Of a stretch of 64,000 nt of DNA, positions 1 to 64,000 are shown in pieces. The DNA comes from Bacilli bacterium (GTDB lineage Bacteria > Bacillota_I > Bacilli_A > RF39 > UBA660). The stretch is from NCBI GenBank assembly GCA_017512495.1, contig JAFWGF010000049.1, forward strand, positions 5,267 through 69,266. Reading direction: 5' to 3'. Position 1 is the first letter of the stretch; each line of letters starts with the position of its first letter. The notes beneath the pieces are model-generated. The model saw only the letters and a list, made by a program, of their open reading frames with translations. It ran no database searches and was not told the DNA's origin. Made by a program: the position numbers and the translations under genes.

Positions 1-411
1 GTATTCTTAATTTTATTTGGTAGATATATATTCTTATATCGTAAATATTTAGATGAGAAGAAGATAGATTCTGATAATGAAGGTAATTTTGATGAAGTAA
101 GAAAGAGTATTGATAATGTAGTAGATTCTGCTCATGATAAAGTACAAGAAGTATTAGATAAAACAGATATTGACGAGAAACTTCAAGCAGCTTTAGATAA
201 GACAGATATTGATGAGAAAATAGTTGAAGTTAAAGATATGGTAGTAGAAGAAGTGAAAGAAACTAAGGATTCAGCAGTTAAGTTTGTTAAAGAGAAGATA
301 GATGATAAAGAAGAAGTTGTTGAACCTAAGAAAACTACTAAGAAGAAGAGTACTACTAAAAAAACGACCACAACTAAGAAATCAACTAAAGTGAAAGGAG
401 AGAAGAAGTAA
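1..411 (+). CDS. Partial CDS (N-terminus outside window). The fragment ends a TM segment, then has a charged region with DKTDIDEK repeats and a K/T-rich tail. Hypothetical protein
   Basis: Open frame 1 runs from the window edge to TAA at 409-411. Composition is coding-like. No family recognised. Confidence 0.4.
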   Translation, partial: VFLILFGRYIFLYRKYLDEKKIDSDNEGNFDEVRKSIDNVVDSAHDKVQEVLDKTDIDEKLQAALDKTDIDEKIVEVKDMVVEEVKETKDSAVKFVKEKIDDKEEVVEPKKTTKKKSTTKKTTTTKKSTKVKGEKK

Positions 412-752
412 TGGATTTATTTGAAGAGATAAATAAAACTAAAGAAGATTTTCCTAAACTTCACTCAGTAACTAGCGAAGTAAAGAAACAAGAATTGAAT
501 TTTTATCAAGGTTTTGCGATTGGAGTATTTATACTATGTATTTTCTTAGGAATAATATTTGGTAACTTATTTTCTACTTGTGAGACTACATCTTATTTCT
601 ATTCAGATGCTTGTTTAGTATCAGAATTTAACTTTTCTTTGATGATTACAATTTGGTTTGTTGGTTTACTTGTATGTATTGTTTTATATGCGATTGGACA
701 CATTATTGCTTTATTGACTGAAATTAGTCAAAAACTTAGTAAATTTAAGTGA
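411..752 (+). CDS. Small hypothetical membrane protein (113 aa, 2-3 TM)
   Basis: ATG overlaps the upstream stop (TAATG). Hydrophobic helices are present. No family recognised. Confidence 0.35.
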   Translation: MDLFEEINKTKEDFPKLHSVTSEVKKQELNFYQGFAIGVFILCIFLGIIFGNLFSTCETTSYFYSDACLVSEFNFSLMITIWFVGLLVCIVLYAIGHIIALLTEISQKLSKFK

Positions 753-835
753 TAATTGTTGCTTTTATATTTAAAATATGATAATTTTAATATGTAAGCA
801 CGATATGATGCTTAAAAATAGGGAGGTAAATAATT

Positions 836-1108
836 ATGAAAAAAGTTGAGTTAGTAGAAGCTGTTGCTACAGCTACAGGATTAACTAAAGCTGATTCTGC
901 TAGAGCTATTGATGCTACTTTTGCTGCTATTACTGGAGCATTAGCAAAAGGAGATAAAGTACCACTAGTAGGATTCGGAACATTCGCTGTTTCTAAGAGA
1001 GCAGCTCGTGAGGGACGTAACCCAAGAACTGGTGAAACTGTTAAAATTGCTGCTAGAAAAGCTGTTACTTTCAAAGCAGGATCTGCTTTAAAAGAATCTG
1101 TAAACTAA
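836..1108 (+). CDS. hup: DNA-binding protein HU
   Basis: 90 aa with the canonical HU sequence (MKKVELVEAVA...GFGTF...RNPRTGE). RBS GGGAGG upstream. Confidence 0.9.
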   Translation: MKKVELVEAVATATGLTKADSARAIDATFAAITGALAKGDKVPLVGFGTFAVSKRAAREGRNPRTGETVKIAARKAVTFKAGSALKESVN

Positions 1109-1123
1109 TTTCATAGTAGTTTA

Positions 1124-1156
1124 AAAAGAACCTTTAGGAGGTTCTTTTATTTTTGC
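1124..1156 (+). terminator. Intrinsic terminator after hup
   Basis: Hairpin aagaacct/aggttctt followed by a T-run. Confidence 0.6.
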
Positions 1157-1192
1157 TCTAATATGGTATAATATAATTAGGAGGGTGATTAG

Positions 1193-2287
1193 ATGCTTAC
1201 TGAAGCTCTAAAACTACTAAAAAAAATCAATGATCATTCATATGATGCCTATATCGTTGGAGGTTTTGTTAGAGATTATATATTAGGTATAGAATCTAAT
1301 GATATTGATATTAATACTAATGCTACTCCTAAGCAAATTAGAGAGATATTTGAAGATAGTTGTTTACCTAGCGAAGATTATGGGTCAGTAACAGTTATCT
1401 ATAAAGGAATAAGATTTGAAATTACTACTTTTAGAAAAGAGATAACTTACATTAATAATAGAAAGCCAGTTGAAATAGAGTATATTAATAATTTATATGA
1501 AGATTTAATTAGAAGAGACTTTACTATTAATACTTTATGTATGAATAAAGAAGGTAAAATTATTGATATGCTAGATGGTAGAAAAGATATTGATAATAAA
1601 ATTATTAATACAGTAGGGGATGCTTCTGCTAAATTGGAAGAAGATGCTTTACGTATTTTAAGAGCAGTTAGATTTGCTACTATTTTAGATTTTAAACTAT
1701 CAGATGATGTAATAAATGGTATTAAGAAAACTAAAGAATTATTGCATAATTTGTCATATTATCGTAAAAAAGAAGAGTTAGATAAAATTTTTACTAGTCC
1801 AAATTATAAAAATGGTATAAAATTATTATTAGAATTAGGGTTAGATAAAGAATTGGAAATTCCTAATCTTAGTAAAGTTTTAGATTCTAATACATCTAGT
1901 TTAATTGGTATTTGGAGTATTTTAGATGTAACTAGTAAATATCCATTTAATAAGAACGAATTAGAACTTATAAGAGATATTAATTATGCAATTAAACTAG
2001 ACCAATTAAATCCTATTAATTTATATAAATATGGATTATATGTTAATAGTGTAGCGGGAGAAATAAAAAAAGAAGATATCAAAGTTATTACTGAAACTTA
2101 TGCTAAATTAAGTATTCATAGTAAAAAAGATATTGATATAGATTCTGAAACTATTATGAAAATATTGGATAAAGCTCCAGGAAAATATTTAAAGGAAATA
2201 TATGATGATATAGAAGAAGCAATTCTTTACGGAAAACTTGTGAATAATAAAGAGGAGATTTGTGAATATATTCGTAAAAAATACTAA
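1193..2287 (+). CDS. cca: CCA-adding tRNA nucleotidyltransferase
   Basis: GGFVRDxxLG...DIDI polymerase-beta-type motif at the N-terminus. 364 aa, similar in size to Bacillus Cca. Confidence 0.8.
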   Translation: MLTEALKLLKKINDHSYDAYIVGGFVRDYILGIESNDIDINTNATPKQIREIFEDSCLPSEDYGSVTVIYKGIRFEITTFRKEITYINNRKPVEIEYINNLYEDLIRRDFTINTLCMNKEGKIIDMLDGRKDIDNKIINTVGDASAKLEEDALRILRAVRFATILDFKLSDDVINGIKKTKELLHNLSYYRKKEELDKIFTSPNYKNGIKLLLELGLDKELEIPNLSKVLDSNTSSLIGIWSILDVTSKYPFNKNELELIRDINYAIKLDQLNPINLYKYGLYVNSVAGEIKKEDIKVITETYAKLSIHSKKDIDIDSETIMKILDKAPGKYLKEIYDDIEEAILYGKLVNNKEEICEYIRKKY

Positions 2288-2301
2288 TTAGGTGGTGTGC
2301 T

Positions 2302-3426
2302 ATGAAAAAGATATATTATCTTTTATTTGTAGTAACATTATTCTTTACTGGAATTATTAATGTATATGCGGATGATTATCAAGTAAATACATTGATACCA
2401 GTTGATACGATGGCTACTGTTGATACTGATAAGTTTGAATATAAAAACTTTTTCTATAATTCGGCGGTAGATGCTAAAGGTAATGCTACTATAAAATTTG
2501 AAGCTATTCAAAATAATACATTGAGTAGAACAGCAGTTAGTATAAATGTATTGTTATTCGATGCTGAACAAAGGAATATCGGATACCTTACATATTGTTC
2601 TGATAAAGATGTAAGCAGTGAATATTCTGGATTTAAAGTCAGTGCTAATCAAGTAGTAGCTTTTACTATAAATGTTACTAGTCGCTATTTTGTAGAAGGT
2701 AAAACTCCAAAAGATGTTAGATTTATAGCTGTAAGAGATGAAAACAGATATTGCCAAATAGGTGGATATACTAAATATAGTGGTTTAACTATGGATGAAA
2801 TTAATCAAGGTGTTGATGTAGAAACAAAGAAGTCTTTATTTCCAGAACTTAAATCATTGATTGATATGAAAATAATTATTATTGCTGCGATTATTATTGT
2901 AGTTTTAATTGTTCTTTCAGGACTTATTAATCTTCTAAAGAAATTACCAAAGAGAAGTGTTAGAAGAGCGAGACCTGTTAAAAACCAAGTAATAGACAAT
3001 AATGATGATAATAATAGTAACAGTGAAGCTAATAAACCAATTGATTTAGATAGTTTCTATAATAGTCATAATAATGAAACAGATATATCTCATAGTATAG
3101 ATGTATCTAATGACAATAAGAAAAATAAGAATAAAAGTAAAAGTTCTGCAATTCAAGATATGTTTAGTGTTCCAGAAGAACCTAAAGTTGAATCACCAAA
3201 AACAGATATTAATGAAGGAACTCAAGCAGTTTCAGTACAAAACCTATATAATTCAATTAATGAATTACCTGAGGATAATAAAGAAACTGATTCTTCAGTA
3301 GAAGATTTATATAATTCAATTAATGGGTCTAATGATACTAGTAAAAAAGACTCATCTATTGATGATTTATATGAATCAATTAATACTGATGATGATGATG
3401 ACGATGATGATGATCTTGATGACTAA
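2302..3426 (+). CDS. Signal-peptide protein with an extracellular domain, one TM helix and a disordered N/D/S-rich cytoplasmic tail. The tail carries four (D/N)LY(N/E)SIN repeats and a terminal poly-Asp run
   Basis: N-terminal hydrophobic signal, TM IIIIAAIIIVVLIVLSGLINLL followed by KKLPKRSVRRARP stop-transfer. The repeats are visible in the translation. Confidence 0.55.
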   Translation: MKKIYYLLFVVTLFFTGIINVYADDYQVNTLIPVDTMATVDTDKFEYKNFFYNSAVDAKGNATIKFEAIQNNTLSRTAVSINVLLFDAEQRNIGYLTYCSDKDVSSEYSGFKVSANQVVAFTINVTSRYFVEGKTPKDVRFIAVRDENRYCQIGGYTKYSGLTMDEINQGVDVETKKSLFPELKSLIDMKIIIIAAIIIVVLIVLSGLINLLKKLPKRSVRRARPVKNQVIDNNDDNNSNSEANKPIDLDSFYNSHNNETDISHSIDVSNDNKKNKNKSKSSAIQDMFSVPEEPKVESPKTDINEGTQAVSVQNLYNSINELPEDNKETDSSVEDLYNSINGSNDTSKKDSSIDDLYESINTDDDDDDDDDLDD

Positions 3427-3498
3427 GGAATCTATGATTCCTTTTTTGTATTTTATATTTAAGTGTGCTATTATATAGTCATTAATGGAGATGATTTG

Positions 3499-4167
3499 AT
3501 GAATAACTCAAAATTAATAGATATAATAAAGAAAGGTAATATAACAATACCAATATATTTACTTCAGAAGTATAAGGATTTAAAAATTAATTTAGATGAA
3601 TTCGTTTTTCTTATGTACTTATATAATTTAGGTGATAAATGCTTATTTGATCCTAATAAATTTGCTGAAGATTTAAATTTAAATTCTAAAGAGATTATGA
3701 ATTATATTGGAACTTTATCAGATAAAGGATTAATAAGTATAGATACTATTAAGACTGAAAAAGGTTTAATGGAAGAACAAGTTATATTAGATGGTTTTTA
3801 TAATAAATTAACTTTATTAGTAATGGAAAATGTTAATGATAAAGAACAGAGAAAAGAATCTGATATTTATGAGTTGATTCAAAAAGAATTTGGTAGAACT
3901 ATCGGTACTATTGAAATAGAAATAATAAATGCTTGGTTAGAGAGTAATATTAGTGAAGATTTAATAAAAGAAGCCTTAAAAGAAGCAGTTTTTAATGGTG
4001 TATTTAATTTGAAATATATTGATAAGATTCTATATGAATGGGGTAAAGATGGGGTTAAAACAGTAGAAGATGTTGAAGAGAGAAGAAAGAAAAGAAATAA
4101 AAAGAAAGATGATAAAGAAGATATAGATATGGATATAATGGATTGGAATTGGTTTGATGAAGACTAA
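3499..4167 (+). CDS. dnaD: DnaD-domain replication initiation / membrane attachment protein
   Basis: DnaD-like sequence. Conserved dnaD-nth adjacency as in B. subtilis. Start moved to ATG 3499 (MNNSKL) with GGAG RBS. The track's start was 3463. Confidence 0.7.
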   Translation: MNNSKLIDIIKKGNITIPIYLLQKYKDLKINLDEFVFLMYLYNLGDKCLFDPNKFAEDLNLNSKEIMNYIGTLSDKGLISIDTIKTEKGLMEEQVILDGFYNKLTLLVMENVNDKEQRKESDIYELIQKEFGRTIGTIEIEIINAWLESNISEDLIKEALKEAVFNGVFNLKYIDKILYEWGKDGVKTVEDVEERRKKRNKKKDDKEDIDMDIMDWNWFDED

Positions 4168-4783
4168 AGTAATAGAAGATTATTTGGATTATTTATTTCC
4201 TAATCCTGAATGTGAACTTATTTATCATACTGATTATGAATTATTAATAGCTGTTGTTTTAAGTGCTCAATCCACAGATAAAAGAGTAAATACGGTTATG
4301 CCGATTATACTTGATAAGTATCCTACTCTAAATGACTTAAAAGAAGCTGATTTAAGCGATTTAGAGACTATTGTTAGACCAGTAGGGTCTCAACATAAAA
4401 AAGCTGCTTATATCAAGAATATAGCTACTATATTAGTAGATAAGTATAATAGTATTGTTCCTAGAGATAGAGATAAATTAATAGAGCTTTCTGGAGTAGG
4501 TAGAAAAACAGCAAATGTGTTTTTAAGTGAGTATTATAATGAGCCAGCTATAGCAGTAGATACACATGTAGAAAGAGTATCTAAGAGATTGGGATTAGCT
4601 AATAAAAATGATGATGTTTTAAAAATAGAGAATAAATTAATGAAGAAGTTCTCTAAAGATAAATGGGCAAAACTTCACTTACAATTAGTTTTATTTGGTA
4701 GATATCATTGTAAAGCTATTAAACCAGAATGCAGTAATTGCAGATTAATAGATATTTGTAAAGAAAAAAAGAAGAATATTTAA
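4154..4783 (+). CDS. nth: Endonuclease III (HhH-GPD DNA glycosylase with a C-terminal 4Fe-4S cluster loop)
   Basis: LSAQSTD, HhH (LSGVGRKTANV), and the C-x6-C-x2-C-x5-C cysteine spacing at the C-terminus. Confidence 0.85.
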   Translation: MMKTKVIEDYLDYLFPNPECELIYHTDYELLIAVVLSAQSTDKRVNTVMPIILDKYPTLNDLKEADLSDLETIVRPVGSQHKKAAYIKNIATILVDKYNSIVPRDRDKLIELSGVGRKTANVFLSEYYNEPAIAVDTHVERVSKRLGLANKNDDVLKIENKLMKKFSKDKWAKLHLQLVLFGRYHCKAIKPECSNCRLIDICKEKKKNI

Positions 4784-4794
4784 TTCTTCTTTTA

Positions 4795-7545
4795 TTATGG
4801 CGTTTGTACATTACCACCCGAATCTGGTTGTGTAGGTGGATCTGGTGTTTCAGGTTCTGGATCAGGATCTTCATCGATTACTATAATAGGTTCATTTAAA
4901 GTAAATATTGCTGCTGCACTTTGAATATCATTATATGATTTATAAGTACCGATAACTTTATATGTACCATATGGACTACTAGGAGCAAACGTATACGATG
5001 TCTTATCTGTCCATGTAATCAATACATCATCTTTGTAGATATTATAACCAAATTTTCCATGATCATCACCAGTATCTAATGGTGAAACCGGAGACCATGA
5101 TAATGTTACCTTACCACCACCAGCTTCGCTTACATTTAAGTTTCCTGGAGCAGGAATTCTATAACTTGCAGTATCGTATTCAGTTGGTTCAGTTCCCTTC
5201 TTAAAGAACTCACTAATTGCAGGTCCTCCTGGAGCTGCTAATTTAGGAGGATTAGTTCCGGGAGCAATTGATATTCTAACAACACTAGCAGGTTGTTTAA
5301 ATTCTTCTCTGTTTCCTTCCATAGCACCAGAAGCAACTAAGGCATTGAATAATCTATCCTTTTGAATAGTTGCTGGTATATTATGTAATACATATCCTTG
5401 AGCAATAGATTCTTTTGTGAAGTCATCATATCCATACCACATACCAATAGTTGTCTTAGTTGAATAACCGATAACCCATGAATCACGAATTGCATCACTA
5501 GGCATATTATATCTATTCATAGTGTTTTCATCAAAGTTAGTAGTACCAGTTTTACAAGCTACATTACGAGGAGTACCACCAGTTAATGAAACATCTTGTA
5601 AAACGCTAGATATCATGAAAGCAGTTGCATCAGACATAACTTGTCTTTTATTCTCTTTATGTTCTACTGTTTTACCTGTTTGTCTAAATACTATTTTATT
5701 AACAGAATATGGTTCATTATAGTAACCACCGTTTGAGAATGCAGCATAAGCACCAGCCATTTGAATTGGTGATACACCAGTAAATGCTCCAATTGAATGA
5801 GCTTCATGTAATGCAATAGTATCTTTAACATCACTTGTATTATCTTTGTTATAACAATTATCTTTATCTTTATTATATATGTAACCACTAGGACATAACT
5901 CAGGAATTATACCTAAACCAGTAACAAACTCTTTAATCTTTTCATTTTTAACTTGTTGGAAAGCTTTAAGTGCAGGAATATTACGAGAAGCAGATAAAGC
6001 TCTTCTTAAAGTAATATTACCAAAGTATCCACCATCCCAGTTCTTTATAGATACTCCATTTGAATATGTATATGGAGCGTCATTAAATGGATGACCAGTA
6101 GACCAGTTATTATATTCTATTCCAGGGCCATAATCAAATAATGGTTTAGCAGTACTTCCAGGTTGTCTTTTAATCTGAGTAGCATAGTTAAATTGTGAAG
6201 CAGTGCTATTATTTCTAGAATTAATATTACGACCATTACCTATAGCTAATACTTTTCCTGTTTCAGATTCAATAACAGCTACACCAGTTTGAACTCTATC
6301 ATCAATCCAACTATATGTTTCACCAGCTAATACAGCATTTACTGCATTTTGTCTAGCTTTATCTAAATTAGTATATACAAGTAATGGAGTAGTATAAGGA
6401 TTAACTCCATATTTATCTTGAACTTCTTCTACAACTGTATCTATATATCCTTGATATTTATTTTCTACAGAAGTATTAACTTCAGCAGTTAATGATTCTA
6501 CTGGAATAGCATTAGCAACTTTTTCTTCTTCAGCAGTGATATAACCAGCTCTCTTCATTAGATATAAAACAGTTTGTCTTCTAGCTGTAGCATTCTTTGG
6601 ATTAGCAGTAGGTCTATAGAAATTAGGTGATTTAAACATACCAGCTATTATTGCTGCTTCACTTAAGTTTAATTCACCAACGCTTTTTCCAAAATAAGCA
6701 TTAGCAGCTTCCTCAACTCCATAGATATTTCCACCTAAGAAGTGATTATTAACATAATATTCAATTATTTGTTCCTTAGTATATTCTTTTTCTAATCTAA
6801 ATACAGCTAAGTAAACATCTTCAAATTTACGAATAATACCAGTAACACCAGAAGTTTTTTGACCATACTTATCAGTGAAACTATTCTTAACAACTTGCAT
6901 TGATAATGTAGAAGCTCCACCAGCATTAGAATTACCAGTTAATTGACCAACTGTCGCTTTAAAGAAACGAGGTGCATCTAATCCATTATGTTGAAAGAAT
7001 CTTGAATCTTCAGTAGCTATAATAGCATCTACTAATACTTCAGGTAATTCATCATAAGTTACTTTTTCTCTCTTTTCAGAACCTAGTTTAGCTATTTCAG
7101 CTCCATCTTTATCATAAATTCTAGTTATTTCAGCAGTGTTTAATTTACCTTTTTCAAACTTAGGATCAGCATTTACTTTGATATATGCAATAAATAAACT
7201 AAATGCTGTTAAACCGATAATTCCACAAATTAGGAATAGTATTAATAAAATATTTAATATTTTCTTAGTTTTTCTATTTCCTGGAATTCTATAAATTAAA
7301 ACCCATACACATATTAGAATACCAATAATTACAGCAAATAATGCTGTAGCAATAAAACCTAGTGCCATATAGCAAGCTAATAATAAAGCTACAATTGCCA
7401 ACCCTAAAGCTATCTTACCAGTATTACTACTTTTCTTTTTTATTTTAGTAGTTCTTCTTCCTACACTATTAACTGGACGTGTAGCATTACTTGATTTTTT
7501 ACTAGTCTTAACTTGACTTCTTCTTTTTACCTTTTTTTGTGCCAT
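4795..7545 (-). CDS. ponA: Penicillin-binding protein 1A (bifunctional glycosyltransferase/transpeptidase) with a C-terminal FN3-like domain and a Pro/Asp-rich tail
   Basis: N-terminal TM, GT51 motifs (EDxRFxxHxG), transpeptidase SxxK/SxN/KTG. recU-ponA operon arrangement. Confidence 0.9.
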   Translation of the reverse strand: MAQKKVKRRSQVKTSKKSSNATRPVNSVGRRTTKIKKKSSNTGKIALGLAIVALLLACYMALGFIATALFAVIIGILICVWVLIYRIPGNRKTKKILNILLILFLICGIIGLTAFSLFIAYIKVNADPKFEKGKLNTAEITRIYDKDGAEIAKLGSEKREKVTYDELPEVLVDAIIATEDSRFFQHNGLDAPRFFKATVGQLTGNSNAGGASTLSMQVVKNSFTDKYGQKTSGVTGIIRKFEDVYLAVFRLEKEYTKEQIIEYYVNNHFLGGNIYGVEEAANAYFGKSVGELNLSEAAIIAGMFKSPNFYRPTANPKNATARRQTVLYLMKRAGYITAEEEKVANAIPVESLTAEVNTSVENKYQGYIDTVVEEVQDKYGVNPYTTPLLVYTNLDKARQNAVNAVLAGETYSWIDDRVQTGVAVIESETGKVLAIGNGRNINSRNNSTASQFNYATQIKRQPGSTAKPLFDYGPGIEYNNWSTGHPFNDAPYTYSNGVSIKNWDGGYFGNITLRRALSASRNIPALKAFQQVKNEKIKEFVTGLGIIPELCPSGYIYNKDKDNCYNKDNTSDVKDTIALHEAHSIGAFTGVSPIQMAGAYAAFSNGGYYNEPYSVNKIVFRQTGKTVEHKENKRQVMSDATAFMISSVLQDVSLTGGTPRNVACKTGTTNFDENTMNRYNMPSDAIRDSWVIGYSTKTTIGMWYGYDDFTKESIAQGYVLHNIPATIQKDRLFNALVASGAMEGNREEFKQPASVVRISIAPGTNPPKLAAPGGPAISEFFKKGTEPTEYDTASYRIPAPGNLNVSEAGGGKVTLSWSPVSPLDTGDDHGKFGYNIYKDDVLITWTDKTSYTFAPSSPYGTYKVIGTYKSYNDIQSAAAIFTLNEPIIVIDEDPDPEPETPDPPTQPDSGGNVQTP

Positions 7546-8130
7546 TTATATACCTCCAATTAAGTCATCAATTATTTTTAAATAATCAACTCTTGGCTTA
7601 TAATTATCTTTTATTAAATAAGCGTTTTTTTCAAAATACTCTAATGGAATAGATTTTCTAGTTTCATTATCAATAAAACTTACTAAATCTTTGATAAATA
7701 ATAAATATGTATTATTTAAAGTAGTAAATCTAACTATTAGAAAAGCTATACCACCATGTCTTTCGATATTTTTTAAATGTTCAATTTGATGATTATGGAT
7801 ATTATTAAGAGAAAAAGATGTTTTACTTTTTGTCTCCTTAGCCTCAAAGTCAATATATTTCCCTTTATATATTCCATTATAATCAGTAGTTGATGGTATT
7901 GTATAAAAAGCTTCTTTAATAACTGTTTTATCACGTGATGGATAATCTACTTTAGTAACTTTTATTGGTGTAGGCTTTTTATAAATATAGGCTTTATCAA
8001 TGTCACGATAGTACTCATTTGTTATATTTAAATCAGCCTCTAAAGACATACCTCTATTCCTATGATTTATTTGTTTTAAGACAGGATTAGAATTATTATC
8101 TTTTTTTATACCACCAGGATAGTTCATCAC
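7546..8130 (-). CDS. recU: Holliday junction resolvase RecU
   Basis: RecU-like sequence immediately upstream of ponA on the same strand (conserved recU-ponA operon). Confidence 0.85.
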   Translation of the reverse strand: MMNYPGGIKKDNNSNPVLKQINHRNRGMSLEADLNITNEYYRDIDKAYIYKKPTPIKVTKVDYPSRDKTVIKEAFYTIPSTTDYNGIYKGKYIDFEAKETKSKTSFSLNNIHNHQIEHLKNIERHGGIAFLIVRFTTLNNTYLLFIKDLVSFIDNETRKSIPLEYFEKNAYLIKDNYKPRVDYLKIIDDLIGGI

Positions 8131-8256
8131 ATCACCTATAATCGATTATACTATATTATTTTAATTTTTTCCATAAATTATATGTAGTTTCTCTTCTTTT
8201 TTTGTCGTATTTATGATTTTTGAAAATATATGTATTATTATAACGTAGGTGATTAT

Positions 8257-8382
8257 ATGAATTATATAGAAATTAATAAGATAATTAATAAAATGATTAA
8301 AGAAGTTAAAATAGTAGGTATAGAAGTAGAAGTACAATCCTTAAGAAATGGGTTAGTAATTGACAAAAAACCTAAGAAATGA
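8257..8382 (+). CDS. Possible 41-aa small protein (MNYIEINKIINKMIKEVKIVGIEVEVQSLRNGLVIDKKPKK)
   Basis: AGGTGAT RBS 4-5 nt upstream of the ATG, matching this genome's usual start context. It overlaps the predicted gpsB promoter. No homology recognised. Confidence 0.25.
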   Translation: MNYIEINKIINKMIKEVKIVGIEVEVQSLRNGLVIDKKPKK

Positions 8383-8388
8383 CATAAT
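8360..8388 (+). promoter_or_regulatory. Sigma-A-like promoter for gpsB (TTGACA-17-CATAAT)
   Basis: Hexamers read directly from the sequence. Confidence 0.4.
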
Positions 8389-8414
8389 ACTAGTATAAGG
8401 GATTGGTGATAATT

Positions 8415-8756
8415 ATGTATCAAAATAAGATAAAACTTATGCCTCAGGATATCTTAGAAAAGAGTTTTAAGATAGACACTAGAGGATATCGTTTAAAAGA
8501 AGTTGATCAATTTTTAGATGATATCATAGGGGATTATGAACAATTTCTTGAAATTATTAATAATCTTGAAAAGGAGAAAGCAGACTTATTAGCTGAAATT
8601 ATGCAGTTAAAACAAGAACTACGTAATTCTAAATTAAGTGTAGAAGTAGCTTCTAATAATAGTTCTAATGGTGAAGTAACTAATGTAGATGTTATGCGTA
8701 GACTTTCACAATTAGAAAAAATGGTATATGGTTCAAGAAAAAATGATGATGAATAA
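8415..8756 (+). CDS. gpsB: Cell-cycle protein GpsB (DivIVA-domain)
   Basis: MPQDILEKSFK..RGY..EVDQFLD matches the GpsB/DivIVA N-terminal domain. Start moved to ATG 8415; the track used a TTG inside the RBS. Confidence 0.85.
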   Translation: MYQNKIKLMPQDILEKSFKIDTRGYRLKEVDQFLDDIIGDYEQFLEIINNLEKEKADLLAEIMQLKQELRNSKLSVEVASNNSSNGEVTNVDVMRRLSQLEKMVYGSRKNDDE

Positions 8757-8769
8757 AGACAATTAATAT

Positions 8770-9105
8770 ATAGACAAACGCTGGAGTCCTAGAGACTCTT
8801 GAGGAAAGTCCATGCTCACACAATCTGCGATGATTGTAGTGTTCGTGCTCAGGGATAACCTGAGGTAGCCTACTTGTAGGTTAACGGCGGATATTATTCC
8901 TAAGTCTTTGATATGGAATAATCCGTAAAGTGCCGCAGTGACGATACTTTTCGAAAGGAAAGAGTGAAACGTGGTAAACCCCGCGAGTGAGAAACCCAAA
9001 TTTGGTAGGGGAGTTCTAACAAAGGAATTGAACGGAGTTAGAAACTAATTTATTAGTAGATAAATGTTTGTCGCCCGAAAGGGTACAGAACGTGGCTTAT
9101 TTATA
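8770..9105 (+). ncRNA. rnpB: RNase P RNA, type B (ends approximate)
   Basis: Conserved P4 strands GAGGAAAGTCCATGCTC and ACAGAACGTGGCTTAT. Also GTAAACCCCGCGAGTGAGAAACCCAAATTTGGTAGGGGA, which closely matches Bacillus rnpB. Located downstream of gpsB as in B. subtilis. Confidence 0.85.
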
Positions 9106-9132
9106 TTATTTGTTTTAAAAAAGAGGTGTTGC

Positions 9133-9633
9133 ATGAAAGAGTTAGGAGAGTATTTAAAACGAACACGAGTTGGTAATGGAGTAAGTATTACTGAAGCTTG
9201 TGAAGATCTTGAATTCTCTACATCACATCTTGAAAATATAGAAAGTGGAAATGTAAAAGCTTTTAAAGATGTGTATGAATTAAAAGAATCAATTAGAGTA
9301 TATGCAAAGTATTTGGGCTTAAATCCAGATAAAGTTATGGATGAGTTTAATAATTTTTTATTTCAACACACTTCAAAAATTTCTTTAGAGGATATATTAG
9401 CTGCTCAAAAGAAAAAGGAAGAACAAGAAGCTGAACATAAAAAAGTGAAATCTCCATATACTAAGGAATATAAAGAAAAGATTAATTTATGGCCATTTGT
9501 ATATGTATTAGTTGGAGTCTTAGTACTTTTTGTAGTTATCTATATAATAATTAGTAGTGTATACAAAAAGCCAGAAAGAATTAATGAATTACAGTCATGT
9601 AGAGAGGAGATTAGTTATGAATTTGCCAACTAA
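9133..9633 (+). CDS. XRE-type HTH protein with a single C-terminal TM, short RodZ-like
   Basis: N-terminal HTH (LKRTRVGNGVSITEACEDL), TM near the C-terminus. Sits directly upstream of pgsA-recA, like ymfM(rodZ)-pgsA in B. subtilis. Start placed at ATG 9133 rather than 9064. Confidence 0.5.
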   Translation: MKELGEYLKRTRVGNGVSITEACEDLEFSTSHLENIESGNVKAFKDVYELKESIRVYAKYLGLNPDKVMDEFNNFLFQHTSKISLEDILAAQKKKEEQEAEHKKVKSPYTKEYKEKINLWPFVYVLVGVLVLFVVIYIIISSVYKKPERINELQSCREEISYEFAN

Positions 9634-10216
9634 AATAACTGTTGTTAGATTAATATTAACAGTATTTATATTATTATTACTATGGGATGCTTTATTTTCC
9701 CTAATTGGATTTAATTTTCCAAAGTATAATGTTAATGGTGTATTAGTTCAAACAAATTATATAATTGCCGGAGTAATATTTATTATTGCTAGTTTAACAG
9801 ATTTCTTAGATGGATATCTTGCTCGTAAGAATAATCAAGTAACAGATCTAGGTAAAATGTTAGATGCTATAGCAGATAAAGTATTAGTAAATCCAGTATT
9901 AATAGTATTAGCAGCTAATGGATTTATACCAACTATAGTTCCTGTTATTTATGTAACAAGAGATATTGTAGTAGATGCTATTAAGATGCAAGCTGCTAGT
10001 AAGGGTAAAGTACAAGCAGCTATTAAATCAGGTAAATATAAGACTGCATGTATGATGGTAGGAATCTGTTTAGTTTTCTTCTATAATATTCCATTTGAAT
10101 TTTTAAATATTAATGTAGCCTATGGATTATTATACTTAGCATGTATCTTATCAGTAGTAAGTGCTATAGAATATTATGTTATAAATAAAGCATTACTTTT
10201 TGGAAAAAGTGAATAA
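9617..10216 (+). CDS. pgsA: CDP-diacylglycerol--glycerol-3-phosphate 3-phosphatidyltransferase
   Basis: CDP-alcohol phosphatidyltransferase motif DxxDGxxAR...G...D...DK. RBS GAGAGGAG. Confidence 0.85.
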   Translation: MNLPTKITVVRLILTVFILLLLWDALFSLIGFNFPKYNVNGVLVQTNYIIAGVIFIIASLTDFLDGYLARKNNQVTDLGKMLDAIADKVLVNPVLIVLAANGFIPTIVPVIYVTRDIVVDAIKMQAASKGKVQAAIKSGKYKTACMMVGICLVFFYNIPFEFLNINVAYGLLYLACILSVVSAIEYYVINKALLFGKSE

Positions 10217-10242
10217 TTAAAATTTAGATTAATAATTAATTG

Positions 10243-10280
10243 AAAAACCTCTTTTCTTTTAGAGGTTTTTAATTTTTTAA
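10243..10280 (+). terminator. Intrinsic terminator after pgsA
   Basis: aaaacctct...agaggtttt hairpin followed by a T-run. Confidence 0.6.
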
Positions 10281-10305
10281 GAAAAATAATAAGTGTAAAA
10301 TTATA

Positions 10306-10319
10306 AAACAATTGTTCGA
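10306..10319 (+). promoter_or_regulatory. Candidate LexA (Cheo) box upstream of recA
   Basis: aAACaattGTTCga is close to the Gram-positive consensus CGAACnnnnGTTCG. It overlaps a TTGCAA-17-TACAAT promoter at 10327-10355. Confidence 0.4.
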
Positions 10320-10388
10320 AAAAGTATTGCAATTTAGAAAAATGTATTATACAATTAATTTGTAAGTTATTTACAAGGAGGAAAATAA

Positions 10389-11429
10389 ATGGCTGTAAAT
10401 AAAGATAATTCTAAAGATAAGGATAAAGCTTTAGAACAAGTATTAAATGATATTGAAAAACAATTTGGTAAAGGCTCAATAATGAAATTAGGAGAAAATA
10501 AACACATGAAAGTTGATGTAGTATCTAGTGGTGTTCTATCACTTGATATTGCTTTAGGTGTAGGTGGTTATCCTAAAGGTAGAATTATTGAAATATATGG
10601 ACCAGAATCTAGTGGTAAAACTACTTTTGCACTACATGCAATTGCTGAACATCAAAAACTAGGTGGTAGAGCCGCTTTTATTGATGCAGAACATGCATTA
10701 GATCCTGTTTATGCAGAGAGATTAGGAGTTAATATAGATGACTTATTACTTTCTCAACCAGATACAGGCGAACAAGCATTAGAAATATGTGATGCTTTGG
10801 TTAGAAGTGAAGCTATTAGTATAGTTGTAATTGACTCAGTTGCTGCTTTGGTTCCACAAGCTGAAATAGATGGTGAAATGGGTGATTCTCACGTTGGATT
10901 ACAAGCTAGATTAATGTCACAAGCATTAAGAAAACTAAATGGTACAATTAGTAAGACTAATACTACAGTAATTTTTATTAATCAATTAAGAGAAAAAGTA
11001 GGGGTAATGTTTGGTAATCCTGAAACTACTACTGGTGGTAGAGCACTTAAATTCTATTCAAGTGTTAGATTAGAAATTAGAAGAAGTGAACAATTAAAAA
11101 TGGGTGATGGAGTAGTTGGTAACAAGACAAGTGTTAAAGTTGTTAAAAACAAGGTGGCTCCACCATTTAAATCATGTGTAGTAGATATCATGTATGGAGA
11201 AGGAGTAAGTAGAGAAGGAGAAGTAATAGACTTAGCTAGTGAAGCAGGTATTCTTGATAAAACCGGTGCTTGGTATTCATACAATGGAGAGAAACTAGGG
11301 CAAGGAAAAGAAAATGTTAAATTATTATTAAAAGATACACCAGAATTATGCTCTGAATTAGAAGAAAAAGTTAGAGAGTATTATGATGTTACAATCTCTA
11401 ATAGTAAAGAAGAGAAAAAAGAAAAATAA
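10389..11429 (+). CDS. recA: Recombinase RecA
   Basis: Unmistakable RecA sequence (GPESSGKTT, Walker motifs, L2 loop). Confidence 0.95.
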
Positions 11430-11491
11430 AATATTTTTCTTTTTTTATATGATATAATCTGACTATGCATATATTTTTAGTAGGTGATATT

Positions 11492-12874
11492 ATGAAGATT
11501 AATAAACTATTAGAGACAGATTTAGATATAAATATAAAGGGAATTACTGATGATTCAAGATTAGTAAAAGATGGTTATATTTTCGTAGCTACTAAAGGAT
11601 ATAATGTTGATCATTATGATTATATTGATGATGCCATTAAAAATGGATGTGTATTTTTAGTTGCTGATAGAGAAGTATCTTGTAATATTCCACATAAAAT
11701 TGTGGATAATTTAGATGAGTGTTATAGACAATTATGTTTAAAGTTTTATGACATAGATATTGATGAGTTCAAATTAATAGGTGTTACTGGAACTGATGGT
11801 AAGACAACTACGACTACATTAATAAAAGAATTAATAAAAGATTGTGCTTATCTTGGTACTAATGGATTAACTATTGAAGATAAAACTATTTCTACTAGTA
11901 ATACTACTCCTTGTATTTCTGAATTATATAAAGATTTAAGCTTAGTAAAAAAAGCTAAATTAAATACTGTTTCTATGGAAGTTTCAAGTGAAGCGTTATT
12001 GCATAATAGAGTAGATGGCTTTAAGTTTGATATAATAGCTTTTACTAATGTAACAGGAGATCATTTGAATGTTCATAAAACTTTTAATAATTATTTGAAT
12101 TGTAAGCTTAAATTATTAGATTATTTAAAAGAAGATGGGATCGTTATTGTTAATGGTGATGATGATAATTTACATAATATAAAACATAATAATAAATATA
12201 CTTTTGGTTTTAATACTAATAATGATTTTATTATTAAGGATGTTAAATACGATAATTTGACTAAAATAACAGTTATAAATAAAAAAAATAAATATATAAT
12301 TAATAGTCCTTTAAAAGGAAAATATAATGTTTATAATGTAGTTCTTGCTTTTGTTACTTGTCTACTTTATGGAATAAATGAGGAAACGATTATAGAACGA
12401 ATTAAAAATATAAAGCCAATTAGTGGTAGATGTGAGTTTTTAGATTTTGGACAAGATTTTGATATTGTATTAGACTATGCCCATACAATTAATGGTATTA
12501 GAAGTATCTTAACTGATTTCAAAGAGTATAATTATAATAGAATTATTACAGTAACTGGATGTGCTGGTGGAAGAGAAAAGGAAAAGAGACCTATTATTGG
12601 TAAAATGGTTATTGATAATAGTGATATTTCAATATTTACAATGGATGATCCTCGAAAAGAAAGTGTTGATGAGATAATTGATCAAATGGTAGAAGATGAA
12701 AAAGATTATATTAGAATCATTGATCGAGAGGAAGCTATTCATTATGCTTTCGATATAGCTGAAAAAGGTGATGTAGTATTAATATTAGGCAAAGGAAGAG
12801 ATAATTACATGGCTATCGGCGATAAAAAAATTGAATATAATGACTATACTACTATTAGTAAGTATTTTACGTAA
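11492..12874 (+). CDS. Mur ligase family protein, MurE-like (UDP-MurNAc-tripeptide synthetase type). Contains DDPR near the C-terminus
   Basis: Mur ligase P-loop GVTGTDGKTTT and a MurE-like N-terminal domain. Start moved to ATG 11492 (AGGTGAT RBS). Confidence 0.6.
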   Translation: MKINKLLETDLDINIKGITDDSRLVKDGYIFVATKGYNVDHYDYIDDAIKNGCVFLVADREVSCNIPHKIVDNLDECYRQLCLKFYDIDIDEFKLIGVTGTDGKTTTTTLIKELIKDCAYLGTNGLTIEDKTISTSNTTPCISELYKDLSLVKKAKLNTVSMEVSSEALLHNRVDGFKFDIIAFTNVTGDHLNVHKTFNNYLNCKLKLLDYLKEDGIVIVNGDDDNLHNIKHNNKYTFGFNTNNDFIIKDVKYDNLTKITVINKKNKYIINSPLKGKYNVYNVVLAFVTCLLYGINEETIIERIKNIKPISGRCEFLDFGQDFDIVLDYAHTINGIRSILTDFKEYNYNRIITVTGCAGGREKEKRPIIGKMVIDNSDISIFTMDDPRKESVDEIIDQMVEDEKDYIRIIDREEAIHYAFDIAEKGDVVLILGKGRDNYMAIGDKKIEYNDYTTISKYFT

Positions 12875-12943
12875 AAAAGAAAAACAAGACTTATTTTGGT
12901 AAAAGTAAGTTTTGTTTTTTGATATAATATAATTGGTGATAGT

Positions 12944-14242
12944 ATGCAATGTCCTAATTGTCAAATGAATGTTAGAGAAGGATCACAGTTTTGTATATAT
13001 TGTGGTACACAATTCAGTGGTATTCAAACAAAACAGCCTCAAGTATCAACTAATGCATGTCCTAAATGTAACGCACCTATAGCAGCTGGGGCCCAATTTT
13101 GCACTAATTGTGGGGAACAATTAAATGGAGGCCAAGTACAATCTCCAACTGTACCTCAACCAGTACAAAGTGTAGAACCAGTAGTAAAAGAAACTATTGA
13201 TTATGATAAATACCTTAATGCTTATTTTAATCACAGATACACAGATGTTGCGAAATCAAATTTTTCGATTGGTACATTTTTATTTAGCTTTTGGTGGTTA
13301 CTTATTTATAAATTATATGAAGCAGCTATAAAAATGTTTATAGTCTTAGTAGTTTCTGGTGTTGTTGCAAACATTGTAATTAAAGTAATAGCATTATCTG
13401 GATCTAGATCAATATTAATAATTTTAATACCATTAGTTACTAATATAGCTATATCTGTTATTTATGCACAAAACTTTTCTAGATTACGTATCGAAAAAGC
13501 CAGTACAGATATAGAGAGAATTTTGAGAAGTACTAGCAACGAAGAAGAAAGAATAAAAAAATGTCGTGCAGCAGGAAAGATTAATTATATAATACTTGTT
13601 ATTGTATTATTACCTGTTCTTTTAGTATTACTATCATTCTTTGGGATATTTTCATTTGCATTTGGTCCTGCTAGCAGTATTGAAAAAAGTAGATTGGATA
13701 CATTTAAAGATACAGCCATAATGTATGTAAGAGAAGTTAAAAATACTGTACTTGCTAATGAGTTGAATTGTGGAGTTCCTATAAATGATGCAGAACCGGG
13801 AATATATTACTATTCATTTACCACGGCAAACGGCGATTCAGCAACTAAATTAACAACTTTTGGTGGAAAAACACCATGGAAAAACGGAGATGTTTCAGGA
13901 CAGGTTTATATCTATAAACATCTTACTGAAGATAATAAAACAAAATATGAATATGGTTTAGTCTTTGCAGATGCAGAAGGAAGAGGATTTGGACAGTTTA
14001 ATAATTCTGGTCAAGCAATAAAAATAGTTAGTGAGACAAGTATGTATAATTCTAAACGAGATGGATCAAAATCAGATAATCGTAAGCATTTTTATGAATT
14101 AACGAGTGTTGGAACTAGTCAAGCATTAAATATTGCTCCAGGAAGTAATGCCTTTTGGGATGAGAGAAGATTAAGTGATTTAACTAGTAGTGGTACTACT
14201 AGAATAGTAAAGGCACCAGTAGCATGTGAAATTAATAAATAA
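12944..14242 (+). CDS. Membrane protein with an N-terminal double zinc ribbon, a DUF2628-like TM region and an extracytoplasmic C-terminal domain
   Basis: Two CxxC...CxxCG pairs at the N-terminus. Multiple hydrophobic helices. Confidence 0.5.
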   Translation: MQCPNCQMNVREGSQFCIYCGTQFSGIQTKQPQVSTNACPKCNAPIAAGAQFCTNCGEQLNGGQVQSPTVPQPVQSVEPVVKETIDYDKYLNAYFNHRYTDVAKSNFSIGTFLFSFWWLLIYKLYEAAIKMFIVLVVSGVVANIVIKVIALSGSRSILIILIPLVTNIAISVIYAQNFSRLRIEKASTDIERILRSTSNEEERIKKCRAAGKINYIILVIVLLPVLLVLLSFFGIFSFAFGPASSIEKSRLDTFKDTAIMYVREVKNTVLANELNCGVPINDAEPGIYYYSFTTANGDSATKLTTFGGKTPWKNGDVSGQVYIYKHLTEDNKTKYEYGLVFADAEGRGFGQFNNSGQAIKIVSETSMYNSKRDGSKSDNRKHFYELTSVGTSQALNIAPGSNAFWDERRLSDLTSSGTTRIVKAPVACEINK

Positions 14243-14248
14243 AAAATT

Positions 14249-14274
14249 TAGACCATTTAGATGGTCTTTTTTTA
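14249..14274 (+). terminator. Intrinsic terminator
   Basis: agaccat-ttag-atggtct hairpin followed by a T-run. Confidence 0.6.
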
Positions 14275-14319
14275 TTGGTATAACTAAATTTCTATTAAAA
14301 ATAGGCTCTTTCCTTTCAC

Positions 14320-14348
14320 TTGACAAGGGCATAAAATGCCACTAAAAT
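14320..14348 (+). promoter_or_regulatory. Sigma-A-like promoter for rny (TTGACA-17-TAAAAT)
   Basis: Hexamers read from the sequence. Confidence 0.45.
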
Positions 14349-14392
14349 AGAGGTAGATTAGATTGATACATCTGGTCTAGATGGAGGTATTT

Positions 14393-15946
14393 ATGAATAG
14401 TATAGCAATCTCCATTTTACTTGTAGTTATAGGCCTTGTAGTAGGCTTTGTAATCTCGTTAATTGTTAATTCATTGAGTGGAAATGTTGCTTCAAAGAAA
14501 GCTGAGGCAATGATAAATTCCGCTAAGAAAGAAATTGAAAAATTAAAAAGAGATGCAGCAATTGAGCAAAAAGAAGAAGCTCATAAAATAAAAATGGATT
14601 TGGATAAAGAAATCAAAGAAAAGAAAGATGAACTTAAGGAAAGTGAAAACAGATTATTACAACGTGAATCTAGTATGGATAAACGTGATGAAATGTTTCA
14701 AAAGCGTGAATCTGCACTAGAAGAGCGTGAAGATAAACTATCTGAAAAACAAGAAGAAATCCAAAATGAAAAAAGTAAAGTGGAGGAAATCAAAAAAGAA
14801 CAATTAGAAAAACTTGAAAAGATATCTGGTTATAGTAAAGCTAAAGCTCGTGAAGAAGTAATGAGCATGGTTAAAGAAAATATGACTAAAGAGATATCTG
14901 AGTATATTCGTGAGGCTGAGAATGAGGCTAAGCTAACGGCTGATAGTAAAGCTCGTGAATTAATCGTTACATCAATGCAAAAGTATGCAGCTGATATTGC
15001 AAGTGATCAGACTGTTACTGTTGTTGATCTACCTAACGATGAAATGAAAGGTAGAATTATTGGAAGAGAAGGTAGAAATATTCGTACTATTGAAGCTATC
15101 ACAGGAGTAGATTTAATCATTGATGATACTCCAGAAGCAGTAGTATTATCTAGCTTTGATCCACTAAGAAGAGAAATTGCTAGAGTAACTCTAGAAAGTT
15201 TAATAAAAGATGGAAGAATCCATCCAACTCGTATTGAAGAATTATATGATAAGACTTGTAAAGATATGAAACAAAAGATTATTGAATTTGGTAAAAATAC
15301 TACTTTTGAATTAGGTCTTACAAAGTTTGATCCAGAGTTAATTGAAACTATTGGTAAGTTACATTTTAGAACTAGTTATGGGCAAAATGCTCTACAACAT
15401 TCTAAAGAAGTAGCTGAATTATCTGGAATAATTGCTGGAGAAATGGGAGAAAATGTAGCTTTAGCAAAACGTGCTGGTTTATTACATGATATTGGTAAAG
15501 CGATAGACCATGAAGTAGAAGGTAGCCATGTAGATATTGGTGTAGATATTGCTAAGAAATATCATGAGAATCAAGTAGTAATCAATGCAATTGCTTCTCA
15601 CCATGGTGATACTGCTGCTACATCAGTTATTTCTTCAATCGTAGCTATCGCTGATGCTTTAAGTGCATCACGACCAGGAGCTCGTAATGATTCGTTAGAA
15701 AACTATATTAATAGACTTTCTCAATTAGAAGAGATTGGTAATGAAATCAAAGGTGTAGATAAGACATATGCTGTTCAAGCTGGTAGAGAATTACGTGTAG
15801 TTGTTAAACCAGAAGAAGTAGATGACTTAGAAGCACACAGAATAGCTCGTGAAGTAAAAGAAAAGATTGAAGAAAATATGAAATATCCAGGAACAATCAA
15901 AATCACAGTTATTCGTGAAACAAGAGCATTAGAAGAAGCTAAATAA
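14393..15946 (+). CDS. rny: Ribonuclease Y
   Basis: N-terminal TM, coiled coil, KH domain and HD domain (HDIGK, HH...D). GGAGG RBS 6 nt before ATG 14393. Confidence 0.9.
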
Positions 15947-15960
15947 GCTTCTTTTTTTGT
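15934..15960 (+). terminator. Terminator overlapping the rny stop codon
   Basis: gaagc-taaataa-gcttc hairpin followed by a T-run. Confidence 0.5.
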
Positions 15961-16002
15961 GGTATAATATAATTATGAATATTAAAAATAGGAGTAAATA
16001 AT

Positions 16003-16290
16003 ATGGCGTTTATGGGATTATTAGTAATAAATGCGATTTTTTTGATATTACTAATGCTAGTTTTAGCTGATTTAGGTTGCTTAATAGCTTTCATAGTCTT
16101 TCTAATATTAACTAAAAAATATGCAAATAAGAAATGGATGAGAATAACTAGAAATATAGTAGGTATAGCCTTCATAATATTAGCAATTCCTCTTATACTA
16201 TTATTCTTTTGGTTAAAACCAGATAAGAAAGATGATTATCATGAAAATCAGACTGATACTTATGAAAACTACAATTATAATGAACAATAA
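16003..16290 (+). CDS. Small hypothetical membrane protein (95 aa, 3 TM)
   Basis: Hydrophobic helices. Promoter TGnTATAAT and an RBS upstream. Terminator at 16289-16320. Confidence 0.4.
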   Translation: MAFMGLLVINAIFLILLMLVLADLGCLIAFIVFLILTKKYANKKWMRITRNIVGIAFIILAIPLILLFFWLKPDKKDDYHENQTDTYENYNYNEQ

Positions 16291-16345
16291 GAGTTATATT
16301 CTTGTATAACTCTTTTTTTATCGAATAATATAATAGGAGGTGATA

Positions 16346-16689
16346 ATGCTAATAAGCTACTATTATTTTGGAATATAGGTAAAATTGTTTATGAGAATAG
16401 GTCTAATTATTTAAATATAGTAGGGAAGTGTTCTACTTATTATTCTTATTTGTTTGGTAATAGTTCGATGTTTACTAGAGAAAATATTTGGTTAATGGAG
16501 AAGTTTTATTTAATGTTTCCAGTATTTTCCCCTAGATTAGAGAATATTACTTGGGAACAATATAAATTACTATTTAATGTTGATAACACTAAAGAAAGAT
16601 ATTTTTATTTTTATATATTGTTATTCTTTAACTTTGATTATGAAAATACTAAGTTATTAATAAATAATAATTATTATTTAAGAATATAA
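16346..16689 (+). pseudogene. Frameshifted, C-terminally truncated remnant of a DUF1016 / YhcG-family (PD-(D/E)XK nuclease superfamily) gene. Only the N-terminal domain remains
   Basis: Strong SD AGGAGGTGA + ATG gives a 10-codon ORF MLISYYYFGI. The +1 frame continues as WNIGKIVYEN...FTRENIWLMEKFYLMFP...LENITWEQYKLLFNVDN...LLINNNYYLR. This resembles the YhcG N-terminal domain (YWQIGRRIV...FSxxNLxYMRQFYLAFP...LSWTHYRLLL...LYYER). The frame switches around 16368 and the PD-(D/E)XK domain is absent. Confidence 0.5.
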
Positions 16690-16712
16690 AAAAGAGAACT
16701 ATTGTTCTCTTT
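16690..16712. terminator. Bidirectional hairpin terminator between convergent genes
   Basis: agagaac-tatt-gttctct flanked by A/T runs. Confidence 0.5.
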
Positions 16713-18381
16713 TAATATCTAATATTACTGGAAGAATAATTGGCTTTCTTCCTGTTAATGTATTTATGTATGGATATAATGCTTCGGTTAGATCTGTTTT
16801 CATAATAGCAAAGGTTGATCTTGGATTAGCTAATGAATTTAAAACAGTTTCTTCTGCTTTAGCTTCTATTTTATGTATTAGTTCTTCATTTTCATTAACC
16901 AAAACAAAACCTCTTGTAGTTATGTTTGGAGTTATCAATAATTCTCTCTTTTTCATATCAACATTTACTATAACAACAAGTATTCCATCCTTAGACATTA
17001 TCTTTCTGTCTTTTAAGACAGCTCCACCAATCTCACCAATTCTATTACCATCGACATAGACATCAGCTCCAGGTTTACTTTCACCTCTAGTTAATACATG
17101 ATTGTTTAAGTTTAGAGTATCCCCGTTTTTCAAGATAAATGTATTTTCTTTAGGAATACCACAACTAATTCCTATATTAGCTTGTTTTTTAAGCATTCTG
17201 TAATCTCCGTGGAATGGCATTAAATACTTAGGTTTGATTAATCTAATCATTAATTTAATTTCTTCTTCATTAGCATGTCCTGATGTATGAAGATCTTGTA
17301 ATACATTATTAGTATATACTTTAACACCTTGTAAATATAATTTATTAATAGTTTTAGAAATACTTAATGCATTTCCTGGAATAGCAGAAGATGAGAATAT
17401 TACTACATCATCTGGTCTTAATTTAATTTGTTTATGAGTACCATTAGCTATTCTAGAAAGAGCAGCTAGCGGTTCTCCTTGACTACCAGTACATAGAATT
17501 ACTACTTCATTTGGTTTCATATTATTTGCTTCTTCAGGAGAAACTAATAGTTCTTTATGATCAATATATCCTCCGTTTAAAGAAATATTAATATTATTTT
17601 CCATACTTCTACCAAAGATACATATCTTTCTATTATATTTAGAACATGTTTCAAAGATATGTTTAACACGATAAATATTTGAAGCAAAAGTAGCAATCAA
17701 TATTCTACTGTTTTTACATTTTTCAAACATTTCATTTAGAGTTTCATCTACTGCAGATTCACTAGTAGAGAAGCCTTCATTTAAAGCATTAGTAGAGTCT
17801 CCTATTAAAACATCTACTCCTTCTTCACCTAAAGAAGCCATTTTATATAAATCGGCCATAGGTCCAATAGGAGTTAAGTCAAATTTATAATCTCCAGTAG
17901 TTACAATCCTACCATCAGGTGTTTTAATACTAATACCATGAGAATCAGGTATTGAGTGAGTTATTTTAAAGAATTCTACCTCTATATCTTTAAATTTTAA
18001 TTTAGTTTTATCAGTATAAACATTTAAATTATCATATCTAATATTTTTATCTTGCAATTTAACTGAGATTAATTCTTTAGCGTGATTAGGCGCATAAATA
18101 GCTGGAATATTAATACTTTGTAGTAAAAATGGTATTCCACCAATATGATCTTCATGACCATGAGTAATTAATAAAGCTTTAATTTTATCTTCGTTTTCTT
18201 TTAAGAAAGTAAAATCAGGTAGAACATAATCTACTCCCATAAGTTCGCTTTCTGGAAAACTTACACCGGCATCAATAATAACGATGGCATCATTATGCAT
18301 TACACAATACATATTTTTTCCAACTTCTCCTAAACCGCCTAAAACAATAATCTTTGTTCCATTGGTTTTATTGTTATTCAT
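16699..18381 (-). CDS. rnj: Ribonuclease J (metallo-beta-lactamase / beta-CASP)
   Basis: HGHEDHIGG motif. 560 aa with beta-CASP and a C-terminal domain. Confidence 0.9.
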   Translation of the reverse strand: MNNNKTNGTKIIVLGGLGEVGKNMYCVMHNDAIVIIDAGVSFPESELMGVDYVLPDFTFLKENEDKIKALLITHGHEDHIGGIPFLLQSINIPAIYAPNHAKELISVKLQDKNIRYDNLNVYTDKTKLKFKDIEVEFFKITHSIPDSHGISIKTPDGRIVTTGDYKFDLTPIGPMADLYKMASLGEEGVDVLIGDSTNALNEGFSTSESAVDETLNEMFEKCKNSRILIATFASNIYRVKHIFETCSKYNRKICIFGRSMENNINISLNGGYIDHKELLVSPEEANNMKPNEVVILCTGSQGEPLAALSRIANGTHKQIKLRPDDVVIFSSSAIPGNALSISKTINKLYLQGVKVYTNNVLQDLHTSGHANEEEIKLMIRLIKPKYLMPFHGDYRMLKKQANIGISCGIPKENTFILKNGDTLNLNNHVLTRGESKPGADVYVDGNRIGEIGGAVLKDRKIMSKDGILVVIVNVDMKKRELLITPNITTRGFVLVNENEELIHKIEAKAEETVLNSLANPRSTFAIMKTDLTEALYPYINTLTGRKPIILPVILDIKREQ

Positions 18382-18505
18382 AAAATCTCCTTTCTTTTAA
18401 TTTTGTAAAGAACTAACTATGAAATTATACTATAAAATTTTTGTTTTGTAAATTGTTGTACAAAAAAAACAAATGTGGTATAGTGTAAACATAGTGGAGG
18501 ATAAT

Positions 18506-18997
18506 ATGGAAGAAAAGAAGAAAAATGGATTGTTAATACCGTTTATACTAGTGTGTTTAGCTTTAATAGGAGAACTTGTGTTTATAGTAATTGATAAAAC
18601 TGGAAGTCATAGTCAAAATACAGTAACAAGGGATTCTGAAACAGGAACTGTTACTTGCTCTGGAACTTACAAAGGAAAAGGCGAAACAGAAAAGGATGTG
18701 TCTGGACAAGATGTTACTGTAGAATATACAATTACTTTATCTGATAAAGGAAAATATAAATATGAATTAAAGTACGGCGAAAATACTAGTACAGATAAAG
18801 GAGATTACGTGATTAAAAACGGTACATTAATTTTATTGCGTAATGTAACTTCTACTAATTCAAGTGGAGAAGAAAATAATATAGTAACTGATGCATACTC
18901 AATAGAAAATGATTGCTCGAAAATTACAGGTACTTATATTGTACCAAAAGAAGAAGGAAGCTTTGAAACAAAAACTTATGAATTAAATAAACAATAG
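18506..18997 (+). CDS. Hypothetical secreted/membrane-anchored protein
   Basis: GGAGG RBS, N-terminal hydrophobic segment. No family recognised. Confidence 0.45.
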   Translation: MEEKKKNGLLIPFILVCLALIGELVFIVIDKTGSHSQNTVTRDSETGTVTCSGTYKGKGETEKDVSGQDVTVEYTITLSDKGKYKYELKYGENTSTDKGDYVIKNGTLILLRNVTSTNSSGEENNIVTDAYSIENDCSKITGTYIVPKEEGSFETKTYELNKQ

Positions 18998-19060
18998 AAT
19001 TGCTTAGGCAATTCTTTTATTTTATAAAACTCTTTGTTATAATACATATAGGTGATTACA

Positions 19061-20266
19061 ATGGGTTTATTTAACAAAATAAAAAATATGTTTAAATCAT
19101 ATGACGAAGAGGAAAAATTAGTTGATGGAGAACAAGAAGAATTAAAAGAAGAATCTGCTGAAGAATCAGAAGAAATTGAAGAAGAATTAGCAGAAGAAAA
19201 AGAGATAGAAGAAGAACCAGTTGATGGACTTAATCCTCTTGCGATAGATCAAGAAGAGCCAACTCTTGAAGTAAAAGAAGAAAAACCTGAGAAAAAAGAG
19301 AAGAAATTATTTAAAAAGAAAGATAAAAAAGAAGAAGAAAAGAAATCAGTTAAGATATATGAAAAAGGTCTTACTAAATCTCGTCAAGGGTTTGTTTCTA
19401 AATTAGCTAATTTAACTAACAAGTATAACAAAGTTACCGAAGAGTATTTTGAAGAATTAGAAGAAATACTAATTATGGCTGATATTGGAGTTAATACTGT
19501 AATGGATTTCATGGACAGATTAAAAGATAGAGTTAAATCTGAAAATATTGAGGATCCTAATGAATTAAAAGAGATAATTGTCGATGAATTGTTTATTATC
19601 TACGTTAATGACGAAGTGTTAAGCAATAAAATCAATTATAATGAAAATGGTCCTACAGTTATCTTATTTATTGGAGTTAATGGAGTAGGTAAAACCACTA
19701 CTATTGCGAAGATTGCTAATAAATTGAAAGATGAAGGAAAGAAAGTCCTAATGGTAGGAGCAGATACATTTAGAGCAGGCGCTGTTGAACAACTTCGTGA
19801 ATGGAGTGAAAGAGTAGGAGTAGGCTTTTTTGGAAAAGAAGGAAGCGATCCTGCTAGTGTAGTATATGATGGAATAACTATGGCTAAAGAAGAGGATTAT
19901 GATATTGTTTTAATTGATACTGCTGGTAGATTGCAGAATAAAGTTAATCTAATGAAAGAATTAGAAAAGATGAATAAAGTCATTGATAATTTAATTGAAG
20001 GTGGAGCAAGTGAAACATTACTTGTATTAGATGCTACTACTGGGCAAAATGGTATTAGTCAAGCTAATGCTTTTAAAGAAATAACTAATATTACAGGTAT
20101 AGTTTTAACTAAATTAGATGGTACTGCTAAGGGTGGTATAGTTCTAGCTATTAAAGAAAGTGTTGGAATACCAGTAAAATACATTGGTTTGGGTGAAACT
20201 AAAGATGATTTGCAAACATTTGATATTGAAAAATATATATATGGTTTGTTTAAGGATATGATGTAA
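19061..20266 (+). CDS. ftsY: Signal recognition particle receptor FtsY
   Basis: Acidic N-terminal region, NG domain with GVNGVGKTTT and DTAGR. Start moved to ATG 19061. Confidence 0.9.
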   Translation: MGLFNKIKNMFKSYDEEEKLVDGEQEELKEESAEESEEIEEELAEEKEIEEEPVDGLNPLAIDQEEPTLEVKEEKPEKKEKKLFKKKDKKEEEKKSVKIYEKGLTKSRQGFVSKLANLTNKYNKVTEEYFEELEEILIMADIGVNTVMDFMDRLKDRVKSENIEDPNELKEIIVDELFIIYVNDEVLSNKINYNENGPTVILFIGVNGVGKTTTIAKIANKLKDEGKKVLMVGADTFRAGAVEQLREWSERVGVGFFGKEGSDPASVVYDGITMAKEEDYDIVLIDTAGRLQNKVNLMKELEKMNKVIDNLIEGGASETLLVLDATTGQNGISQANAFKEITNITGIVLTKLDGTAKGGIVLAIKESVGIPVKYIGLGETKDDLQTFDIEKYIYGLFKDMM

Positions 20267-20551
20267 ATGGAAAAGAAAAATAAAAAGAAAAGTAAAATTA
20301 ATGAGTATAATATTTTAGGAATTAATGTACAAATAGTTTTAACTATTATAGTCTGTATATTTGGACTACTTAGCCTAATTGTTAGTTCAAAGTTTCTAAA
20401 GTTTTTATATTTGTTTATTGGATTAGATTTACTTATAATGGGCTATAATAATGAAAGAATCTTCAGAAAAGAAGGTTTAACGATATTTTATATGATTTCA
20501 GGAATAGTTTTAGTAATTTATTCAATATTAAAATTTATAGGGGTGTTATAA
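20267..20551 (+). CDS. Small hypothetical membrane protein (94 aa, 2-3 TM) between ftsY and ylxM
   Basis: Translationally coupled (TAAATG) to ftsY. Hydrophobic. Confidence 0.45.
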   Translation: MEKKNKKKSKINEYNILGINVQIVLTIIVCIFGLLSLIVSSKFLKFLYLFIGLDLLIMGYNNERIFRKEGLTIFYMISGIVLVIYSILKFIGVL

Positions 20552-20845
20552 ATGGAAGAAGTTATTTATTATAATAATTTGTATGATTTTTATGGGAATT
20601 TATTAACAGAAAAACAAAGACAATATTTTGAAGATTATTATTTTAATAATCTAAGTTTTAGTGAAATGGCTGAAACCTATAATGTTAGTAGAAATGCTGT
20701 TTTTAAACAACTTCATATTGTTACTGACAAATTGGAGGAATATGAAAGTAAGTTAAAACTATTAGAAAAAAAAGAAAAACTACTTAAAGTAATTGATACA
20801 GTTACTGATAAAAAATTAAAAGAAAAACTAGAAGAATTAATATAG
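20552..20845 (+). CDS. ylxM: UPF0122 / YlxM putative HTH protein of the SRP operon
   Basis: LTEKQRQYFE...LSFSEMAE..NVSRNAV matches the YlxM sigma-region-4-like HTH family found between ftsY and ffh. Confidence 0.8.
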   Translation: MEEVIYYNNLYDFYGNLLTEKQRQYFEDYYFNNLSFSEMAETYNVSRNAVFKQLHIVTDKLEEYESKLKLLEKKEKLLKVIDTVTDKKLKEKLEELI

Positions 20846-20854
20846 GTGATATAG

Positions 20855-21283
20855 GTGTTTAAAGTAGGCAAGATAAAACAACTTCCAAATGAAGAAGTTA
20901 TAATAAAAAAAGTTAAGCATGAAGCAGCTCACTTTGAAAAAGGTAAAAGTATTTACAAAGATATAGAATCTTTATCATTCGCAGTATATAGTGATAATTA
21001 TTCTTTCAAATTTATGATGAAAGATCCTTTGAATAGTCTATTAGATATACCAATGAGAGAAAATATTGATTTTAAAGATTATCTTTTCACGGGAGAAACA
21101 TTTTTCAATATCAAAGATAAAACTAGTTATATGGATCCATGTATGGATATAAAAATATATAGATATCTTGAAAATAGTTATGAAATAACGGTTCATTTTG
21201 ATACTAGTGAACTAAATAGTATGGTTGATTATAATGGGTTTTTACAGTTTAGTTTTGATTTAAATGACTATTTAGATAAGTAG
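20855..21283 (+). CDS. Hypothetical 142-aa protein, no recognisable family. Contains one HEAAH string
   Basis: GTG start 9 nt after the ylxM stop. Followed by a terminator. Coding-like composition. Confidence 0.5.
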   Translation: MFKVGKIKQLPNEEVIIKKVKHEAAHFEKGKSIYKDIESLSFAVYSDNYSFKFMMKDPLNSLLDIPMRENIDFKDYLFTGETFFNIKDKTSYMDPCMDIKIYRYLENSYEITVHFDTSELNSMVDYNGFLQFSFDLNDYLDK

Positions 21284-21290
21284 TATTTTA

Positions 21291-21325
21291 CAAAGTATTA
21301 AATTAATACTTTGTTTTTTTTATTT
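21291..21325 (+). terminator. Intrinsic terminator
   Basis: caaagtattaa/ttaatactttg hairpin followed by T8. Confidence 0.6.
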
Positions 21326-21329
21326 TACC

Positions 21330-21358
21330 TTGAAAAAAGATACAAATATTAGTATAAT
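21330..21358 (+). promoter_or_regulatory. Near-consensus sigma-A promoter (TTGAAA-17-TATAAT) driving the HerA-like gene
   Basis: Hexamers and spacing read from the sequence. Confidence 0.55.
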
Positions 21359-21395
21359 CTATAGTATGATAGGTTAGTGTAAAGAGGGGATATTA

Positions 21396-23396
21396 ATGTT
21401 TGACAGAATAACTTATATTAGTGATGATTCTTGTACTGTTAAAATGCAAGAAAATGCAGAAATTACAATGAATTTAATGAACTTACACTTAGTATTTGAA
21501 GATAGTGAGAAGAAAATATTAGGTGAAGTAGATGATATGGATGGAGCTAATTTAAAGGCTAGATTCTTAGGTGAAATAGTTGGAGATAAACTAGTTGGTG
21601 GTACTATTAGAAAACCATCATTAGATGCAAAGATTAGAGTAATAGATCAATCTGAGATACCTTTAATTACTGGAGCAGATGTTAGTGGATTTATGAAATT
21701 AGGAGTAAGTCCATTCTATAATGATTTTCCAGTATTCTTAGATGTAAATAATTTCTTTAGTAATCATTTTGCAATCTTTGGTAATACTGGTTCAGGTAAA
21801 TCTTGTGGAACTACTCGTTTATTTCAAAATATGTTTCATGATCAAAGATTAAATCCATTCAAAGCTAATGTATTTATATTTGATTCATCTGGTGAGTATT
21901 ACAATGCTTTTTCTAATTTAAATAGTATTAATCCTAAATATAATTATCGTTATATTAGTACTAATGAAGTAGAAGGATTAGGAGAAAAGTTAAGATTACC
22001 GGTATATTTATTAAATAAAGATGATTTAGCTTTATTATTACAATGTACATCTCACTCACAATTACCTATTATTGAAAGAATGTTAAAACTTGCTTTAGTA
22101 TTTAGTCAAAATGATGTTGATTCTAATGCTTATAAAAATCACTTGATTGCTAAAGCAATTATGACAATTTTATATACTAATGAGACAGCACCTAATAAGA
22201 GAAATGAAATATTCTCTATCTTAGCTAGCTGTTCTACTCCAGAATTTAATTTGGAAGCACCTGTTCAAGGAATAGGTTATGTTCGTAAATTTAGAGAATG
22301 TTTCTTAATTGATAATTCTGGTAACTTTACTGAAAGTGTTTTAATGAATCAATACCTAGATTCATTTATCAAAGAAGAGTATGATGATTTTGAACCTAGT
22401 ACAGGAGTTTACTATAACTTAGATACTTTAGAAAAAGCTCTTAACTTTACTTTAATTAGTGAAGGTTGGTTAAGAAATGAACAAACTTATGGTGATTCAG
22501 TAACAATAAGAGTTAGATTACATGCTTTAATAGTTGGAGAAAATGCTAAATACTTTGATGTAGCTGATTATGTTTCTCTAGAGCAATATTTATCATCATT
22601 AGTTGTTCAAGATGGTAAAAAATATCAAATAGTTAATATTAACTTAAATGATATTGATGATGAATTTGCTAAAGTATTAACTAAGATTTATTCAAGATTA
22701 ATATTTGATTTCTGTAAAGGTTTAAAGGATAGAGCAAGTATTCCGTTCCATATAATTTTGGAAGAAGCTCATAGATATATTCAAAGTGACCATGATAGAT
22801 TCTTATTTGGTTATAATATCTTTGAAAGAATTGCTAAGGAAGGTCGTAAATATGGAGTTATCTTAGGAATAATCACTCAAAGACCGGTTGAACTTTCAGA
22901 TAATGTTATTTCACAATGTACAAACTTCTTAATCTTTAAGATTAACCACCCTATGGATATAGAGTATATTCGTAAGACGATACCGCATATTACAGATGAT
23001 ATTATTGAGAAACAAAAAGCTTTACAAGCTGGTACTTGTTTGGGATTTGGTTTAGGATTTAGAATTCCACTAATTGTTAGAATGGAAATGCCTGATCCAG
23101 CACCATTATCTGGAAACTGTGATGTTGTTACTATTTGGAATGGAGCTGGTAATTCATTAAGTGAACCTACACCAGCACCACAAGAAACACCTAGTACTCC
23201 ACAACAAACTCAAAGTGTTCCTCAAATAATGAGTGAACAAGGAGCTCAATCAAACGATGGAATTTCAACAGGATCTGTAGTTGAACAACAAGAAGAGCTA
23301 AGTGAAGATAATGGTCCTATTCCTGAAATAAATAATGAATCAGAAATTGGTCCTAAAATAGATAGTGGAGAACCTCTAATTCAATTCGTTGAATAG
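21396..23396 (+). CDS. HerA/FtsK-superfamily (DUF87-like) P-loop ATPase with an N-terminal HAS-barrel-like region and a ~110-aa disordered P/Q/S/E-rich C-terminal tail
   Basis: Walker A FGNTGSGKS, Walker B-like HIILEEAHRY, ITQRP...NHP arginine-finger/sensor segment. Beta-rich N-terminal ~95 aa. Confidence 0.7.
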   Translation: MFDRITYISDDSCTVKMQENAEITMNLMNLHLVFEDSEKKILGEVDDMDGANLKARFLGEIVGDKLVGGTIRKPSLDAKIRVIDQSEIPLITGADVSGFMKLGVSPFYNDFPVFLDVNNFFSNHFAIFGNTGSGKSCGTTRLFQNMFHDQRLNPFKANVFIFDSSGEYYNAFSNLNSINPKYNYRYISTNEVEGLGEKLRLPVYLLNKDDLALLLQCTSHSQLPIIERMLKLALVFSQNDVDSNAYKNHLIAKAIMTILYTNETAPNKRNEIFSILASCSTPEFNLEAPVQGIGYVRKFRECFLIDNSGNFTESVLMNQYLDSFIKEEYDDFEPSTGVYYNLDTLEKALNFTLISEGWLRNEQTYGDSVTIRVRLHALIVGENAKYFDVADYVSLEQYLSSLVVQDGKKYQIVNINLNDIDDEFAKVLTKIYSRLIFDFCKGLKDRASIPFHIILEEAHRYIQSDHDRFLFGYNIFERIAKEGRKYGVILGIITQRPVELSDNVISQCTNFLIFKINHPMDIEYIRKTIPHITDDIIEKQKALQAGTCLGFGLGFRIPLIVRMEMPDPAPLSGNCDVVTIWNGAGNSLSEPTPAPQETPSTPQQTQSVPQIMSEQGAQSNDGISTGSVVEQQEELSEDNGPIPEINNESEIGPKIDSGEPLIQFVE

Positions 23397-23398
23397 TT

Positions 23399-23428
23399 AA
23401 AATAGTGCTTTAACACTATTTTTCTTCA
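23399..23428 (+). terminator. Intrinsic terminator after the ATPase gene
   Basis: aatagtg-ctttaa-cactatt followed by a T-rich run. Confidence 0.5.
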
Positions 23429-23462
23429 GAATAAATATGTTATAATCGTAATAGGTGATTTT

Positions 23463-24770
23463 ATGTTTGAAAGTTTAGGCGATAGATTACAAAATGCATT
23501 GCATAAAATAAAAGGTTATGGAAAAATTACAGAAGAAAACATCTCAGAAATGATGAGAGAAATAAGATTAGCTCTATTAGAAGCAGATGTTAATTATCAA
23601 GTAGTTAAAGAATTTACTAGTAAAGTAAAAGAAAAAGCTCTTGGAGAAGAAGTTGCTTCTAGTATTAATCCGGGAGATTTATTTGTTAAAATTGTTAAAG
23701 ATGAATTAACTGAGTTACTAGGTGGAGAAAGTGAACCACTAAATATGAAAGGTAATCCTGCTACTTTAATGTTAGTAGGTCTTCAAGGTTCAGGTAAAAC
23801 TACTACTATTGCTAAGTTAGCTAATTTCTTGAGAAAGAAGCATAATAAAAAGCCTTTATTAGTAGCTTGTGATGTTTATAGACCAGCTGCTATTGATCAA
23901 TTAAAACAACTAGGTAAACAACTTAATATGGAAGTTTACGAAGAAGGAAAAAAGGATCCCGTAGAGATTGCTAAGAATGCTATTAATTATGCTAAGGAAA
24001 ACAAATTTGATTATGTTTTAATAGATACTGCTGGTAGATTACATATCGATGAAGAATTAATGCAAGAATTAGAAAATATTAATAAAGAAGTTAAACCTGA
24101 TGAAATTCTTTTAGTAATAGATTCTATGATGGGTCAAGATGCTATTAATGTAATTACTGGTTTTAATGATCAATTACCACTTACTGGAGTAATACTTACT
24201 AAATTAGATGGTGATACTAGAGGTGGTGTAGCTTTATCAGTTAGACATTTAACTAATGTACCAATTAAGTTTATTGGTGTATCTGAAAAGTTAGATGGTT
24301 TAGATTCTTTTGATCCTGAAAGAATGGCTGGAAGAATCTTAGGGATGGGAGATATAGTTTCTTTAGTTGAGAAGGCTACTGAAAGTATTGATGAAAAAGA
24401 AGCAGAAAAGACAGCTAAGAGAATGCAACAGGGTAAATTTGATTTAGAAGACTTTTTATCAACACTAAAACAAATGAAGAAATTAGGACCATTAGAAAAT
24501 TTAATTAAACTAATACCGGGAGCTAAAAAGATGGGACTTAATAATGTTCAAATAGATCCTAAACAAATGGCTCATATTGAAGCGATAGTCTTATCAATGA
24601 CTCCTAAAGAAAGACGTAATCCTGATATTATTAAAGCTAGTCGCAAGACTAGAATAGCTAAAGGAAGTGGAACTTCTGTACAAGAAGTAAATAAATTACT
24701 ACAACAATTTGATCAAATGAAGAAAATGATGAAACAAATGAGTAATGGAAATATGAAATTACCATTTTAG
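23463..24770 (+). CDS. ffh: Signal recognition particle protein Ffh
   Basis: NG domain GLQGSGKTTT, DTAGR, Met-rich M domain. Confidence 0.95.
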   Translation: MFESLGDRLQNALHKIKGYGKITEENISEMMREIRLALLEADVNYQVVKEFTSKVKEKALGEEVASSINPGDLFVKIVKDELTELLGGESEPLNMKGNPATLMLVGLQGSGKTTTIAKLANFLRKKHNKKPLLVACDVYRPAAIDQLKQLGKQLNMEVYEEGKKDPVEIAKNAINYAKENKFDYVLIDTAGRLHIDEELMQELENINKEVKPDEILLVIDSMMGQDAINVITGFNDQLPLTGVILTKLDGDTRGGVALSVRHLTNVPIKFIGVSEKLDGLDSFDPERMAGRILGMGDIVSLVEKATESIDEKEAEKTAKRMQQGKFDLEDFLSTLKQMKKLGPLENLIKLIPGAKKMGLNNVQIDPKQMAHIEAIVLSMTPKERRNPDIIKASRKTRIAKGSGTSVQEVNKLLQQFDQMKKMMKQMSNGNMKLPF

Positions 24771-24779
24771 GGAGGAAAT

Positions 24780-24965
24780 ATGAAAGAATTTATTAAAAAA
24801 ATTAGTAAAGGCTCAAAAGCAGCATTATTTTTAGAAATTTTGCTATTAGCTCAAGTGATTTTCTATGTTTATACATATGTAGGTATTCCAGAATGTAACC
24901 ATGATAATCATCAATATCCTGGACATATTACAGATTACAGTGGTGGTGATAATTATGGCAAATAA
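24780..24965 (+). CDS. Small hypothetical membrane protein (61 aa)
   Basis: Strong RBS GGGAGG + ATG. One TM. Confidence 0.4.
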   Translation: MKEFIKKISKGSKAALFLEILLLAQVIFYVYTYVGIPECNHDNHQYPGHITDYSGGDNYGK

Positions 24966-25635
24966 AGATGTTAAACAAAAAAATAGTGCAGGAAGATTAA
25001 TTACAATACTTATTGTTTTAAATTTACTTGCTCCAATTGTTTTCTTTTGGCTTATATGGCCTGCTATTAGATGTAGTATAAATACTCAATGGAAGCCTAT
25101 TATTTATGTTTATCCTACAGAAGATACTGATGTAACAATAAAAGTATCTAATCCTGATGATTTAACTACTACTTATCCTAAATATAATAATGAATGGAAA
25201 GTAAAAGCATTAACTGATGGTACTTTAATAGATAGTAATAATAAAAAATATTATGCATTATATTGGGAAAGTGAGAATAATAAAAAGAATCCTATTAAAG
25301 AAGATGGCTTTGTAGTAAAAGGTGAAGATAGTGCTAGCTTCTTAGAAAAGAAATTAGAAATATTAGGATTAAATTATAAAGAACGTAATGAATTTATAAT
25401 GTATTGGTTACCTAAATTAGAAAGTAATAAATATAACTATATTAGATTCCAAACAATGGATGAAATTAATGATGATATGGGACTTGATATTGATCCTAAA
25501 CCAGATACATTAATTAGAGTAAGAATGGAATATAAATCATTGGATAAGAAAGTTAAAGTAAAAGAGCAAAAACTTTCTAAAGTAGAAAGAACTGGTTATA
25601 CAGTAGTAGAATGGGGAGGAACTAATATTAATTAG
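24955..25635 (+). CDS. Hypothetical membrane-anchored protein
   Basis: Start ATG 24955 (MANKDV). N-terminal TM. Confidence 0.5.
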   Translation: MANKDVKQKNSAGRLITILIVLNLLAPIVFFWLIWPAIRCSINTQWKPIIYVYPTEDTDVTIKVSNPDDLTTTYPKYNNEWKVKALTDGTLIDSNNKKYYALYWESENNKKNPIKEDGFVVKGEDSASFLEKKLEILGLNYKERNEFIMYWLPKLESNKYNYIRFQTMDEINDDMGLDIDPKPDTLIRVRMEYKSLDKKVKVKEQKLSKVERTGYTVVEWGGTNIN

Positions 25636-25679
25636 TTCCTTTTTTATTTAATAATCATAAGATATTTTAGGAGGTATTT

Positions 25680-25991
25680 ATGTATAATAATGATTTATTT
25701 CAAAATATGAATATGGAAAATACTGTAACGGGTAATAATAATTATATTAATAATGAGATGGATGTTGATGTCAATATGATGAATAATAATATGGGACCAG
25801 TTACTGGTGAAGGTGTAAAAGAAAGAATAATCAACAGGACTTTTGTTCATGAAGTTCCTCATACTTGTCCTATTCATACTCGTATTATTAATCACCACGT
25901 CTATAAACATACATATAGACCAGTATATACTTGTTCAGAAGAAAATGTTTGTAGCAATGTTCAATGTGGCTCTTGCTGTCAATTTAACTAA
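25680..25991 (+). CDS. CotD-like (inner spore coat protein D family) His/Cys-rich protein
   Basis: N/M-rich N-terminus, then HEVPHTCPIHTRIINHHVYKHTY...CxxxxCxxC resembling CotD-family repeats. Terminator at 25991-26015. Confidence 0.5.
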   Translation: MYNNDLFQNMNMENTVTGNNNYINNEMDVDVNMMNNNMGPVTGEGVKERIINRTFVHEVPHTCPIHTRIINHHVYKHTYRPVYTCSEENVCSNVQCGSCCQFN

Positions 25992-26100
25992 GTGCGTAAA
26001 GACGCACTTTTTAATGTTGTAAATATATTTGTCTAATTGTGTCTATTTACTTGTTATTTTACATTAACTAGTTTATTCTAATAATAGGGAGTGTGATATA

Positions 26101-26298
26101 ATGATTTATCCTTCAATAGACAAATTATTAAATATAGTCGATTCCAAATATGAACTAGTACATATAGCCGCTAGAAGAAGTAAACAAATTGCCAAAGAGG
26201 GATATCTACAAATGCCTGAATCCGAGTACAAGAGTAAAAAGAATATTGGAAGGGCCCTAGAAGAGGTTTCAGAAGGACTTATCGATGTAAAAAGATAG
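26101..26298 (+). CDS. rpoZ: DNA-directed RNA polymerase subunit omega
   Basis: MIYPSIDKLLNIVDSKYELVHIAARRSKQI matches the RpoZ N-terminus. Confidence 0.8.
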   Translation: MIYPSIDKLLNIVDSKYELVHIAARRSKQIAKEGYLQMPESEYKSKKNIGRALEEVSEGLIDVKR

Positions 26299-26349
26299 TT
26301 CACTCAACTGAAATCTTTTTTTATGCTATAATATTTATAGGTGATTATC

Positions 26350-27108
26350 TTGAAAATAATTAAGTATAAAAAAGGAACTAAAGGTAAATATAAAATATTT
26401 TTAGATAATGATAATACGATAGTTTTATATGAAGATGTTATTTTAAAATATAATTTATTATTAACAAAAGAAATAGATGAAAAATTGTTAATTGAGATAG
26501 ATAAATATAATCAAGAGTGTGATGTTTACTATATAGCTCTAACTAGTATTAATAATCGTTTTAAAAGTACTTATGAACTTAGACAGTTTCTAATAAAAAA
26601 AGAATATCCTGAAGATTTAATTGACAAAGCAATTGATAAGCTATTAAAACAAGGCTATTTAAATGATCGAATGTATGCGAGAAGTTATATTAATAATCAA
26701 TTAATTACTACTAATAAGGGACCTTATAAGATAAGAAAAGAATTAAGTGAAAAGAAAATTGATTCAGATATTATTGAAGATGAAATAGAACTATATACTG
26801 ATGAAAAACAAACTAATAAAATAAAGAAGTTAATTGAGAAGGGTATAAAAACTAATCATAATCGAGGAGGAGTAGTATTAAAACAAAAAATATATAATGA
26901 TTTAAAACTTAATGGTTATGATATTAATCTAATAAATAGTATTATTAATGATTATTCATTTGAAAATAATCAAGATATAGCTAAAAAAGAGTATGATAAA
27001 TTATATCGTAAGTATAGTAGAAAATATAGTGGTTCAGAATTAGAAAAAGTGATTAAGGAAAAATTATATCAGAGAGGGTTAAAATATGAAGAAGATGAAC
27101 GAGAATAA
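26350..27108 (+). CDS. recX: RecX-family regulatory protein
   Basis: RecX-like three-repeat helical sequence. The start is probably TTG 26350 (AGGTGA RBS). The track's GTG 26341 lies inside the RBS. Confidence 0.65.
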   Translation: MKIIKYKKGTKGKYKIFLDNDNTIVLYEDVILKYNLLLTKEIDEKLLIEIDKYNQECDVYYIALTSINNRFKSTYELRQFLIKKEYPEDLIDKAIDKLLKQGYLNDRMYARSYINNQLITTNKGPYKIRKELSEKKIDSDIIEDEIELYTDEKQTNKIKKLIEKGIKTNHNRGGVVLKQKIYNDLKLNGYDINLINSIINDYSFENNQDIAKKEYDKLYRKYSRKYSGSELEKVIKEKLYQRGLKYEEDERE

Positions 27109-28504
27109 AAAAACTTTTATAGCATTAACTATTTATGTTATTTGTATGTCTTTATTTTTACTTGTGACTATGAGAAGTGAAAGTGATTATTATTGGCATA
27201 TTAAAGCAGGAGAATACATGTTTAATCATGGAATTCTAAAGAAAGATGTTTTTTCTTGGTACTTATATGGTAAATACTGGATGAGTCATGAATGGTTATT
27301 TGAAATCATCTTGTATTCTTTTAAATTAGTATTTGGTAGTGCTCATTTGCTAGTATATGGATTTGTATGTATGTGTAGTCTTCAATTTATTATGTTTCTT
27401 GCTAATAAAGAAGGATATTTAAAAAATGTTAATTTTAGTATGATTTGGATTACATTATCCATGATTTTAATAGTTTTTATGCAAGGAAGACCTCATTTAA
27501 TTAGTTTTAATCTTTTAGCACTTACAATTTGGTTTTTATATGATACTTATCGGAATGAAGATTCTAAATTAATTTATTTTTTACCATTAATTTCTATTAT
27601 TTGGGCTAATGTTCATGGAGGATCAAGTAATCTTACTTATATATTCTGTTTTATATTCTTAATAGTTGGATTATTTAATTTTAATAGACCAAAAATATAT
27701 ATGAACAGATTATCTAAAAAGCAAATGCTTAAATACTCAATTGTTGCTATTGTTTGTATGCTTTGTGTTAATATTAATATTCATGGCTTTAAGATGTTTG
27801 TTTATCCATATCAAAATATGATGAATAAAGTCATGATTAGTAATATAGCTGAATGGCTTCCTACTAATTTAAACTATCCTGGACATTGGGTATATGTGCT
27901 TGTTGTAGTGTTTATTTTCTTTGTAATGATATTTAGTAAAAAGAAAATATCTTTCATAGACTTAGCATTATTTGGTATATCAATTGTACTAGGATTTAAA
28001 AATATTCGTTTCTGGGGATATACATATATAATTATGAGTTTTGTAATATTTAATTATGTTGGTAAAAGAAAATTAGATATTGGGACTAATACGATTTTAA
28101 TTATAGTTAGTGTAATGCTGGTTGCTTTTTTCTGCCTTAGTACAAATAATATTCATAAGCAATTAAATAGCGGATATCTAGTAAAAAAAGATATTGAAGC
28201 AATAAAAAAAGTAAAACCTAAAAGATTATTTAATATGTATAATTATGGTGGAGAATTAATATATAATGATATACCCGTCTTCATTGATGGTCGTGCTGAT
28301 TTATATTCTAATTATAATTATTTAGATTATTTGTCTATTTCTGACTTAAGAGTAAATTATATAGATTTGATAGAAAAATATGATTTTGATTATTTATTAG
28401 TTAGCAATCAATATTCTATTGATACATATTTAAAAAATAACTCAGATTATGAACAAATCTATGAGAATAAAGAGATAATATTATATAAAAAAATAGTTAA
28501 CTAA
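27086..28504 (+). CDS. Polytopic membrane protein, possibly a GT-C-type glycosyltransferase
   Basis: About 12 predicted TM helices. Acidic residues (ESDYYWH) in the first loop. No firm family assignment. Confidence 0.4.
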   Translation: MKKMNENKKTFIALTIYVICMSLFLLVTMRSESDYYWHIKAGEYMFNHGILKKDVFSWYLYGKYWMSHEWLFEIILYSFKLVFGSAHLLVYGFVCMCSLQFIMFLANKEGYLKNVNFSMIWITLSMILIVFMQGRPHLISFNLLALTIWFLYDTYRNEDSKLIYFLPLISIIWANVHGGSSNLTYIFCFIFLIVGLFNFNRPKIYMNRLSKKQMLKYSIVAIVCMLCVNINIHGFKMFVYPYQNMMNKVMISNIAEWLPTNLNYPGHWVYVLVVVFIFFVMIFSKKKISFIDLALFGISIVLGFKNIRFWGYTYIIMSFVIFNYVGKRKLDIGTNTILIIVSVMLVAFFCLSTNNIHKQLNSGYLVKKDIEAIKKVKPKRLFNMYNYGGELIYNDIPVFIDGRADLYSNYNYLDYLSISDLRVNYIDLIEKYDFDYLLVSNQYSIDTYLKNNSDYEQIYENKEIILYKKIVN

Positions 28505-28507
28505 ATG

Positions 28508-29521
28508 TTAACTATTTTGTTGTGAATTTGCTGCTTCTATAGCACTAGTTATTAAATCACTTATATAATCATCATATGCTTTCTTTAATGAGTCATCATT
28601 CCATTTGATTTTATTATCTTCTCTAAATCCTTTTAGAGCAGTATAGTATATAGTATTATCTTCACTCATTTTTTGATCTTTAATTTTTTCAATAATATCT
28701 TTTTTAATTGTTTTTAATTTAGCTTTAGATTTTTCTCCAGTTTTTAATATAATGTGATATCCATATTCAGTTTTAACTGGTTCTTTAGTATATTCGTTTT
28801 TCTTTAATGTTTTAACAGCATCAGAGAATTCAGTAACCATTTCATCTAAATTGAAATATCCTAAATCTCCACCATTAACAGCATTAGTTTTATCATCAGA
28901 ATACTTTTTAGCTAAATCAGCAAATTTCTTACCACTATCTAATTCTTTAATAATCTTTTTAGCTTTCTTTAATGCTTTTTCTTCAGCTGCCTTTTTATCT
29001 TCTTCTTTAGCATCATCTTTTACATTGATTGATATTAAGATATGACTAGCTTTTACTTCACCAAAAATCTTTTCATCATAATATTTTTTTATTTCACTAT
29101 CTTTGATATTTTTCTTAATGTAGTCTTCAACAGCTAATTTTCTCTTATACTCTAGTTTTAAATTTTCTCTTAATTCTTTTTCACTATCAGCACCAAAGTA
29201 CTGCTTTAACATACTATTATAAGTGTTTTCATCACTACCATAATATGATTTGATTTGCTCTATCTGCTTATCGATAGCTTCTGTTTCTTTATCATCAGTT
29301 TTATATTTCTTCTCTAATAAATCTTTATCAATCATATCTACTAACTTAGAAATATTATCTTTTTTTATTTTATTATAATATTCAGTTGCGGTGTATTTTT
29401 GTTCTTTAGTAGATACTGCTACTTTAGAACCGTTTTTTACAGCTATTTCCTTTCCACATCCAGTAACTAAAATTGTTACTAATAATAGTCCAATTGCATA
29501 TAATAATTTTTTATTTTTCAT
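28508..29521 (-). CDS. prsA: Foldase PrsA (parvulin-type PPIase lipoprotein)
   Basis: Lipobox LLVTILVTGCG. Parvulin domain (ASHILI...GGDLGYF...GYHII). Start moved to MKNKKLL (GGAGG RBS). Confidence 0.8.
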   Translation of the reverse strand: MKNKKLLYAIGLLLVTILVTGCGKEIAVKNGSKVAVSTKEQKYTATEYYNKIKKDNISKLVDMIDKDLLEKKYKTDDKETEAIDKQIEQIKSYYGSDENTYNSMLKQYFGADSEKELRENLKLEYKRKLAVEDYIKKNIKDSEIKKYYDEKIFGEVKASHILISINVKDDAKEEDKKAAEEKALKKAKKIIKELDSGKKFADLAKKYSDDKTNAVNGGDLGYFNLDEMVTEFSDAVKTLKKNEYTKEPVKTEYGYHIILKTGEKSKAKLKTIKKDIIEKIKDQKMSEDNTIYYTALKGFREDNKIKWNDDSLKKAYDDYISDLITSAIEAANSQQNS

Positions 29522-29653
29522 TTTTCTTCCTCCTGTACACATAAAATATAATAACAAAAAAACTTTTTTCTTGCAATAAAATGATATATATATGAACATA
29601 TTTTTAGTTTTACCATACAATATCATGAAAGTAATTAAAAAGGAGGAATAAAT

Positions 29654-29740
29654 ATGACTAATTGTGGATCAACTTCAACTGGTGCGATTATACTTGTTTT
29701 ATTTATACTTTTAATCATTATTCTAGGTTCTTATATTTAA
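29654..29740 (+). CDS. YjcZ-like small hydrophobic sporulation-family peptide (28 aa: MTNCGSTSTGAIILVLFILLIIILGSYI)
   Basis: Not in the ORF track. AGGAGG RBS 7 nt upstream. Gly/Ser N-terminus plus a LVLFILLII core, typical of the YjcZ family. Confidence 0.5.
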   Translation: MTNCGSTSTGAIILVLFILLIIILGSYI

Positions 29741-29752
29741 GGAGGTGTTTTA

Positions 29753-29857
29753 ATGGCTTGTTCAAATGATAATCATACTTCTAGAGGTAATGGCTTATTT
29801 ATAACAATAATATTATACATTTTATTAGCTATTATTCTTAGCGGTTCACTTCATTAA
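29753..29857 (+). CDS. Second tandem YjcZ-like small hydrophobic peptide (34 aa)
   Basis: GGAGGTG RBS. MACSNDNHTSRGNGLFITIILYILLAIILSGSLH. Confidence 0.45.
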   Translation: MACSNDNHTSRGNGLFITIILYILLAIILSGSLH

Positions 29858-29888
29858 AAAAATACCAATATTGGTATTTTCTTTTTTT
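29857..29888. terminator. Bidirectional terminator hairpin
   Basis: aaaataccaa-ta-ttggtatttt flanked by A and T runs. Confidence 0.5.
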
Positions 29889-31533
29889 AATAATAAGATT
29901 CTAAAGCATAGAAGAAAGCTCCTCCTCGACTGTCATCAGGATCAGTACTTCTTTGAGACCAAACAGTAGCAGTTGATATCCAAATGTTATTGTTAGTAGT
30001 CAAAGGATCTACTGTGTAAGTATAACCGTTAGTTGAATTATAACCGTACATTATAATAGAGTGATTCCAGAAAGGAGTTGCATACCTTCCATTACCCATC
30101 GCTGCATAAACTATTTTTCCTTCATTTAAGGCACTATTTAGTTGTTCTAAACTATATATAGGTGTTCTTTTAATGTGATAAGCATCAGTTGCATAAACGA
30201 TAGCTAAACCACCAGAACCTTTGGCAATCTTATTAAACTCATTAGTATTATAGTATAAATAATCAGCTACTTGATTTGGATATATTGTTCTTCCTAAAAT
30301 AGAAGAGAAAGCCATTGCAAAGGCTGTAGGACCACAACCATTTTTACCAAAGATAGATAGTCCGTAAGTTATATTACTCCATCTACCATCATATTGATTA
30401 AAGTAAGGAACATTATTGTAATAAAGTTTATTATTATAATAATTTTTAGTATAAATATAAATATTTCTAGTATCACTAGCAATTTCCTCGTTATATTTTG
30501 AATATAAAGCAATTTTAATAGTATGACTACCTAAACTCATATTTGAAATATCTATATATCCATATATTCCGGGATTTGGATTTTCATTAACAGTCCCATA
30601 GCCAGTAATAGCATTTATTACATCTGGACGTCCAATACGATTAATATTAGTATTAGTCAAAGCACCATCAACAAATACTTTTATATAAGAATTAGGTTGA
30701 CTGCTCATTTCCCAACCGGATAAAAAGAAAGCATTATGAGTTTCTGATTGCTCTAAATAATCTATGTTTAGTCTAGATTTTACTTTTATTAGTTTGAAAA
30801 CTCTTTTTTGTTCTGATATAACTTGATTATTCTTGTTAGATATTAATTTCACTGTTAAAGTATGATATCCATCATTAAGTGATTCTACATTATAAACTTT
30901 ATAAAATCCAGGGTAGGTAGTATTTCTAGTATATTGATTACCATAAGCATCATAGACATCTTGACGCAATGATCTATTGTAATCAATAGCATTATTATCA
31001 AGATAAATTTCTAATTTAGCTTCATCGTCTTTAGCGGCAGACAGATACCATCCAAAAAATGCTATTTCTTTTCCATACATGAATGTAGTGGGACTATCAA
31101 TATTAATTAATGTCTTGGGAGCTTTTTTTATGAATGATCTATTAGCAATACTTAAAACTCTACCTTGACTATCTTTAGCAATAACTTTGATATTGTGTGA
31201 GCCATAATTTAAATAACTAATATTAAAACTTTCATCATATCCAGGAGTAGGATTTTCAGTTATAGTTCCATAGCCATTAATAGCTTTAATTACATCATTT
31301 CTTACTTGTCTACTAGAACTACTGATTATTTCACCATTATCTATTTGAAATTCTACCGTTGAATTTGGGGCTTCACTCATAACCCAACCAAGGACTCTTA
31401 TAGAATTAGAATAGCTTTGATTATTAACGGGATAATCAATATTAATTAATGTCTTGGGAATATTTTCTTCAGCATATACATTTATATTGATAAAAAAGCA
31501 TAGAAGTAATAACAAGTAAAAGATTTTCTTCAT
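29887..31533 (-). CDS. Secreted protein with three tandem ~115-aa Ig-like repeats and a C-terminal C39-like (papain-fold) cysteine peptidase domain
   Basis: Signal peptide. Repeats each start with PKTLINID. C-terminal Q...CGPTAFAM...HSIIMYGY catalytic arrangement. Confidence 0.6.
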   Translation of the reverse strand: MKKIFYLLLLLCFFININVYAEENIPKTLINIDYPVNNQSYSNSIRVLGWVMSEAPNSTVEFQIDNGEIISSSSRQVRNDVIKAINGYGTITENPTPGYDESFNISYLNYGSHNIKVIAKDSQGRVLSIANRSFIKKAPKTLINIDSPTTFMYGKEIAFFGWYLSAAKDDEAKLEIYLDNNAIDYNRSLRQDVYDAYGNQYTRNTTYPGFYKVYNVESLNDGYHTLTVKLISNKNNQVISEQKRVFKLIKVKSRLNIDYLEQSETHNAFFLSGWEMSSQPNSYIKVFVDGALTNTNINRIGRPDVINAITGYGTVNENPNPGIYGYIDISNMSLGSHTIKIALYSKYNEEIASDTRNIYIYTKNYYNNKLYYNNVPYFNQYDGRWSNITYGLSIFGKNGCGPTAFAMAFSSILGRTIYPNQVADYLYYNTNEFNKIAKGSGGLAIVYATDAYHIKRTPIYSLEQLNSALNEGKIVYAAMGNGRYATPFWNHSIIMYGYNSTNGYTYTVDPLTTNNNIWISTATVWSQRSTDPDDSRGGAFFYALESYY

Positions 31534-31641
31534 AACACCACTCCGTTTATTATATTATTACATAATTCAAAGGGTAATGCTTATTAATGTTCGGGGTGTT
31601 TACATTTATTGTCAAAAAAAACTACTGTTTTAGTAGTTTTT

Positions 31642-32034
31642 TTATTTGAGTTTATCAAAAACTTGATCTAAATCACTTAATTTTGATTCATCATAATTGA
31701 AATCTGCACCATCTTCTGGATATCTAGGTATTAAATGAATATGGAAGTGTTTTATTTCTTGACCTAATTCGTTGTTTTCTGCAAGTGTTAATCCCTGACA
31801 GTTTAATCTTTCTTTTAGTAATGGATATAAAGTATCTTTAATTACTTTAAGACTGTAAACAACTATGTCTTCTTTAATATCCATAATATTAACATAATGT
31901 TCTTTTGGCAATACTAGTAGATGTCCATCAGTAGATGGATTAATATTCATTATTACTTTTATTAAATCATCTTCATATACTGTTTTTGACGGTAACTCAT
32001 CATTAATTATTTTACAAAAAATACAATCATTCAT
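31642..32034 (-). CDS. HIT-family (histidine triad) hydrolase
   Basis: HFHIHLIP histidine triad. Confidence 0.85.
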   Translation of the reverse strand: MNDCIFCKIINDELPSKTVYEDDLIKVIMNINPSTDGHLLVLPKEHYVNIMDIKEDIVVYSLKVIKDTLYPLLKERLNCQGLTLAENNELGQEIKHFHIHLIPRYPEDGADFNYDESKLSDLDQVFDKLK

Positions 32035-32044
32035 TTTATCCCTC

Positions 32045-32800
32045 CTAATTTAAATATTTATATTGTATTTTACTATCTCTTAATATTTTTGAAGTGTTAT
32101 CACTCAAGATATCAGTAATTATCTTTTCATTGTTTTCATTAGTTATAAAATCTTCAGTTATATTGCTTATTTCAATTGATTCAGTGATATCACTACTATT
32201 AGTAACAACTAATTTGTAACTCTTTGGAGTTATCTTATTACTAGAACATTTCTTTATAAAATCAGTAATAGAACTAGTTATTTCTTTAGAATTCCAATCT
32301 TTAATTGTTAATTCTTTCTCAATACTATAAAACTTTAATTCTAATAGATTATCTTCTCTAATAATTCTATCTTGTACTTTAGAAGTGTATTTATCTAGAG
32401 TAGAAATTATTTCTACTTTTACACTAGTACTTATTTTGTTTCTAATACCATTCTCTAAATCTTTTTGTATTTTAGTAAATAGTTGTTTACCTTCAACATA
32501 GTCTTCTTTATAAGTATCACTTATTTTTCTATCAGAATATAAGATATAAAAAAAGTGATTTTTATTATCTATAGAAGTTATTTTCATTTTATAAACAGGA
32601 TTGTTGTATGAAACTTTACCTTTTTTAATACCTTCTTGAATGTCATTATAATTATTATCTAAATATTCTTGCATCTTTTTTTCTATTTTAGGAAGTAATA
32701 GTCCAGAAGACTTTTCTGTTACTATTATTACTCCAAAACAAACAAAAATTATGAATAAAAATGCATTTCTTGCGATTAAAAGTCTTCTTTGATTTGCCAT
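32045..32800 (-). CDS. Hypothetical membrane-anchored protein (N-terminal TM)
   Basis: Coding-like ORF. No family recognised. Confidence 0.45.
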   Translation of the reverse strand: MANQRRLLIARNAFLFIIFVCFGVIIVTEKSSGLLLPKIEKKMQEYLDNNYNDIQEGIKKGKVSYNNPVYKMKITSIDNKNHFFYILYSDRKISDTYKEDYVEGKQLFTKIQKDLENGIRNKISTSVKVEIISTLDKYTSKVQDRIIREDNLLELKFYSIEKELTIKDWNSKEITSSITDFIKKCSSNKITPKSYKLVVTNSSDITESIEISNITEDFITNENNEKIITDILSDNTSKILRDSKIQYKYLN

Positions 32801-32934
32801 TTTATCACCAACTTTATTTTATCTTAATATTCAAAATAATGCAATTTTGTTTATTTTTATAAAAAAGGTTGTGTTGCTATTTTTTTTGTGATATATTATT
32901 TAATAGATTAGAGTATGACATTGGTGGTGTTTTT

Positions 32935-34590
32935 ATGGCTTTAGAAGAAAAAAGAAATAACGTTAAATTTCAAGGAAGAGATGATTATTCTGTTGTATAT
33001 TATGATGTACTAGAAACAGGTAAAAAGTACTTTTTTCTTGATGAGGGAAAAGAAAGATTAAATAATGGTAATGTTATTGCGACAACAAGTTTAAAAGTTG
33101 CAATAAATGCTAGTACACCTGAAGAAACAGTCGAAATTGGTGTAATTAGTCCTGAAGGAGTAGAAGTTATTCCATTTAATCATAGAAAGATTAAAAAGGT
33201 AGATGATAATACTCTTTTAGCTGAAATATCTACACCTGTTAGTGAAAATGTTATTAAGGCAGCAGCAGATAGAAATCAACCACAAGAAGCTACTAGATTA
33301 GTAGGAGCAGCTAATACTATTAAAGAAAAGATAAATAATAGTATGGGTCCTGAAGGTAGTTTCATCTTTAATGATTTGTTTTCTGAAGCTACTATCTATG
33401 ACATAGATGGTAATAATTTAGTTGATGGGCAATATTTTAGTTTTATTGGAAAGAATAATGATAGTTTGTTCTTAAGTACTAATGATCCTGAATTTGAACC
33501 TATTTCTATAGAACTTAAAAAAGAAGAAGTTATGCCTGAAGCAGCAGTTACTGAAGGGGTTGTTACTCCAGAAGTAGCTCCAGCCACTAATGAAGAGAAT
33601 AATATAGATGTTAGTGAAGTAAAAGTAGAAGAAAATGTAGTAGATGATGCATTTAATAATGAAGTAGCAGAAAATATAGAGGCTGTAGAACCAATAGCAA
33701 ATGAAGTTGAAGCTGCTACAGAAGAAGTTATGCCTGAGGAAACAGTAGAAGATACACAATCAGTTGAGACATTAGATGATACTGCTGTAGAAAGCATTGT
33801 TGAACCAGTAACAGAAGAACAATCAACTGATACACTTGAAGACACTGTAGAAGAAAGTGTTGTAGAACCAATTGCAGAAGAAAAATCAGTTGAAGAAAGT
33901 GTAGAAAATGTTTCAGTACCTGAAGATGTTTCAGTACCTATTGCAGAATCTACAGAAGAAGTTGTAGAAGTTCCAGCTGCAGAAGAAATTAGTCCTGAAG
34001 AAGTAATGGCTGAGTTAAACTATAACTATAATCCAGAAGATGAAAAAGAAGTAGAATTAAATCTTCAAGCAATGGATGAAGATAATGACTTGGATAGTGA
34101 TAGATTACAAGATTATGAAGTAAAAGTAGATTCTATTGATAGACGTGATAGCTTTGATAATCTAGTTGAAGAAAGTGGTTATAGAGAAACTGATATGGCT
34201 GAGGGTACAATAATTATCCAAAGACTTATTAATACAGTAAAAGAGCAATCATCAAAAATTGATCAATTAGAAAGTAGTTTAGCTGAACAAAAGGATATTA
34301 ATAGAAGTGCTGTTAGAAAAGTAAAAGAACAAGAAGATAGAATTGGTGCTCTTAGTACCGAAAATAATAAATTAGAAGAGCAAAATAATTATTTAGATAG
34401 AGTAGCTACTACTCTTGCAGCACAAAATGATGAATTAAAGAATAAAGTTAAAGATAATGATAAATTCTTAGAGCAATTAAGAATTGCTAAAGAAGTATTA
34501 GATGGTAGATATGAATCAAAATATGACTTTGGTCAAGAAGAACCAAGATATTCATTTGACGATAGAAATATCTACAGAAGAATTTCTTAA
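32935..34590 (+). CDS. Hypothetical protein with a highly acidic low-complexity (E/V/T-rich) middle region and a C-terminal coiled coil
   Basis: Start ATG 32935 (MALEEK). Low-complexity region explains the antisense ORFs. Confidence 0.5.
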   Translation: MALEEKRNNVKFQGRDDYSVVYYDVLETGKKYFFLDEGKERLNNGNVIATTSLKVAINASTPEETVEIGVISPEGVEVIPFNHRKIKKVDDNTLLAEISTPVSENVIKAAADRNQPQEATRLVGAANTIKEKINNSMGPEGSFIFNDLFSEATIYDIDGNNLVDGQYFSFIGKNNDSLFLSTNDPEFEPISIELKKEEVMPEAAVTEGVVTPEVAPATNEENNIDVSEVKVEENVVDDAFNNEVAENIEAVEPIANEVEAATEEVMPEETVEDTQSVETLDDTAVESIVEPVTEEQSTDTLEDTVEESVVEPIAEEKSVEESVENVSVPEDVSVPIAESTEEVVEVPAAEEISPEEVMAELNYNYNPEDEKEVELNLQAMDEDNDLDSDRLQDYEVKVDSIDRRDSFDNLVEESGYRETDMAEGTIIIQRLINTVKEQSSKIDQLESSLAEQKDINRSAVRKVKEQEDRIGALSTENNKLEEQNNYLDRVATTLAAQNDELKNKVKDNDKFLEQLRIAKEVLDGRYESKYDFGQEEPRYSFDDRNIYRRIS

Positions 34591-34653
34591 TAAATAGAAC
34601 CAACTAAATAGTTGGTTTTTTTGTATAATTGATTTTTTTATGTTAAAATAATA

Positions 34654-35424
34654 GTGGTTTTACGAAGAGGTGGTAATGTGCTAGAAATTAAGAATATTAA
34701 TTGTTCTATCACTGATAGTGATTTAAATATATTAAAAGGTTTATCTTTAAAAATCAAAGAAGGAGAGACTCATGTTATTATGGGACCTAATGGTACTGGA
34801 AAAAGTACTTTAGCTAAAGCGATAATGGGTCATTATAAATATAATATTAATAAAGGAGATATATTGATTGATAAAGAAAGCATTTTAAATTTATCAGTTG
34901 ATGAGAGAGCTAAAAAAGGATTGTTCCTATGCATGCAAGATCCTACTGTAATAGAAGGAGTAAGTAATAGTGAATTTTTAAGAACAGCACTTAGTTCTAA
35001 AACAGGGGAAAAAGTCAACTTATATAGTTTTATTACTGATATGGAACAATCTATGAAAGATGTAGAATTAGATAGTAGTATGTTACATAGATCACTTAAT
35101 ATGGGTTTCAGTGGAGGAGAAAAGAAAAAGAATGAAATTCTTCAATTAAAAGTATTGAAACCTAAATATATTATTCTAGATGAAATAGATTCAGGATTAG
35201 ATGTAGATAGTTTAAGAATAGTTTGTGATAACATTAATAACTATATGAAAGAAAATAAAGAGGCTTCTTTATTGATTATCACGCATTATCCAAGAATTTT
35301 AGAGTATTTAAAACCTGATTATGTACATATCTTAAAAGATGGTAAGATTAGAAAGAGTGGAGATATTAGTTTAGCCTTAGAAGTTGAAAAAGAGGGTTAT
35401 ACTAGTATCAATGTAATGTCTTAG
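34654..35424 (+). CDS. sufC: Fe-S cluster assembly ATPase SufC
   Basis: ABC ATPase with Walker A GPNGTGKST, signature LSGGEKK, D-loop. The true start may be GTG 34678. Confidence 0.9.
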   Translation: MVLRRGGNVLEIKNINCSITDSDLNILKGLSLKIKEGETHVIMGPNGTGKSTLAKAIMGHYKYNINKGDILIDKESILNLSVDERAKKGLFLCMQDPTVIEGVSNSEFLRTALSSKTGEKVNLYSFITDMEQSMKDVELDSSMLHRSLNMGFSGGEKKKNEILQLKVLKPKYIILDEIDSGLDVDSLRIVCDNINNYMKENKEASLLIITHYPRILEYLKPDYVHILKDGKIRKSGDISLALEVEKEGYTSINVMS

Positions 35425-35434
35425 GGAGATTAAG

Positions 35435-36013
35435 ATGAATAAGATATTATATGTAATAGATGATAATAGTAATAATAATTATAAGTATGAAATAACTGAA
35501 GATACTATTATTTATCATTTTTCTATTAATAGTAGTAATAATGTAGAAATTAATTTAGTTAATGAAAATGTTAACTTATATTATTATTACAATAATATTA
35601 ATTATGATGATAATGAATTTAAGATAGATGTTAAACATAAAGTAGGGAATACTCATAGTGAATTATATAATCATGGAGTTAATGTCAAGAATAACAAGTT
35701 AACTTATTATGTTAATGGTATTGTTCCTAAAGAAAGCGCTAAATGTATTTGTAATCAAGAAAATCAAATTATAAATATAAATGATGGTAAAAGTACTATT
35801 TGTCCTAATTTATTAATAGATAATTATGATGTAGATAGTAATCATGGTGCTTATATAGGGAGATTTAGTGAAGAAAAAATATTCTATTTAATGAGTAGAG
35901 GAATTAATAGAGAGGATGCGACTAAGCTATTATTAAATAGTTATTTAATTAATAGTGATAGTATAGATCTTAATAAGATTGATAAGTTTATAAAAGAAAT
36001 AGAAAAAATATAG
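35435..36013 (+). CDS. sufD: Truncated SufD-like protein (192 aa versus about 430 aa typical)
   Basis: C-terminal HGAYIGRFSEEKIFYLMSRGI signature shared by SufB/SufD. Position between sufC and sufS. Confidence 0.6.
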   Translation: MNKILYVIDDNSNNNYKYEITEDTIIYHFSINSSNNVEINLVNENVNLYYYYNNINYDDNEFKIDVKHKVGNTHSELYNHGVNVKNNKLTYYVNGIVPKESAKCICNQENQIININDGKSTICPNLLIDNYDVDSNHGAYIGRFSEEKIFYLMSRGINREDATKLLLNSYLINSDSIDLNKIDKFIKEIEKI

Positions 36014-36024
36014 GAGGTGATTAA

Positions 36025-37218
36025 ATGAATCGTGAAGATTTTCCTATGTTAAAAAAAGATATAGTTTATTTTGATAATGGAGCTACTACTTTAAAGCCTA
36101 GAGTAGTAATTGATAAGATGAATAAGTATTACTTAGAACATACTTCTAATATTCATCGAGGAGATTATGAAGCTGCGATTAAAACTAATGAATTATATGA
36201 TGGGGTTAGAGATTTAGTTAGTAAGTTTATTAATTGTAATAGTGATGAAGTTATTTATACTGCTGGAACTACTATGTCAATTAATATGGTTGTTTTTGGA
36301 TATATGAGAAAGTATCTAAAAAAAGGAGATGTAGTATTACTTAATAAAGCAGAACACGCATCTAATGTCTTACCATGGATTAAATTAAGAGAAGAAATTG
36401 GTTTTGAAATTAAATATGTTCCTTTAAATAAAGATTATGAATTAACAATAGATAATATTAAAAAATGTGTTACTGATAAAACTAAAGTAGTTTCTCTTGC
36501 ACATGTAAGTAATGTTGTAGGGGATGTTAGAGATGTTAAAAGTATTGGTAAATATTGTAGAGATAAAGGAATTATCTTTTGTGTAGATGGGGCTCAAAGT
36601 GTTCCTCATATGAAAGTAGATTTTAAAGAAAGTAATATGGATTTCTTAAGCTTTTCAGGGCATAAGATGTGTGGACCTACAGGAGTAGGAGTACTTGTTG
36701 GTAGAAAAGAATTATTAGAAGAGATGGATCCATTATGTTTTGGTGGGGGAATGAATTCTTTCTTTGAAGAAGATTATTCTTATGAATTAAAGACTGTTCC
36801 AACTAAATTTGAAGCTGGTACTCCACCAATTGCTGAAGTAATTGGCTTAGGAGAAGCAATTAAATATTTAATGAGTATTGGAATGGATAAGATACATAAT
36901 TATGAAATGGATTTAAAGAAATATTTAATTGAAAAAATAAAAGATATTGATAACTTGATTATTTATAATAAAAATACTGATAGTGGTATAATATCTTTTA
37001 ATATAGATGGTGTATTTGCTCAAGATACTGCTATTTATCTTAATCATTATCATATTTATGTAAGAGCAGGTAATCATTGTGCTAAGATGTTAAAAGATGA
37101 AATAAATATTAAGAATACAGTTCGTGTTAGTATGTATTTTTATAATAATAAAGAAGATATAGATAAATTAGTAGATGTATTAAAGAATAGTAAAGATATC
37201 TTTAAAGTAATAATATAG
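36025..37218 (+). CDS. sufS: Cysteine desulfurase SufS
   Basis: Class V aminotransferase. PLP lysine motif (SGHK), catalytic Cys in HHC. Confidence 0.9.
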   Translation: MNREDFPMLKKDIVYFDNGATTLKPRVVIDKMNKYYLEHTSNIHRGDYEAAIKTNELYDGVRDLVSKFINCNSDEVIYTAGTTMSINMVVFGYMRKYLKKGDVVLLNKAEHASNVLPWIKLREEIGFEIKYVPLNKDYELTIDNIKKCVTDKTKVVSLAHVSNVVGDVRDVKSIGKYCRDKGIIFCVDGAQSVPHMKVDFKESNMDFLSFSGHKMCGPTGVGVLVGRKELLEEMDPLCFGGGMNSFFEEDYSYELKTVPTKFEAGTPPIAEVIGLGEAIKYLMSIGMDKIHNYEMDLKKYLIEKIKDIDNLIIYNKNTDSGIISFNIDGVFAQDTAIYLNHYHIYVRAGNHCAKMLKDEINIKNTVRVSMYFYNNKEDIDKLVDVLKNSKDIFKVII

Positions 37219-37226
37219 GTGATTAT

Positions 37227-37643
37227 ATGGATGAGAATTTCAGAAGAGAAATAATATTAGATAATTACAGTGATCCTATGAATAGAGGACTAATAGAAGA
37301 CGATAGTTATTTAAAAACTCGTACTAATAGTGAAAGTTGTATTGATGATTTGAACTTCATGATGAAGATTGAAGATAATATTGTCAAAGATATTAGATTT
37401 GATGGAGAAGCCTGTGCTATTAGTACTAGTGCTACTTCAATAATGATAAGATACTTGATTGGAAAGACTGTAGAAGAAGTAAGAGAAATACTTATTAATT
37501 ATCAGAATATGATTAATGAAAAAGAGTATAATAAAGAATTATTAGGGGAATTAAATGTATATGATAATATACAGCCTAATCGAAAGAATTGTGCACTAAT
37601 ACCTAGTGTTGCAGTAGAAAAAATGTTAGAAAATTTAAAATAG
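37227..37643 (+). CDS. sufU: Fe-S scaffold / sulfur acceptor SufU (IscU-like)
   Basis: NifU-like N-terminal domain with conserved Cys residues (GEACAIS). Confidence 0.8.
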   Translation: MDENFRREIILDNYSDPMNRGLIEDDSYLKTRTNSESCIDDLNFMMKIEDNIVKDIRFDGEACAISTSATSIMIRYLIGKTVEEVREILINYQNMINEKEYNKELLGELNVYDNIQPNRKNCALIPSVAVEKMLENLK

Positions 37644-37665
37644 TATGTGTTAGGGGGAGTTTTAA

Positions 37666-38175
37666 ATGAGACATACAAAAATTAGTGCTGATAAGGTACG
37701 TATAGGACAAGTAAGATATTTTGATATAGAAAGGAATGCTACAGAAATACCTGAAGATAAAGCTTATGCTTTTCTAATAAATGTTAATGGGGTATATATA
37801 AATCCATTTAATCCATTAGAAGAATTACCAGTGTATGATAGAGAGCGAGGAGAAAATTATACACTAGATGGAGTTCCACATGGTACTAAAATAAAGTTAG
37901 TAAATGGAGAAGTTAAGGAAGGACCTTGCTATGTTTTGGAAAAAACTGATGGTAGAGAAATCTTTGATAAAGATATAGTTACTATAAGTGATATGGAAGA
38001 TTATATGTTCGCATCTAATAATTTCTTTGTTGATAGAATGGATGTTGCTAAAGCAAATCGTTGGAAACCTAAAGAAATGTTATATAGATATTTCCAAATG
38101 GAAGAAGATTATATTCAAAAAATGAATTTAGATATGTATTTAAATAGAGAAAAAGAAAAAGTAAATACTAAATAG
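37666..38175 (+). CDS. Hypothetical 169-aa protein inserted between sufU and sufB
   Basis: GGGGGAG RBS. No family recognised. Confidence 0.5.
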   Translation: MRHTKISADKVRIGQVRYFDIERNATEIPEDKAYAFLINVNGVYINPFNPLEELPVYDRERGENYTLDGVPHGTKIKLVNGEVKEGPCYVLEKTDGREIFDKDIVTISDMEDYMFASNNFFVDRMDVAKANRWKPKEMLYRYFQMEEDYIQKMNLDMYLNREKEKVNTK

Positions 38176-38189
38176 ACTGAGGTGGTTAA

Positions 38190-39503
38190 ATGGAAGTAAT
38201 TGGATTAAGTAAAGATAAAATTAAGACAATTTCTTCTATAAAAGGTGAAGAAGAGTGGATAAAGAAATATCGACTTGATAGTTATAAGAAATTTGAAGAA
38301 CTTGGAATGCCTGAGTTTGGACCTGAAATAGATTTGGATTTTGAAAAGATTATTTATTATAAAAATAATTCTCAAGATGATAAGATTATGAGTGATTGGA
38401 ATAATGTTTTAAAACCAATAGTTGATGATCTAGATTCAGTAGGAGTTCGAGAAGCTGAGATTCATATGGGAGGAATGGGAGTCCAATATGAAAGTGAAGT
38501 AATATATCATTCGATGTTAAAGGAAATTGAAGAAAAGAAAGTAATCTTTACTTCGATTGAAGATGCGATGAAGAAATATCCAGAACTTGTTAGAAAGTAT
38601 TTTGGAAAAATAGTAAGTAATGCTGATAATAAGTTTGCTGCTTTAAATGGAGCAGTATTCTCAGGAGGAAGCTTTATCTACATACCACCTAATACTAAGT
38701 TAGATAGACCTCTACAAAGTTACTTTAGAATTAATAGTCGTAATATGGGACAATTCGAAAGAACTTTGATAATTGTTGATGATAATAGTGATTTGCATTA
38801 TATAGAAGGATGTACAGCTCCTACCTATAGTGAATCTAGTCTACATGCTGCAGTAGTAGAAATATACGTTGGTAAGAATAGTAAATGTCGTTATTCAACA
38901 GTTCAGAACTGGGCTAATAATGTTTATAATTTAGTTACTAAAAGAGCTCTTGTAGATGAGAATGGTACTATGGAATGGATTGATGGTAATATTGGTTCTA
39001 AAGTTACTATGAAGTATCCTGCCTGTATTTTAAAAGGTAATAATTCCAAAGGAACTTGTATAACAATTAGTGTAGCTGGTTCTGGTCAAATACAAGATAC
39101 CGGAGCTAGAATGATACATTTAGGTAAGAATACCACAAGTAATATTATTTCTAAGAGTATTGCTAGAAATGGTGGGAATGCTACTTATCGAGGCAAAGTA
39201 TTAATTAATACTAAATCAGAGAACAGTGAAGCAAGTGTTAAATGTGATACATTAATTTTAGATGAATTATCTAAGAGTGATACTATTCCTAATAATTCTT
39301 GTTTTAATAAGAATAGTACTTTAGAACATGAAGCAACTGTATCTAAGATAAATGAAGATAATCTATTCTATTTAATGAGTAGAGGTATTTCTCATGAAAG
39401 AGCAATGGACTTAATAATTTTAGGCTTTATTGAAAAATTTAGAGAAGAATTACCTATGGAATATGCAGTAGAATTAAATCAATTAATAAAAAGAAACTTA
39501 TAA
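38190..39503 (+). CDS. sufB: Fe-S cluster assembly protein SufB
   Basis: HEATVSKINEDNLFYLMSRGI signature. 437 aa. Confidence 0.9.
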   Translation: MEVIGLSKDKIKTISSIKGEEEWIKKYRLDSYKKFEELGMPEFGPEIDLDFEKIIYYKNNSQDDKIMSDWNNVLKPIVDDLDSVGVREAEIHMGGMGVQYESEVIYHSMLKEIEEKKVIFTSIEDAMKKYPELVRKYFGKIVSNADNKFAALNGAVFSGGSFIYIPPNTKLDRPLQSYFRINSRNMGQFERTLIIVDDNSDLHYIEGCTAPTYSESSLHAAVVEIYVGKNSKCRYSTVQNWANNVYNLVTKRALVDENGTMEWIDGNIGSKVTMKYPACILKGNNSKGTCITISVAGSGQIQDTGARMIHLGKNTTSNIISKSIARNGGNATYRGKVLINTKSENSEASVKCDTLILDELSKSDTIPNNSCFNKNSTLEHEATVSKINEDNLFYLMSRGISHERAMDLIILGFIEKFREELPMEYAVELNQLIKRNL

Positions 39504-39575
39504 ACGATTGAATTGACAATCGTTTTTTTTAGAATTAAAATTAGCTTAGGAGGACATATATGAAATACGATATAG
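39503..39575 (+). repeat. Copy 1 of a ~73-nt direct repeat (terminator hairpin + spacer + RBS + first codons)
   Basis: aacgattgaattgacaatcgtttttttt...ttaggagg...atatatgaaatacgatat is about 90% identical to 40199-40271. Confidence 0.8.
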
Positions 39576-40192
39576 CAATGCAACTATTAAATGCAGGAAT
39601 TATTAAACAAGAAGAGTTCGAATTAGTAAGTAAAGTACTTGAAGGAGTAAAACTTTCCAAAGAGGATCTTGAAAGAGGAGATTTAACAAAGATAAGTGAT
39701 CGTTATAAAGAGTTTTTAGGTTTTACTGATAATGGTACCTTTGAAATAAAGAGAATTGTTGATGAAAAGTTTACTTTAATCTATACCAAATTCACATTAT
39801 TTTTATCAATTACCGTAAATAAATTAGGACAACTTAAATTACATATTAATGAATTTATAGCTGATGGTTTTGATCTTGCAGGAACTTATATACTTGATAA
39901 AGACTTCGATGAAGATCAAGTGAAGGTAAGTTTTTATGATAAAGATGCTACTAAAACAATAATAGAATCTGCCAATCAAAACATTTTAGATGATTTAATT
40001 AATAGTCGTCTTGATACAAGAGATTGTCAACAATGTGGCTTATTCCCAGATAAAGAAGGCATAATTGAAGAAGATAATATAATAAACTTAGTTTCTAATC
40101 TTATAAGACCTTCTAAAACTAATATTGGTTCTTTTGATGAAGAATTAAATAAAGTAACTGAATTTAGTAGTGAAAAACATAGTAATAAATAA
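39560..40192 (+). CDS. Hypothetical protein, paralog A (210 aa)
   Basis: Shares with 40256-40882 the N-terminus MKYDIAMxLLxxGxIxxExxELVSKxLxGV and the C-terminal LIxPxxTxIGSFDE motif. Confidence 0.55.
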   Translation: MKYDIAMQLLNAGIIKQEEFELVSKVLEGVKLSKEDLERGDLTKISDRYKEFLGFTDNGTFEIKRIVDEKFTLIYTKFTLFLSITVNKLGQLKLHINEFIADGFDLAGTYILDKDFDEDQVKVSFYDKDATKTIIESANQNILDDLINSRLDTRDCQQCGLFPDKEGIIEEDNIINLVSNLIRPSKTNIGSFDEELNKVTEFSSEKHSNK

Positions 40193-40198
40193 TTATAA

Positions 40199-40271
40199 AA
40201 CGATTGAATTGACAATCGTTTTTTTTATGATTAAAATTAAGTTAGGAGGGTATATATGAAATACGATATTG
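40199..40271 (+). repeat. Copy 2 of the ~73-nt direct repeat
   Basis: See copy 1. Confidence 0.8.
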
Positions 40272-40882
40272 CCATGCATTTATTGGCGAATGGAATGATT
40301 GAGAAAGAACAATATGAATTAGTAAGTAAGATTCTTTCAGGAGTTAGAATAACTCAAGATGATTTAGAAGAGGAACTTGAATACAAAAAGAGTAGTACAT
40401 ATAGTTTTTCTGGAAAATTACCAAATATAGATGATACATACGAACTTGAAATATCTAAGGATTCAGCTGATTTCTTTTTTAACTATAGAGTATCTGGCTT
40501 ATATTTTGAAGTTACTCAGAATCCAAAAAATCAAATGGGATTATATGTTATAAGAGAAAGCTCTACTGATCCATCATCTAGAAAAAATAAAGATTATTAT
40601 TTAATTAATAAGAAGGAAAAAGATGATTTTATTACGGTTAGATATTATGACAAAGATGCATATAATTTTGTTAGAGATTTAGATTATAATCTTGAATTTT
40701 TAGAGTTAGATGATTATGAAAAAGCAGGAATAATTCCTGATGAAGAAGTTATTATTAATGATGTTGATATGTTAGATTTTGCTCATAGTTTAATTGCCCC
40801 TTTCACAACAGGCATAGGTAGTTTTGATGAGACTGTTGATAGAATCATTCATCCAGCTAAACAAAAATCTTTAGAATACTAA
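40256..40882 (+). CDS. Hypothetical protein, paralog B (208 aa)
   Basis: See paralog A. About 30% identity overall. Terminator at 40905-40945. Confidence 0.55.
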   Translation: MKYDIAMHLLANGMIEKEQYELVSKILSGVRITQDDLEEELEYKKSSTYSFSGKLPNIDDTYELEISKDSADFFFNYRVSGLYFEVTQNPKNQMGLYVIRESSTDPSSRKNKDYYLINKKEKDDFITVRYYDKDAYNFVRDLDYNLEFLELDDYEKAGIIPDEEVIINDVDMLDFAHSLIAPFTTGIGSFDETVDRIIHPAKQKSLEY

Positions 40883-41036
40883 AGTTGTTTATTGAAATAT
40901 GTAAATAATTTAAAAAAAGATAATTCCCTTAGGGAATTTCTTTTTTTTAGATATTTATTGATATGAAAAAGTAAAAAGCACGATTTGTTTTCTTAAAAAT
41001 GTGCGTGTATTATACGCTCTTGAGAGGAGGTGATTC

Positions 41037-41381
41037 ATGCTTAATCAAGTAGTACTCGTTGGTAGACTTACTCGTAATATTACTGTTAATAAATCAGACA
41101 AAGGCATTAAAGTTGCTACCATCCCTTTAGCCATCCCAAGAAGCTTTAAAAATAGTGACGGAACATATGATACAGATTTTATTGATTGTGTTGCTTTTGA
41201 TAGTATTGCGAATAATACTAGCGAGTATTGTGAGAAAGGGGACATAGTAGGAGTAAAAGGAAGAATTCAATCTAGACAAATTGATAAAGAGGGGCAAAAA
41301 ACAACAGTAGTAGAAATTGTTGCTGAAAAAGTAACATTTTTATCTAGCCATACTAAAGAAGAAAAAGAAGCAGATGAATAA
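41037..41381 (+). CDS. ssb: Single-stranded DNA-binding protein (short OB-fold form, acidic tip EEKEADE)
   Basis: MLNQVVLVGRLTRN...OB-fold SSB pattern. Confidence 0.7.
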   Translation: MLNQVVLVGRLTRNITVNKSDKGIKVATIPLAIPRSFKNSDGTYDTDFIDCVAFDSIANNTSEYCEKGDIVGVKGRIQSRQIDKEGQKTTVVEIVAEKVTFLSSHTKEEKEADE

Positions 41382-41440
41382 TCTGCTTTTCTTTTATATG
41401 TTTTTGTTTTATAATTAAATCATAATAGGGATGTGAACTT

Positions 41441-41842
41441 ATGGAAATAAGAAAATATGAAGATAAAGATTTTGGCAAAGTAAACGAAATAGTTTTAAAG
41501 TCTTTTGGCTATGAAAGGGCTAATGTTCATGATGAAAGATCTCATGAGTTTGTAGCATGTATTGATGATGTTGTAGTTGGTTATGTGATTCTAAATGAGA
41601 TGATAGACATTATAAAGAATAAAAAAATATATCATATAGATTATGTATGTGTTGATCCAGAATATAGAGATCAAAAAGTTGGTAGAACAATGATGGACTA
41701 TGTAATCGACTATGCTAAAAAAGAAGGTGGAAGTAGAATAGAACTTACTTCTAATCCTGCTAGAGTCGCAGCTCATAAACTATATGAAAATTGTGGATTT
41801 ATAAAGAGGGATACGGATGTGTTTAGGAAGGAGCTTGTATGA
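41441..41842 (+). CDS. GNAT-family N-acetyltransferase
   Basis: Acetyl-CoA binding motif (VDPEYRDQKVGRTMM). Confidence 0.7.
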   Translation: MEIRKYEDKDFGKVNEIVLKSFGYERANVHDERSHEFVACIDDVVVGYVILNEMIDIIKNKKIYHIDYVCVDPEYRDQKVGRTMMDYVIDYAKKEGGSRIELTSNPARVAAHKLYENCGFIKRDTDVFRKELV

Positions 41843-43065
41843 TACTAGATATAATTAATAAAAAGCGATTAGGTAAAGAGCTTAGTTATCGAGAAATAGA
41901 TTATTTCTTTAATGGTTATTTAGAAGGAGAAATAGCTGATTATCAAATGTCTAGTTTATTAATGGCTATATGTATTAATGGAATGACTGATGAAGAAATA
42001 TTTTCATTAACTAAAGTTTTTGTTGATAGTGGTGAAGTCCTTGATTTTTCAGATATAGAAGGGATAAAAGTAGACAAACATTCTACTGGTGGTATTGGGG
42101 ATAAAACAACTTTGATAATTGCTCCAATAGTGGCTTCTTTAGGAATACCGGTTATTAAAATGAGTGGTAGAGGTCTTGGATATACTGGAGGGACAATTGA
42201 TAAACTAGAAAGTATTCCAGGATTTAGAATTAATTTAAAAGATCGAGAAATAGAAAAGCAAGTAAAAGAAATAGGGGTAGTTATTACTGGACAAACAAGA
42301 GATTTAGCACCTATGGATAAAGTCATTTATGCATTAAGAGATGTTACCGCAACTGTATCTTCAATACCGTTAATCGCATCAAGTATTATGAGTAAAAAGA
42401 TAGCTAGTGGAGCTGATAAAATACTAATTGATGTTAAATATGGAAATGGAGCTCTATTAAAAACAAAAGAAGAAGCAAAAGAATTAAGTAAATTGATGGT
42501 TAAAATAGGTGAAGTATATGGACGTGAAGTAAGAACTATGCTTAGTGATATGAATACTCCATTAGGTAGATGTGTAGGTAATAGTTTAGAAGTGCTAGAA
42601 GCAATAGATGTTTTAAAAGGTAAAGATGATTCTAGTAATTTATTTAATTTATGTGTAGATCTTGCTTCAGAAATGGTAAGTATGGGAAAAGAAATACCTG
42701 AAGAAGAAGCAAAAAAGTTAGTTATTGAAAGTATTGATAGTGGAAAAGCCTTTAAAAAGTTTGAAGAATTAGTTAACCATCAAGAAGGTGATTTAAAAGG
42801 AATAAAAGTTAGTGATAATACAATTAAAGTTAGATCAACTAAGAGTGGAGAAATAACAAAGATTAATGCTTTAGAATTAGGAAAATTATCATTATTGCTA
42901 GGAGCTGGCAAAGTAAAAAAGACAGATAAAATAGATTATTCAGTAGGAATAAAATTAAATAAATTAGTTGGTAATAAAGTAGAAAAAGGAGATGTTTTAA
43001 TGACATTATACGTAAACAAGAATACTCCTGATGCTAAGATTGATGATATTTTTACTATTGAATAA
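41839..43065 (+). CDS. pdp: Pyrimidine-nucleoside (thymidine) phosphorylase
   Basis: DKHSTGGIGDKT and the glycosyltransferase family 3 fold. Confidence 0.9.
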   Translation: MILDIINKKRLGKELSYREIDYFFNGYLEGEIADYQMSSLLMAICINGMTDEEIFSLTKVFVDSGEVLDFSDIEGIKVDKHSTGGIGDKTTLIIAPIVASLGIPVIKMSGRGLGYTGGTIDKLESIPGFRINLKDREIEKQVKEIGVVITGQTRDLAPMDKVIYALRDVTATVSSIPLIASSIMSKKIASGADKILIDVKYGNGALLKTKEEAKELSKLMVKIGEVYGREVRTMLSDMNTPLGRCVGNSLEVLEAIDVLKGKDDSSNLFNLCVDLASEMVSMGKEIPEEEAKKLVIESIDSGKAFKKFEELVNHQEGDLKGIKVSDNTIKVRSTKSGEITKINALELGKLSLLLGAGKVKKTDKIDYSVGIKLNKLVGNKVEKGDVLMTLYVNKNTPDAKIDDIFTIE

Positions 43066-43125
43066 AAAAATGTTTGATTTTATATGAAATATGATATAAT
43101 ATAAATGTAAGGTTAGGTGATTTTA

Positions 43126-44400
43126 ATGGAAAAAATTTATACACAAGAACAAAAAGAACAAAAGGAACGTAAACAAAAGAAAGGATTACAAAGAAATGTT
43201 GATTTTTCAGTAGCTTTATCAGTAATAGTTGCTGCATTCGCACTATTCTCAGTTGCTTCATTCAATATCATGAATAGACAAGAAGAGAAAGTAAGTTATG
43301 CTGCACCTACAGGAGATACTTTTACAATGGTTACACCAGAAAATGGTTCTTCAACAGTAGCAAGTGCTATTGTGGGATATACTGCTGATGGAAATCAATT
43401 TTTAAGAGTACCATTCTATTATGCAGATTCAATTGATGCTACTAATCGTGTTTTCTGTGTTCAATTGCGTAAGCAAGGTGGAGCTGGAAAAACATACAGC
43501 ATTAATAATGAAACTGCTAGTGGAGACCCAGGACTTATTTATATTCTAAATAATAGTATTGCAAGTGGTAGTCAAAAAAAGATTACTAATTATAATGGAC
43601 CACACGCAGAAGATATCGAGGTATGGGCTACTCAAGCTGCAATTTGGTTATATTTGGCAGAACAATATCCAGGAGCAGATAATAATTTTTATGGCGATAC
43701 CGAAAAACATGAAAATCCAACAGATTCCGATTCACCATATGTTGATACTAAAACAGCTGCAACAACTGCAACAGTATTTAAAATGAGTGGTGGTCCTGAT
43801 TCTGGTGATCCTATAGAAGCTGCTGGGGTATCAGCTGCTGTAGTATCTCTAGTTGAGAAAGCGAAACAACAAAAAGCTTCGTTAGTTTCACAACTTACTC
43901 TTGCACGTGCTAGTGATCAATTAGGAAAAACTGAAGATGGAAAATACTATCAAACTTTATATAGTGTTACTGGAACACCTGCAAATTCTCTAACTAGTTA
44001 TGACATTACTAAATTAGATGGTGTTGATGGTATTAAAGTTGTTGATGAAAATGGTAAAGATTTACAACTTACTAATATTGCAGCCGGAAAGAAATTTTAT
44101 GTAAGAATCCCAGTAGACAAAGTTGGACAAGAAAAGAGAACAGTAAGAGTAGAAGCTCTAGGACACTTCAATATTACAACAGGTGTTTATTATGTAACAG
44201 ATTCAACTAATGATCAAAAAGTTGTTACACTAAAAAGTCGTCCAGAAAACAAATCTAATGGAGATCAATTCAATATAGTAGGTTCTCCTGATACAGGAAT
44301 GAATGCTGCACAAACAATTTACTTTATTGGTTTAATAGTATTGCTTTGTGGTGTAGGTATTGTTTATGCGAATACAAAACCTGTTGAAAGTAAACAATAA
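43126..44400 (+). CDS. Cell-wall-anchored adhesin with a thioester (TQXA) domain and a C-terminal SPDTG sorting signal
   Basis: N-terminal signal anchor. FCVQ Cys motif and TQAAIW Gln motif of thioester domains. C-terminal SPDTG + hydrophobic stretch + KPVESKQ. Confidence 0.65.
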   Translation: MEKIYTQEQKEQKERKQKKGLQRNVDFSVALSVIVAAFALFSVASFNIMNRQEEKVSYAAPTGDTFTMVTPENGSSTVASAIVGYTADGNQFLRVPFYYADSIDATNRVFCVQLRKQGGAGKTYSINNETASGDPGLIYILNNSIASGSQKKITNYNGPHAEDIEVWATQAAIWLYLAEQYPGADNNFYGDTEKHENPTDSDSPYVDTKTAATTATVFKMSGGPDSGDPIEAAGVSAAVVSLVEKAKQQKASLVSQLTLARASDQLGKTEDGKYYQTLYSVTGTPANSLTSYDITKLDGVDGIKVVDENGKDLQLTNIAAGKKFYVRIPVDKVGQEKRTVRVEALGHFNITTGVYYVTDSTNDQKVVTLKSRPENKSNGDQFNIVGSPDTGMNAAQTIYFIGLIVLLCGVGIVYANTKPVESKQ

Positions 44401-45037
44401 AATCAAAAAGAGCCATACGTTACTGCTTGGCTCTTTACTTATTTTTGGAGGGGTAATTGCATTATCTTGGAATTATTTAGCAAAGATGAGAGATGAAGTT
44501 TATTCTGAAATGAAAATTGCTATGATGGATAAAGATATCCCTAAGAATGTTTCCGAAGGAGATGTAGTTGATACTGCACCAATTGCAAATAATGTTGAAC
44601 AACCTGCTCAAAATAATAATAATTATGTAGTAGATTATAGTAAGTATTTAGGAGTATTAGAGATACCTAAAATAGGATTAAAAAGAGGTTTTTATAACGT
44701 AGGTAATAGATACAATAGAATTGATTATAATGTTACAATGGTTAATGGTTCAACCTTACCAGATGTTGTTAATGGTAACCTAATCTTAATAGCACATTCT
44801 GGTGATGCTTATATTTCATATTTTGCTTATCTATATAGGTTAAATATAGGTGATCAAGCTTATGTAACATATCAAGGTCGTAAATATCAATATCAAATAG
44901 TTGATATTTATGAAGTAAATAAGAATGGTATAGTTACAATAAGAAGAAATGAAAATAGAACTGTTTTAACAATGATAACTTGTACTAAGAATAACGATCA
45001 TACTCAAACTGTATATATTGCTGAACTTATTGGCTAG
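44360..45037 (+). CDS. Sortase-family transpeptidase (atypical: no Arg visible downstream of the TLxTC cysteine)
   Basis: Signal anchor, LILIAHSG (His), GDQAYV..Y.Y.I, LTMITC (Cys). Confidence 0.65.
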   Translation: MFMRIQNLLKVNNKIKKSHTLLLGSLLIFGGVIALSWNYLAKMRDEVYSEMKIAMMDKDIPKNVSEGDVVDTAPIANNVEQPAQNNNNYVVDYSKYLGVLEIPKIGLKRGFYNVGNRYNRIDYNVTMVNGSTLPDVVNGNLILIAHSGDAYISYFAYLYRLNIGDQAYVTYQGRKYQYQIVDIYEVNKNGIVTIRRNENRTVLTMITCTKNNDHTQTVYIAELIG

Positions 45038-45051
45038 AAGAAGGTGATTGT

Positions 45052-45624
45052 ATGAACTTATCATTGATAGGTAAACTAGGAGTTATATTTAAGTATATAT
45101 TTTCTTCTTTTCTTTCAATTGAAATGTTTATACTTAGTCTTCTTTTATTTGTAATTTTAGTTATTAATTTAAAGAAAAATAATGAATTAGTTCAAATGAT
45201 AGCAATTGGAGTATATATAGGTTTTATTATAGGTATTTTAATAAGTTATAGTACTTATGTTAAGACTTGTGTTAATTCGTTTGTAAAAGCTATTATGAAT
45301 TATATATATTTTCCATCAACAATTGTTTATTTCTTTATAATTATATTTGTAACTGGAATGATTCTATATACTTTGTTTAGTAAGCGTTTAACAGTATTTA
45401 AAAAGATTGTTAATTATGCTTTCTTTAGTATACTATACTTCTTCTTTATGGCTTTTGTAGCTTTAGCTGCTTATGATTCAGTCGATTTAGTGGAAGTATC
45501 AGTCTTATATCAAAATGAAACAATCCTTTCGTTAGTTCAAATAAGTAATTTAATATTAGTAATTTGGTTATTATTTACAGGATTTTATCATTTATATAAG
45601 TATTTTAAAAAGAAATATGATTAA
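45052..45624 (+). CDS. Hypothetical polytopic membrane protein
   Basis: About 5 TM helices. A bidirectional terminator follows (45629-45650). Confidence 0.45.
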   Translation: MNLSLIGKLGVIFKYIFSSFLSIEMFILSLLLFVILVINLKKNNELVQMIAIGVYIGFIIGILISYSTYVKTCVNSFVKAIMNYIYFPSTIVYFFIIIFVTGMILYTLFSKRLTVFKKIVNYAFFSILYFFFMAFVALAAYDSVDLVEVSVLYQNETILSLVQISNLILVIWLLFTGFYHLYKYFKKKYD

Positions 45625-45646
45625 AAAAAGGAGTTTTAAACTCCTT

Positions 45647-46588
45647 TTAATGTGTGGCAATATACTCTTCTAAAGATATATTGTTTTCTTTTATGTATTT
45701 AGCTATTTCTTTACCTACATATCTATAATGCCATGATTCATAAATATATCCGGTTTCTCTTACTTTATCTTTTGGGAATCTTAAGATAAATCCATATTCA
45801 TGAGCATGTTCTTGCATCCAATCAAATTCATCTGTTTTTTCAAAATTGGTATAGGTTTCTTTCTGATTATAAACGTCTACAGCTAATCCTGTTTGATGTT
45901 CTGAATGTCCTGGCCTTCCTGAATATGTATCTGCCTTTTCTGTACCGTCTTCTCTAGCATACCTCTTATATAAGTTAACTTGATAATTATAGCTTCTATA
46001 GGTAGACATAGCTACAATATTTAAATCTTCTTTAGCAGCAGCTTTAGCCATATTTTCAAAGGCATCTTTTGCATAGTCTACTAATTTCATTCCTGATAAG
46101 GCATACTGTGATTTAATTCTTTCTAAATTATCTGGTATATAATTATCATCTAAGTAATAATACTTATTTACTAAGATAGTTTCAGTATCTAAATTGATTG
46201 CTTTAATCTTATCATCATATGGTGTTAAATCCAAATTCATATTAACATCTTTAATAATTTGAATAGTACCAATTTCTGGATTCTCTTCTTTATATTTTAT
46301 ATATCTATCTATATTTTCTTCTCTAAAATAATTGATCTCTTTATTTATATTATCTAATTTATTAAGTTTTTCTCCATAATCTGATAATTCTTTTTTTGGT
46401 TCTTTCTTTTTAATTGTTTTTTTCTCCTTTACTTTTTCTTCTACTTTAGGTTCTTTAGAAGTAGTGATAACTTTAACTATTACATAGCCAATTTCGTATA
46501 TTGCGAAAGCAAACACTATTATAAAAGTAATAAATATTGCCATATTTTTCTTTTTAATTTTAACTTTCCTTTTCATTTTAGTGCTCAT
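45647..46588 (-). CDS. D-alanyl-D-alanine carboxypeptidase, VanY/M15B family, membrane anchored
   Basis: SGRPGHSEHQTGLAVD zinc-binding motif. Confidence 0.75.
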   Translation of the reverse strand: MSTKMKRKVKIKKKNMAIFITFIIVFAFAIYEIGYVIVKVITTSKEPKVEEKVKEKKTIKKKEPKKELSDYGEKLNKLDNINKEINYFREENIDRYIKYKEENPEIGTIQIIKDVNMNLDLTPYDDKIKAINLDTETILVNKYYYLDDNYIPDNLERIKSQYALSGMKLVDYAKDAFENMAKAAAKEDLNIVAMSTYRSYNYQVNLYKRYAREDGTEKADTYSGRPGHSEHQTGLAVDVYNQKETYTNFEKTDEFDWMQEHAHEYGFILRFPKDKVRETGYIYESWHYRYVGKEIAKYIKENNISLEEYIATH

Positions 46589-46675
46589 ATTATCACCTAA
46601 TTATATCATAGCATTAAAATTTCTTTTTTATGAATAAAAATACAATACTTTACATAAAAAGTATTGGAGGTTAAC

Positions 46676-47812
46676 ATGAAAAAAATACTATTATTAATAT
46701 GTTTATTATTGTGTCCTATGAGTGTACTTGCGGAAGAATTAATTCCTAATGCTAAAAGTGGAATCTTAATAGAAGCCAATAGTGGAAAAGTTATTTATGA
46801 GAAAAATACTAATGAAAAATTAAGTGTGGCTTCTATGACTAAGATGGTTGCTCAAATTATTATTTTAGAAGAAATTGAGGCTAATCATATAAAATGGACT
46901 GATATAGTTACTGTAAGTAAGAATGCTAGTGATATGGGAGGTAGTCAAATCTACTTAGAAGAAGGAGAAAAAATATCAGTAGAAGATTTAATGAAAGGTG
47001 TTAGTATAGCTAGTGGTAATGATGCGACTGTAGCTCTTGCAGAATACATTAGTGGTAGTGAAGAAAAGTTTGTTAGAAGAATGAATAAAAAAGTAAAAGA
47101 AATAGGTCTTAAGAATACACATTTTACTAATTGTACTGGCTTAGATGCGGATAATCATTATTCTACTAGTTATGATATGTCTATGATTGCGAGAGAATTA
47201 GTAATTAATCATCCAGATATTTTAAAATTTTCATCAATCTATGAAGATTATTTACGTGAAAATACTGATAAAAAATTCTGGTTAGTTAATACTAATAAAT
47301 TAATTGCTAGTTATGAAGGAACGGATGGATTAAAAACAGGTCATACTGATAATGCTGGTTACTGTTTAGCTGCAACTACTAAGAGAAATAATATTAGATT
47401 AATAGCTATTGTTTTAGGAGAAAAAGATAGTAAGATTAGAAATAAAGAAACTATAGGATTATTAGATTATGGATTTAATAATATTAAAGTTAAAACTCTG
47501 AAACAAAAAAATCAATTAATTGAGAAAAGAATAGTTAAAAAATCTAATATTGGTTATGTAGATATAGTTTTAAAAAATGATTTAAATATAGTAGAAGATA
47601 TTGATACTAATAATAAATATAAATATGATATTTCTATTGATGATATTCAAGTACCAATATTAGCTAATACTAAAGTAGGAAGAATAAAAGTATTAAACGG
47701 TTCTAAAGTAGTTGCTTCAGAAGATTTAGTTACGGCGTTCTCTTTAAAGAAAATTACTTTATTAGATTTTTATAAGCAGAATTTAATGAATTATTTATCT
47801 GGATCTTTTTAA
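46676..47812 (+). CDS. dacA: Serine-type D-Ala-D-Ala carboxypeptidase (PBP5/DacA-like, S11)
   Basis: Signal peptide. SMTKM (SxxK), SGN, KTG motifs. Confidence 0.8.
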   Translation: MKKILLLICLLLCPMSVLAEELIPNAKSGILIEANSGKVIYEKNTNEKLSVASMTKMVAQIIILEEIEANHIKWTDIVTVSKNASDMGGSQIYLEEGEKISVEDLMKGVSIASGNDATVALAEYISGSEEKFVRRMNKKVKEIGLKNTHFTNCTGLDADNHYSTSYDMSMIARELVINHPDILKFSSIYEDYLRENTDKKFWLVNTNKLIASYEGTDGLKTGHTDNAGYCLAATTKRNNIRLIAIVLGEKDSKIRNKETIGLLDYGFNNIKVKTLKQKNQLIEKRIVKKSNIGYVDIVLKNDLNIVEDIDTNNKYKYDISIDDIQVPILANTKVGRIKVLNGSKVVASEDLVTAFSLKKITLLDFYKQNLMNYLSGSF

Positions 47813-47894
47813 AAATAAACTTATGTTTATTTTTATCTTTTTTCTAAGCTTCTTTTTTGATATAATACTTTTGTATATGAAAAGAGGTTAGAGT

Positions 47895-48830
47895 ATGGCT
47901 AGAAAACCTTATAATATTTCAAGTAAAACAACTACTAAAAAGGTAACAAGGAGAAGAACTACTCCAAAGAAACAAGAGAATTTAGAAACTACTACTAGAA
48001 TTAGAATTGATAATGATCGTTTAAATGATGTGGATTCTTTAGATACTAGTTTCTTAGAAGGAAGAGTAGATGCTAAGAGTAAGAAAAAAGTTCTTAATAG
48101 TAAACCTAGTAAAAGAAAACCAATTAATCTTAGTATTCTTCGTAATATTATTTCTATGGTATTAGTTATTGGCTTATTAGTATTAGCAGTATTAGCACTA
48201 ATGAATCATAGTACTAATTCTAAGACACCTACAGTTAAAAGAGTAAAAGAAATTAAAGAAGTAAAAACAGTTGATGATAATTATCTTTTTGTAGGAGACT
48301 TTCATACTAATAAATTAAATTTTGAAGATTTAGATTATCATTATACTAAGTTTTCTGATGATGATTATACTACTGATGATATTGCTAAAAATATTGAAGA
48401 TATATATAGATATAATCCTTCAATAGTATTTATCCAAGTAGGAATAAATGATCTAAATACTGGTACAGAAGATTATGATATAATCACTAATTTAAGTGAA
48501 ATAATAGATGGCATTAAAAAGAATAGAGAAGCTGCTAAGATTTATGTAGAGGGAATTTATAACGTTAATTCTGATGTAGAAGATTCTTATGTTGAATCAC
48601 TTAATGAAAAAATTAATAATAAACAAATTAATAGTTTAAATAAAAAGATAGAAGAATTAACAAAAGATAAACAAGTTGAATATCTTGATATTAATAAAGA
48701 AATATCTGTAGATGATAAATTAGATGAAGAATATACTGATGATGGAATAGTTTTAAATGATAAAGGTTATGAAAAAGTCTTAGAAGTTTTAAGAAAAGTA
48801 GTTGATAAGAATGGTGTTAAATCGAATTAA
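47895..48830 (+). CDS. Membrane-anchored SGNH/GDSL-like hydrolase-fold protein with GDF in place of GDS
   Basis: Basic N-terminus, TM, then FVGDFHT...IQVGINDL blocks. Confidence 0.45.
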   Translation: MARKPYNISSKTTTKKVTRRRTTPKKQENLETTTRIRIDNDRLNDVDSLDTSFLEGRVDAKSKKKVLNSKPSKRKPINLSILRNIISMVLVIGLLVLAVLALMNHSTNSKTPTVKRVKEIKEVKTVDDNYLFVGDFHTNKLNFEDLDYHYTKFSDDDYTTDDIAKNIEDIYRYNPSIVFIQVGINDLNTGTEDYDIITNLSEIIDGIKKNREAAKIYVEGIYNVNSDVEDSYVESLNEKINNKQINSLNKKIEELTKDKQVEYLDINKEISVDDKLDEEYTDDGIVLNDKGYEKVLEVLRKVVDKNGVKSN

Positions 48831-50046
48831 TAAAAAGAATAAATTAATTATTTTAATTACACTTTTAGTTTTATTAGTAATTTTCTATATTACTTTAGTG
48901 ATTTTAAATCTTCAATTAGTTAATAAGTATAAGAATCAAGTTATGCCTAATATTTATTTAGAAGATTTAGAATTATCTGATTTTAGTTATTCAAAAGCTA
49001 AAGAGAGGATACAGTATTATAATGATAATGTTTTAACTAAAACAGTTAAGCTTAAAGTAAATGAAAATGAATATGAATATCCTATTAAAGAGATTGGATT
49101 ATTTATTGATGTTGATAAGAGTTTTCAGCAAATTGATTCTTATCAAAAAAGATTGAATTATAGTGAAAAGTTAATGTTATTACATGGAAGAACAAATAAG
49201 AAATTTAAATTTGTTTATACTTCTGATGTTGGTAAATTAACTGAAACAATTAATACTTTAAAAGCTAAAGTTGATAAAGGAGCAATTGATGGTCATTTCA
49301 ATACTGAAGGGAATATTTCTTATACTAAAGGGGTAAATGGTTACACATTAGATGTTAATAAGAGTGTTGAAGAAATTAATAAGAATATTAATACAGAGTA
49401 TAAAGAAGGAATTGTAGTTAATTTAGTTGGAGATGTTATCCAAGCAAATGGTAATGATAGTTATGCTACTATTGATACTATGACATCTTCATTTGTTACT
49501 GAGTTTAGACCTAATACTTATTTAAGAAATATTAATTTAAATACAGCTCTACGTTATATTAATGGTAGTGTGGTAGAACCAGGACAAGTGTTCTCATATT
49601 GTGATAAAGCAGGTCCTTTTGATAAAGCTGGATATGTATTTTATTATGAATTTGTAGGTAACGGTGTATGTCAGATTGCTACTACAACGTATAATGCTGC
49701 TCTTTTAGGAGGTTTAGAGATAGTTAAAAGATATCCACATGATAAGAAGAGTTTATATGTTGCAGGAGGGTTAGATGCTACAGTAGCTAGTTATTCTAGT
49801 GGTTGGTGTGTTGATATGCAATTTAAAAATACCTATAAATATCCTATCTATATAAGAGCATATTCAGAAGGTGGAAGAGCCCATGTAGAATTCTGGTCTA
49901 ACAGTAATGCTAAAGAAGGTAAAGAGTATAAGACATCTTGGACTCAAATAGGACAGAGAGGATATAGAACATTCCTTCATACTTATCAAAATGGTCAAGA
50001 AATAGCTGTTAATGAGATCGCAACTACATGGTATCCAAAAGACTAA
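48802..50046 (+). CDS. VanW-family protein
   Basis: GNGVCQIATTTYNAALLGG signature. N-terminal TM. Confidence 0.7.
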   Translation: MIRMVLNRINKKNKLIILITLLVLLVIFYITLVILNLQLVNKYKNQVMPNIYLEDLELSDFSYSKAKERIQYYNDNVLTKTVKLKVNENEYEYPIKEIGLFIDVDKSFQQIDSYQKRLNYSEKLMLLHGRTNKKFKFVYTSDVGKLTETINTLKAKVDKGAIDGHFNTEGNISYTKGVNGYTLDVNKSVEEINKNINTEYKEGIVVNLVGDVIQANGNDSYATIDTMTSSFVTEFRPNTYLRNINLNTALRYINGSVVEPGQVFSYCDKAGPFDKAGYVFYYEFVGNGVCQIATTTYNAALLGGLEIVKRYPHDKKSLYVAGGLDATVASYSSGWCVDMQFKNTYKYPIYIRAYSEGGRAHVEFWSNSNAKEGKEYKTSWTQIGQRGYRTFLHTYQNGQEIAVNEIATTWYPKD

Positions 50047-50069
50047 AAAAAGTTCTAATTTAGAACTTT

Positions 50070-50735
50070 TTAATTTGCAGTAATAACTAATTTACTAGAA
50101 GAATTACCTCGATATTCATTATCTATAAAATCATCTTCAGAATCATAAGTAAAAGCAGTTAACTCAATAGACTTAATATCTTTACATTTATAACCAGATT
50201 GCATTTTGATTGCCGTAAATAAAGTATTTTCATTATAATCACTAGTTTCAATATGAGAATAGAAAGATTTACCTCTATTGGCATAATCATCATATAAGTA
50301 ATTCATTAAGTATTCCCAATGTTCAAATGTTTCATTTGGAGAAAAGATATTATAAGAAGTAGTTTCATTATTAGCTAATGTATATTTAATATTAAAAGCT
50401 AATTTAATATTTGAATACTTAGTCCATTCATTATAAAATGATTCTCCAAAACTAGTATTTAAGGGAATTGATTCTTCATTTGATAAAAAGATTTGAAAGA
50501 TACCAATATCTTCTTCTACATTTAATACTTTATTTAAATTAGTTACTTTAGTTAAAGTATTATTTTCTAATTTATAAATACCTATAGGAGTATTATTTAA
50601 ATCTTTATAAATATCTACTTTCTCAATTGGTTTTTCTTCTTTCTTTTTAGGTGGTTCTTTAACTTCTTCTTGTTTTTTATGACAACCTGTAATTAATAAC
50701 ATAATCATTAATAAGAATAATAAAATTTTTTTCAT
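50070..50735 (-). CDS. Hypothetical lipoprotein
   Basis: Lipobox LLITGCHKK. Confidence 0.5.
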   Translation of the reverse strand: MKKILLFLLMIMLLITGCHKKQEEVKEPPKKKEEKPIEKVDIYKDLNNTPIGIYKLENNTLTKVTNLNKVLNVEEDIGIFQIFLSNEESIPLNTSFGESFYNEWTKYSNIKLAFNIKYTLANNETTSYNIFSPNETFEHWEYLMNYLYDDYANRGKSFYSHIETSDYNENTLFTAIKMQSGYKCKDIKSIELTAFTYDSEDDFIDNEYRGNSSSKLVITAN

Positions 50736-50824
50736 ATAATCACCACTTAAATTATAATATAGATTAGTTAATTAAGGTATATTTTATTTTTATTTTCATA
50801 ATATTTAATGAAAGCGAGGAAATT

Positions 50825-51085
50825 ATGGAAATATTAAAAGTTAGTAGTAAATCTAATCCAAATAGTGTAGCTGGGGCTTTAGCTAATGTCTTTAGAGAAA
50901 AAGGTAGTGTAGAAATACAAGCTGTAGGAGCAGGAGCGTTAAATCAAGCAATTAAAGCAGTAGCAATAGCTAGAGGTTTTATTGCTCCTAGTGGTAAAAA
51001 TTTAGTATGTATACCAGCATTTCAGGATATTACTATTGAAGGAGAAGAAAGAACAGCTATTAAGTTGATTGTAGAGGCTAAATAG
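50825..51085 (+). CDS. spoVS: Stage V sporulation protein S
   Basis: Near-identical to Bacillus SpoVS across all 86 aa (MEILKVS.KS.PNSVAGALA...AIARGF.APSG..L.CIPAF.DI.I.GEERTAIKLIVE). Confidence 0.9.
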   Translation: MEILKVSSKSNPNSVAGALANVFREKGSVEIQAVGAGALNQAIKAVAIARGFIAPSGKNLVCIPAFQDITIEGEERTAIKLIVEAK

Positions 51086-51143
51086 TCTCTTTTTATTTAT
51101 ATTTTTATTTAATTATGGTAAAATAATCTTGAGGATGATAAAT

Positions 51144-52319
51144 ATGAGTATTGAAAGTGAGCAAAACGAAAAGAAAATTCCTTGCCCAAAGTGTGGGGAG
51201 TTAATGAGGGCAGATGCTAGATGCTGTATAAAGTGTGGAACTGTAAATGCTGCTTATGAAACTAACAAATTAGTATTAGATTCTACACAAGAGGCTATTA
51301 ATGACTATAAAGCAGGAAAAACTGAATTGATTATAGCTCATAAAAAGAATCAGCAGGTAGGACTTGCCAATAATACAGGTAATAGAGAGTTTAGTTTTTA
51401 TGTAACGCTATTCTTATATCTTTTTTGCGTCATAGTTATAGGGTTGAGTACATATTCAAGTGGTGTAACTAGTTTTGATACATTAATTATTTCATCATTT
51501 CCATTCTTACTTATGTTTATTTCAATTGTATTCTTATATATCTATTCTATTGAATTGGTATTTATGAAGTGTAATAAGCCATGGTGGGCAGGATTAGTTC
51601 CTATTTATAACATGCTTGTTTTAGCAGAAATTACTTTTAATAATAAGTATTTGGGATTAATTTGTTTAGTACCAATAATAGGACAATTATTTACTTTAGC
51701 TATGTTCTATAAATTAGGAGAGAAGTTTAAATATAGTGGTTTGTTAACGGCACTTTTATCAATAATCTATATGCCAATAATAGGTTATGGAGATCATCTG
51801 TATGAAGGGAAGGTATTTGTTAGTTCTGGAGATGAATTATCATTAGAAAAAGATTATAGGCGTAAGAAATTATTCTTTGGTATATTAATATTTTTACTAC
51901 TAGTAGGATTAGTATTATTTGTTATGGGTAATATGGGTAAAATAAGAAAAGCTGATAAAACTATCAGTGGTAGTTATTATAAATTAGCTAGTGTAAGAGC
52001 ATTAAAGTATGTAAAAAAAGCTATTTCTGAAGATAGAATTGATTGTGGACTTGATACTTATAATAATGGTCAAGGAGTCTATTATATTAAATTTGGTGAC
52101 TTAGGAGATTATGTTCATTTACCATTATATATGTCTAGAGATCCTATTACTGCTTATGTAAAAGTAGATAATAATAAGAATCCTCAAGAATTCTATGTTA
52201 GTATGACTGATGGTAAATATGGATTTAAAGAGACGTTGGAAGCTAATATCAATTCAGATATAGTTACTACGTATCCTGAATTAGAATCTATTTCTGATTA
52301 CTGCAAAGTAATTAAGTAG
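51144..52319 (+). CDS. Membrane protein with an N-terminal zinc ribbon
   Basis: CPKCG...CIKCG. Several TM helices. Start ATG 51144 with GAGGATGA RBS. Confidence 0.5.
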   Translation: MSIESEQNEKKIPCPKCGELMRADARCCIKCGTVNAAYETNKLVLDSTQEAINDYKAGKTELIIAHKKNQQVGLANNTGNREFSFYVTLFLYLFCVIVIGLSTYSSGVTSFDTLIISSFPFLLMFISIVFLYIYSIELVFMKCNKPWWAGLVPIYNMLVLAEITFNNKYLGLICLVPIIGQLFTLAMFYKLGEKFKYSGLLTALLSIIYMPIIGYGDHLYEGKVFVSSGDELSLEKDYRRKKLFFGILIFLLLVGLVLFVMGNMGKIRKADKTISGSYYKLASVRALKYVKKAISEDRIDCGLDTYNNGQGVYYIKFGDLGDYVHLPLYMSRDPITAYVKVDNNKNPQEFYVSMTDGKYGFKETLEANINSDIVTTYPELESISDYCKVIK

Positions 52320-52322
52320 TAC

Positions 52323-52351
52323 TTGAAAAATAATTAATAGTTTACTATAAT
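52323..52351 (+). promoter_or_regulatory. Candidate sigma-A promoter (TTGAAA-17-TATAAT) giving a ~200-nt leader
   Basis: Hexamers read from the sequence. The downstream CDS starts at 52561. Confidence 0.35.
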
Positions 52352-52560
52352 TAAGTAAATCAGTGATTAGAGATAATAATAAGATTTTTCTAGCAAAGAG
52401 AATTCGTGGTTGGTGTAAACGATGTAGAATACTTATTTATCTACTCTATAGAGAGTTTAATAAACTCCGGTTAATACCGTTATCTAAAGTAAGTTAATAA
52501 AAGGATGGTACCGTGCTATGCACTCCTTGTACTATTCTTTTTTTGTTTATAGGAGGAAAT

Positions 52561-52797
52561 ATGAGAGAAGTGAAGATTGGAGCTAAATATAGGCACTTTA
52601 AAGGAATGGAAGTAGAAGTGTTAATGATAGCTAAAGATAGTGAAGATTTAAAAGAATTGGTTATTTATAAGCATGATAATGAGATATGGGTAAGACCATT
52701 AGAAGAATTTCTCTCGGAAGTTGATAATAATAAATATCCGGATGTTAAACAAAGATATAGATTTGAAGAATTAGGTGGGGTATTAGATGAGAAGTAG
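52561..52797 (+). CDS. DUF1653-family small protein
   Basis: YRHFKG...Y......E.W.RP...F pattern. GGAGGAAATATG start. Confidence 0.6.
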   Translation: MREVKIGAKYRHFKGMEVEVLMIAKDSEDLKELVIYKHDNEIWVRPLEEFLSEVDNNKYPDVKQRYRFEELGGVLDEK

Positions 52798-53500
52798 AAA
52801 TAGGAAGATATTTATAGGTGTTATAGTTATAGGTATTATTATCATAATTGGAGTATTCTATTATTTGAGAACAACTAGTAGTAAATCAACAGAAATAAAA
52901 TTAAATAATGAGAAAAAAATAGGAATAGATAGAAATGGTAAAGCAGTATTTAAATTTACTCCAGAGAAAGATGGTTATTATAATTTTGATTTGATAGAAT
53001 ATGGAGTAGCAGAAGAGGAATCTGGAGATTTATACATTTATGAAAATATGAAAAATGAAATAGAACTAGGAAAAGATGTTTATTATTTTAAAAAAGATAA
53101 TGATTATTACTTTATTGATGATATGCATCATTGTTTGGATTATGGGTATGATTGTGACGTTTCCCTTAAATTAAAGGGCTATGCTAATGGTACGATTACT
53201 GAAGATGAACCTCTTATTATTAATGAAGATACAGTGCTAAAATATAAAAGCTTATCATCAGGAAAGAAAACTATGACAGTTTATGATAATAAAAATATTT
53301 CTGTTAATTTACAGTATGAAAATATTCCCGAAAATACATTGATTTCTTATCAACGAGATCATGATAAATATTATTTTGTTGCTGGAAACAATGAGACTAT
53401 TTTAGTAGTTTGTAATAATGTTAATAAGGGAACAAAACTTGTGATAAATACAACTCCAGATATAAAATTATGGAATGAAGAATCTGATGAAAATGACTAA
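52787..53500 (+). CDS. Hypothetical membrane-anchored protein
   Basis: N-terminal TM. No family recognised. Confidence 0.45.
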   Translation: MRSRNRKIFIGVIVIGIIIIIGVFYYLRTTSSKSTEIKLNNEKKIGIDRNGKAVFKFTPEKDGYYNFDLIEYGVAEEESGDLYIYENMKNEIELGKDVYYFKKDNDYYFIDDMHHCLDYGYDCDVSLKLKGYANGTITEDEPLIINEDTVLKYKSLSSGKKTMTVYDNKNISVNLQYENIPENTLISYQRDHDKYYFVAGNNETILVVCNNVNKGTKLVINTTPDIKLWNEESDEND

Positions 53501-53523
53501 AAATATAACAAAGGAGGATTATA

Positions 53524-54810
53524 ATGATAGATATTAAATTAATAAGAGAAAATAGTGATATTGTAAAGGAAAATATTAAAAAGAAATTTCAAGATGAAAA
53601 GTTACCTTTAGTAGATGAAGTAAAGGAATTAGATGAGAAATCTAGATCTTTACAAACTGAAGGAGATAACTTAAAGGCTGAAAAGAATAAGCTAAGTAAA
53701 TCTATTGGATTACTTATGAGAGATGGTAAGAAAGATGAAGCGGAGAGTGTTAAAAAGCAAATTGCTGAAATGGATACTAGAATTAAAGAAATAGATGAAG
53801 AATTACCTGAAATTCAAAAATCTGTTAGAGAAAAGATGTTAGTAATTCCTCAAATAATGGATCCATCAGTACCAATAGGTAAAGACGATAGTGAAAATGT
53901 TGAAGTAGAAAAGTTTGGAGATCCAATAGTACCTAGTTACGAGATACCATATCATGCAGATATTATTTTAAATGTTAAAGGAATGGATAAAGAAGCTGCT
54001 GGTAGAACTAGTGGAGAAGGTTTCTATTATTTATTAGGAGATATTGCTAGACTTCATGAAGCTATGATTGCTTATGCAAGAGATTATATGATTGATCATG
54101 GTTTTACTTATGCAATTCCACCATTTATGATTCATGGTAATGTTGTTACAGGAGTTATGTCTTTCCCAGAAATGGAAGCTATGATGTATAAAATTGAAGG
54201 AGAAGATTTATATCTAATAGGTACTTCTGAACATAGTATGATTGGTAAATTTAAAGATCAAATTTTAAAGAAGGAAGACTTACCAATTAATATGACAAGT
54301 TATTCACCATGTTTTAGAAAAGAAGGTGGATCTCATGGCCTAGAAGAGAGAGGACTATATCGTGTACATCAATTTGAAAAACAAGAAATGATTGTTATCT
54401 GTGAACCAGAAGAATCAATGGATTGGTATGAAAAGATGTGGAAACTTACTGTTGAAATATTCCGTAATTGGGATATTCCAGTAAGACAATTAGAATGCTG
54501 TAGTGGAGATTTGGCTGATTTAAAAGTTAAATCATGTGATATAGAAGCTTGGAGTCCAAGACAACAAAAATACTTTGAAGTAGCAAGTTGTTCTAACTTA
54601 GGAGATGCTCAAGCTAGACGTTTAGGTATTAGAACTAAAGGAGATAAAGGAATATATTATCTTCACACATTAAATAATACTGTAGTAGCTACTCCTAGAG
54701 GATTAATAGCTTTGATTGAAAATAATTACAGAGAAGATGGAAGTATTAAGATACCTAAAGTATTACAACCATATATGGGTGGAAAAGAAAAAATAGAAGC
54801 TAAACAATAG
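53524..54810 (+). CDS. serS: Seryl-tRNA synthetase
   Basis: N-terminal coiled-coil arm. Class II motifs. Confidence 0.95.
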   Translation: MIDIKLIRENSDIVKENIKKKFQDEKLPLVDEVKELDEKSRSLQTEGDNLKAEKNKLSKSIGLLMRDGKKDEAESVKKQIAEMDTRIKEIDEELPEIQKSVREKMLVIPQIMDPSVPIGKDDSENVEVEKFGDPIVPSYEIPYHADIILNVKGMDKEAAGRTSGEGFYYLLGDIARLHEAMIAYARDYMIDHGFTYAIPPFMIHGNVVTGVMSFPEMEAMMYKIEGEDLYLIGTSEHSMIGKFKDQILKKEDLPINMTSYSPCFRKEGGSHGLEERGLYRVHQFEKQEMIVICEPEESMDWYEKMWKLTVEIFRNWDIPVRQLECCSGDLADLKVKSCDIEAWSPRQQKYFEVASCSNLGDAQARRLGIRTKGDKGIYYLHTLNNTVVATPRGLIALIENNYREDGSIKIPKVLQPYMGGKEKIEAKQ

Positions 54811-54862
54811 CTTCTATTTATATTGAGATTTTGATATAATTATATAGGATGGAAGTGATTAG

Positions 54863-55777
54863 ATGGATAACTTGGTTTATGATACTCAAAATATAGAAGA
54901 AAAAGAACCACAAATAGAGAAACTTGTTAATTACGAATGTAATGATTGTCATTGTAATTTTTCACTTTTATCAGAAAATCATGATAAATGTGTTTACTGT
55001 GGAAGTAATAATATAATTACTACTAATAATTATAATCTTGATTTTTCAAGAATTATTCCATTTACTTTAGATATAGAAAATGCTAAAAATGAGTATAAGA
55101 AACATGTCTTATTTAATCCTTTAATACCAATAAAATTTAAAAAGAAAAGTACCATTAATAAAATTCAAAAAGTATACTTTATGACATATTTATTTAATGT
55201 TAATTATCGTGGTAATATTACTTTTTTAGGTGCTGATAAAGAAAAAGTAATAGTAGATAAGAAGAAACTAGTTGAAACTAAAAAATATAATATGTTATCA
55301 GAAGTTAATTTTGATTATTCTAATGTTCTAATTAATCCAAATGAAAAGATAACTATGCCTGAATTTACTAAAGTATTTCAATATGATTATAATAAGACAG
55401 AAGAATTAAGAGAATTTGATATAAAAGATACTGTTATTATTAACTCTACACTTTCAAATGATGAAATATTAGAAAAAGCTAAAGAAAGAATTAGTAAATC
55501 ATCTTTAAGTATTATTAGAAATAATATTAATCATCAATTAAATAAAGTAGAAGATAATCAAACTAATGTTAATTTTGAATCAGCTCAAAAAATATTATTA
55601 CCAATATATTTTATTAATACTAGATATCGTAATAAAAACTATCATTTCTTATATAATGGCGTTAATAAGAATACTTATTATAAATTTCCAGCTGGTATTA
55701 TTGAAACGATTATATTTGCTTTAATAGTATTTGGAATAGTACTACTAATTGGCTATTTAATAGCTTCAGCGTTATAG
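54863..55777 (+). CDS. YdjG-like protein: N-terminal zinc ribbon, C-terminal TM
   Basis: CNDCHC...CVYCGS. Terminal hydrophobic helix. Confidence 0.5.
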   Translation: MDNLVYDTQNIEEKEPQIEKLVNYECNDCHCNFSLLSENHDKCVYCGSNNIITTNNYNLDFSRIIPFTLDIENAKNEYKKHVLFNPLIPIKFKKKSTINKIQKVYFMTYLFNVNYRGNITFLGADKEKVIVDKKKLVETKKYNMLSEVNFDYSNVLINPNEKITMPEFTKVFQYDYNKTEELREFDIKDTVIINSTLSNDEILEKAKERISKSSLSIIRNNINHQLNKVEDNQTNVNFESAQKILLPIYFINTRYRNKNYHFLYNGVNKNTYYKFPAGIIETIIFALIVFGIVLLIGYLIASAL

Positions 55778-55785
55778 GAGGATTT

Positions 55786-56595
55786 ATGAAATATATTAAA
55801 TTATTAATAGTATTTATATTATTTATAAGTATTCCTAAAAATTGTTTAGCTAGTACTAATACACTTACTAGAACAAGAGAAAAACCATTAGTACCAGACA
55901 GAGTAATTGTAGATGAAAATAATATTGATGAGATATTATTAACTCCAGCAGTTTCAAGTAATGAGAAAATCTATGACTTTGCTGAACTATATACGGAGGA
56001 AGAAGAAAAGAAACTTTATCAGAAAGCAATTAATTATACTAATAATAGTTCTATTGATTTAGTTATTGTAACTACTAAAGATTTGAGGGGATTTAATTTA
56101 GAAAAGTATACTTATAATTTTTATGATTATAATTTGTTTAATAGAGAAGGAATAATATTTGTTATTTATGTTAATGGAAATAAGAATGAAATATATATGG
56201 GAAATATTGGTTCTTCATCAAGTGTAGTATTTGATGTATATACCGATAAAAGAATTAATCAAACATTAGAATATATTTATTCAGATATAAAACAAGGTAA
56301 TTATTATAGCGCTACTGATAATTATATTAAGACAGTAGAGGGATTTTATAATTTAAATAAAAATGAAAACTATTTAATTAATAAAGAAGGGAAAATAGTT
56401 AAGAGTATACCATGGTTTGAATTAATAATTTTTGCTAGTGCAATAACTATTATAGTTACAATATTATTTAGTTATAAGTTGAGAATTAATAAATTACCAA
56501 CAGTTTATAGTTTGGATGATAATATCAATGAAGCTACAATGATGGTAAAGTTTACAAAAGATGAGTTGATTGAGACTACTACTGATAAAAAATAG
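55786..56595 (+). CDS. TPM-domain protein with signal peptide and C-terminal TM (YdjH-like)
   Basis: YDFAELYTEEEEKKL...GIIFVIYVNGNKNEIYMGN matches the TPM domain blocks. Confidence 0.55.
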   Translation: MKYIKLLIVFILFISIPKNCLASTNTLTRTREKPLVPDRVIVDENNIDEILLTPAVSSNEKIYDFAELYTEEEEKKLYQKAINYTNNSSIDLVIVTTKDLRGFNLEKYTYNFYDYNLFNREGIIFVIYVNGNKNEIYMGNIGSSSSVVFDVYTDKRINQTLEYIYSDIKQGNYYSATDNYIKTVEGFYNLNKNENYLINKEGKIVKSIPWFELIIFASAITIIVTILFSYKLRINKLPTVYSLDDNINEATMMVKFTKDELIETTTDKK

Positions 56596-56653
56596 TCTTT
56601 AAAAATAACGATAATTGATATATAATAAATATATAAATAGAAGGAGAGATTAT

Positions 56654-57784
56654 ATGGGATTAATTAAAGCTGCTGTAAAAGCTACTGCAAGTACTCTACA
56701 TGATCAATGGAAAGAGTATATTAGATGCGAAGATTTAGGTAATGATGTTTTAATGAAAAGAGTATCTACACCTAATGGAATTATTTCAAAGGATAGTGCA
56801 ATTCAAGTTGCTCCAGGACAAATAGCTATTATTTTTGAAAATGGTAAAGTTTTAGATGCGACTGCAGAAGAAGGAATTTATACTTTTGATCAGTCACAAT
56901 CACCATCTTTCTTTGCTGGACAATTTGGTGAAGTATTTAAAGAAATGTGGACTCGTTTTACTTATAATGGTGGAACAAGTAAAGAACAAGCTGTATTCTA
57001 TATTAATGCAAAAGAAATTATTGATAATAAATTTGGAACCCCAGCACCAGTACCATTCCAAGATTGGTCACATCCAATTCCAAATCAAATGACTAAAGAA
57101 ATGACTCCATTAAGAGTAAATGTTAAATGTTTTGGTAAATATACTTTTAAGATTAGTGATCCATCTACATTTATGAGTAAGATTGCTGGTACTGCAGAAG
57201 AATATAGAAAAGATGAAATTTTAGAACAAATGAGAAGTGAAGTTGTAGGAGCTTTCCAAAATGTCTTAAATGAATTAGGAACTGCTGCACATAAAACACC
57301 AGTACTTGAATTACCTAGTGCTACTGATGAAATTAAAAAAGCAATGGATGAAAAAGTATTTGATCAACCAATTCGTGATCGTGGAATTAGTATAGTTGGA
57401 TTCGTAATTGAAAGTGTTACTCTTGATGATGAATCTAATAAGAAGATAGATCAATACGAACTTTCTTCAAATGCTTACATGCAACAAGGAAAACTTGTTG
57501 GAAGTTTCGGAGATGCTGTTGTTGATGCTGCAAACAATCCTAATGGTGCTGCAAATAGCATGATGGGAGTTGGTATGGTAGGAATGGCTAGCGGAGGAAT
57601 GATGCAAGGAGCTGTAGCTGGAGCATTCAATGGTCAAGGTACTGATGTAACACAAATTAATGGTGGACAAGCTGCACCTGAAGCACCTAAAGCTGAAGGA
57701 GAAGCTGCTGGATTCTGTCCTAAATGTGGAGCTGCAGTAAATGGTGATGCATTCTGTAGTAAATGCGGAAATAAGTTAAAATAA
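56654..57784 (+). CDS. SPFH (band-7-like) domain protein with a Gly/Met/Ala-rich linker and a C-terminal zinc ribbon (YdjI-like)
   Basis: MGLIKAAVKA N-terminus typical of this family. Terminal FCPKCGAAVNGDAFCSKCG. Terminator at 57787-57816. Confidence 0.55.
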   Translation: MGLIKAAVKATASTLHDQWKEYIRCEDLGNDVLMKRVSTPNGIISKDSAIQVAPGQIAIIFENGKVLDATAEEGIYTFDQSQSPSFFAGQFGEVFKEMWTRFTYNGGTSKEQAVFYINAKEIIDNKFGTPAPVPFQDWSHPIPNQMTKEMTPLRVNVKCFGKYTFKISDPSTFMSKIAGTAEEYRKDEILEQMRSEVVGAFQNVLNELGTAAHKTPVLELPSATDEIKKAMDEKVFDQPIRDRGISIVGFVIESVTLDDESNKKIDQYELSSNAYMQQGKLVGSFGDAVVDAANNPNGAANSMMGVGMVGMASGGMMQGAVAGAFNGQGTDVTQINGGQAAPEAPKAEGEAAGFCPKCGAAVNGDAFCSKCGNKLK

Positions 57785-57841
57785 GAAAAGAGTACATAGT
57801 ACTCTTTCTTTTTTTGTGATATAATTAGCACGGAGGCATTT

Positions 57842-59302
57842 ATGAAGAAAAGTGGAATAATAAAATACATATTATTGTATATATTTGTTTTCTTATTAAG
57901 CTTATCTGTTACATCAACTAGTTGGGCTATTAATAAATTTGCTTTTTTGAGTTTTGATGAAACTCTGTTTCAATTAACTACACCAATAAAAAGTGCAGAA
58001 AGCTCAATTATCACAACTTATTTAACAGATAGTTTTTGTATTGCCTTATTAGCTTCAATAATAATTTATATTATGATAATATTTATAACTAAAAAAGTTA
58101 AAAATAAACATAATTCTAAAAAGATAAATACAATTACAGTTACTATATTATTAATAATCGCAACAATTATAATATATGTTTGCTTAGATAAAATAGGTTT
58201 TATTAAATATACTAAGAATCAGTTTAGAGAATCTAATTTTATTAAAGAAAATTATACTAATCCAAAAAAAGTAGATATTACTTTTCCAGAAAAAAAGAGA
58301 AATTTAGTCTATATTTATGTTGAGTCATTAGAGAGTACCTATTTTTCAAAAGAATTAGGTGGAGAAACTCAGAGTAATTTATTAGAACCTATTACTAAAA
58401 TAACTAAAGATAATATTAGTTTTTCAGATACTAATAAATTTGGTGGAGCTTTAACAGTTACTGGAACTACATGGACTACTGGAGCAATGATTGCGCAAAC
58501 CTCAGGATTACCTTTGAAATTAAATTCTTTTAATGTTAATACTGAAAAAGCTTCAATGATGAGTGGAGCCATTACTTTAGGTGATATCCTAGCTGAAAAT
58601 GGTTATAAACAGATGTATATGATTGGTTCAGATAAGATGTTTGGTCACAGAGGACCATATTTTGAAAAACATGGTAATTATGAAATATATGATTATAATA
58701 CGGCTATTGAGAAGGGGAAAATAGATAAAGATTATTATGTATGGTGGGGATACGAAGATTCAAAGTTATTTAAATATGCTAAGGAAGAAATAAGTAAATT
58801 AGCTAATGGGGATAAACAATTTAATTTTACAATGCTAACTACTAATACACATTTTACAGATGGATATTTAGAAAAAGATTGCCCTAATAAGTATAAAAGT
58901 GCTTATTATAACTCAGTTTATTGTAGCGCTGGACAAATAAGCGAATTTATTAATTGGATACAAGCACAACCTTTCTATGATAATACAACTGTAGTAATTG
59001 CTGGAGATCATGTTAGTATGCAAGCAGGAGCATATCCATCAAAAGCTAAACGTAGAATTTATAATTTATTTATTAATTCTGCTGTTACGGAGGGAAGGTT
59101 TACTAATAGAGAATTTTGTACTATGGATTATTTCCCAACAACATTAGCTAGCTTGGGTGTAGAAATTGATGGAGAGAGATTAGGATTAGGAACAAATCTA
59201 TTTAGTAATAGAAAAACTTTAATAGAAGAAAAAGGGTATAAAACCTTTGAAAGAGAAGTATCTAAACACAGTAAATTTTATATAAATAATATCTCTAAAT
59301 AA
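57842..59302 (+). CDS. LtaS/sulfatase-like (alkaline phosphatase superfamily) membrane enzyme
   Basis: N-terminal TMs. Extracellular domain with YVESLE...TGTTWTTGAM...GDHVSM blocks. Confidence 0.5.
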   Translation: MKKSGIIKYILLYIFVFLLSLSVTSTSWAINKFAFLSFDETLFQLTTPIKSAESSIITTYLTDSFCIALLASIIIYIMIIFITKKVKNKHNSKKINTITVTILLIIATIIIYVCLDKIGFIKYTKNQFRESNFIKENYTNPKKVDITFPEKKRNLVYIYVESLESTYFSKELGGETQSNLLEPITKITKDNISFSDTNKFGGALTVTGTTWTTGAMIAQTSGLPLKLNSFNVNTEKASMMSGAITLGDILAENGYKQMYMIGSDKMFGHRGPYFEKHGNYEIYDYNTAIEKGKIDKDYYVWWGYEDSKLFKYAKEEISKLANGDKQFNFTMLTTNTHFTDGYLEKDCPNKYKSAYYNSVYCSAGQISEFINWIQAQPFYDNTTVVIAGDHVSMQAGAYPSKAKRRIYNLFINSAVTEGRFTNREFCTMDYFPTTLASLGVEIDGERLGLGTNLFSNRKTLIEEKGYKTFEREVSKHSKFYINNISK

Positions 59303-59371
59303 CCATAAAAAATACTTATAGAAGATTAATTAAGGCTGAAAAAAGGTAAAAAAAACTTAAAAATTATAGTA

Positions 59372-59408
59372 AAAAAAAGTCGAAAAAATTCGACTTTTTT
59401 TATTTTTT
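59372..59408 (+). terminator. Intrinsic terminator
   Basis: agtcga-aaaaat-tcgact followed by a T-run. Confidence 0.5.
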
Positions 59409-59471
59409 CGTTGAAATATAAAGAAATAATAGCTAATAATAATTTTTTATAGCTAAGAAACTCCAGTTAGT

Positions 59472-59500
59472 TTGACACTAAATTTGACCTCTGTTAGAAT
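59472..59500 (+). promoter_or_regulatory. Consensus-like promoter TTGACA-17-TAGAAT
   Basis: Hexamers read from the sequence. Confidence 0.45.
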
Positions 59501-59533
59501 AGATAACTATCACGGACAAATGAGGTGATTTAA

Positions 59534-60220
59534 ATGTTTAGTGAAAAACAACGTTTATTTGATACTTGTAAGGAGGATCCATCCCTGATCTTTACTTATA
59601 TTAAACAAGGACAATATGATGATGTTGAAGCTATCTTAATGAATAATATCGTAAGTGTTAATTTATTAGATAGTGTAGGTAATGATGTAATTACTAGATT
59701 ATTAAAAGCAAAACAATATGATTTAGTAATAACACTAATGAAAAAGAAAAACTGGAACGTTAATAATCAAAATATAGAGGGTAATACTTTTGCTCATATA
59801 TTAGCTAGTGATAATTCTATCATGGCTGTTAAAGTAGCAGAACAATTAACTAATAAGAGTAATTACTTACCTAATATTAAGAATAATAATGGTGAAACTG
59901 CTTTAGATTTAGCTCTTCATAATAATCATTTAAGTTTAGTATTCAAGATATTAGAAGATAAAAGATTTAATAGTATAAATATGTTTTCTTTTAGGAATCT
60001 ATTTAATGCTACTGTATCTAATAAAGTATATGGTAAATATTCTAAGATAAGTAATTTAGAAATAATAGTAAATAATTTAATTAAGAAAGATTTAGATACC
60101 GAATTAAGAGAATTAATTAATTATATTAAGAATAATATGGAAGCTATAAAAAATACTATTCTAAATAATAGAGCAGTAATTCTAGATTCAATTATTAATA
60201 ATAGTTTAGTAGAGGCATAA
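59534..60220 (+). CDS. Hypothetical protein with ankyrin-like repeats
   Basis: Repeated ~33-aa helical units (G.T.LH.A...). Weak call. Confidence 0.4.
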   Translation: MFSEKQRLFDTCKEDPSLIFTYIKQGQYDDVEAILMNNIVSVNLLDSVGNDVITRLLKAKQYDLVITLMKKKNWNVNNQNIEGNTFAHILASDNSIMAVKVAEQLTNKSNYLPNIKNNNGETALDLALHNNHLSLVFKILEDKRFNSINMFSFRNLFNATVSNKVYGKYSKISNLEIIVNNLIKKDLDTELRELINYIKNNMEAIKNTILNNRAVILDSIINNSLVEA

Positions 60221-60295
60221 GCCTCTTTTTTTGTAAACATATAGTTCCTATAAAAAACAAATAAGAAAATATATAATTACTATAGGAGAATAGGT

Positions 60296-61624
60296 ATGAG
60301 AATAGATAAAGATAATATAAAAATTATTTTGATTTTATTAGTAGTATGTCTAAGTCTAGGATATGCCTATATTAATAGTGACTTAAATATCAATGGTACT
60401 GCTCAGGTAAAACATGCTAACTGGGATATACACTGGGCTAATATACAAGTGACTAATGGTAGTGTAAGTGCGTCTACTCCAACAATCAGTAATCAAACTA
60501 CAGTTAATTATAGTGTAGTATTAAATTTACCAGGAGATTATTATGAGTTTACTGTTGATGCAGTAAATGGTGGTAATATAGATGCGATGATAGATACAAT
60601 AGATTCAAAGTTAAATGGAGCAACTATTACCGCACTACCAGATTATTTAAATTATACAGTAAGTTATTTTGATGGGATGCCATTACAAACAAATCAATTG
60701 TTAGCAGCAAATACAACAGAGAAATATAAAGTAAGAATAGAATATAGAACAGATATAGAATTAAATCAAATACCAGCAACTAATCAGGACTTAACTCTAC
60801 AATTCACAGTAACATATCGACAAGCTACTGAGGATGCAATTGCAGTTGATCATTCATTTAATGGACACTCATGGGAAACAATAATAAATAATGTTCGTTT
60901 AGGAAATACCAGTAACTACAATGTAGGAGATACAAAGACAGTAGATATGGGATCTTTAGGAACACACACACTTCGTATAGCTAACAAATCAACACCAAGT
61001 GAATGTAGTACAGAAGGATTCTCACAAACAGCCTGTGGATTTGTGTTAGAGTTTGCAGATATAATCACAACACATAGAATGAATCCATATACAAGTGGAG
61101 ATACTACAACAATAGGAGTAAATAGTAAAGGTGGATGGGAATATTCAGACATGAGAGCATTCTTAAATAGTACAACCTATGCATATGAGAGTATAGACTA
61201 TAGTAGTACAGGAATTTATAGTTCATTACCAGAAGTACTACGAAACGCAATAATAAACACAACAGTAGTATCAGGACATAACTTAAAAGATACAACAAAT
61301 TTTACAACAACTGATAAATTATATTTATTATCAACTCATGAAGTATGGGAAGATGTAGATGGAAATACAAATAGTGGAATAGATTATTGGGATACAGCAT
61401 ATAATAATACAAGACAATTAGATTATTATAGTTCACAAAATGTAACAACAAGTAATTACTCAGGAGCAATTAAACAGATAAATGGTTCAAATAATTATTG
61501 GTGGATGCGCTCGGCTTATTCTGGCAGTAGTAGCAGTTTCTGCTATTTGACCCACACTGGCAGCTGGAACGGCCGCGATTCTGATTATGCGATTGGTGTT
61601 TCTCCAGCTTTTCGAATTGGATAA
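60296..61624 (+). CDS. Secreted/anchored protein with a C-terminal conserved-looking module (NYWWMRSAYSGSSS...GVSPAFRI, DUF6273-like pattern)
   Basis: N-terminal signal anchor. The last ~40 codons use GC-rich codons. Confidence 0.5.
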   Translation: MRIDKDNIKIILILLVVCLSLGYAYINSDLNINGTAQVKHANWDIHWANIQVTNGSVSASTPTISNQTTVNYSVVLNLPGDYYEFTVDAVNGGNIDAMIDTIDSKLNGATITALPDYLNYTVSYFDGMPLQTNQLLAANTTEKYKVRIEYRTDIELNQIPATNQDLTLQFTVTYRQATEDAIAVDHSFNGHSWETIINNVRLGNTSNYNVGDTKTVDMGSLGTHTLRIANKSTPSECSTEGFSQTACGFVLEFADIITTHRMNPYTSGDTTTIGVNSKGGWEYSDMRAFLNSTTYAYESIDYSSTGIYSSLPEVLRNAIINTTVVSGHNLKDTTNFTTTDKLYLLSTHEVWEDVDGNTNSGIDYWDTAYNNTRQLDYYSSQNVTTSNYSGAIKQINGSNNYWWMRSAYSGSSSSFCYLTHTGSWNGRDSDYAIGVSPAFRIG

Positions 61625-61679
61625 AGAAGTAGAGTAATCTACTTTTTTAATTTACTAATTTCTATTAATTTGGTATTAT

Positions 61680-63116
61680 ATGTATGTTGGATGGGGTGAT
61701 ATTGTGCATTTACCAGATTTTTTAGAAGCTAAAACTCGTGATAAAAGAGATTTAAAAAGATTTGATTATAAATTAGATAAAAGTATTAAAAACAAATATA
61801 AAGGTAAGACATACTTTATTAAGACTTATGGTTGTCAGATGAATGAACATGATAGTGAAAATATTGGAGCTTTACTAGAAAGTATTGGTTTTAAAAAAGT
61901 AGATGATTATCTAGATGCAGATTTAGTGCTTTTAAATACTTGTAGTATACGTGAGAATGCTCATAATAAAGCTTTTGGTATGCTAGGTAGATTAAAACAC
62001 TTAAAGGCAGATAAAAAAGACTTAATAATTGGTCTTTGTGGTTGTATGGCTCAAGAAGTTAGTGTAGTAGAAGAGATTATGAAAGATTATAAGTTTGTTA
62101 ATTTTGTACTTGGTACTCATAATCTACATCAATTACCTGAAATAATAGATAAAGCTATCGAAGAGAATAAACAACAAATAGAAGTATACTCTCGTGAAGG
62201 TGATTTATATGAAGGCCTACCAGTAGTAAGAGCTAATAGTTATAAAGCCTATGTTAATATTATTTATGGTTGTGATAAGTTCTGTACTTATTGTATAGTT
62301 CCATATACTAGAGGAAGAGAAAGAAGCCGTAAGAAAGAAGATATCTTAAGAGAAATAGATGAATTAATAAAAGATGGTTATAAAGAAGTAACTCTTTTAG
62401 GACAAAATGTTAATGCTTATGGTAAAGACTTATATGATGACTATAACTTAGGTGATTTATTAGAAGAAATAGCTAAGAAAGATATACCTAGAATTAGATT
62501 TATGACTAGTCATCCCTGGGACTTTAACGATAAGATGATTGAAGTTATCGGAAAATATCCTAATATCATGCCTAGTATTCATTTACCAGTACAAAGTGGA
62601 TCTTCTAAAGTATTAAAACTTATGGGTAGAAGATATACTAGAGAAAGTTATTTAGAATTATTTAACAAAATAAAAGAAATGGTTCCAGGAGTGGCTATTT
62701 CTACAGATATAATAGTAGGATTTCCTGGAGAAACTGAAGAAGACTTTGAAGAAACTATGAGTCTAGTAGAATATTGTAAATACGATAATGCTTTTACCTT
62801 TATCTTTAGTGAAAGAAAAGGAACACCTGCTTGTAAGTTAAAAGATAATACTACTCTAAAAGAAAAAGAAGAAAGATTATATCGTTTAAATGAAGTAGTT
62901 AATAAATACTTCTTAGAAAATAATAAAAAACTAGAAGGAAAAACATTAAAAGTACTTGTAGAAGGTATTAGTGATAAGAAAAATATGTATTATGGATATA
63001 GTGAAACTAATAAGTTAATTAATTTTACTAGTTCTAAAGAATTAAACTTAGGAGATATAGTAGATGTAGAAATAGAATCTGCTAAAACATGGAGTTTAGA
63101 TGGAAAAACTATATAA
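61680..63116 (+). CDS. miaB: tRNA-i6A37 methylthiotransferase MiaB
   Basis: TYGCQMN N-terminal MTTase, radical-SAM CxxxCxxC (CDKFCTYC), TRAM domain. Alternative start GTG 61704. Confidence 0.9.
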   Translation: MYVGWGDIVHLPDFLEAKTRDKRDLKRFDYKLDKSIKNKYKGKTYFIKTYGCQMNEHDSENIGALLESIGFKKVDDYLDADLVLLNTCSIRENAHNKAFGMLGRLKHLKADKKDLIIGLCGCMAQEVSVVEEIMKDYKFVNFVLGTHNLHQLPEIIDKAIEENKQQIEVYSREGDLYEGLPVVRANSYKAYVNIIYGCDKFCTYCIVPYTRGRERSRKKEDILREIDELIKDGYKEVTLLGQNVNAYGKDLYDDYNLGDLLEEIAKKDIPRIRFMTSHPWDFNDKMIEVIGKYPNIMPSIHLPVQSGSSKVLKLMGRRYTRESYLELFNKIKEMVPGVAISTDIIVGFPGETEEDFEETMSLVEYCKYDNAFTFIFSERKGTPACKLKDNTTLKEKEERLYRLNEVVNKYFLENNKKLEGKTLKVLVEGISDKKNMYYGYSETNKLINFTSSKELNLGDIVDVEIESAKTWSLDGKTI

Positions 63117-63432
63117 GAGTTTAAATGAAGTAATTGATTGTATAAAAGAATCTCCTGAATATAAAGATTGTTTAAAGATAAAAGAACAAATGGATTCTAA
63201 TGAAGAATTAGTAGAATTAATTAATAAAGTAAAAGAATTACAAAAAAAATATATTAGAAGTAACTATGATTCTAATATAAAGAAAGAATTAGATGAATGT
63301 GAATCTAAATTAAAAGAAATACCAATCTATAATATATATTTAGAAAAATTAAAGGAAGTAAATCAAATGATAGATTATGTTAAAGATAGTTTAAATGATT
63401 ACTTTGATAAATTATTAAATAAAAAATACTAG
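63100..63432 (+). CDS. ricA: RicA (YmcA)-family protein
   Basis: Directly downstream of miaB as ymcB-ymcA in B. subtilis. Helical, with a conserved Cys pair. Confidence 0.6.
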   Translation: MEKLYKSLNEVIDCIKESPEYKDCLKIKEQMDSNEELVELINKVKELQKKYIRSNYDSNIKKELDECESKLKEIPIYNIYLEKLKEVNQMIDYVKDSLNDYFDKLLNKKY

Positions 63433-63436
63433 ATAT

Positions 63437-64000
63437 CTAGTATTTTTTTAGTAATTCAATAATTTCATTAGCTGTTTTTTCTATATAATTAACTACATCA
63501 TATATATCTATTAAATATGTTTTTTCCTGCTTAGAGTTAGCAATTATTATACTCATTTTATTAATTAAAATATCTAATTTATCTACTGGTATTTCTACAA
63601 TACTTGTTTTAGGTTTAACAAAGTCTTCATAGAATAAAGATAAATCTATATCATATTTAGTTATAAGATCAATATTTAAGTTAGTATAATCTGCATATAT
63701 TAGATTTAAATATTCTTCTTTTGTTGTATTCATAAATGTACCATCTAATAGTTTTATAGAATCATTTTGTTTAATATTTGTTACATAATATTCATTCCAA
63801 ATTTTATCTGCATATAGATGAGTAAAATAACCTAAATCAAAAGAATTATATTTAAAGAAAGGATACCTTTTTATAAATAGTTTTATATTAGGAATGTCAT
63901 TTGAATTCTTAATAAAATGCGATTCAGTTCTAGAAGAACCAACTTGTTTAGCAACATCAGGAGCAATTGCACCTAAGTAGTAATCTTTTAAGTTATCGAC
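63437..64000 (-). CDS. Partial CDS (N-terminus beyond window end), hypothetical
   Basis: The minus-strand frame of the 63437-63733 ORF stays open to position 64000. Confidence 0.4.
   Translation of the reverse strand, partial: VDNLKDYYLGAIAPDVAKQVGSSRTESHFIKNSNDIPNIKLFIKRYPFFKYNSFDLGYFTHLYADKIWNEYYVTNIKQNDSIKLLDGTFMNTTKEEYLNLIYADYTNLNIDLITKYDIDLSLFYEDFVKPKTSIVEIPVDKLDILINKMSIIIANSKQEKTYLIDIYDVVNYIEKTANEIIELLKKY

Follow-up and report, generated by a model that had tools for sequence, protein, structure and literature searches.

In the window (the whole stretch of 64,000 nucleotides that was analyzed), a gene for a 666-aa ATPase lies between ylxM and ffh of an SRP gene cluster. This ATPase appears to be a partner-less, vertically inherited member of the HerA clade, encoded by a core gene of its lineage and serving a housekeeping role, and the 142-aa gene that precedes it seems to be a young accessory gene, not its partner. 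We give this reading a probability of about 0.65. To our knowledge, characterized HerA ATPases have an adjacent partner, which is NurA in end resection and Sir2 or DUF4297 in phage defense. The ATPase of the window breaks this rule: it has no linked partner, a constraint like that of ffh, a tail with a motif, and a paralogue beside division genes. Furthermore, it is fixed in core operons throughout an abundant uncultured gut lineage, in hundreds of species. A partner-less ATPase that is both constrained and fixed therefore suggests an undescribed cellular role of HerA in bacteria.

The SRP gene cluster and its transcription signals

All genes of the cluster are encoded on the forward strand. 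The first gene of the transcription unit is ftsY (19052..20266), which encodes the SRP receptor (PF00448 SRP54, 8.3e-75; PF02881 SRP54_N). Its stop codon is abutted by a 94-aa ORF for a predicted membrane protein (tm94, 20267..20551), which is followed by ylxM (20552..20845), encoding a UPF0122 helix-turn-helix protein (PF04297, 3.9e-26). The 142-aa ORF (20855..21283) has a GTG start and encodes a predicted small soluble beta-barrel, and the ATPase gene (21396..23396) encodes a HAS-barrel, a RecA-like core with a putative helical insertion, and a disordered tail. The SRP54 protein gene, ffh (23463..24770), comes last (PF00448, 6.3e-78; PF02978 SRP_SPB, 1.1e-35; PF02881, 1.4e-24). Membership in the SRP cluster was assigned by Pfam domains: both GTPases have SRP54 and SRP54_N, ffh also encodes SRP_SPB, and ylxM encodes UPF0122. 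As in the canonical Bacillus-type SRP cluster, ftsY, ylxM and ffh occur in this order and are co-oriented. In contrast to that cluster, three extra genes (tm94, orf142 and herA) are interleaved, and two terminator-like hairpins together with two promoter-like elements seem to divide the whole into three transcription units.

The first-pass annotation of this DNA had described two extra genes between ylxM and ffh, the first of them a 142-aa GTG-start ORF beginning 9 nt past the ylxM stop, and the ORFs of the window and their Pfam matches agree with this description. The 94-aa membrane ORF between ftsY and ylxM had gone unmentioned. Its cluster occupies this position in 17 loci with a dN/dS of 0.24-0.35, and it matched no Pfam or NCBIfam family.

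A terminator after the 142-aa ORF, a near-consensus promoter before the ATPase gene and a second terminator after it had also been proposed, and all three were recovered. The RBS of the 142-aa ORF, AGGTGA (20844..20849), read from the sequence, overlaps the ylxM stop codon and is kept as AGGTGA or AGGAGA in L001, L002, L090 and L091. Past the end of this ORF lies an intrinsic-terminator-like hairpin (21290..21325) with an 11-bp A/T-rich stem, a 3-nt loop and a U-run (-9.1 kcal/mol, z -3.74), which is also conserved in L001 and is predicted to end the ftsY-to-orf142 unit. A consensus scan missed this hairpin because its stem has fewer than three G-C pairs. The sigma-70-type promoter of the ATPase gene, TTGAAA-17-TATAAT (21330..21358), matches at 11 of 12 positions, scores joint best in the 6.7 kb scanned, and is kept as TTGAAA or TTGTAA followed by TATAAT in L001, L002, L004, L006, L007 and L009. 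The RBS read from the sequence for the ATPase gene, AAGAGGGG (21382..21389), lies 6 nt 5' of the ATG, and AGAGGGG is kept in L001, L002, L006 and L007. The second terminator-like hairpin (23399..23429) has a 9-bp stem and a T-rich run (-7.2 kcal/mol, z -2.9); its AATAGTG...CACTATTTTTT element is kept in L001, L002, L004 and L007. A putative extended -10 element, TGTTATAAT (23438..23446), was read from the sequence upstream of ffh, where TGTTATAAT or TGCTATAAT is kept in L001, L002, L004, L007 and L009; we infer that this element acts as the ffh promoter.

Family and domain layout of the ATPase

The proposal that the 666-aa protein is a HerA-type ATPase was borne out by profile-HMM searches and by comparison with solved structures. 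PF01935 (DUF87, the HerA central domain) matched at 72.1 bits against a gathering cut-off of 23.2 bits (E 9.4e-20), and the PADLOC HerA model PDLC04102 matched at 5.4e-105 in an alignment that was unbroken over aa 94-584. The PDB chains 9c1m, 8xau, 8yho and 4d2i, all HerA proteins, gave E-values of 1e-26 to 5e-42 with the single sequence and 1e-50 to 3e-70 with a profile. The best solved relative was 9c1m, the HerA of HerA-DUF4297 (5.1e-42 and 2.7e-70, respectively); Sulfolobus HerA 4d2i (2.9e-33 and 3.1e-50) and T. kodakarensis HerA 9x1l were also homologous. On sequence grounds, the protein is thus a genuine HerA-clade member of the FtsK-HerA superfamily, with at least 8000 database relatives at E <= 0.001. 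NCBIfam models were matched with significance (HerA_antiphage_2, 5.1e-47; HerA_Thermprot, 3.7e-36), with scores below the cut-offs of the equivalogs HerA_antiphage, HerA_antiphage_2, HerA_Thermprot and helicase_HerA (160.9 of 850, 135.8 of 800, 124.6 of 800 and 86.6 of 970 bits). As judged by these scores, the ATPase is related to the defined NCBIfam HerA subfamilies but does not belong to them. A literature search on this HerA-type ATPase family returned no paper.

Assignment to the VirB4/TraC or FtsK/SpoIIIE type, which the first-pass annotation had named as an outcome that would speak against it, was not obtained. FtsK_SpoIIIE (PF01580) reached 15.4 of 24 bits, TrwB_AAD_bind 18.6 of 20.5 bits and AAA_10 18 of 27.5 bits in Pfam, and conju_CD1110 16.6 of 325 bits (1.8e-3) in NCBIfam. 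These weak matches are what a mobile-element remnant, that is, a conjugative VirB4/TraC-type or FtsK-like coupling ATPase, would have in its favor. However, none of them reaches its curated cut-off or extends beyond the P-loop region (aa 111-188), and the scores of the HerA models are better by orders of magnitude. Among the annotated ORFs of the window, none nearby encodes an integrase, a relaxase or another T4SS component, and the gene shows stable synteny and no GC shift. The mobile-element reading was rejected on family assignment and genomic context, and we regard its chances as practically nil.

The motifs named in the first-pass annotation are present in the translation, and its HAS-barrel-like N-terminus agrees with profile alignments and with the AF2 model. 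This domain is predicted to span about aa 1-95 (21396..21680). The family profile aligned end to end with 8yho, the HerA of Sir2-HerA (positions 3-565 to residues 5-544), and its positions 20-213 aligned with residues 42-238 of 8wiv. AF2 modeled the full-length protein poorly (pLDDT 40); the sole confident part of the model, residues 1-88, forms seven beta-strands (pLDDT 60-85), and aa 208-355, between Walker A and Walker B, were modeled as helical, but with pLDDT below 50. Walker A is GNTGSGKS (aa 129-136, 21780..21803), and the Walker B segment is IILEEAH (aa 453-459, 22752..22772), which includes the ILEEAH noted earlier (aa 454-459). G129, G132, G134, K135 and A458 are invariant in 18 proteins at 30-89% identity, and E456 and H459 nearly so. 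A candidate arginine-finger/sensor segment, supported by conservation, extends from GRKYG (aa 483-487) to ITQRP (aa 493-497) (22842..22886). Across clades, no variation is seen at G483, K485 and G487 and almost none at R484, whereas Q495 and R496 of ITQRP are invariant among close relatives only.

The C-terminus was described earlier as a disordered tail of about 110 aa rich in P, Q, S and E. Its presence and composition hold, but its length is about 85 aa (aa 582-666, 23139..23393); the tail is acidic, and K, R, H, Y and W are almost absent. Close homologues carry tails of 84-290 aa, that of L009 reaches 433 aa, and the deeper ylxM-linked ATPases (582-606 aa) have none. Conservation points to a short linear motif, EPLIQFVE (23370..23393), at the very end: the pattern [PASTG][LIVT][LIVM]x[LFI] occurs within the last 35 aa of 55 of 73 distinct C-termini, as compared to 6.1 +/- 2.2 in shuffled tails. 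Composition and conservation together characterize the tail as a predicted acidic disordered linker that ends in a conserved short motif.

Inheritance, neighbors and the 142-aa ORF

Throughout the window's clade (23 loci), the gene that ylxM immediately precedes is either the ATPase gene or the 142-aa ORF. This ylxM-linked clade was monophyletic in a midpoint-rooted neighbor-joining tree without support values, and ftsY is syntenic in the 23 loci as well. Since ylxM is directly upstream in all 23 loci, with ylxM-to-herA gaps of only 1-21 nt in the deeper branches, the ATPase gene appears to be a long-standing part of the operon that was passed on vertically. A search of one-genome-per-species contigs yielded more than 594 relatives, and the best 80 of these all come from uncultured Bacilli-type MAGs (MAGs of the lineage are labeled Bacilli, Tenericutes or Mollicutes bacterium). 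The ATPase core is 97% identical to that of L001 and 91% identical to that of L002, its dN/dS is 0.05-0.11 as compared to 0.04 for ffh, and no GC anomaly was detected at the gene. The window neighbors include recA, rny, RNase J, rpoZ and recX. Synteny and constraint are the basis on which we regard the ATPase gene as a probable core gene of a large, low-GC, uncultured gut/rumen Bacilli lineage.

In sister clades, the gene is found in other housekeeping contexts, namely gatCAB...tcdA-gpsA-rarA-xer, yqeG-yqeH and sepF-divIVA. A paralogue of the ATPase was observed upstream of sepF-divIVA in related genomes. The comparison of loci thus gave a divided answer to the questions raised earlier, whether the pair of genes is conserved together and always inside the SRP operon: ylxM is directly upstream throughout the 23 loci, but the pair is not kept together, and sister clades lack the SRP context.

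The deep branches bear on the possibility of an SRP- or secretion-linked ATPase that would work with YlxM, Ffh and FtsY on polypeptides or in membrane targeting. Some members of the FtsK-HerA superfamily, such as EssC/EccC and VirB4/VirD4, work in protein export. Consistent with such a role are the linkage to ylxM in 23 of 23 loci and the dense packing of the deep branches (ylxM-herA, 1-21 nt; herA-ffh, 5 nt in L013 and 26 nt in L015). However, the SRP linkage is clade-specific, because sister clades carry the ATPase gene in other contexts, and in the window its own promoter and terminators insulate the gene. Moreover, the ATPase has no transmembrane segment, its matches to secretion ATPase families in Pfam and NCBIfam are below the cut-offs, and every characterized HerA-clade protein that we know of acts on DNA. 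We therefore consider a role on polypeptides distinctly unlikely.

The 142-aa ORF has 12 relatives at 55-85% identity, and their alignment shows a conserved start and RBS and 43 invariant residues. Neither it nor the 666-aa ORF is a chance ORF, because both have database relatives and, for the shorter one, the start, RBS and residues are conserved. It was found in only 4 of the 23 ylxM-linked loci (the window and L001-L003) and in metagenomes (L089-L092); in the 19 loci that lack it, the gap from ylxM to the ATPase gene is 1-127 nt. A dN/dS comparison showed that it evolves about 3-5 times faster. In L090, an additional 187-aa ORF occupies the same junction, between the 142-aa ORF and the ATPase gene. 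More distant homologues (40-43% identity) occur in unrelated contexts without HerA. The lack of a recognizable family, noted from the outset, was upheld by empty searches of Pfam, NCBIfam and PADLOC, and the HEAAH string of the protein is coincidental, as had been suspected, since it is not conserved in the alignment. Prediction of the structure of the protein alone, as the first-pass annotation had recommended, gave a small beta-barrel without similarity to a nuclease or NADase. The sequence comparisons indicate that the ORF is a real, young, lineage-restricted accessory gene of a tip subclade and is probably dispensable.

These results do not agree with the earlier suggestions that HerA may have a new partner or effector in the 142-aa protein and that the pair is a module inserted into the SRP operon. 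A two-gene anti-phage module, in which the 142-aa protein would be a new effector or sensor of HerA, could draw on the top named models and structures, which are those of defense HerA proteins (HerA_antiphage_2, PADLOC HerA, 9c1m, 8xau), and on the adjacency, common strand and conservation of both genes in the closest relatives. In contrast, the 142-aa ORF is missing from 19 of the 23 loci, is separated from the ATPase gene by a terminator and a promoter (and by another gene in L090), has homologues without HerA, and encodes a predicted small beta-barrel with neither nuclease or NADase similarity nor a PADLOC match. The ATPase gene is itself syntenic, constrained like ffh and compositionally native, and its NCBIfam score is far under the equivalog cut-off. 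The patchy, mobile distribution typical of anti-phage HerA systems was not seen, as the 23 loci are syntenic and clades are coherent with context. What the 23 loci show is the outcome that had been set against the proposal: a vertically inherited core gene of the lineage, with the small ORF absent from most relatives. The module reading is thus largely refuted and very improbable. Matches to the "anti-phage HerA" models of PADLOC or NCBIfam alone are no evidence of a defense system.

A partner other than the 142-aa protein was sought in the 10-14 kb around 84 loci, about 6 kb to each side of the gene. No NurA, Sir2, DUF4297 or other conserved partner was found there, and NurA-like and Mre11/Rad50 genes were absent both from these regions and from the annotated ORFs of the window. 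No neighbors besides housekeeping genes were conserved across the 84 loci, and the genes downstream of the ATPase gene vary (ldh, membrane proteins, an ABC transporter, ffh). The earlier statement that no known partner is adjacent to the ATPase gene holds. Known HerA-NurA pairs are neighbors in operons, and this arrangement, the lack of NurA-like or Mre11/Rad50 genes around the 84 loci, and scores far under the cut-offs of the NCBIfam HerA repair equivalogs make it unlikely that the ATPase is a HerA-NurA-type DNA end-resection helicase with its nuclease encoded elsewhere in the genome. Such a helicase would nevertheless be in line with the homology to 4d2i and 9x1l, the HerA_Thermprot match, a housekeeping-like conservation that suits a repair role, and the presence of recA, recX and recU in the same 64-kb window. 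If the ATPase is just a repair helicase with an unlinked nuclease, the result is a routine improvement of annotation. Among the options considered in the first-pass annotation (the 142-aa ORF as a new partner, a partner elsewhere, or a stand-alone variant), the stand-alone variant fits best.

Proposed role and comparison with known systems

Under the preferred reading, a housekeeping ATPase of the HerA clade without a linked partner, the ancestor of the window's clade would have had herA as an integral gene of its SRP operon, arranged as ftsY-(tm94)-ylxM-herA-ffh. In the window's subclade, herA would later have gained its own sigma-70-type promoter, flanking terminators and the acidic disordered C-terminal tail, and the ylxM-herA junction would also have acquired the 142-aa gene, co-transcribed with ylxM. 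By analogy with solved HerA proteins, the ATPase may form a hexameric ring in which a HAS-barrel collar sits on the RecA-like motor. The motor would use ATP to thread double-stranded DNA through the central pore, as in the solved HerA mechanism (PMC11291478), and the terminal hydrophobic-acidic motif of the tail may tether or regulate the ring via another cellular protein. The role would be constitutive, in chromosome handling or repair, and not in phage defense; we infer that this amounts to housekeeping DNA translocation.

Some observations run counter to this reading. Judged by sequence, the ATPase is closest to HerA proteins that belong to anti-phage systems, and these subunits hydrolyze very little ATP when their partner is missing (PMC11291478). 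Tight coupling to ylxM and ffh could point to SRP and not to DNA.

Similar to the HerA of HerA-DUF4297 (9c1m, 8xau; bioRxiv 10.1101/2024.10.24.620088; PMC11291478), the ATPase has a HAS-barrel and a RecA-like core with a putative helix bundle as well as matching Walker motifs, and in both proteins the core closes with the conserved ...P-x-P...W segment. In contrast to that system, neither a DUF4297 gene nor a gene for another effector lies next to the ATPase gene, synteny, core status and a constraint like that of ffh set this gene apart from a patchy defense gene, the ATPase has in addition an acidic, disordered tail of 85 to more than 400 aa that ends in a motif, and it misses the NCBIfam anti-phage HerA equivalogs (161 versus 850 bits). 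It likewise aligns end to end, including the N-terminal barrel, with the HerA of Sir2-HerA (8yho, 8wiv, 8j4u; PMC11514289, PMC11472057), but differs in having no Sir2 neighbor, a housekeeping context and the tail. The core is also homologous to the HerA of HerA-NurA (Sulfolobus 4d2i, T. kodakarensis 9x1l, Deinococcus; PMC3326311, PMC9960219, PMC12977600), for which, as for the ATPase, a constitutive, non-defensive cellular role is plausible. However, the ATPase of the window is bacterial and lineage-specific, lacks an adjacent NurA, Mre11 or Rad50 gene, and is far under the HerA repair equivalog cut-offs.

FtsK, SpoIIIE and SftA are ring pumps of the superfamily to which the ATPase belongs. 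They resemble the ATPase loosely in combining a motor with a long, low-complexity, Pro-rich linker for tethering (the linker of FtsK is Pro/Gln-rich), and a paralogue of the ATPase lies beside the division genes sepF and divIVA. In contrast to FtsK and SpoIIIE, the ATPase is under the FtsK_SpoIIIE cut-off, and its N-terminus is a beta-barrel and not a membrane domain. FtsK lacks a HAS-barrel, and its order is reversed in the ATPase, in which the motor comes first and the linker is C-terminal. It is a tentative and rather improbable idea that the lineage uses two paralogous, partner-less HerA ring translocases as housekeeping chromosome motors. Like FtsK, SpoIIIE and SftA, both would work in the segregation of chromosomes, the resolution of dimers or cell division. 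HerA1 would be the protein encoded within the SRP operon (sister clades have its gene in a block with rarA and a Xer-type recombinase), HerA2 would be encoded directly upstream of sepF-divIVA-dnaB, and each would be recruited by the hydrophobic-acidic motif that ends its acidic disordered tail. HerA has long been proposed to be the functional counterpart of FtsK. The two-paralogue arrangement, if true, would be a bacterial instance of this, and the ATPase is a concrete candidate for testing HerA as an FtsK-like chromosome pump.

Locus layout and family assignment of the ATPase

The 666-aa ATPase gene, herA (21396-23396), lies in the SRP operon between ylxM (20552-20845; PF04297, 3.9e-26) and ffh (23463-24770; ORF call and Pfam), with ftsY (19052-20266; ORF call and Pfam) at the 5' end and all genes on the + strand. 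A 142-aa ORF with a GTG start, orf142 (20855-21283), begins 9 nt past the ylxM stop. It is followed by an 11-bp hairpin and a U-run (-9.1 kcal/mol, z -3.7), by the promoter TTGAAA-17-TATAAT at 21330-21358, which matches consensus at 11 of 12 positions, and, 3' of the ATPase gene, by a second hairpin with a T-rich run (-7.2 kcal/mol). GC content over the SRP/herA region is flat (0.23-0.33), and the 666-aa translation contains GNTGSGKS, ILEEAH and ITQRP. Thus, the ORFs, terminators, promoter and motifs of the first-pass annotation were recovered from the sequence with their coordinates; the C-terminal tail that it described is also present, but is ~85 aa long instead of ~110 aa. Absent from that annotation was tm94, a 94-aa predicted membrane ORF (20267-20551, +; ORF call) that begins immediately behind the ftsY stop and reaches to the base just before the ylxM start. 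It matched no Pfam or NCBIfam family, occupies this spot in 17 related loci (cluster c4; dN/dS 0.24-0.35), and is a second gene that the lineage has added to the SRP operon.

Profile searches bore out the proposal that the ATPase is of the HerA type. The Pfam DUF87/HerA central domain matched it at 9.4e-20, and ten PADLOC HerA models matched below 1e-28, the best at 5.4e-105 across aa 94-584. FtsK, TrwB and AAA_10 identities were rejected, their Pfam scores being below cut-off and confined to the P-loop. NCBIfam HerA models gave E-values of 1e-24 to 5e-47; their bit scores (87-161), however, fell short of the cut-offs (800-970), which makes the protein a relative of these defined equivalogs and not a member. 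Its closest solved structures were HerA of HerA-DUF4297 (9c1m, 8xau), Sir2-HerA (8yho, 8wiv, 8j4u) and HerA-NurA (4d2i, 9x1l). With a family profile, these matches became stronger (2.7e-70 to 3e-50), and 8yho aligned over its whole length (profile positions 3-565 with residues 5-544), N-terminal barrel included. Among proteins of 30-89% identity, the glycines and the lysine of Walker A were invariant, as was the alanine of Walker B. These results show that the 666-aa protein belongs to the HerA clade of the FtsK-HerA superfamily. AF2 modelling of the full-length protein gave a poor result (pLDDT 40.4) because the input alignment comprised 25 sequences, all at least 78% identical; the sole confident part of the model, aa 1-88 (pLDDT 60-85), was all beta-strand, as expected of a HAS-barrel. 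The DNA-contacting R284 and K287 of 8xau could not be transferred to the ATPase, as the insertion subdomain fails to align.

Other features were observed outside the locus. Bacterial class B RNase P RNA (Rfam RF00011, 275.8 bits) lies at 8765-9104 (+), with the minus-strand pair recU (7546-8130) and ponA (4795-7545) on one side and an HTH_25 (RodZ-like) gene on the other. Right after ffh are two overlapping + strand ORFs of 61 aa (24780-24965) and 244 aa (24901-25635), both kept in two related loci, L002 and L003 (clusters c62 and c63); the longer has no Pfam family, and its annotated start varies by genome (226 vs 244 aa). An Asn-, His- and Cys-rich 103-aa ORF at 25680-25991 (+; ...HEVPHTCPIHTRIINHHVYKHTYRPVYTCSEE...CGSCCQFN) had no Pfam match; cluster c21, to which it belongs, is kept 3' of ffh in seven related loci. 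It may be akin to CotD-type spore-coat proteins. In the related locus L001 (GCA_017404885.1), two genes, one with a SMODS domain (PF18144) and one with DUF6602 (10301-11982, -), occur a few genes 3' of ffh, at a site where the window has housekeeping genes. This pair resembles a small insertion of the defence type that is close to the HerA locus but separate from it.

Distribution and inheritance of herA

Relatives of the ATPase were numerous. The first search returned at least 8000, the best 120 being 'Bacilli bacterium' MAG proteins that were all at least 77% identical, and a search of representative sequences gave 4257 matches, with identity falling steeply from 72% to 43%. Scanning one genome per species yielded more than 594 relatives; the best 80 of these (40-77% identity) all came from uncultured gut or rumen MAGs, whose record titles alone label them as Bacilli, Tenericutes, Mollicutes or Bacillota bacterium, Coprobacillus sp. 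CAG:605, Ca. Onthousia or Ca. Coprosoma.

Synteny was compared by tblastn and ORF clustering over ~6 kb on either side of each locus. All loci whose match was full-length and at least 55% identical (n=23: the window, L001-L021 and L053) had the order ftsY-(tm94)-ylxM directly 5' of the ATPase gene, and as a rule ffh came after it. These loci formed one clade in a neighbor-joining tree built without support values. In its deeper branches the gap between ylxM and herA is 1-21 nt, with room only for a ribosome-binding site, and that between herA and ffh is 5 nt in L013 and 26 nt in L015, which indicates that herA has long been integral to the operon. The first-pass annotation had described an inserted module; comparative genomics contradicts this, the ylxM-herA linkage holding in 23 of 23 loci, and a mobile-element origin of the ATPase gene was excluded. 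Selection on the 585-aa core was strong (97% and 91% identity to L001 and L002, respectively; dN/dS 0.05-0.11), as compared to 0.04 for ffh and 0.07-0.20 for ylxM in the same pairs. These results show that herA is inherited vertically, as a core-like gene, inside the SRP operon. The window's subclade later gained the herA promoter, kept as TTGAAA or TTGTAA-17-TATAAT in seven of its loci, together with a downstream terminator and an extended -10 element predicted before ffh. In the window, three transcription units are predicted: ftsY-tm94-ylxM-orf142, herA and ffh.

The genes 3' of herA differ within the clade, being an apparent lactate/malate-type dehydrogenase, small membrane proteins, an apparent ABC transporter (labels by sequence reading) or ffh, and none of the downstream genes resembles NurA, Sir2 or DUF4297. 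Similarly, Pfam analysis of ~45 window ORFs revealed no FtsK, NurA or defence gene, and the window's 64 kb holds no second HerA copy, sepF, yqeH, gatB or rarA. The ATPase is therefore shown to lack a linked partner within ~6 kb on each side. That it is a repair helicase of the HerA-NurA kind, with its nuclease encoded elsewhere in the genome, seems quite improbable. The literature searched yielded only defence and NurA papers, with no housekeeping HerA in Bacilli, RF39 or Mollicutes and no ylxM-HerA linkage; as far as we found, a ylxM-herA-ffh operon has not been described before, and neither has a housekeeping HerA of Bacilli that lacks a partner.

The tight packing of the operon suggests an SRP- or secretion-linked role for the ATPase. 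However, this packing occurs in one clade only, and the contexts of herA in sister clades contradict such a role: gatCAB ... herA ... tcdA-gpsA-rarA-xer, yqeG-yqeH-herA and herA-sepF-divIVA, with families confirmed by Pfam and variable upstream genes. The first of these is a conserved block in the sister clade at 46-52% identity (L022-L024, L027-L031, L033, L034, L037, L038 and L043), with gatCAB 5' in most loci and tcdA (ThiF family), gpsA, rarA/mgsA and an Xer-type tyrosine recombinase gene 3'. The third involves a paralogue, HerA2 (L081 6001-8901; L086 6001-8970), which is ~40% identical to the window's ATPase. A single MAG, SIG199, was seen to carry both, as the ylxM-linked L006 (71% identity) and as L081 (40%), where the gene is directly 5' of sepF-divIVA. 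HerA2 lies directly upstream of sepF and divIVA also in L065, L068, L073, L076, L077, L079, L080 and L083, its family comprises at least 8000 matches (the best 120 all at least 66% identical), and its gene order is rluD-like, orf192, herA2, sepF, divIVA, dnaB-like, with a DnaB_2-family gene after herA2-sepF-divIVA in L086-L088. An FtsK-like role of HerA1, the ylxM-linked protein, and HerA2 in chromosome handling or division would accord with rarA and the Xer-type recombinase in one clade and with sepF, divIVA and dnaB beside the paralogue, but these contexts could reflect phylogenetic inertia, and we consider this role unlikely.

The accessory gene orf142

orf142 is a real gene. Its 12 homologues at 55-85% identity share 43 invariant residues, its dN/dS is 0.22-0.33, its N-terminus MFKVGKIK is conserved and its ribosome-binding site (AGGTGA/AGGAGA) overlaps the ylxM stop. 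The start codon is GTG in the window (20855), L001 and L091, and ATG in L002 (5470) and L090 (910); despite this swap, the ribosome-binding site and the codons from the second onward are unchanged. The protein has no hydrophobic segment at its N-terminus. Its HEAAH string, which had been flagged as perhaps coincidental, is indeed unconserved; a metal-binding motif was discarded because the aligned positions vary (YEKAH, HEQGS, FEKGN, IEKGS). A phage origin was likewise dropped, no relative being found in the viral contigs searched.

The first-pass annotation had offered orf142 as a possible new HerA partner and asked whether the two genes are kept together. Among the 23 ylxM-linked loci, orf142 was confined to a tip subclade (the window and L001-L003); four metagenome contigs (L089-L092) place it as in the window. 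More distant homologues, at 40-43% identity, have unrelated genes around them, and neither HerA nor ylxM is close by (L093 1869-2297, L094 1313-1714, L095 4001-4417), that of L093 adjoining a SpoIIGA-family peptidase gene (spoIIGA). Thus, the supposed orphan is one of a small family of uncharacterised Firmicute proteins. These results show that orf142 is accessory and not a conserved partner of the ATPase. An anti-phage module made of orf142 and HerA is essentially refuted by this narrow distribution and by the core-like, partner-less state of herA. In L090, an extra 187-aa ORF (1351-1914), which by eye we take to be acetyltransferase-like, lies between orf142 and herA, suggesting that the ylxM-herA junction collects accessory genes.

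Proposed mechanism and the C-terminal tail

Solved HerA proteins form a hexameric ring with dsDNA passing through the pore and ATP hydrolyzed sequentially (PMC11291478). By analogy, the window's ATPase would also thread dsDNA through a hexameric ring by sequential ATP hydrolysis.

Members of the window's subclade, and scattered ones outside it, carry C-terminal tails of 84-433 aa, in which P, S, V, E, A and D abound and K, R, H, Y and W are nearly absent. Variable as they are, the tails end in a motif of roughly (E/Q)PL(I/L)x(L/F)(V/S), after which come an acidic run and then DF(S/E). The hydrophobic core motif was present within the last 35 residues of 55 of 73 distinct C-termini, as compared to 6.1 +/- 2.2 in shuffles, and the acidic-Phe ending in 52 of 73, versus 0.4 expected. 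In the window's protein the motif takes its short form (...GEPLIQFVE), and longer tails (L006, L009) contain many xLVx(L/F)-type repeats. We infer that the tail may be a flexible tether or regulator with a terminal docking peptide, which might further serve to recruit or regulate the ATPase ring. Disordered linkers with a conserved docking peptide at the end are found in SSB and FtsZ.

Follow-up and report, generated by a model that had tools for sequence, protein, structure and literature searches.

A probable tandem duplication of a fast-evolving orphan gene and its upstream regulatory module between sufB and ssb in uncultured ruminant-gut Bacilli

The analysed window (the whole stretch of 64,000 nucleotides) contains two adjacent paralogous genes, A and B, that probably originated by a single tandem duplication of a self-contained transcription unit, of which the regulatory module and the N-terminal helices are held under purifying selection and the remainder has diverged rapidly. 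The unusual feature of the locus is the hyper-divergence of the coding bodies, not the boundary in front of them, and the event is of an ordinary kind, in an uncharacterised protein family. The anatomy of the locus, its synteny and copy numbers, the conservation footprint, the absence of concerted evolution and the evolutionary rates are direct observations. The features of the locus are summarized in Table 1.

Table 1. Features of the gene pair and its boundaries (window coordinates)
Feature	Position	Strand	Description
Duplication unit 1	39497-40192	+	696 nt; sufB last codon and stop (TTATAA), module b1, gene A; direct repeat
Hairpin b1	39502-39530	+	AAACGATTG / CAATCGTTT, 6-nt loop, T8; predicted intrinsic terminator of the suf operon (terminator scan, RNA fold)
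Promoter-like site b1	39513-39541	+	TTGACA-17-TAAAAT; -35 box in hairpin loop and 3' arm
RBS of gene A	39546-39553	+	TTAGGAGG, 6 nt before ATG
Gene A	39560-40192	+	210 aa; upstream, fast-diverged paralog; MBR2679024.1, hypothetical protein
Duplication unit 2	40193-40888	+	696 nt; module b2 and gene B; direct repeat
Hairpin b2	40197-40226	+	hairpin and T8; predicted terminator of the gene A transcript (terminator scan, RNA fold)
Promoter-like site b2	40209-40237	+	TTGACA-17-TAAAAT of gene B (motif scan, conservation)
RBS of gene B	40242-40249	+	TTAGGAGG (sequence)
Gene B	40256-40882	+	208 aa; ancestral-type copy; MBR2679025.1, hypothetical protein
Stronger terminator	40922-40947	+	AATTCCC-TTA-GGGAATT and T-run; closes the pair before ssb; -15.1 kcal/mol, z = -3.5

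Anatomy of the gene pair and its boundary module

The pair is preceded by sufS, sufU, orfX and sufB, and is followed by ssb, an acetyltransferase gene and a pyrimidine-nucleoside phosphorylase-type gene (Glycos_transf_3/PYNP_C). Both open reading frames of the preliminary description were recovered at their full lengths, and its estimate of about 30% identity agrees with the 33% amino-acid identity found by BLASTP (212 columns, E=1e-28); its statement that the similarity is limited to the N-terminus and short motifs does not hold, as the paralogy spans the entire protein length, beyond the three motifs listed. A direct repeat with a period of 696 nt runs across the locus, and the intergenic sequence at the pair (56-63 nt) is non-coding regulatory sequence. 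No additional members of the family were found by tblastn across the 64-kb window.

The boundary in front of gene A (b1, 39502-39574) and that in front of gene B (b2, 40198-40270) are identical at 66 of 73 nt (90.4%), as had been described, and their non-coding portions at 52 of 58 nt; random 73-mers in the window (27.5% GC) average 30% identity. The 64 kb contain two copies, and no more, of the 25-nt hairpin core and likewise of the RBS/start string, against 0.00 expected by chance. The element was found only before these genes, with no copy elsewhere in the window or in the fetched loci, and none in viral contigs. Between the paralogs, nucleotide identity is 83-93% in the boundary, 60-73% in the first approximately 100 coding nt, and roughly 30-67% (mostly 40-55%) in the remaining gene body, hence the earlier observation that the non-coding boundary is more conserved than the coding bodies is confirmed.

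A hairpin, with a 9-bp stem and T8 in the window, heads each boundary; that of b1 begins at the sufB stop codon or no more than 1 nt from it, and that of b2 begins 4-5 nt past the stop codon of gene A. Its folding energies are -8.6 kcal/mol (b1) and -9.5 kcal/mol (b2), with z of about -1.6; a stem of 9-10 bp, a 6-nt loop and a run of 7-8 T are present in all ten copies compared (-8.6 to -13.1 kcal/mol). A sense-strand stem-loop with a U-tract after a stop codon corresponds to an intrinsic terminator, here with a weak, AT-rich stem, and we infer that the hairpin terminates transcription. The b2 hairpin is dispensable, since it is deleted in locus L007 and has a stem mismatch in L018. An Rfam 15 scan of positions 39300-41100 gave a best E of 3.2, with all scores far below the gathering scores.

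The TTGACA-17-TAAAAT site is the top-scoring promoter site (11/12) in 10 kb; three perfect TTGACA-N17-TAWAAT sites are found in 64 kb (0.16 expected), two of which are those of b1 and b2. All ten hairpin-bearing boundaries have the same layout, i.e. TTGACA, 17 nt, TA[A/G]AAT, 7 nt, GGAGG, 5-7 nt, ATG, and the layout, hexamers and 17-nt spacing are constant despite a T-run of either 7 or 8 nt and differing spacer letters. Near-consensus hexamers at a spacing of 16-18 nt that are conserved in relatives are characteristic of sigma-70/sigma-A promoters, and the site is a putative promoter that may fire. Transcription would start at about 39547-39549 and 40243-40245, approximately at the A of AGGAGG, and the predicted 5' leader would be only about 12 nt, almost of leaderless length. 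A counterpoint to the promoter reading is the -10 box, which ends merely 7 nt before GGAGG.

Copy number, conservation and divergence among relatives

All sequences compared derive from about eight metagenomic lineages. The order suf operon (sufB), one or two genes of the family, ssb was observed in all close relatives recovered, hence the described position of the pair between sufB and ssb is a constant of the locus. One copy is present in L004, L006, L008, L013 and L017, and two copies in the window and L009, in L001/L002/L005, in L007 and in L018; the maximum copy number is two among the genomes examined. The two-gene arrangement recurs in independent assemblies (L009, L001, L002, L005, L018) and is thus not an assembly artefact. 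Where relatives carry one copy, that copy is orthologous to gene B, and in the window, L005 and L018 unit 2 still opens with a fossil of the sufB stop (TTATAA).

The single-copy relatives (ruminant-gut Bacilli) carry the same module with the same geometry before their gene. Mean identity of orthologous boundaries is 0.82, and b1 and b2 within one genome (0.88-0.89) are inside the orthologous range. The conserved islands between variable flanks are the hexamers, including TTGA in the hairpin loop, and the footprint of conservation coincides with the terminator, -35 box, -10 box and Shine-Dalgarno (SD) sequence. As the boundary is equally conserved in single-copy relatives and has a functional footprint, its identity between the two copies is explained by function and co-duplication. 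The preliminary description had treated this identity as a special signal, a view that we do not retain; the explanation found here is close to the second of those that it had itself named against its reading. The gap in conservation between the boundary and the background is modest (0.82, versus 0.71 for the B-ssb spacer and 0.76 for sufB third codon positions).

SufB is 93-100% identical in all pairs compared, and B orthologs range from 40% to 94% identity. Gene B is 71-86% identical to the single-copy orthologs in four of five lineages and 45% in L013, gene A is 44% identical to the A-slot gene of L007, and A is 31-38% identical to every B. The overall dN/dS between the paralogs is 0.65-1.0; the ratio reaches 0.9-1.2 for the beta domain and is as low as 0.23-0.32 for the first 43 codons. 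Within each type, species-level pairs give a dN/dS of 0.18-0.32 (0.22 for gene A and its L005 ortholog), which indicates that both copies are functional.

The paralogs A and B approach saturation at synonymous sites (dS 0.7-1.0; species-level dS 0.4-0.6), and the upstream slot is polymorphic for presence and absence among close relatives; the earlier statement that this is not a simple young duplication is in agreement with both observations. The duplication could be recent, or it could be older with later loss via recombination between the repeats; its timing is uncertain because paralog dS is somewhat above species-level dS.

The proposed history would be as follows. In the single-copy state, as seen in relatives, the suf operon would end at a weak intrinsic terminator that carries a perfect -35 box in its loop and 3' arm, followed by a -10 box 17 nt on, a strong Shine-Dalgarno sequence 7 nt later, and an orphan gene of about 206 aa. 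A segment of approximately 696 nt, from the last codon of sufB to just beyond the stop of the orphan gene, would then have been duplicated once in tandem in one sub-lineage of uncultured ruminant-gut Bacilli, to give two self-contained monocistronic units, in which a terminator, a promoter and an RBS accompany each gene. In every genome, purifying selection constrains the regulatory module and the three-helix domain at the N-terminus, and the beta-sheet and C-terminal parts of the family evolve very fast throughout, with a dN/dS of about 1 between the paralogs. The boundary appears over-conserved because the module is constrained while the bodies diverge fast.

Protein family and alternative explanations

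The predicted structures (AF2) of A (pLDDT 82) and B (pLDDT 83, pTM 0.82) have the same order of secondary-structure elements, with an N-terminal three-helix domain, a beta-sheet domain and C-terminal helices. Both proteins are small, acidic (pI 4.4-5.0) and cytoplasmic, and have no conserved Cys or His ligands (B contains no Cys at all). Only 22 relatives were found among 5.8 billion clusters, and ten clusters at 50% identity among 1.84 billion representatives, of which only two are A-type. Searches of Pfam, NCBIfam, PADLOC and PHROGs with A, B and distant homologs returned noise only, at E values from about 0.02 upwards. PDB sequences searched by profile gave no match, and Foldseek, with both models against PDB and that of B also against BFVD, reached neither E <= 0.001 nor a TM-score above 0.32. 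The distant homologs each stand alone, in settings that are unrelated, and adjoin genes for RNase J, ribosomal protein L9 or a PLD-family protein; four of them (P0025, P0026, P0028, P0029) share no common neighbour and adjoin no toxin gene.

The family thus comprises acidic proteins of about 200 aa that are confidently modelled, have no sequence or fold relatives in the libraries searched, are restricted to uncultured gut Bacilli, and evolve far faster than their housekeeping neighbours; such a restricted, fast-evolving family is a candidate for a lineage-specific interaction protein. A tentative and rather doubtful suggestion for its role is a soluble acidic binding protein, whose N-terminal helices might dock a conserved partner and whose fast-evolving sheet surface might track a variable one. 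The protein p32/C1QBP (MAM33) and the single-layer beta-sheet of OspA recur among the weak Foldseek matches, and are similar in being acidic, with N-terminal helices, an antiparallel meander of 7-8 strands and C-terminal helices; however, TM-scores of 0.2 or lower to 0.25, E values of at least 0.05 and low match probabilities do not support a relationship.

A variable cassette locus of immunity- or effector-like genes, in which conserved boundaries anchor the exchange of divergent bodies between strains, is unlikely, though several observations are of the kind that it predicts. Among genomes with SufB at least 93% identical, the A slot may contain an A-type gene, an A'-type gene or none, and the B gene of L013 represents a further type (45% identical). 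Nucleotide identity, about 90% at the boundaries, is down to 50-60% in precisely the stretch between them and then recovers, and the locus as a whole is a recombination mosaic; dN/dS near 1 in the beta domain and the small, acidic, cytoplasmic character of the proteins point in the same direction. Breakpoints beside highly divergent segments are, however, expected from ordinary homologous recombination. Moreover, each recovered locus has one or two copies and no more, and these invariably lie between sufB and ssb, which is not the cassette-like array that had been suggested; the representatives searched include only the ten clusters at 50% identity, two of them A-type. The partner of a polymorphic-toxin system that had been considered was likewise not found: no toxin, effector, toxin C-terminal fragment, secretion or defence gene adjoins the pair, there is no PADLOC, PHROG or Pfam match, and the boundary element is found neither in viral contigs nor at other positions of the fetched loci. 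A two-slot diversity hotspot for an arms-race protein is similarly improbable. Such a protein would pair a conserved docking module at its N-terminus with a beta-sheet recognition surface that diversifies rapidly, and might inhibit, or act as a decoy for, a variable factor of phages or competitors; the boundaries would serve as homology anchors through which strains acquire, lose or exchange divergent gene bodies. If true, it would represent a minimal two-slot cassette system embedded among housekeeping genes.

The inverted repeat may also be read as a DNA operator for a repressor, or as a riboregulator, that co-regulates A and B. This is very unlikely, although the inverted repeat (8-9 bp) overlaps the -35 box, a classic position for a repressor. 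Paired cells make up 98.9% across the ten boundaries, and all five variant stem cells are G-U (A to G in the 5' arm, + strand), which fits only an RNA hairpin on the + strand: the substitutions break the DNA palindrome and keep RNA pairing. The stem contains no double compensatory changes, and the covariation test has no statistical power. Further, T7-8 follows the repeat in every copy and the repeat lies directly after the sufB stop codon, the expected place of an operon terminator; an Rfam match, as for a riboregulator, is absent. The operator reading is disfavoured by the G-U-only substitutions, and the repeat is best described as the predicted terminator.

Concerted evolution, in which recurrent gene conversion confined to the 5' boundary would preserve the similarity of the two upstream regions and first codons as the rest of each gene drifts, was proposed in the preliminary description and is highly improbable. 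It would account for the contrast between 90% identity in the boundary and about 50% in the body, and for the 38 identical nt (ATTAGGAGGGTATATATGAAATACGATATTGCGATGCA) shared by both copies of L007, including a GCG Ala codon that is absent from the window and L005. A GGAGGG post-SD spacer is likewise found in the examined b1 and b2 of all two-copy genomes except b1 of the window (GGAGGAC), with the full GGAGGGTATAT in five of seven of these boundaries and GGAGGGTGTGTT in b2 of L018. The GCG codon is, however, also present in single-copy L013 and may be ancestral, the b1-specific GA and the b2-specific TG after the T-run are common to different species, and the module is equally conserved where a single copy makes conversion impossible. 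Diagnostic sites between the window and L005, drawn from the boundary and the first 129 coding nt, support orthology at 36 positions and homogenisation of the paralogs at none; between the window and L007, 11 sites support orthology and one conversion. The diagnostic sites thus group by ortholog and not by genome, and gene conversion confined to the 5' end was rejected.

A role of A and B as accessory factors of Fe-S assembly, through read-through of the weak suf terminator and with duplication as sub-functionalisation within the Suf pathway, is barely credible: every close relative recovered has the gene immediately 3' of sufB and in the same orientation, but its distant homologs adjoin RNase J, L9 or PLD-family genes and not suf, conserved Cys or His ligands are missing, core Fe-S machinery does not typically evolve this fast, and the gene carries its own conserved promoter-like site.

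Comparison with known systems

Polymorphic toxin-immunity arrays (CDI, Rhs and LXG orphan modules) resemble the present locus in that their paralogs stand in tandem, encode cytoplasmic proteins that are small and acidic, diverge sharply between conserved flanks, and vary in presence and absence. The locus described here differs in having no toxin gene and no conserved toxin-derived pretoxin boundary; its copies number at most two, it keeps a constant place among housekeeping genes, and its proteins match no immunity or defence family.

Bifunctional intergenic modules, in which an intrinsic terminator is followed by or overlaps a sigma-A promoter, are a feature of Firmicutes. The module before A and B has the same order, a hairpin with U-tract after the last stop codon of the operon and then -35, -10 and SD; it differs in that the putative -35 box is part of the hairpin, in its loop and 3' arm, and in that no more than 7 nt separate the -10 box from the SD. 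With the -35 box inside the hairpin, some 55 nt would suffice for transcriptional insulation and re-initiation, of which the module would be a clean natural example.

A further parallel is tandem duplication with asymmetric divergence. Here, too, a gene and its upstream control region form one head-to-tail repeat, B is close to the single-copy orthologs and A is far from them, and both are now under purifying selection; unlike in ordinary cases, the copies have diverged to an extreme degree for the time available (SufB at least 93% identical), and the upstream slot varies among close relatives (A, A' or absent). The locus may serve as a calibration case, in which an exotic-looking conservation of boundary over body is explained by a constrained module that was co-duplicated with a fast-evolving orphan gene.

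Gene pair and its relatives

Two adjacent genes, an upstream copy (A) and an ancestral-type copy (B), lie between sufB and ssb, at the positions given in the preliminary description; this arrangement is also found in independent assemblies. The similarity of the two proteins had been thought to be limited to three motifs; they align end to end (33% identity, E=1e-28) and are therefore full-length paralogs.

Features of the locus and of its surroundings in the window (27.5% GC)
Feature	Position	Strand	Properties
RNase P RNA, bacterial class B	8765-9104	+	276 bits
Third perfect promoter-like site (TTGACA-N17-TAAAAT)	14320-14348	+	within 14250-14400
orfX	37666-38175	+	169-aa ORF in the suf operon, between sufU (NifU_N) and sufB
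Boundary b1, ahead of A	39502-39574		
Gene A	39560-40192		210 aa; annotated hypothetical protein
Boundary b2, ahead of B	40198-40270		
Gene B	40256-40882		208 aa; annotated hypothetical protein
B C-terminal region, two allele classes	40730-40880	+	
Stronger terminator	40922-40947		-15.1 kcal/mol; closes the pair ahead of ssb
ssb	41037-41381	+	short SSB, 114 aa; C-terminal end ...EEKEADE
Surface-protein/sortase pair	43117-45037	+	427-aa protein with C-terminal membrane anchor, overlapping start of sortase-family gene

The family is very small: 5.8 billion clusters contain 22 relatives, and at the 50% identity level 1.84 billion representatives give 10 clusters, all from gut or rumen metagenomes; two GTDB species representatives were found, a goat-jejunum 'Bacilli bacterium' and a rumen 'uncultured Erysipelotrichaceae' MAG. 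The gene order suf operon, gene(s), ssb was observed in every close relative recovered, with a single B-type copy in loci L004, L006, L008, L013 and L017, and two copies in the window/L009, L001/L002/L005, L007 and L018. More than two copies were found in none of the genomes recovered, which speaks against the cassette-like array proposed earlier. The more distant homologs, P0025-P0030 (18-26% identity), each occur as a lone gene in an unrelated setting; RNase J, ribosomal protein L9 or a PLD-family gene lies beside them, and no toxin gene does.

Some further observations concern the neighbourhood. The SSB is read as being without the usual long C-terminal tail, and an extra ORF of 138-159 aa follows ssb in L001, L002, L005 and L007. 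The surface-protein/sortase pair lies about 2 kb downstream of the gene pair, and the 427-aa protein has a faint thioester-domain match in relatives. On the metagenomic contig L007 (1511-2824), sufB is broken into ORFs of 223 and 177 aa; it is a pseudogene there, or else a frameshift or assembly error is responsible. P0024, a metagenome protein of 149 aa, is a chimeric or truncated family member: its first 35 residues are hydrophobic, and the other 114 are the C-terminal portion of a B-type protein. The class B RNase P RNA is consistent with a Bacilli/Firmicutes origin.

The boundary module

The boundaries ahead of A and B, described earlier as about 90% identical over some 73 nt, are indeed identical at 66 of 73 positions (52 of 58 in the non-coding part). 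Each opens with a 9-10 bp hairpin (6-nt loop; -8.6 and -9.5 kcal/mol) and T8; TTGACA lies inside the loop and 3' arm, followed by 17 nt, TAAAAT, 7 nt, GGAGG, 6 nt and ATG. Within the 64 kb, neither the hairpin core nor the RBS/start string recurs outside these boundaries (two occurrences of each, 0 expected). Both boundaries are the top two promoter-like sites across the surrounding 10 kb (score 11/12), and they account for two of the three perfect TTGACA-N17-TAWAAT sites of the whole window (0.16 expected); no Rfam family was matched in the boundary region. The third perfect site lies about 45 nt downstream of a terminator-like hairpin (AGACCATTTAGATGGTCT and a T-run) and about 45 nt upstream of an ORF beginning at 14394, and represents a second intergenic region with a terminator and then a promoter-like site.

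In one-copy genomes, the module directly follows the sufB stop codon, ahead of the single gene. The geometry (TTGACA, 17 nt, TA[A/G]AAT, 7 nt, GGAGG, 5-7 nt, ATG) is constant in 10 of 10 hairpin-bearing boundaries, despite a T-run of 7 or 8 nt and differing spacer letters; the stem, loop TTGA, T-run, -10 hexamer and TAGGAGG form conserved islands, and the letters between them vary. The loop conservation is not needed by a terminator and would be expected of a -35 box. Stem pairing is kept in 98.9% of cells; the five variants all lie in the 5' arm, where G-U replaces A-U. Because such changes preserve pairing in the + strand RNA alone and break the DNA palindrome, they favour a terminator over an operator, though with no double compensatory changes they are not statistical proof.

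Orthologous boundaries have a mean identity of 0.82 (B-ssb spacer, 0.71; sufB third codon positions, 0.76), and the boundary pair inside one genome is 0.88-0.89 identical, within the orthologous range. Gene conversion confined to the 5' end, as previously suggested, is ruled against by the diagnostic sites in the boundary and first 129 coding nt, which count 36 to 0 (window vs L005) and 11 to 1 (window vs L007) for orthology over within-genome similarity. The boundary thus appears to be a conserved functional module, with predicted terminator and promoter roles, and not a conversion product. The second boundary is dispensable: L007 has lost its hairpin and promoter, and the remaining gap of 14 nt includes the RBS; in L018 the stem has a mismatch and the promoter spacing is kept.

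Divergence of the gene bodies and the duplication

The anomaly of the locus is the gene bodies, not the boundary. The two units (repeat period 696 nt) share 83-93% nucleotide identity in the boundary, 60-73% in the first ~100 coding nt and roughly 30-67% (mostly 40-55%) in the remaining body, which bears out the earlier statement that the boundary is more alike than the coding bodies. SufB is 93-100% identical in all genome pairs and SSB 86-100% in the same genomes, in which B orthologs are 40-94% identical; in L013 vs the window, SufB is 95% identical and B just 45%. For the gene in the A slot (between sufB and B), the window shares 86% identity with L005, about 70% with L018 and 44% with L007.

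For the paralogs, dN/dS is 0.65-1.0 over the whole gene, 0.9-1.2 in the beta-sheet domain and 0.23-0.32 in the N-terminal 43 codons; within type (A-A or B-B orthologs, species-level pairs) it is 0.18-0.32. From these values, A and B are both functional today. The regulatory module and N-terminal domain would be held by purifying selection, the rest of the protein having diverged very fast.

Sliding-window comparisons revealed a recombination mosaic along the locus, with a sharp identity fall to 50-60% exactly spanning the A body (window vs L007). The C-terminal ~50 residues of B form two allele classes, ...PFTTGIGSFDE... (window, L004) and ...PYTHGEGKFED... (L005, L007, L008, L017), with 62-70% nucleotide identity vs 85-95% in the flanks. 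The orfX product, for which no Pfam match was found, also has two allele classes in relatives (54-57% aa identity between, 66-96% within; L005 vs L008, 96%), with SufB at least 93% identical throughout.

The second boundary still begins with the TTATAA that ends sufB (Leu codon and stop), which marks how far the duplicated segment reaches on its left side. A GGAGGG spacer after the SD is common to the boundaries of two-copy genomes except b1 of the window, and GGAGGGTATAT is present in 5 of the 7 boundary copies sharing it; the shared spacer favours a single duplication event. The paralog dS (0.7-1.0) is somewhat higher than the species-level dS (0.4-0.6), which would place the duplication roughly at the root of this radiation, or further back if copies were lost afterwards. 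The direct repeats of ~60 nt could recombine and in doing so delete A exactly.

Predicted proteins and interpretation

A and B are acidic (pI 4.4-5.0), hydrophilic and without conserved Cys. Their AF2 models are confident (A, pLDDT 82, pTM 0.81; B, pLDDT 83, pTM 0.82) and run alike from three helices at the N-terminus through an antiparallel meander of 7-8 strands to an alpha/beta part at the C-terminus. The family is uncharacterised, with no significant match in Pfam, NCBIfam, PADLOC, PHROGs, PDB sequence profiles, or Foldseek searches against PDB and BFVD. Since a conserved N-terminal module is joined to a fast-evolving sheet, a binding protein tracking a variable partner might be guessed at, though we consider it unlikely.

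Neither a cassette array, nor gene conversion, nor an immunity function of the kind first envisaged passes the tests that define it; a weak version, a variable slot between conserved anchors, survives at low probability. As read from its sequence, the locus is best described as a self-contained transcription unit (a predicted terminator/promoter, an RBS and an orphan gene) that was duplicated once in tandem. The OspA sheet and p32/C1QBP recurred as weak Foldseek matches (TM-scores about 0.2), which are no evidence of relationship; the phenomenon itself belongs to a known kind.
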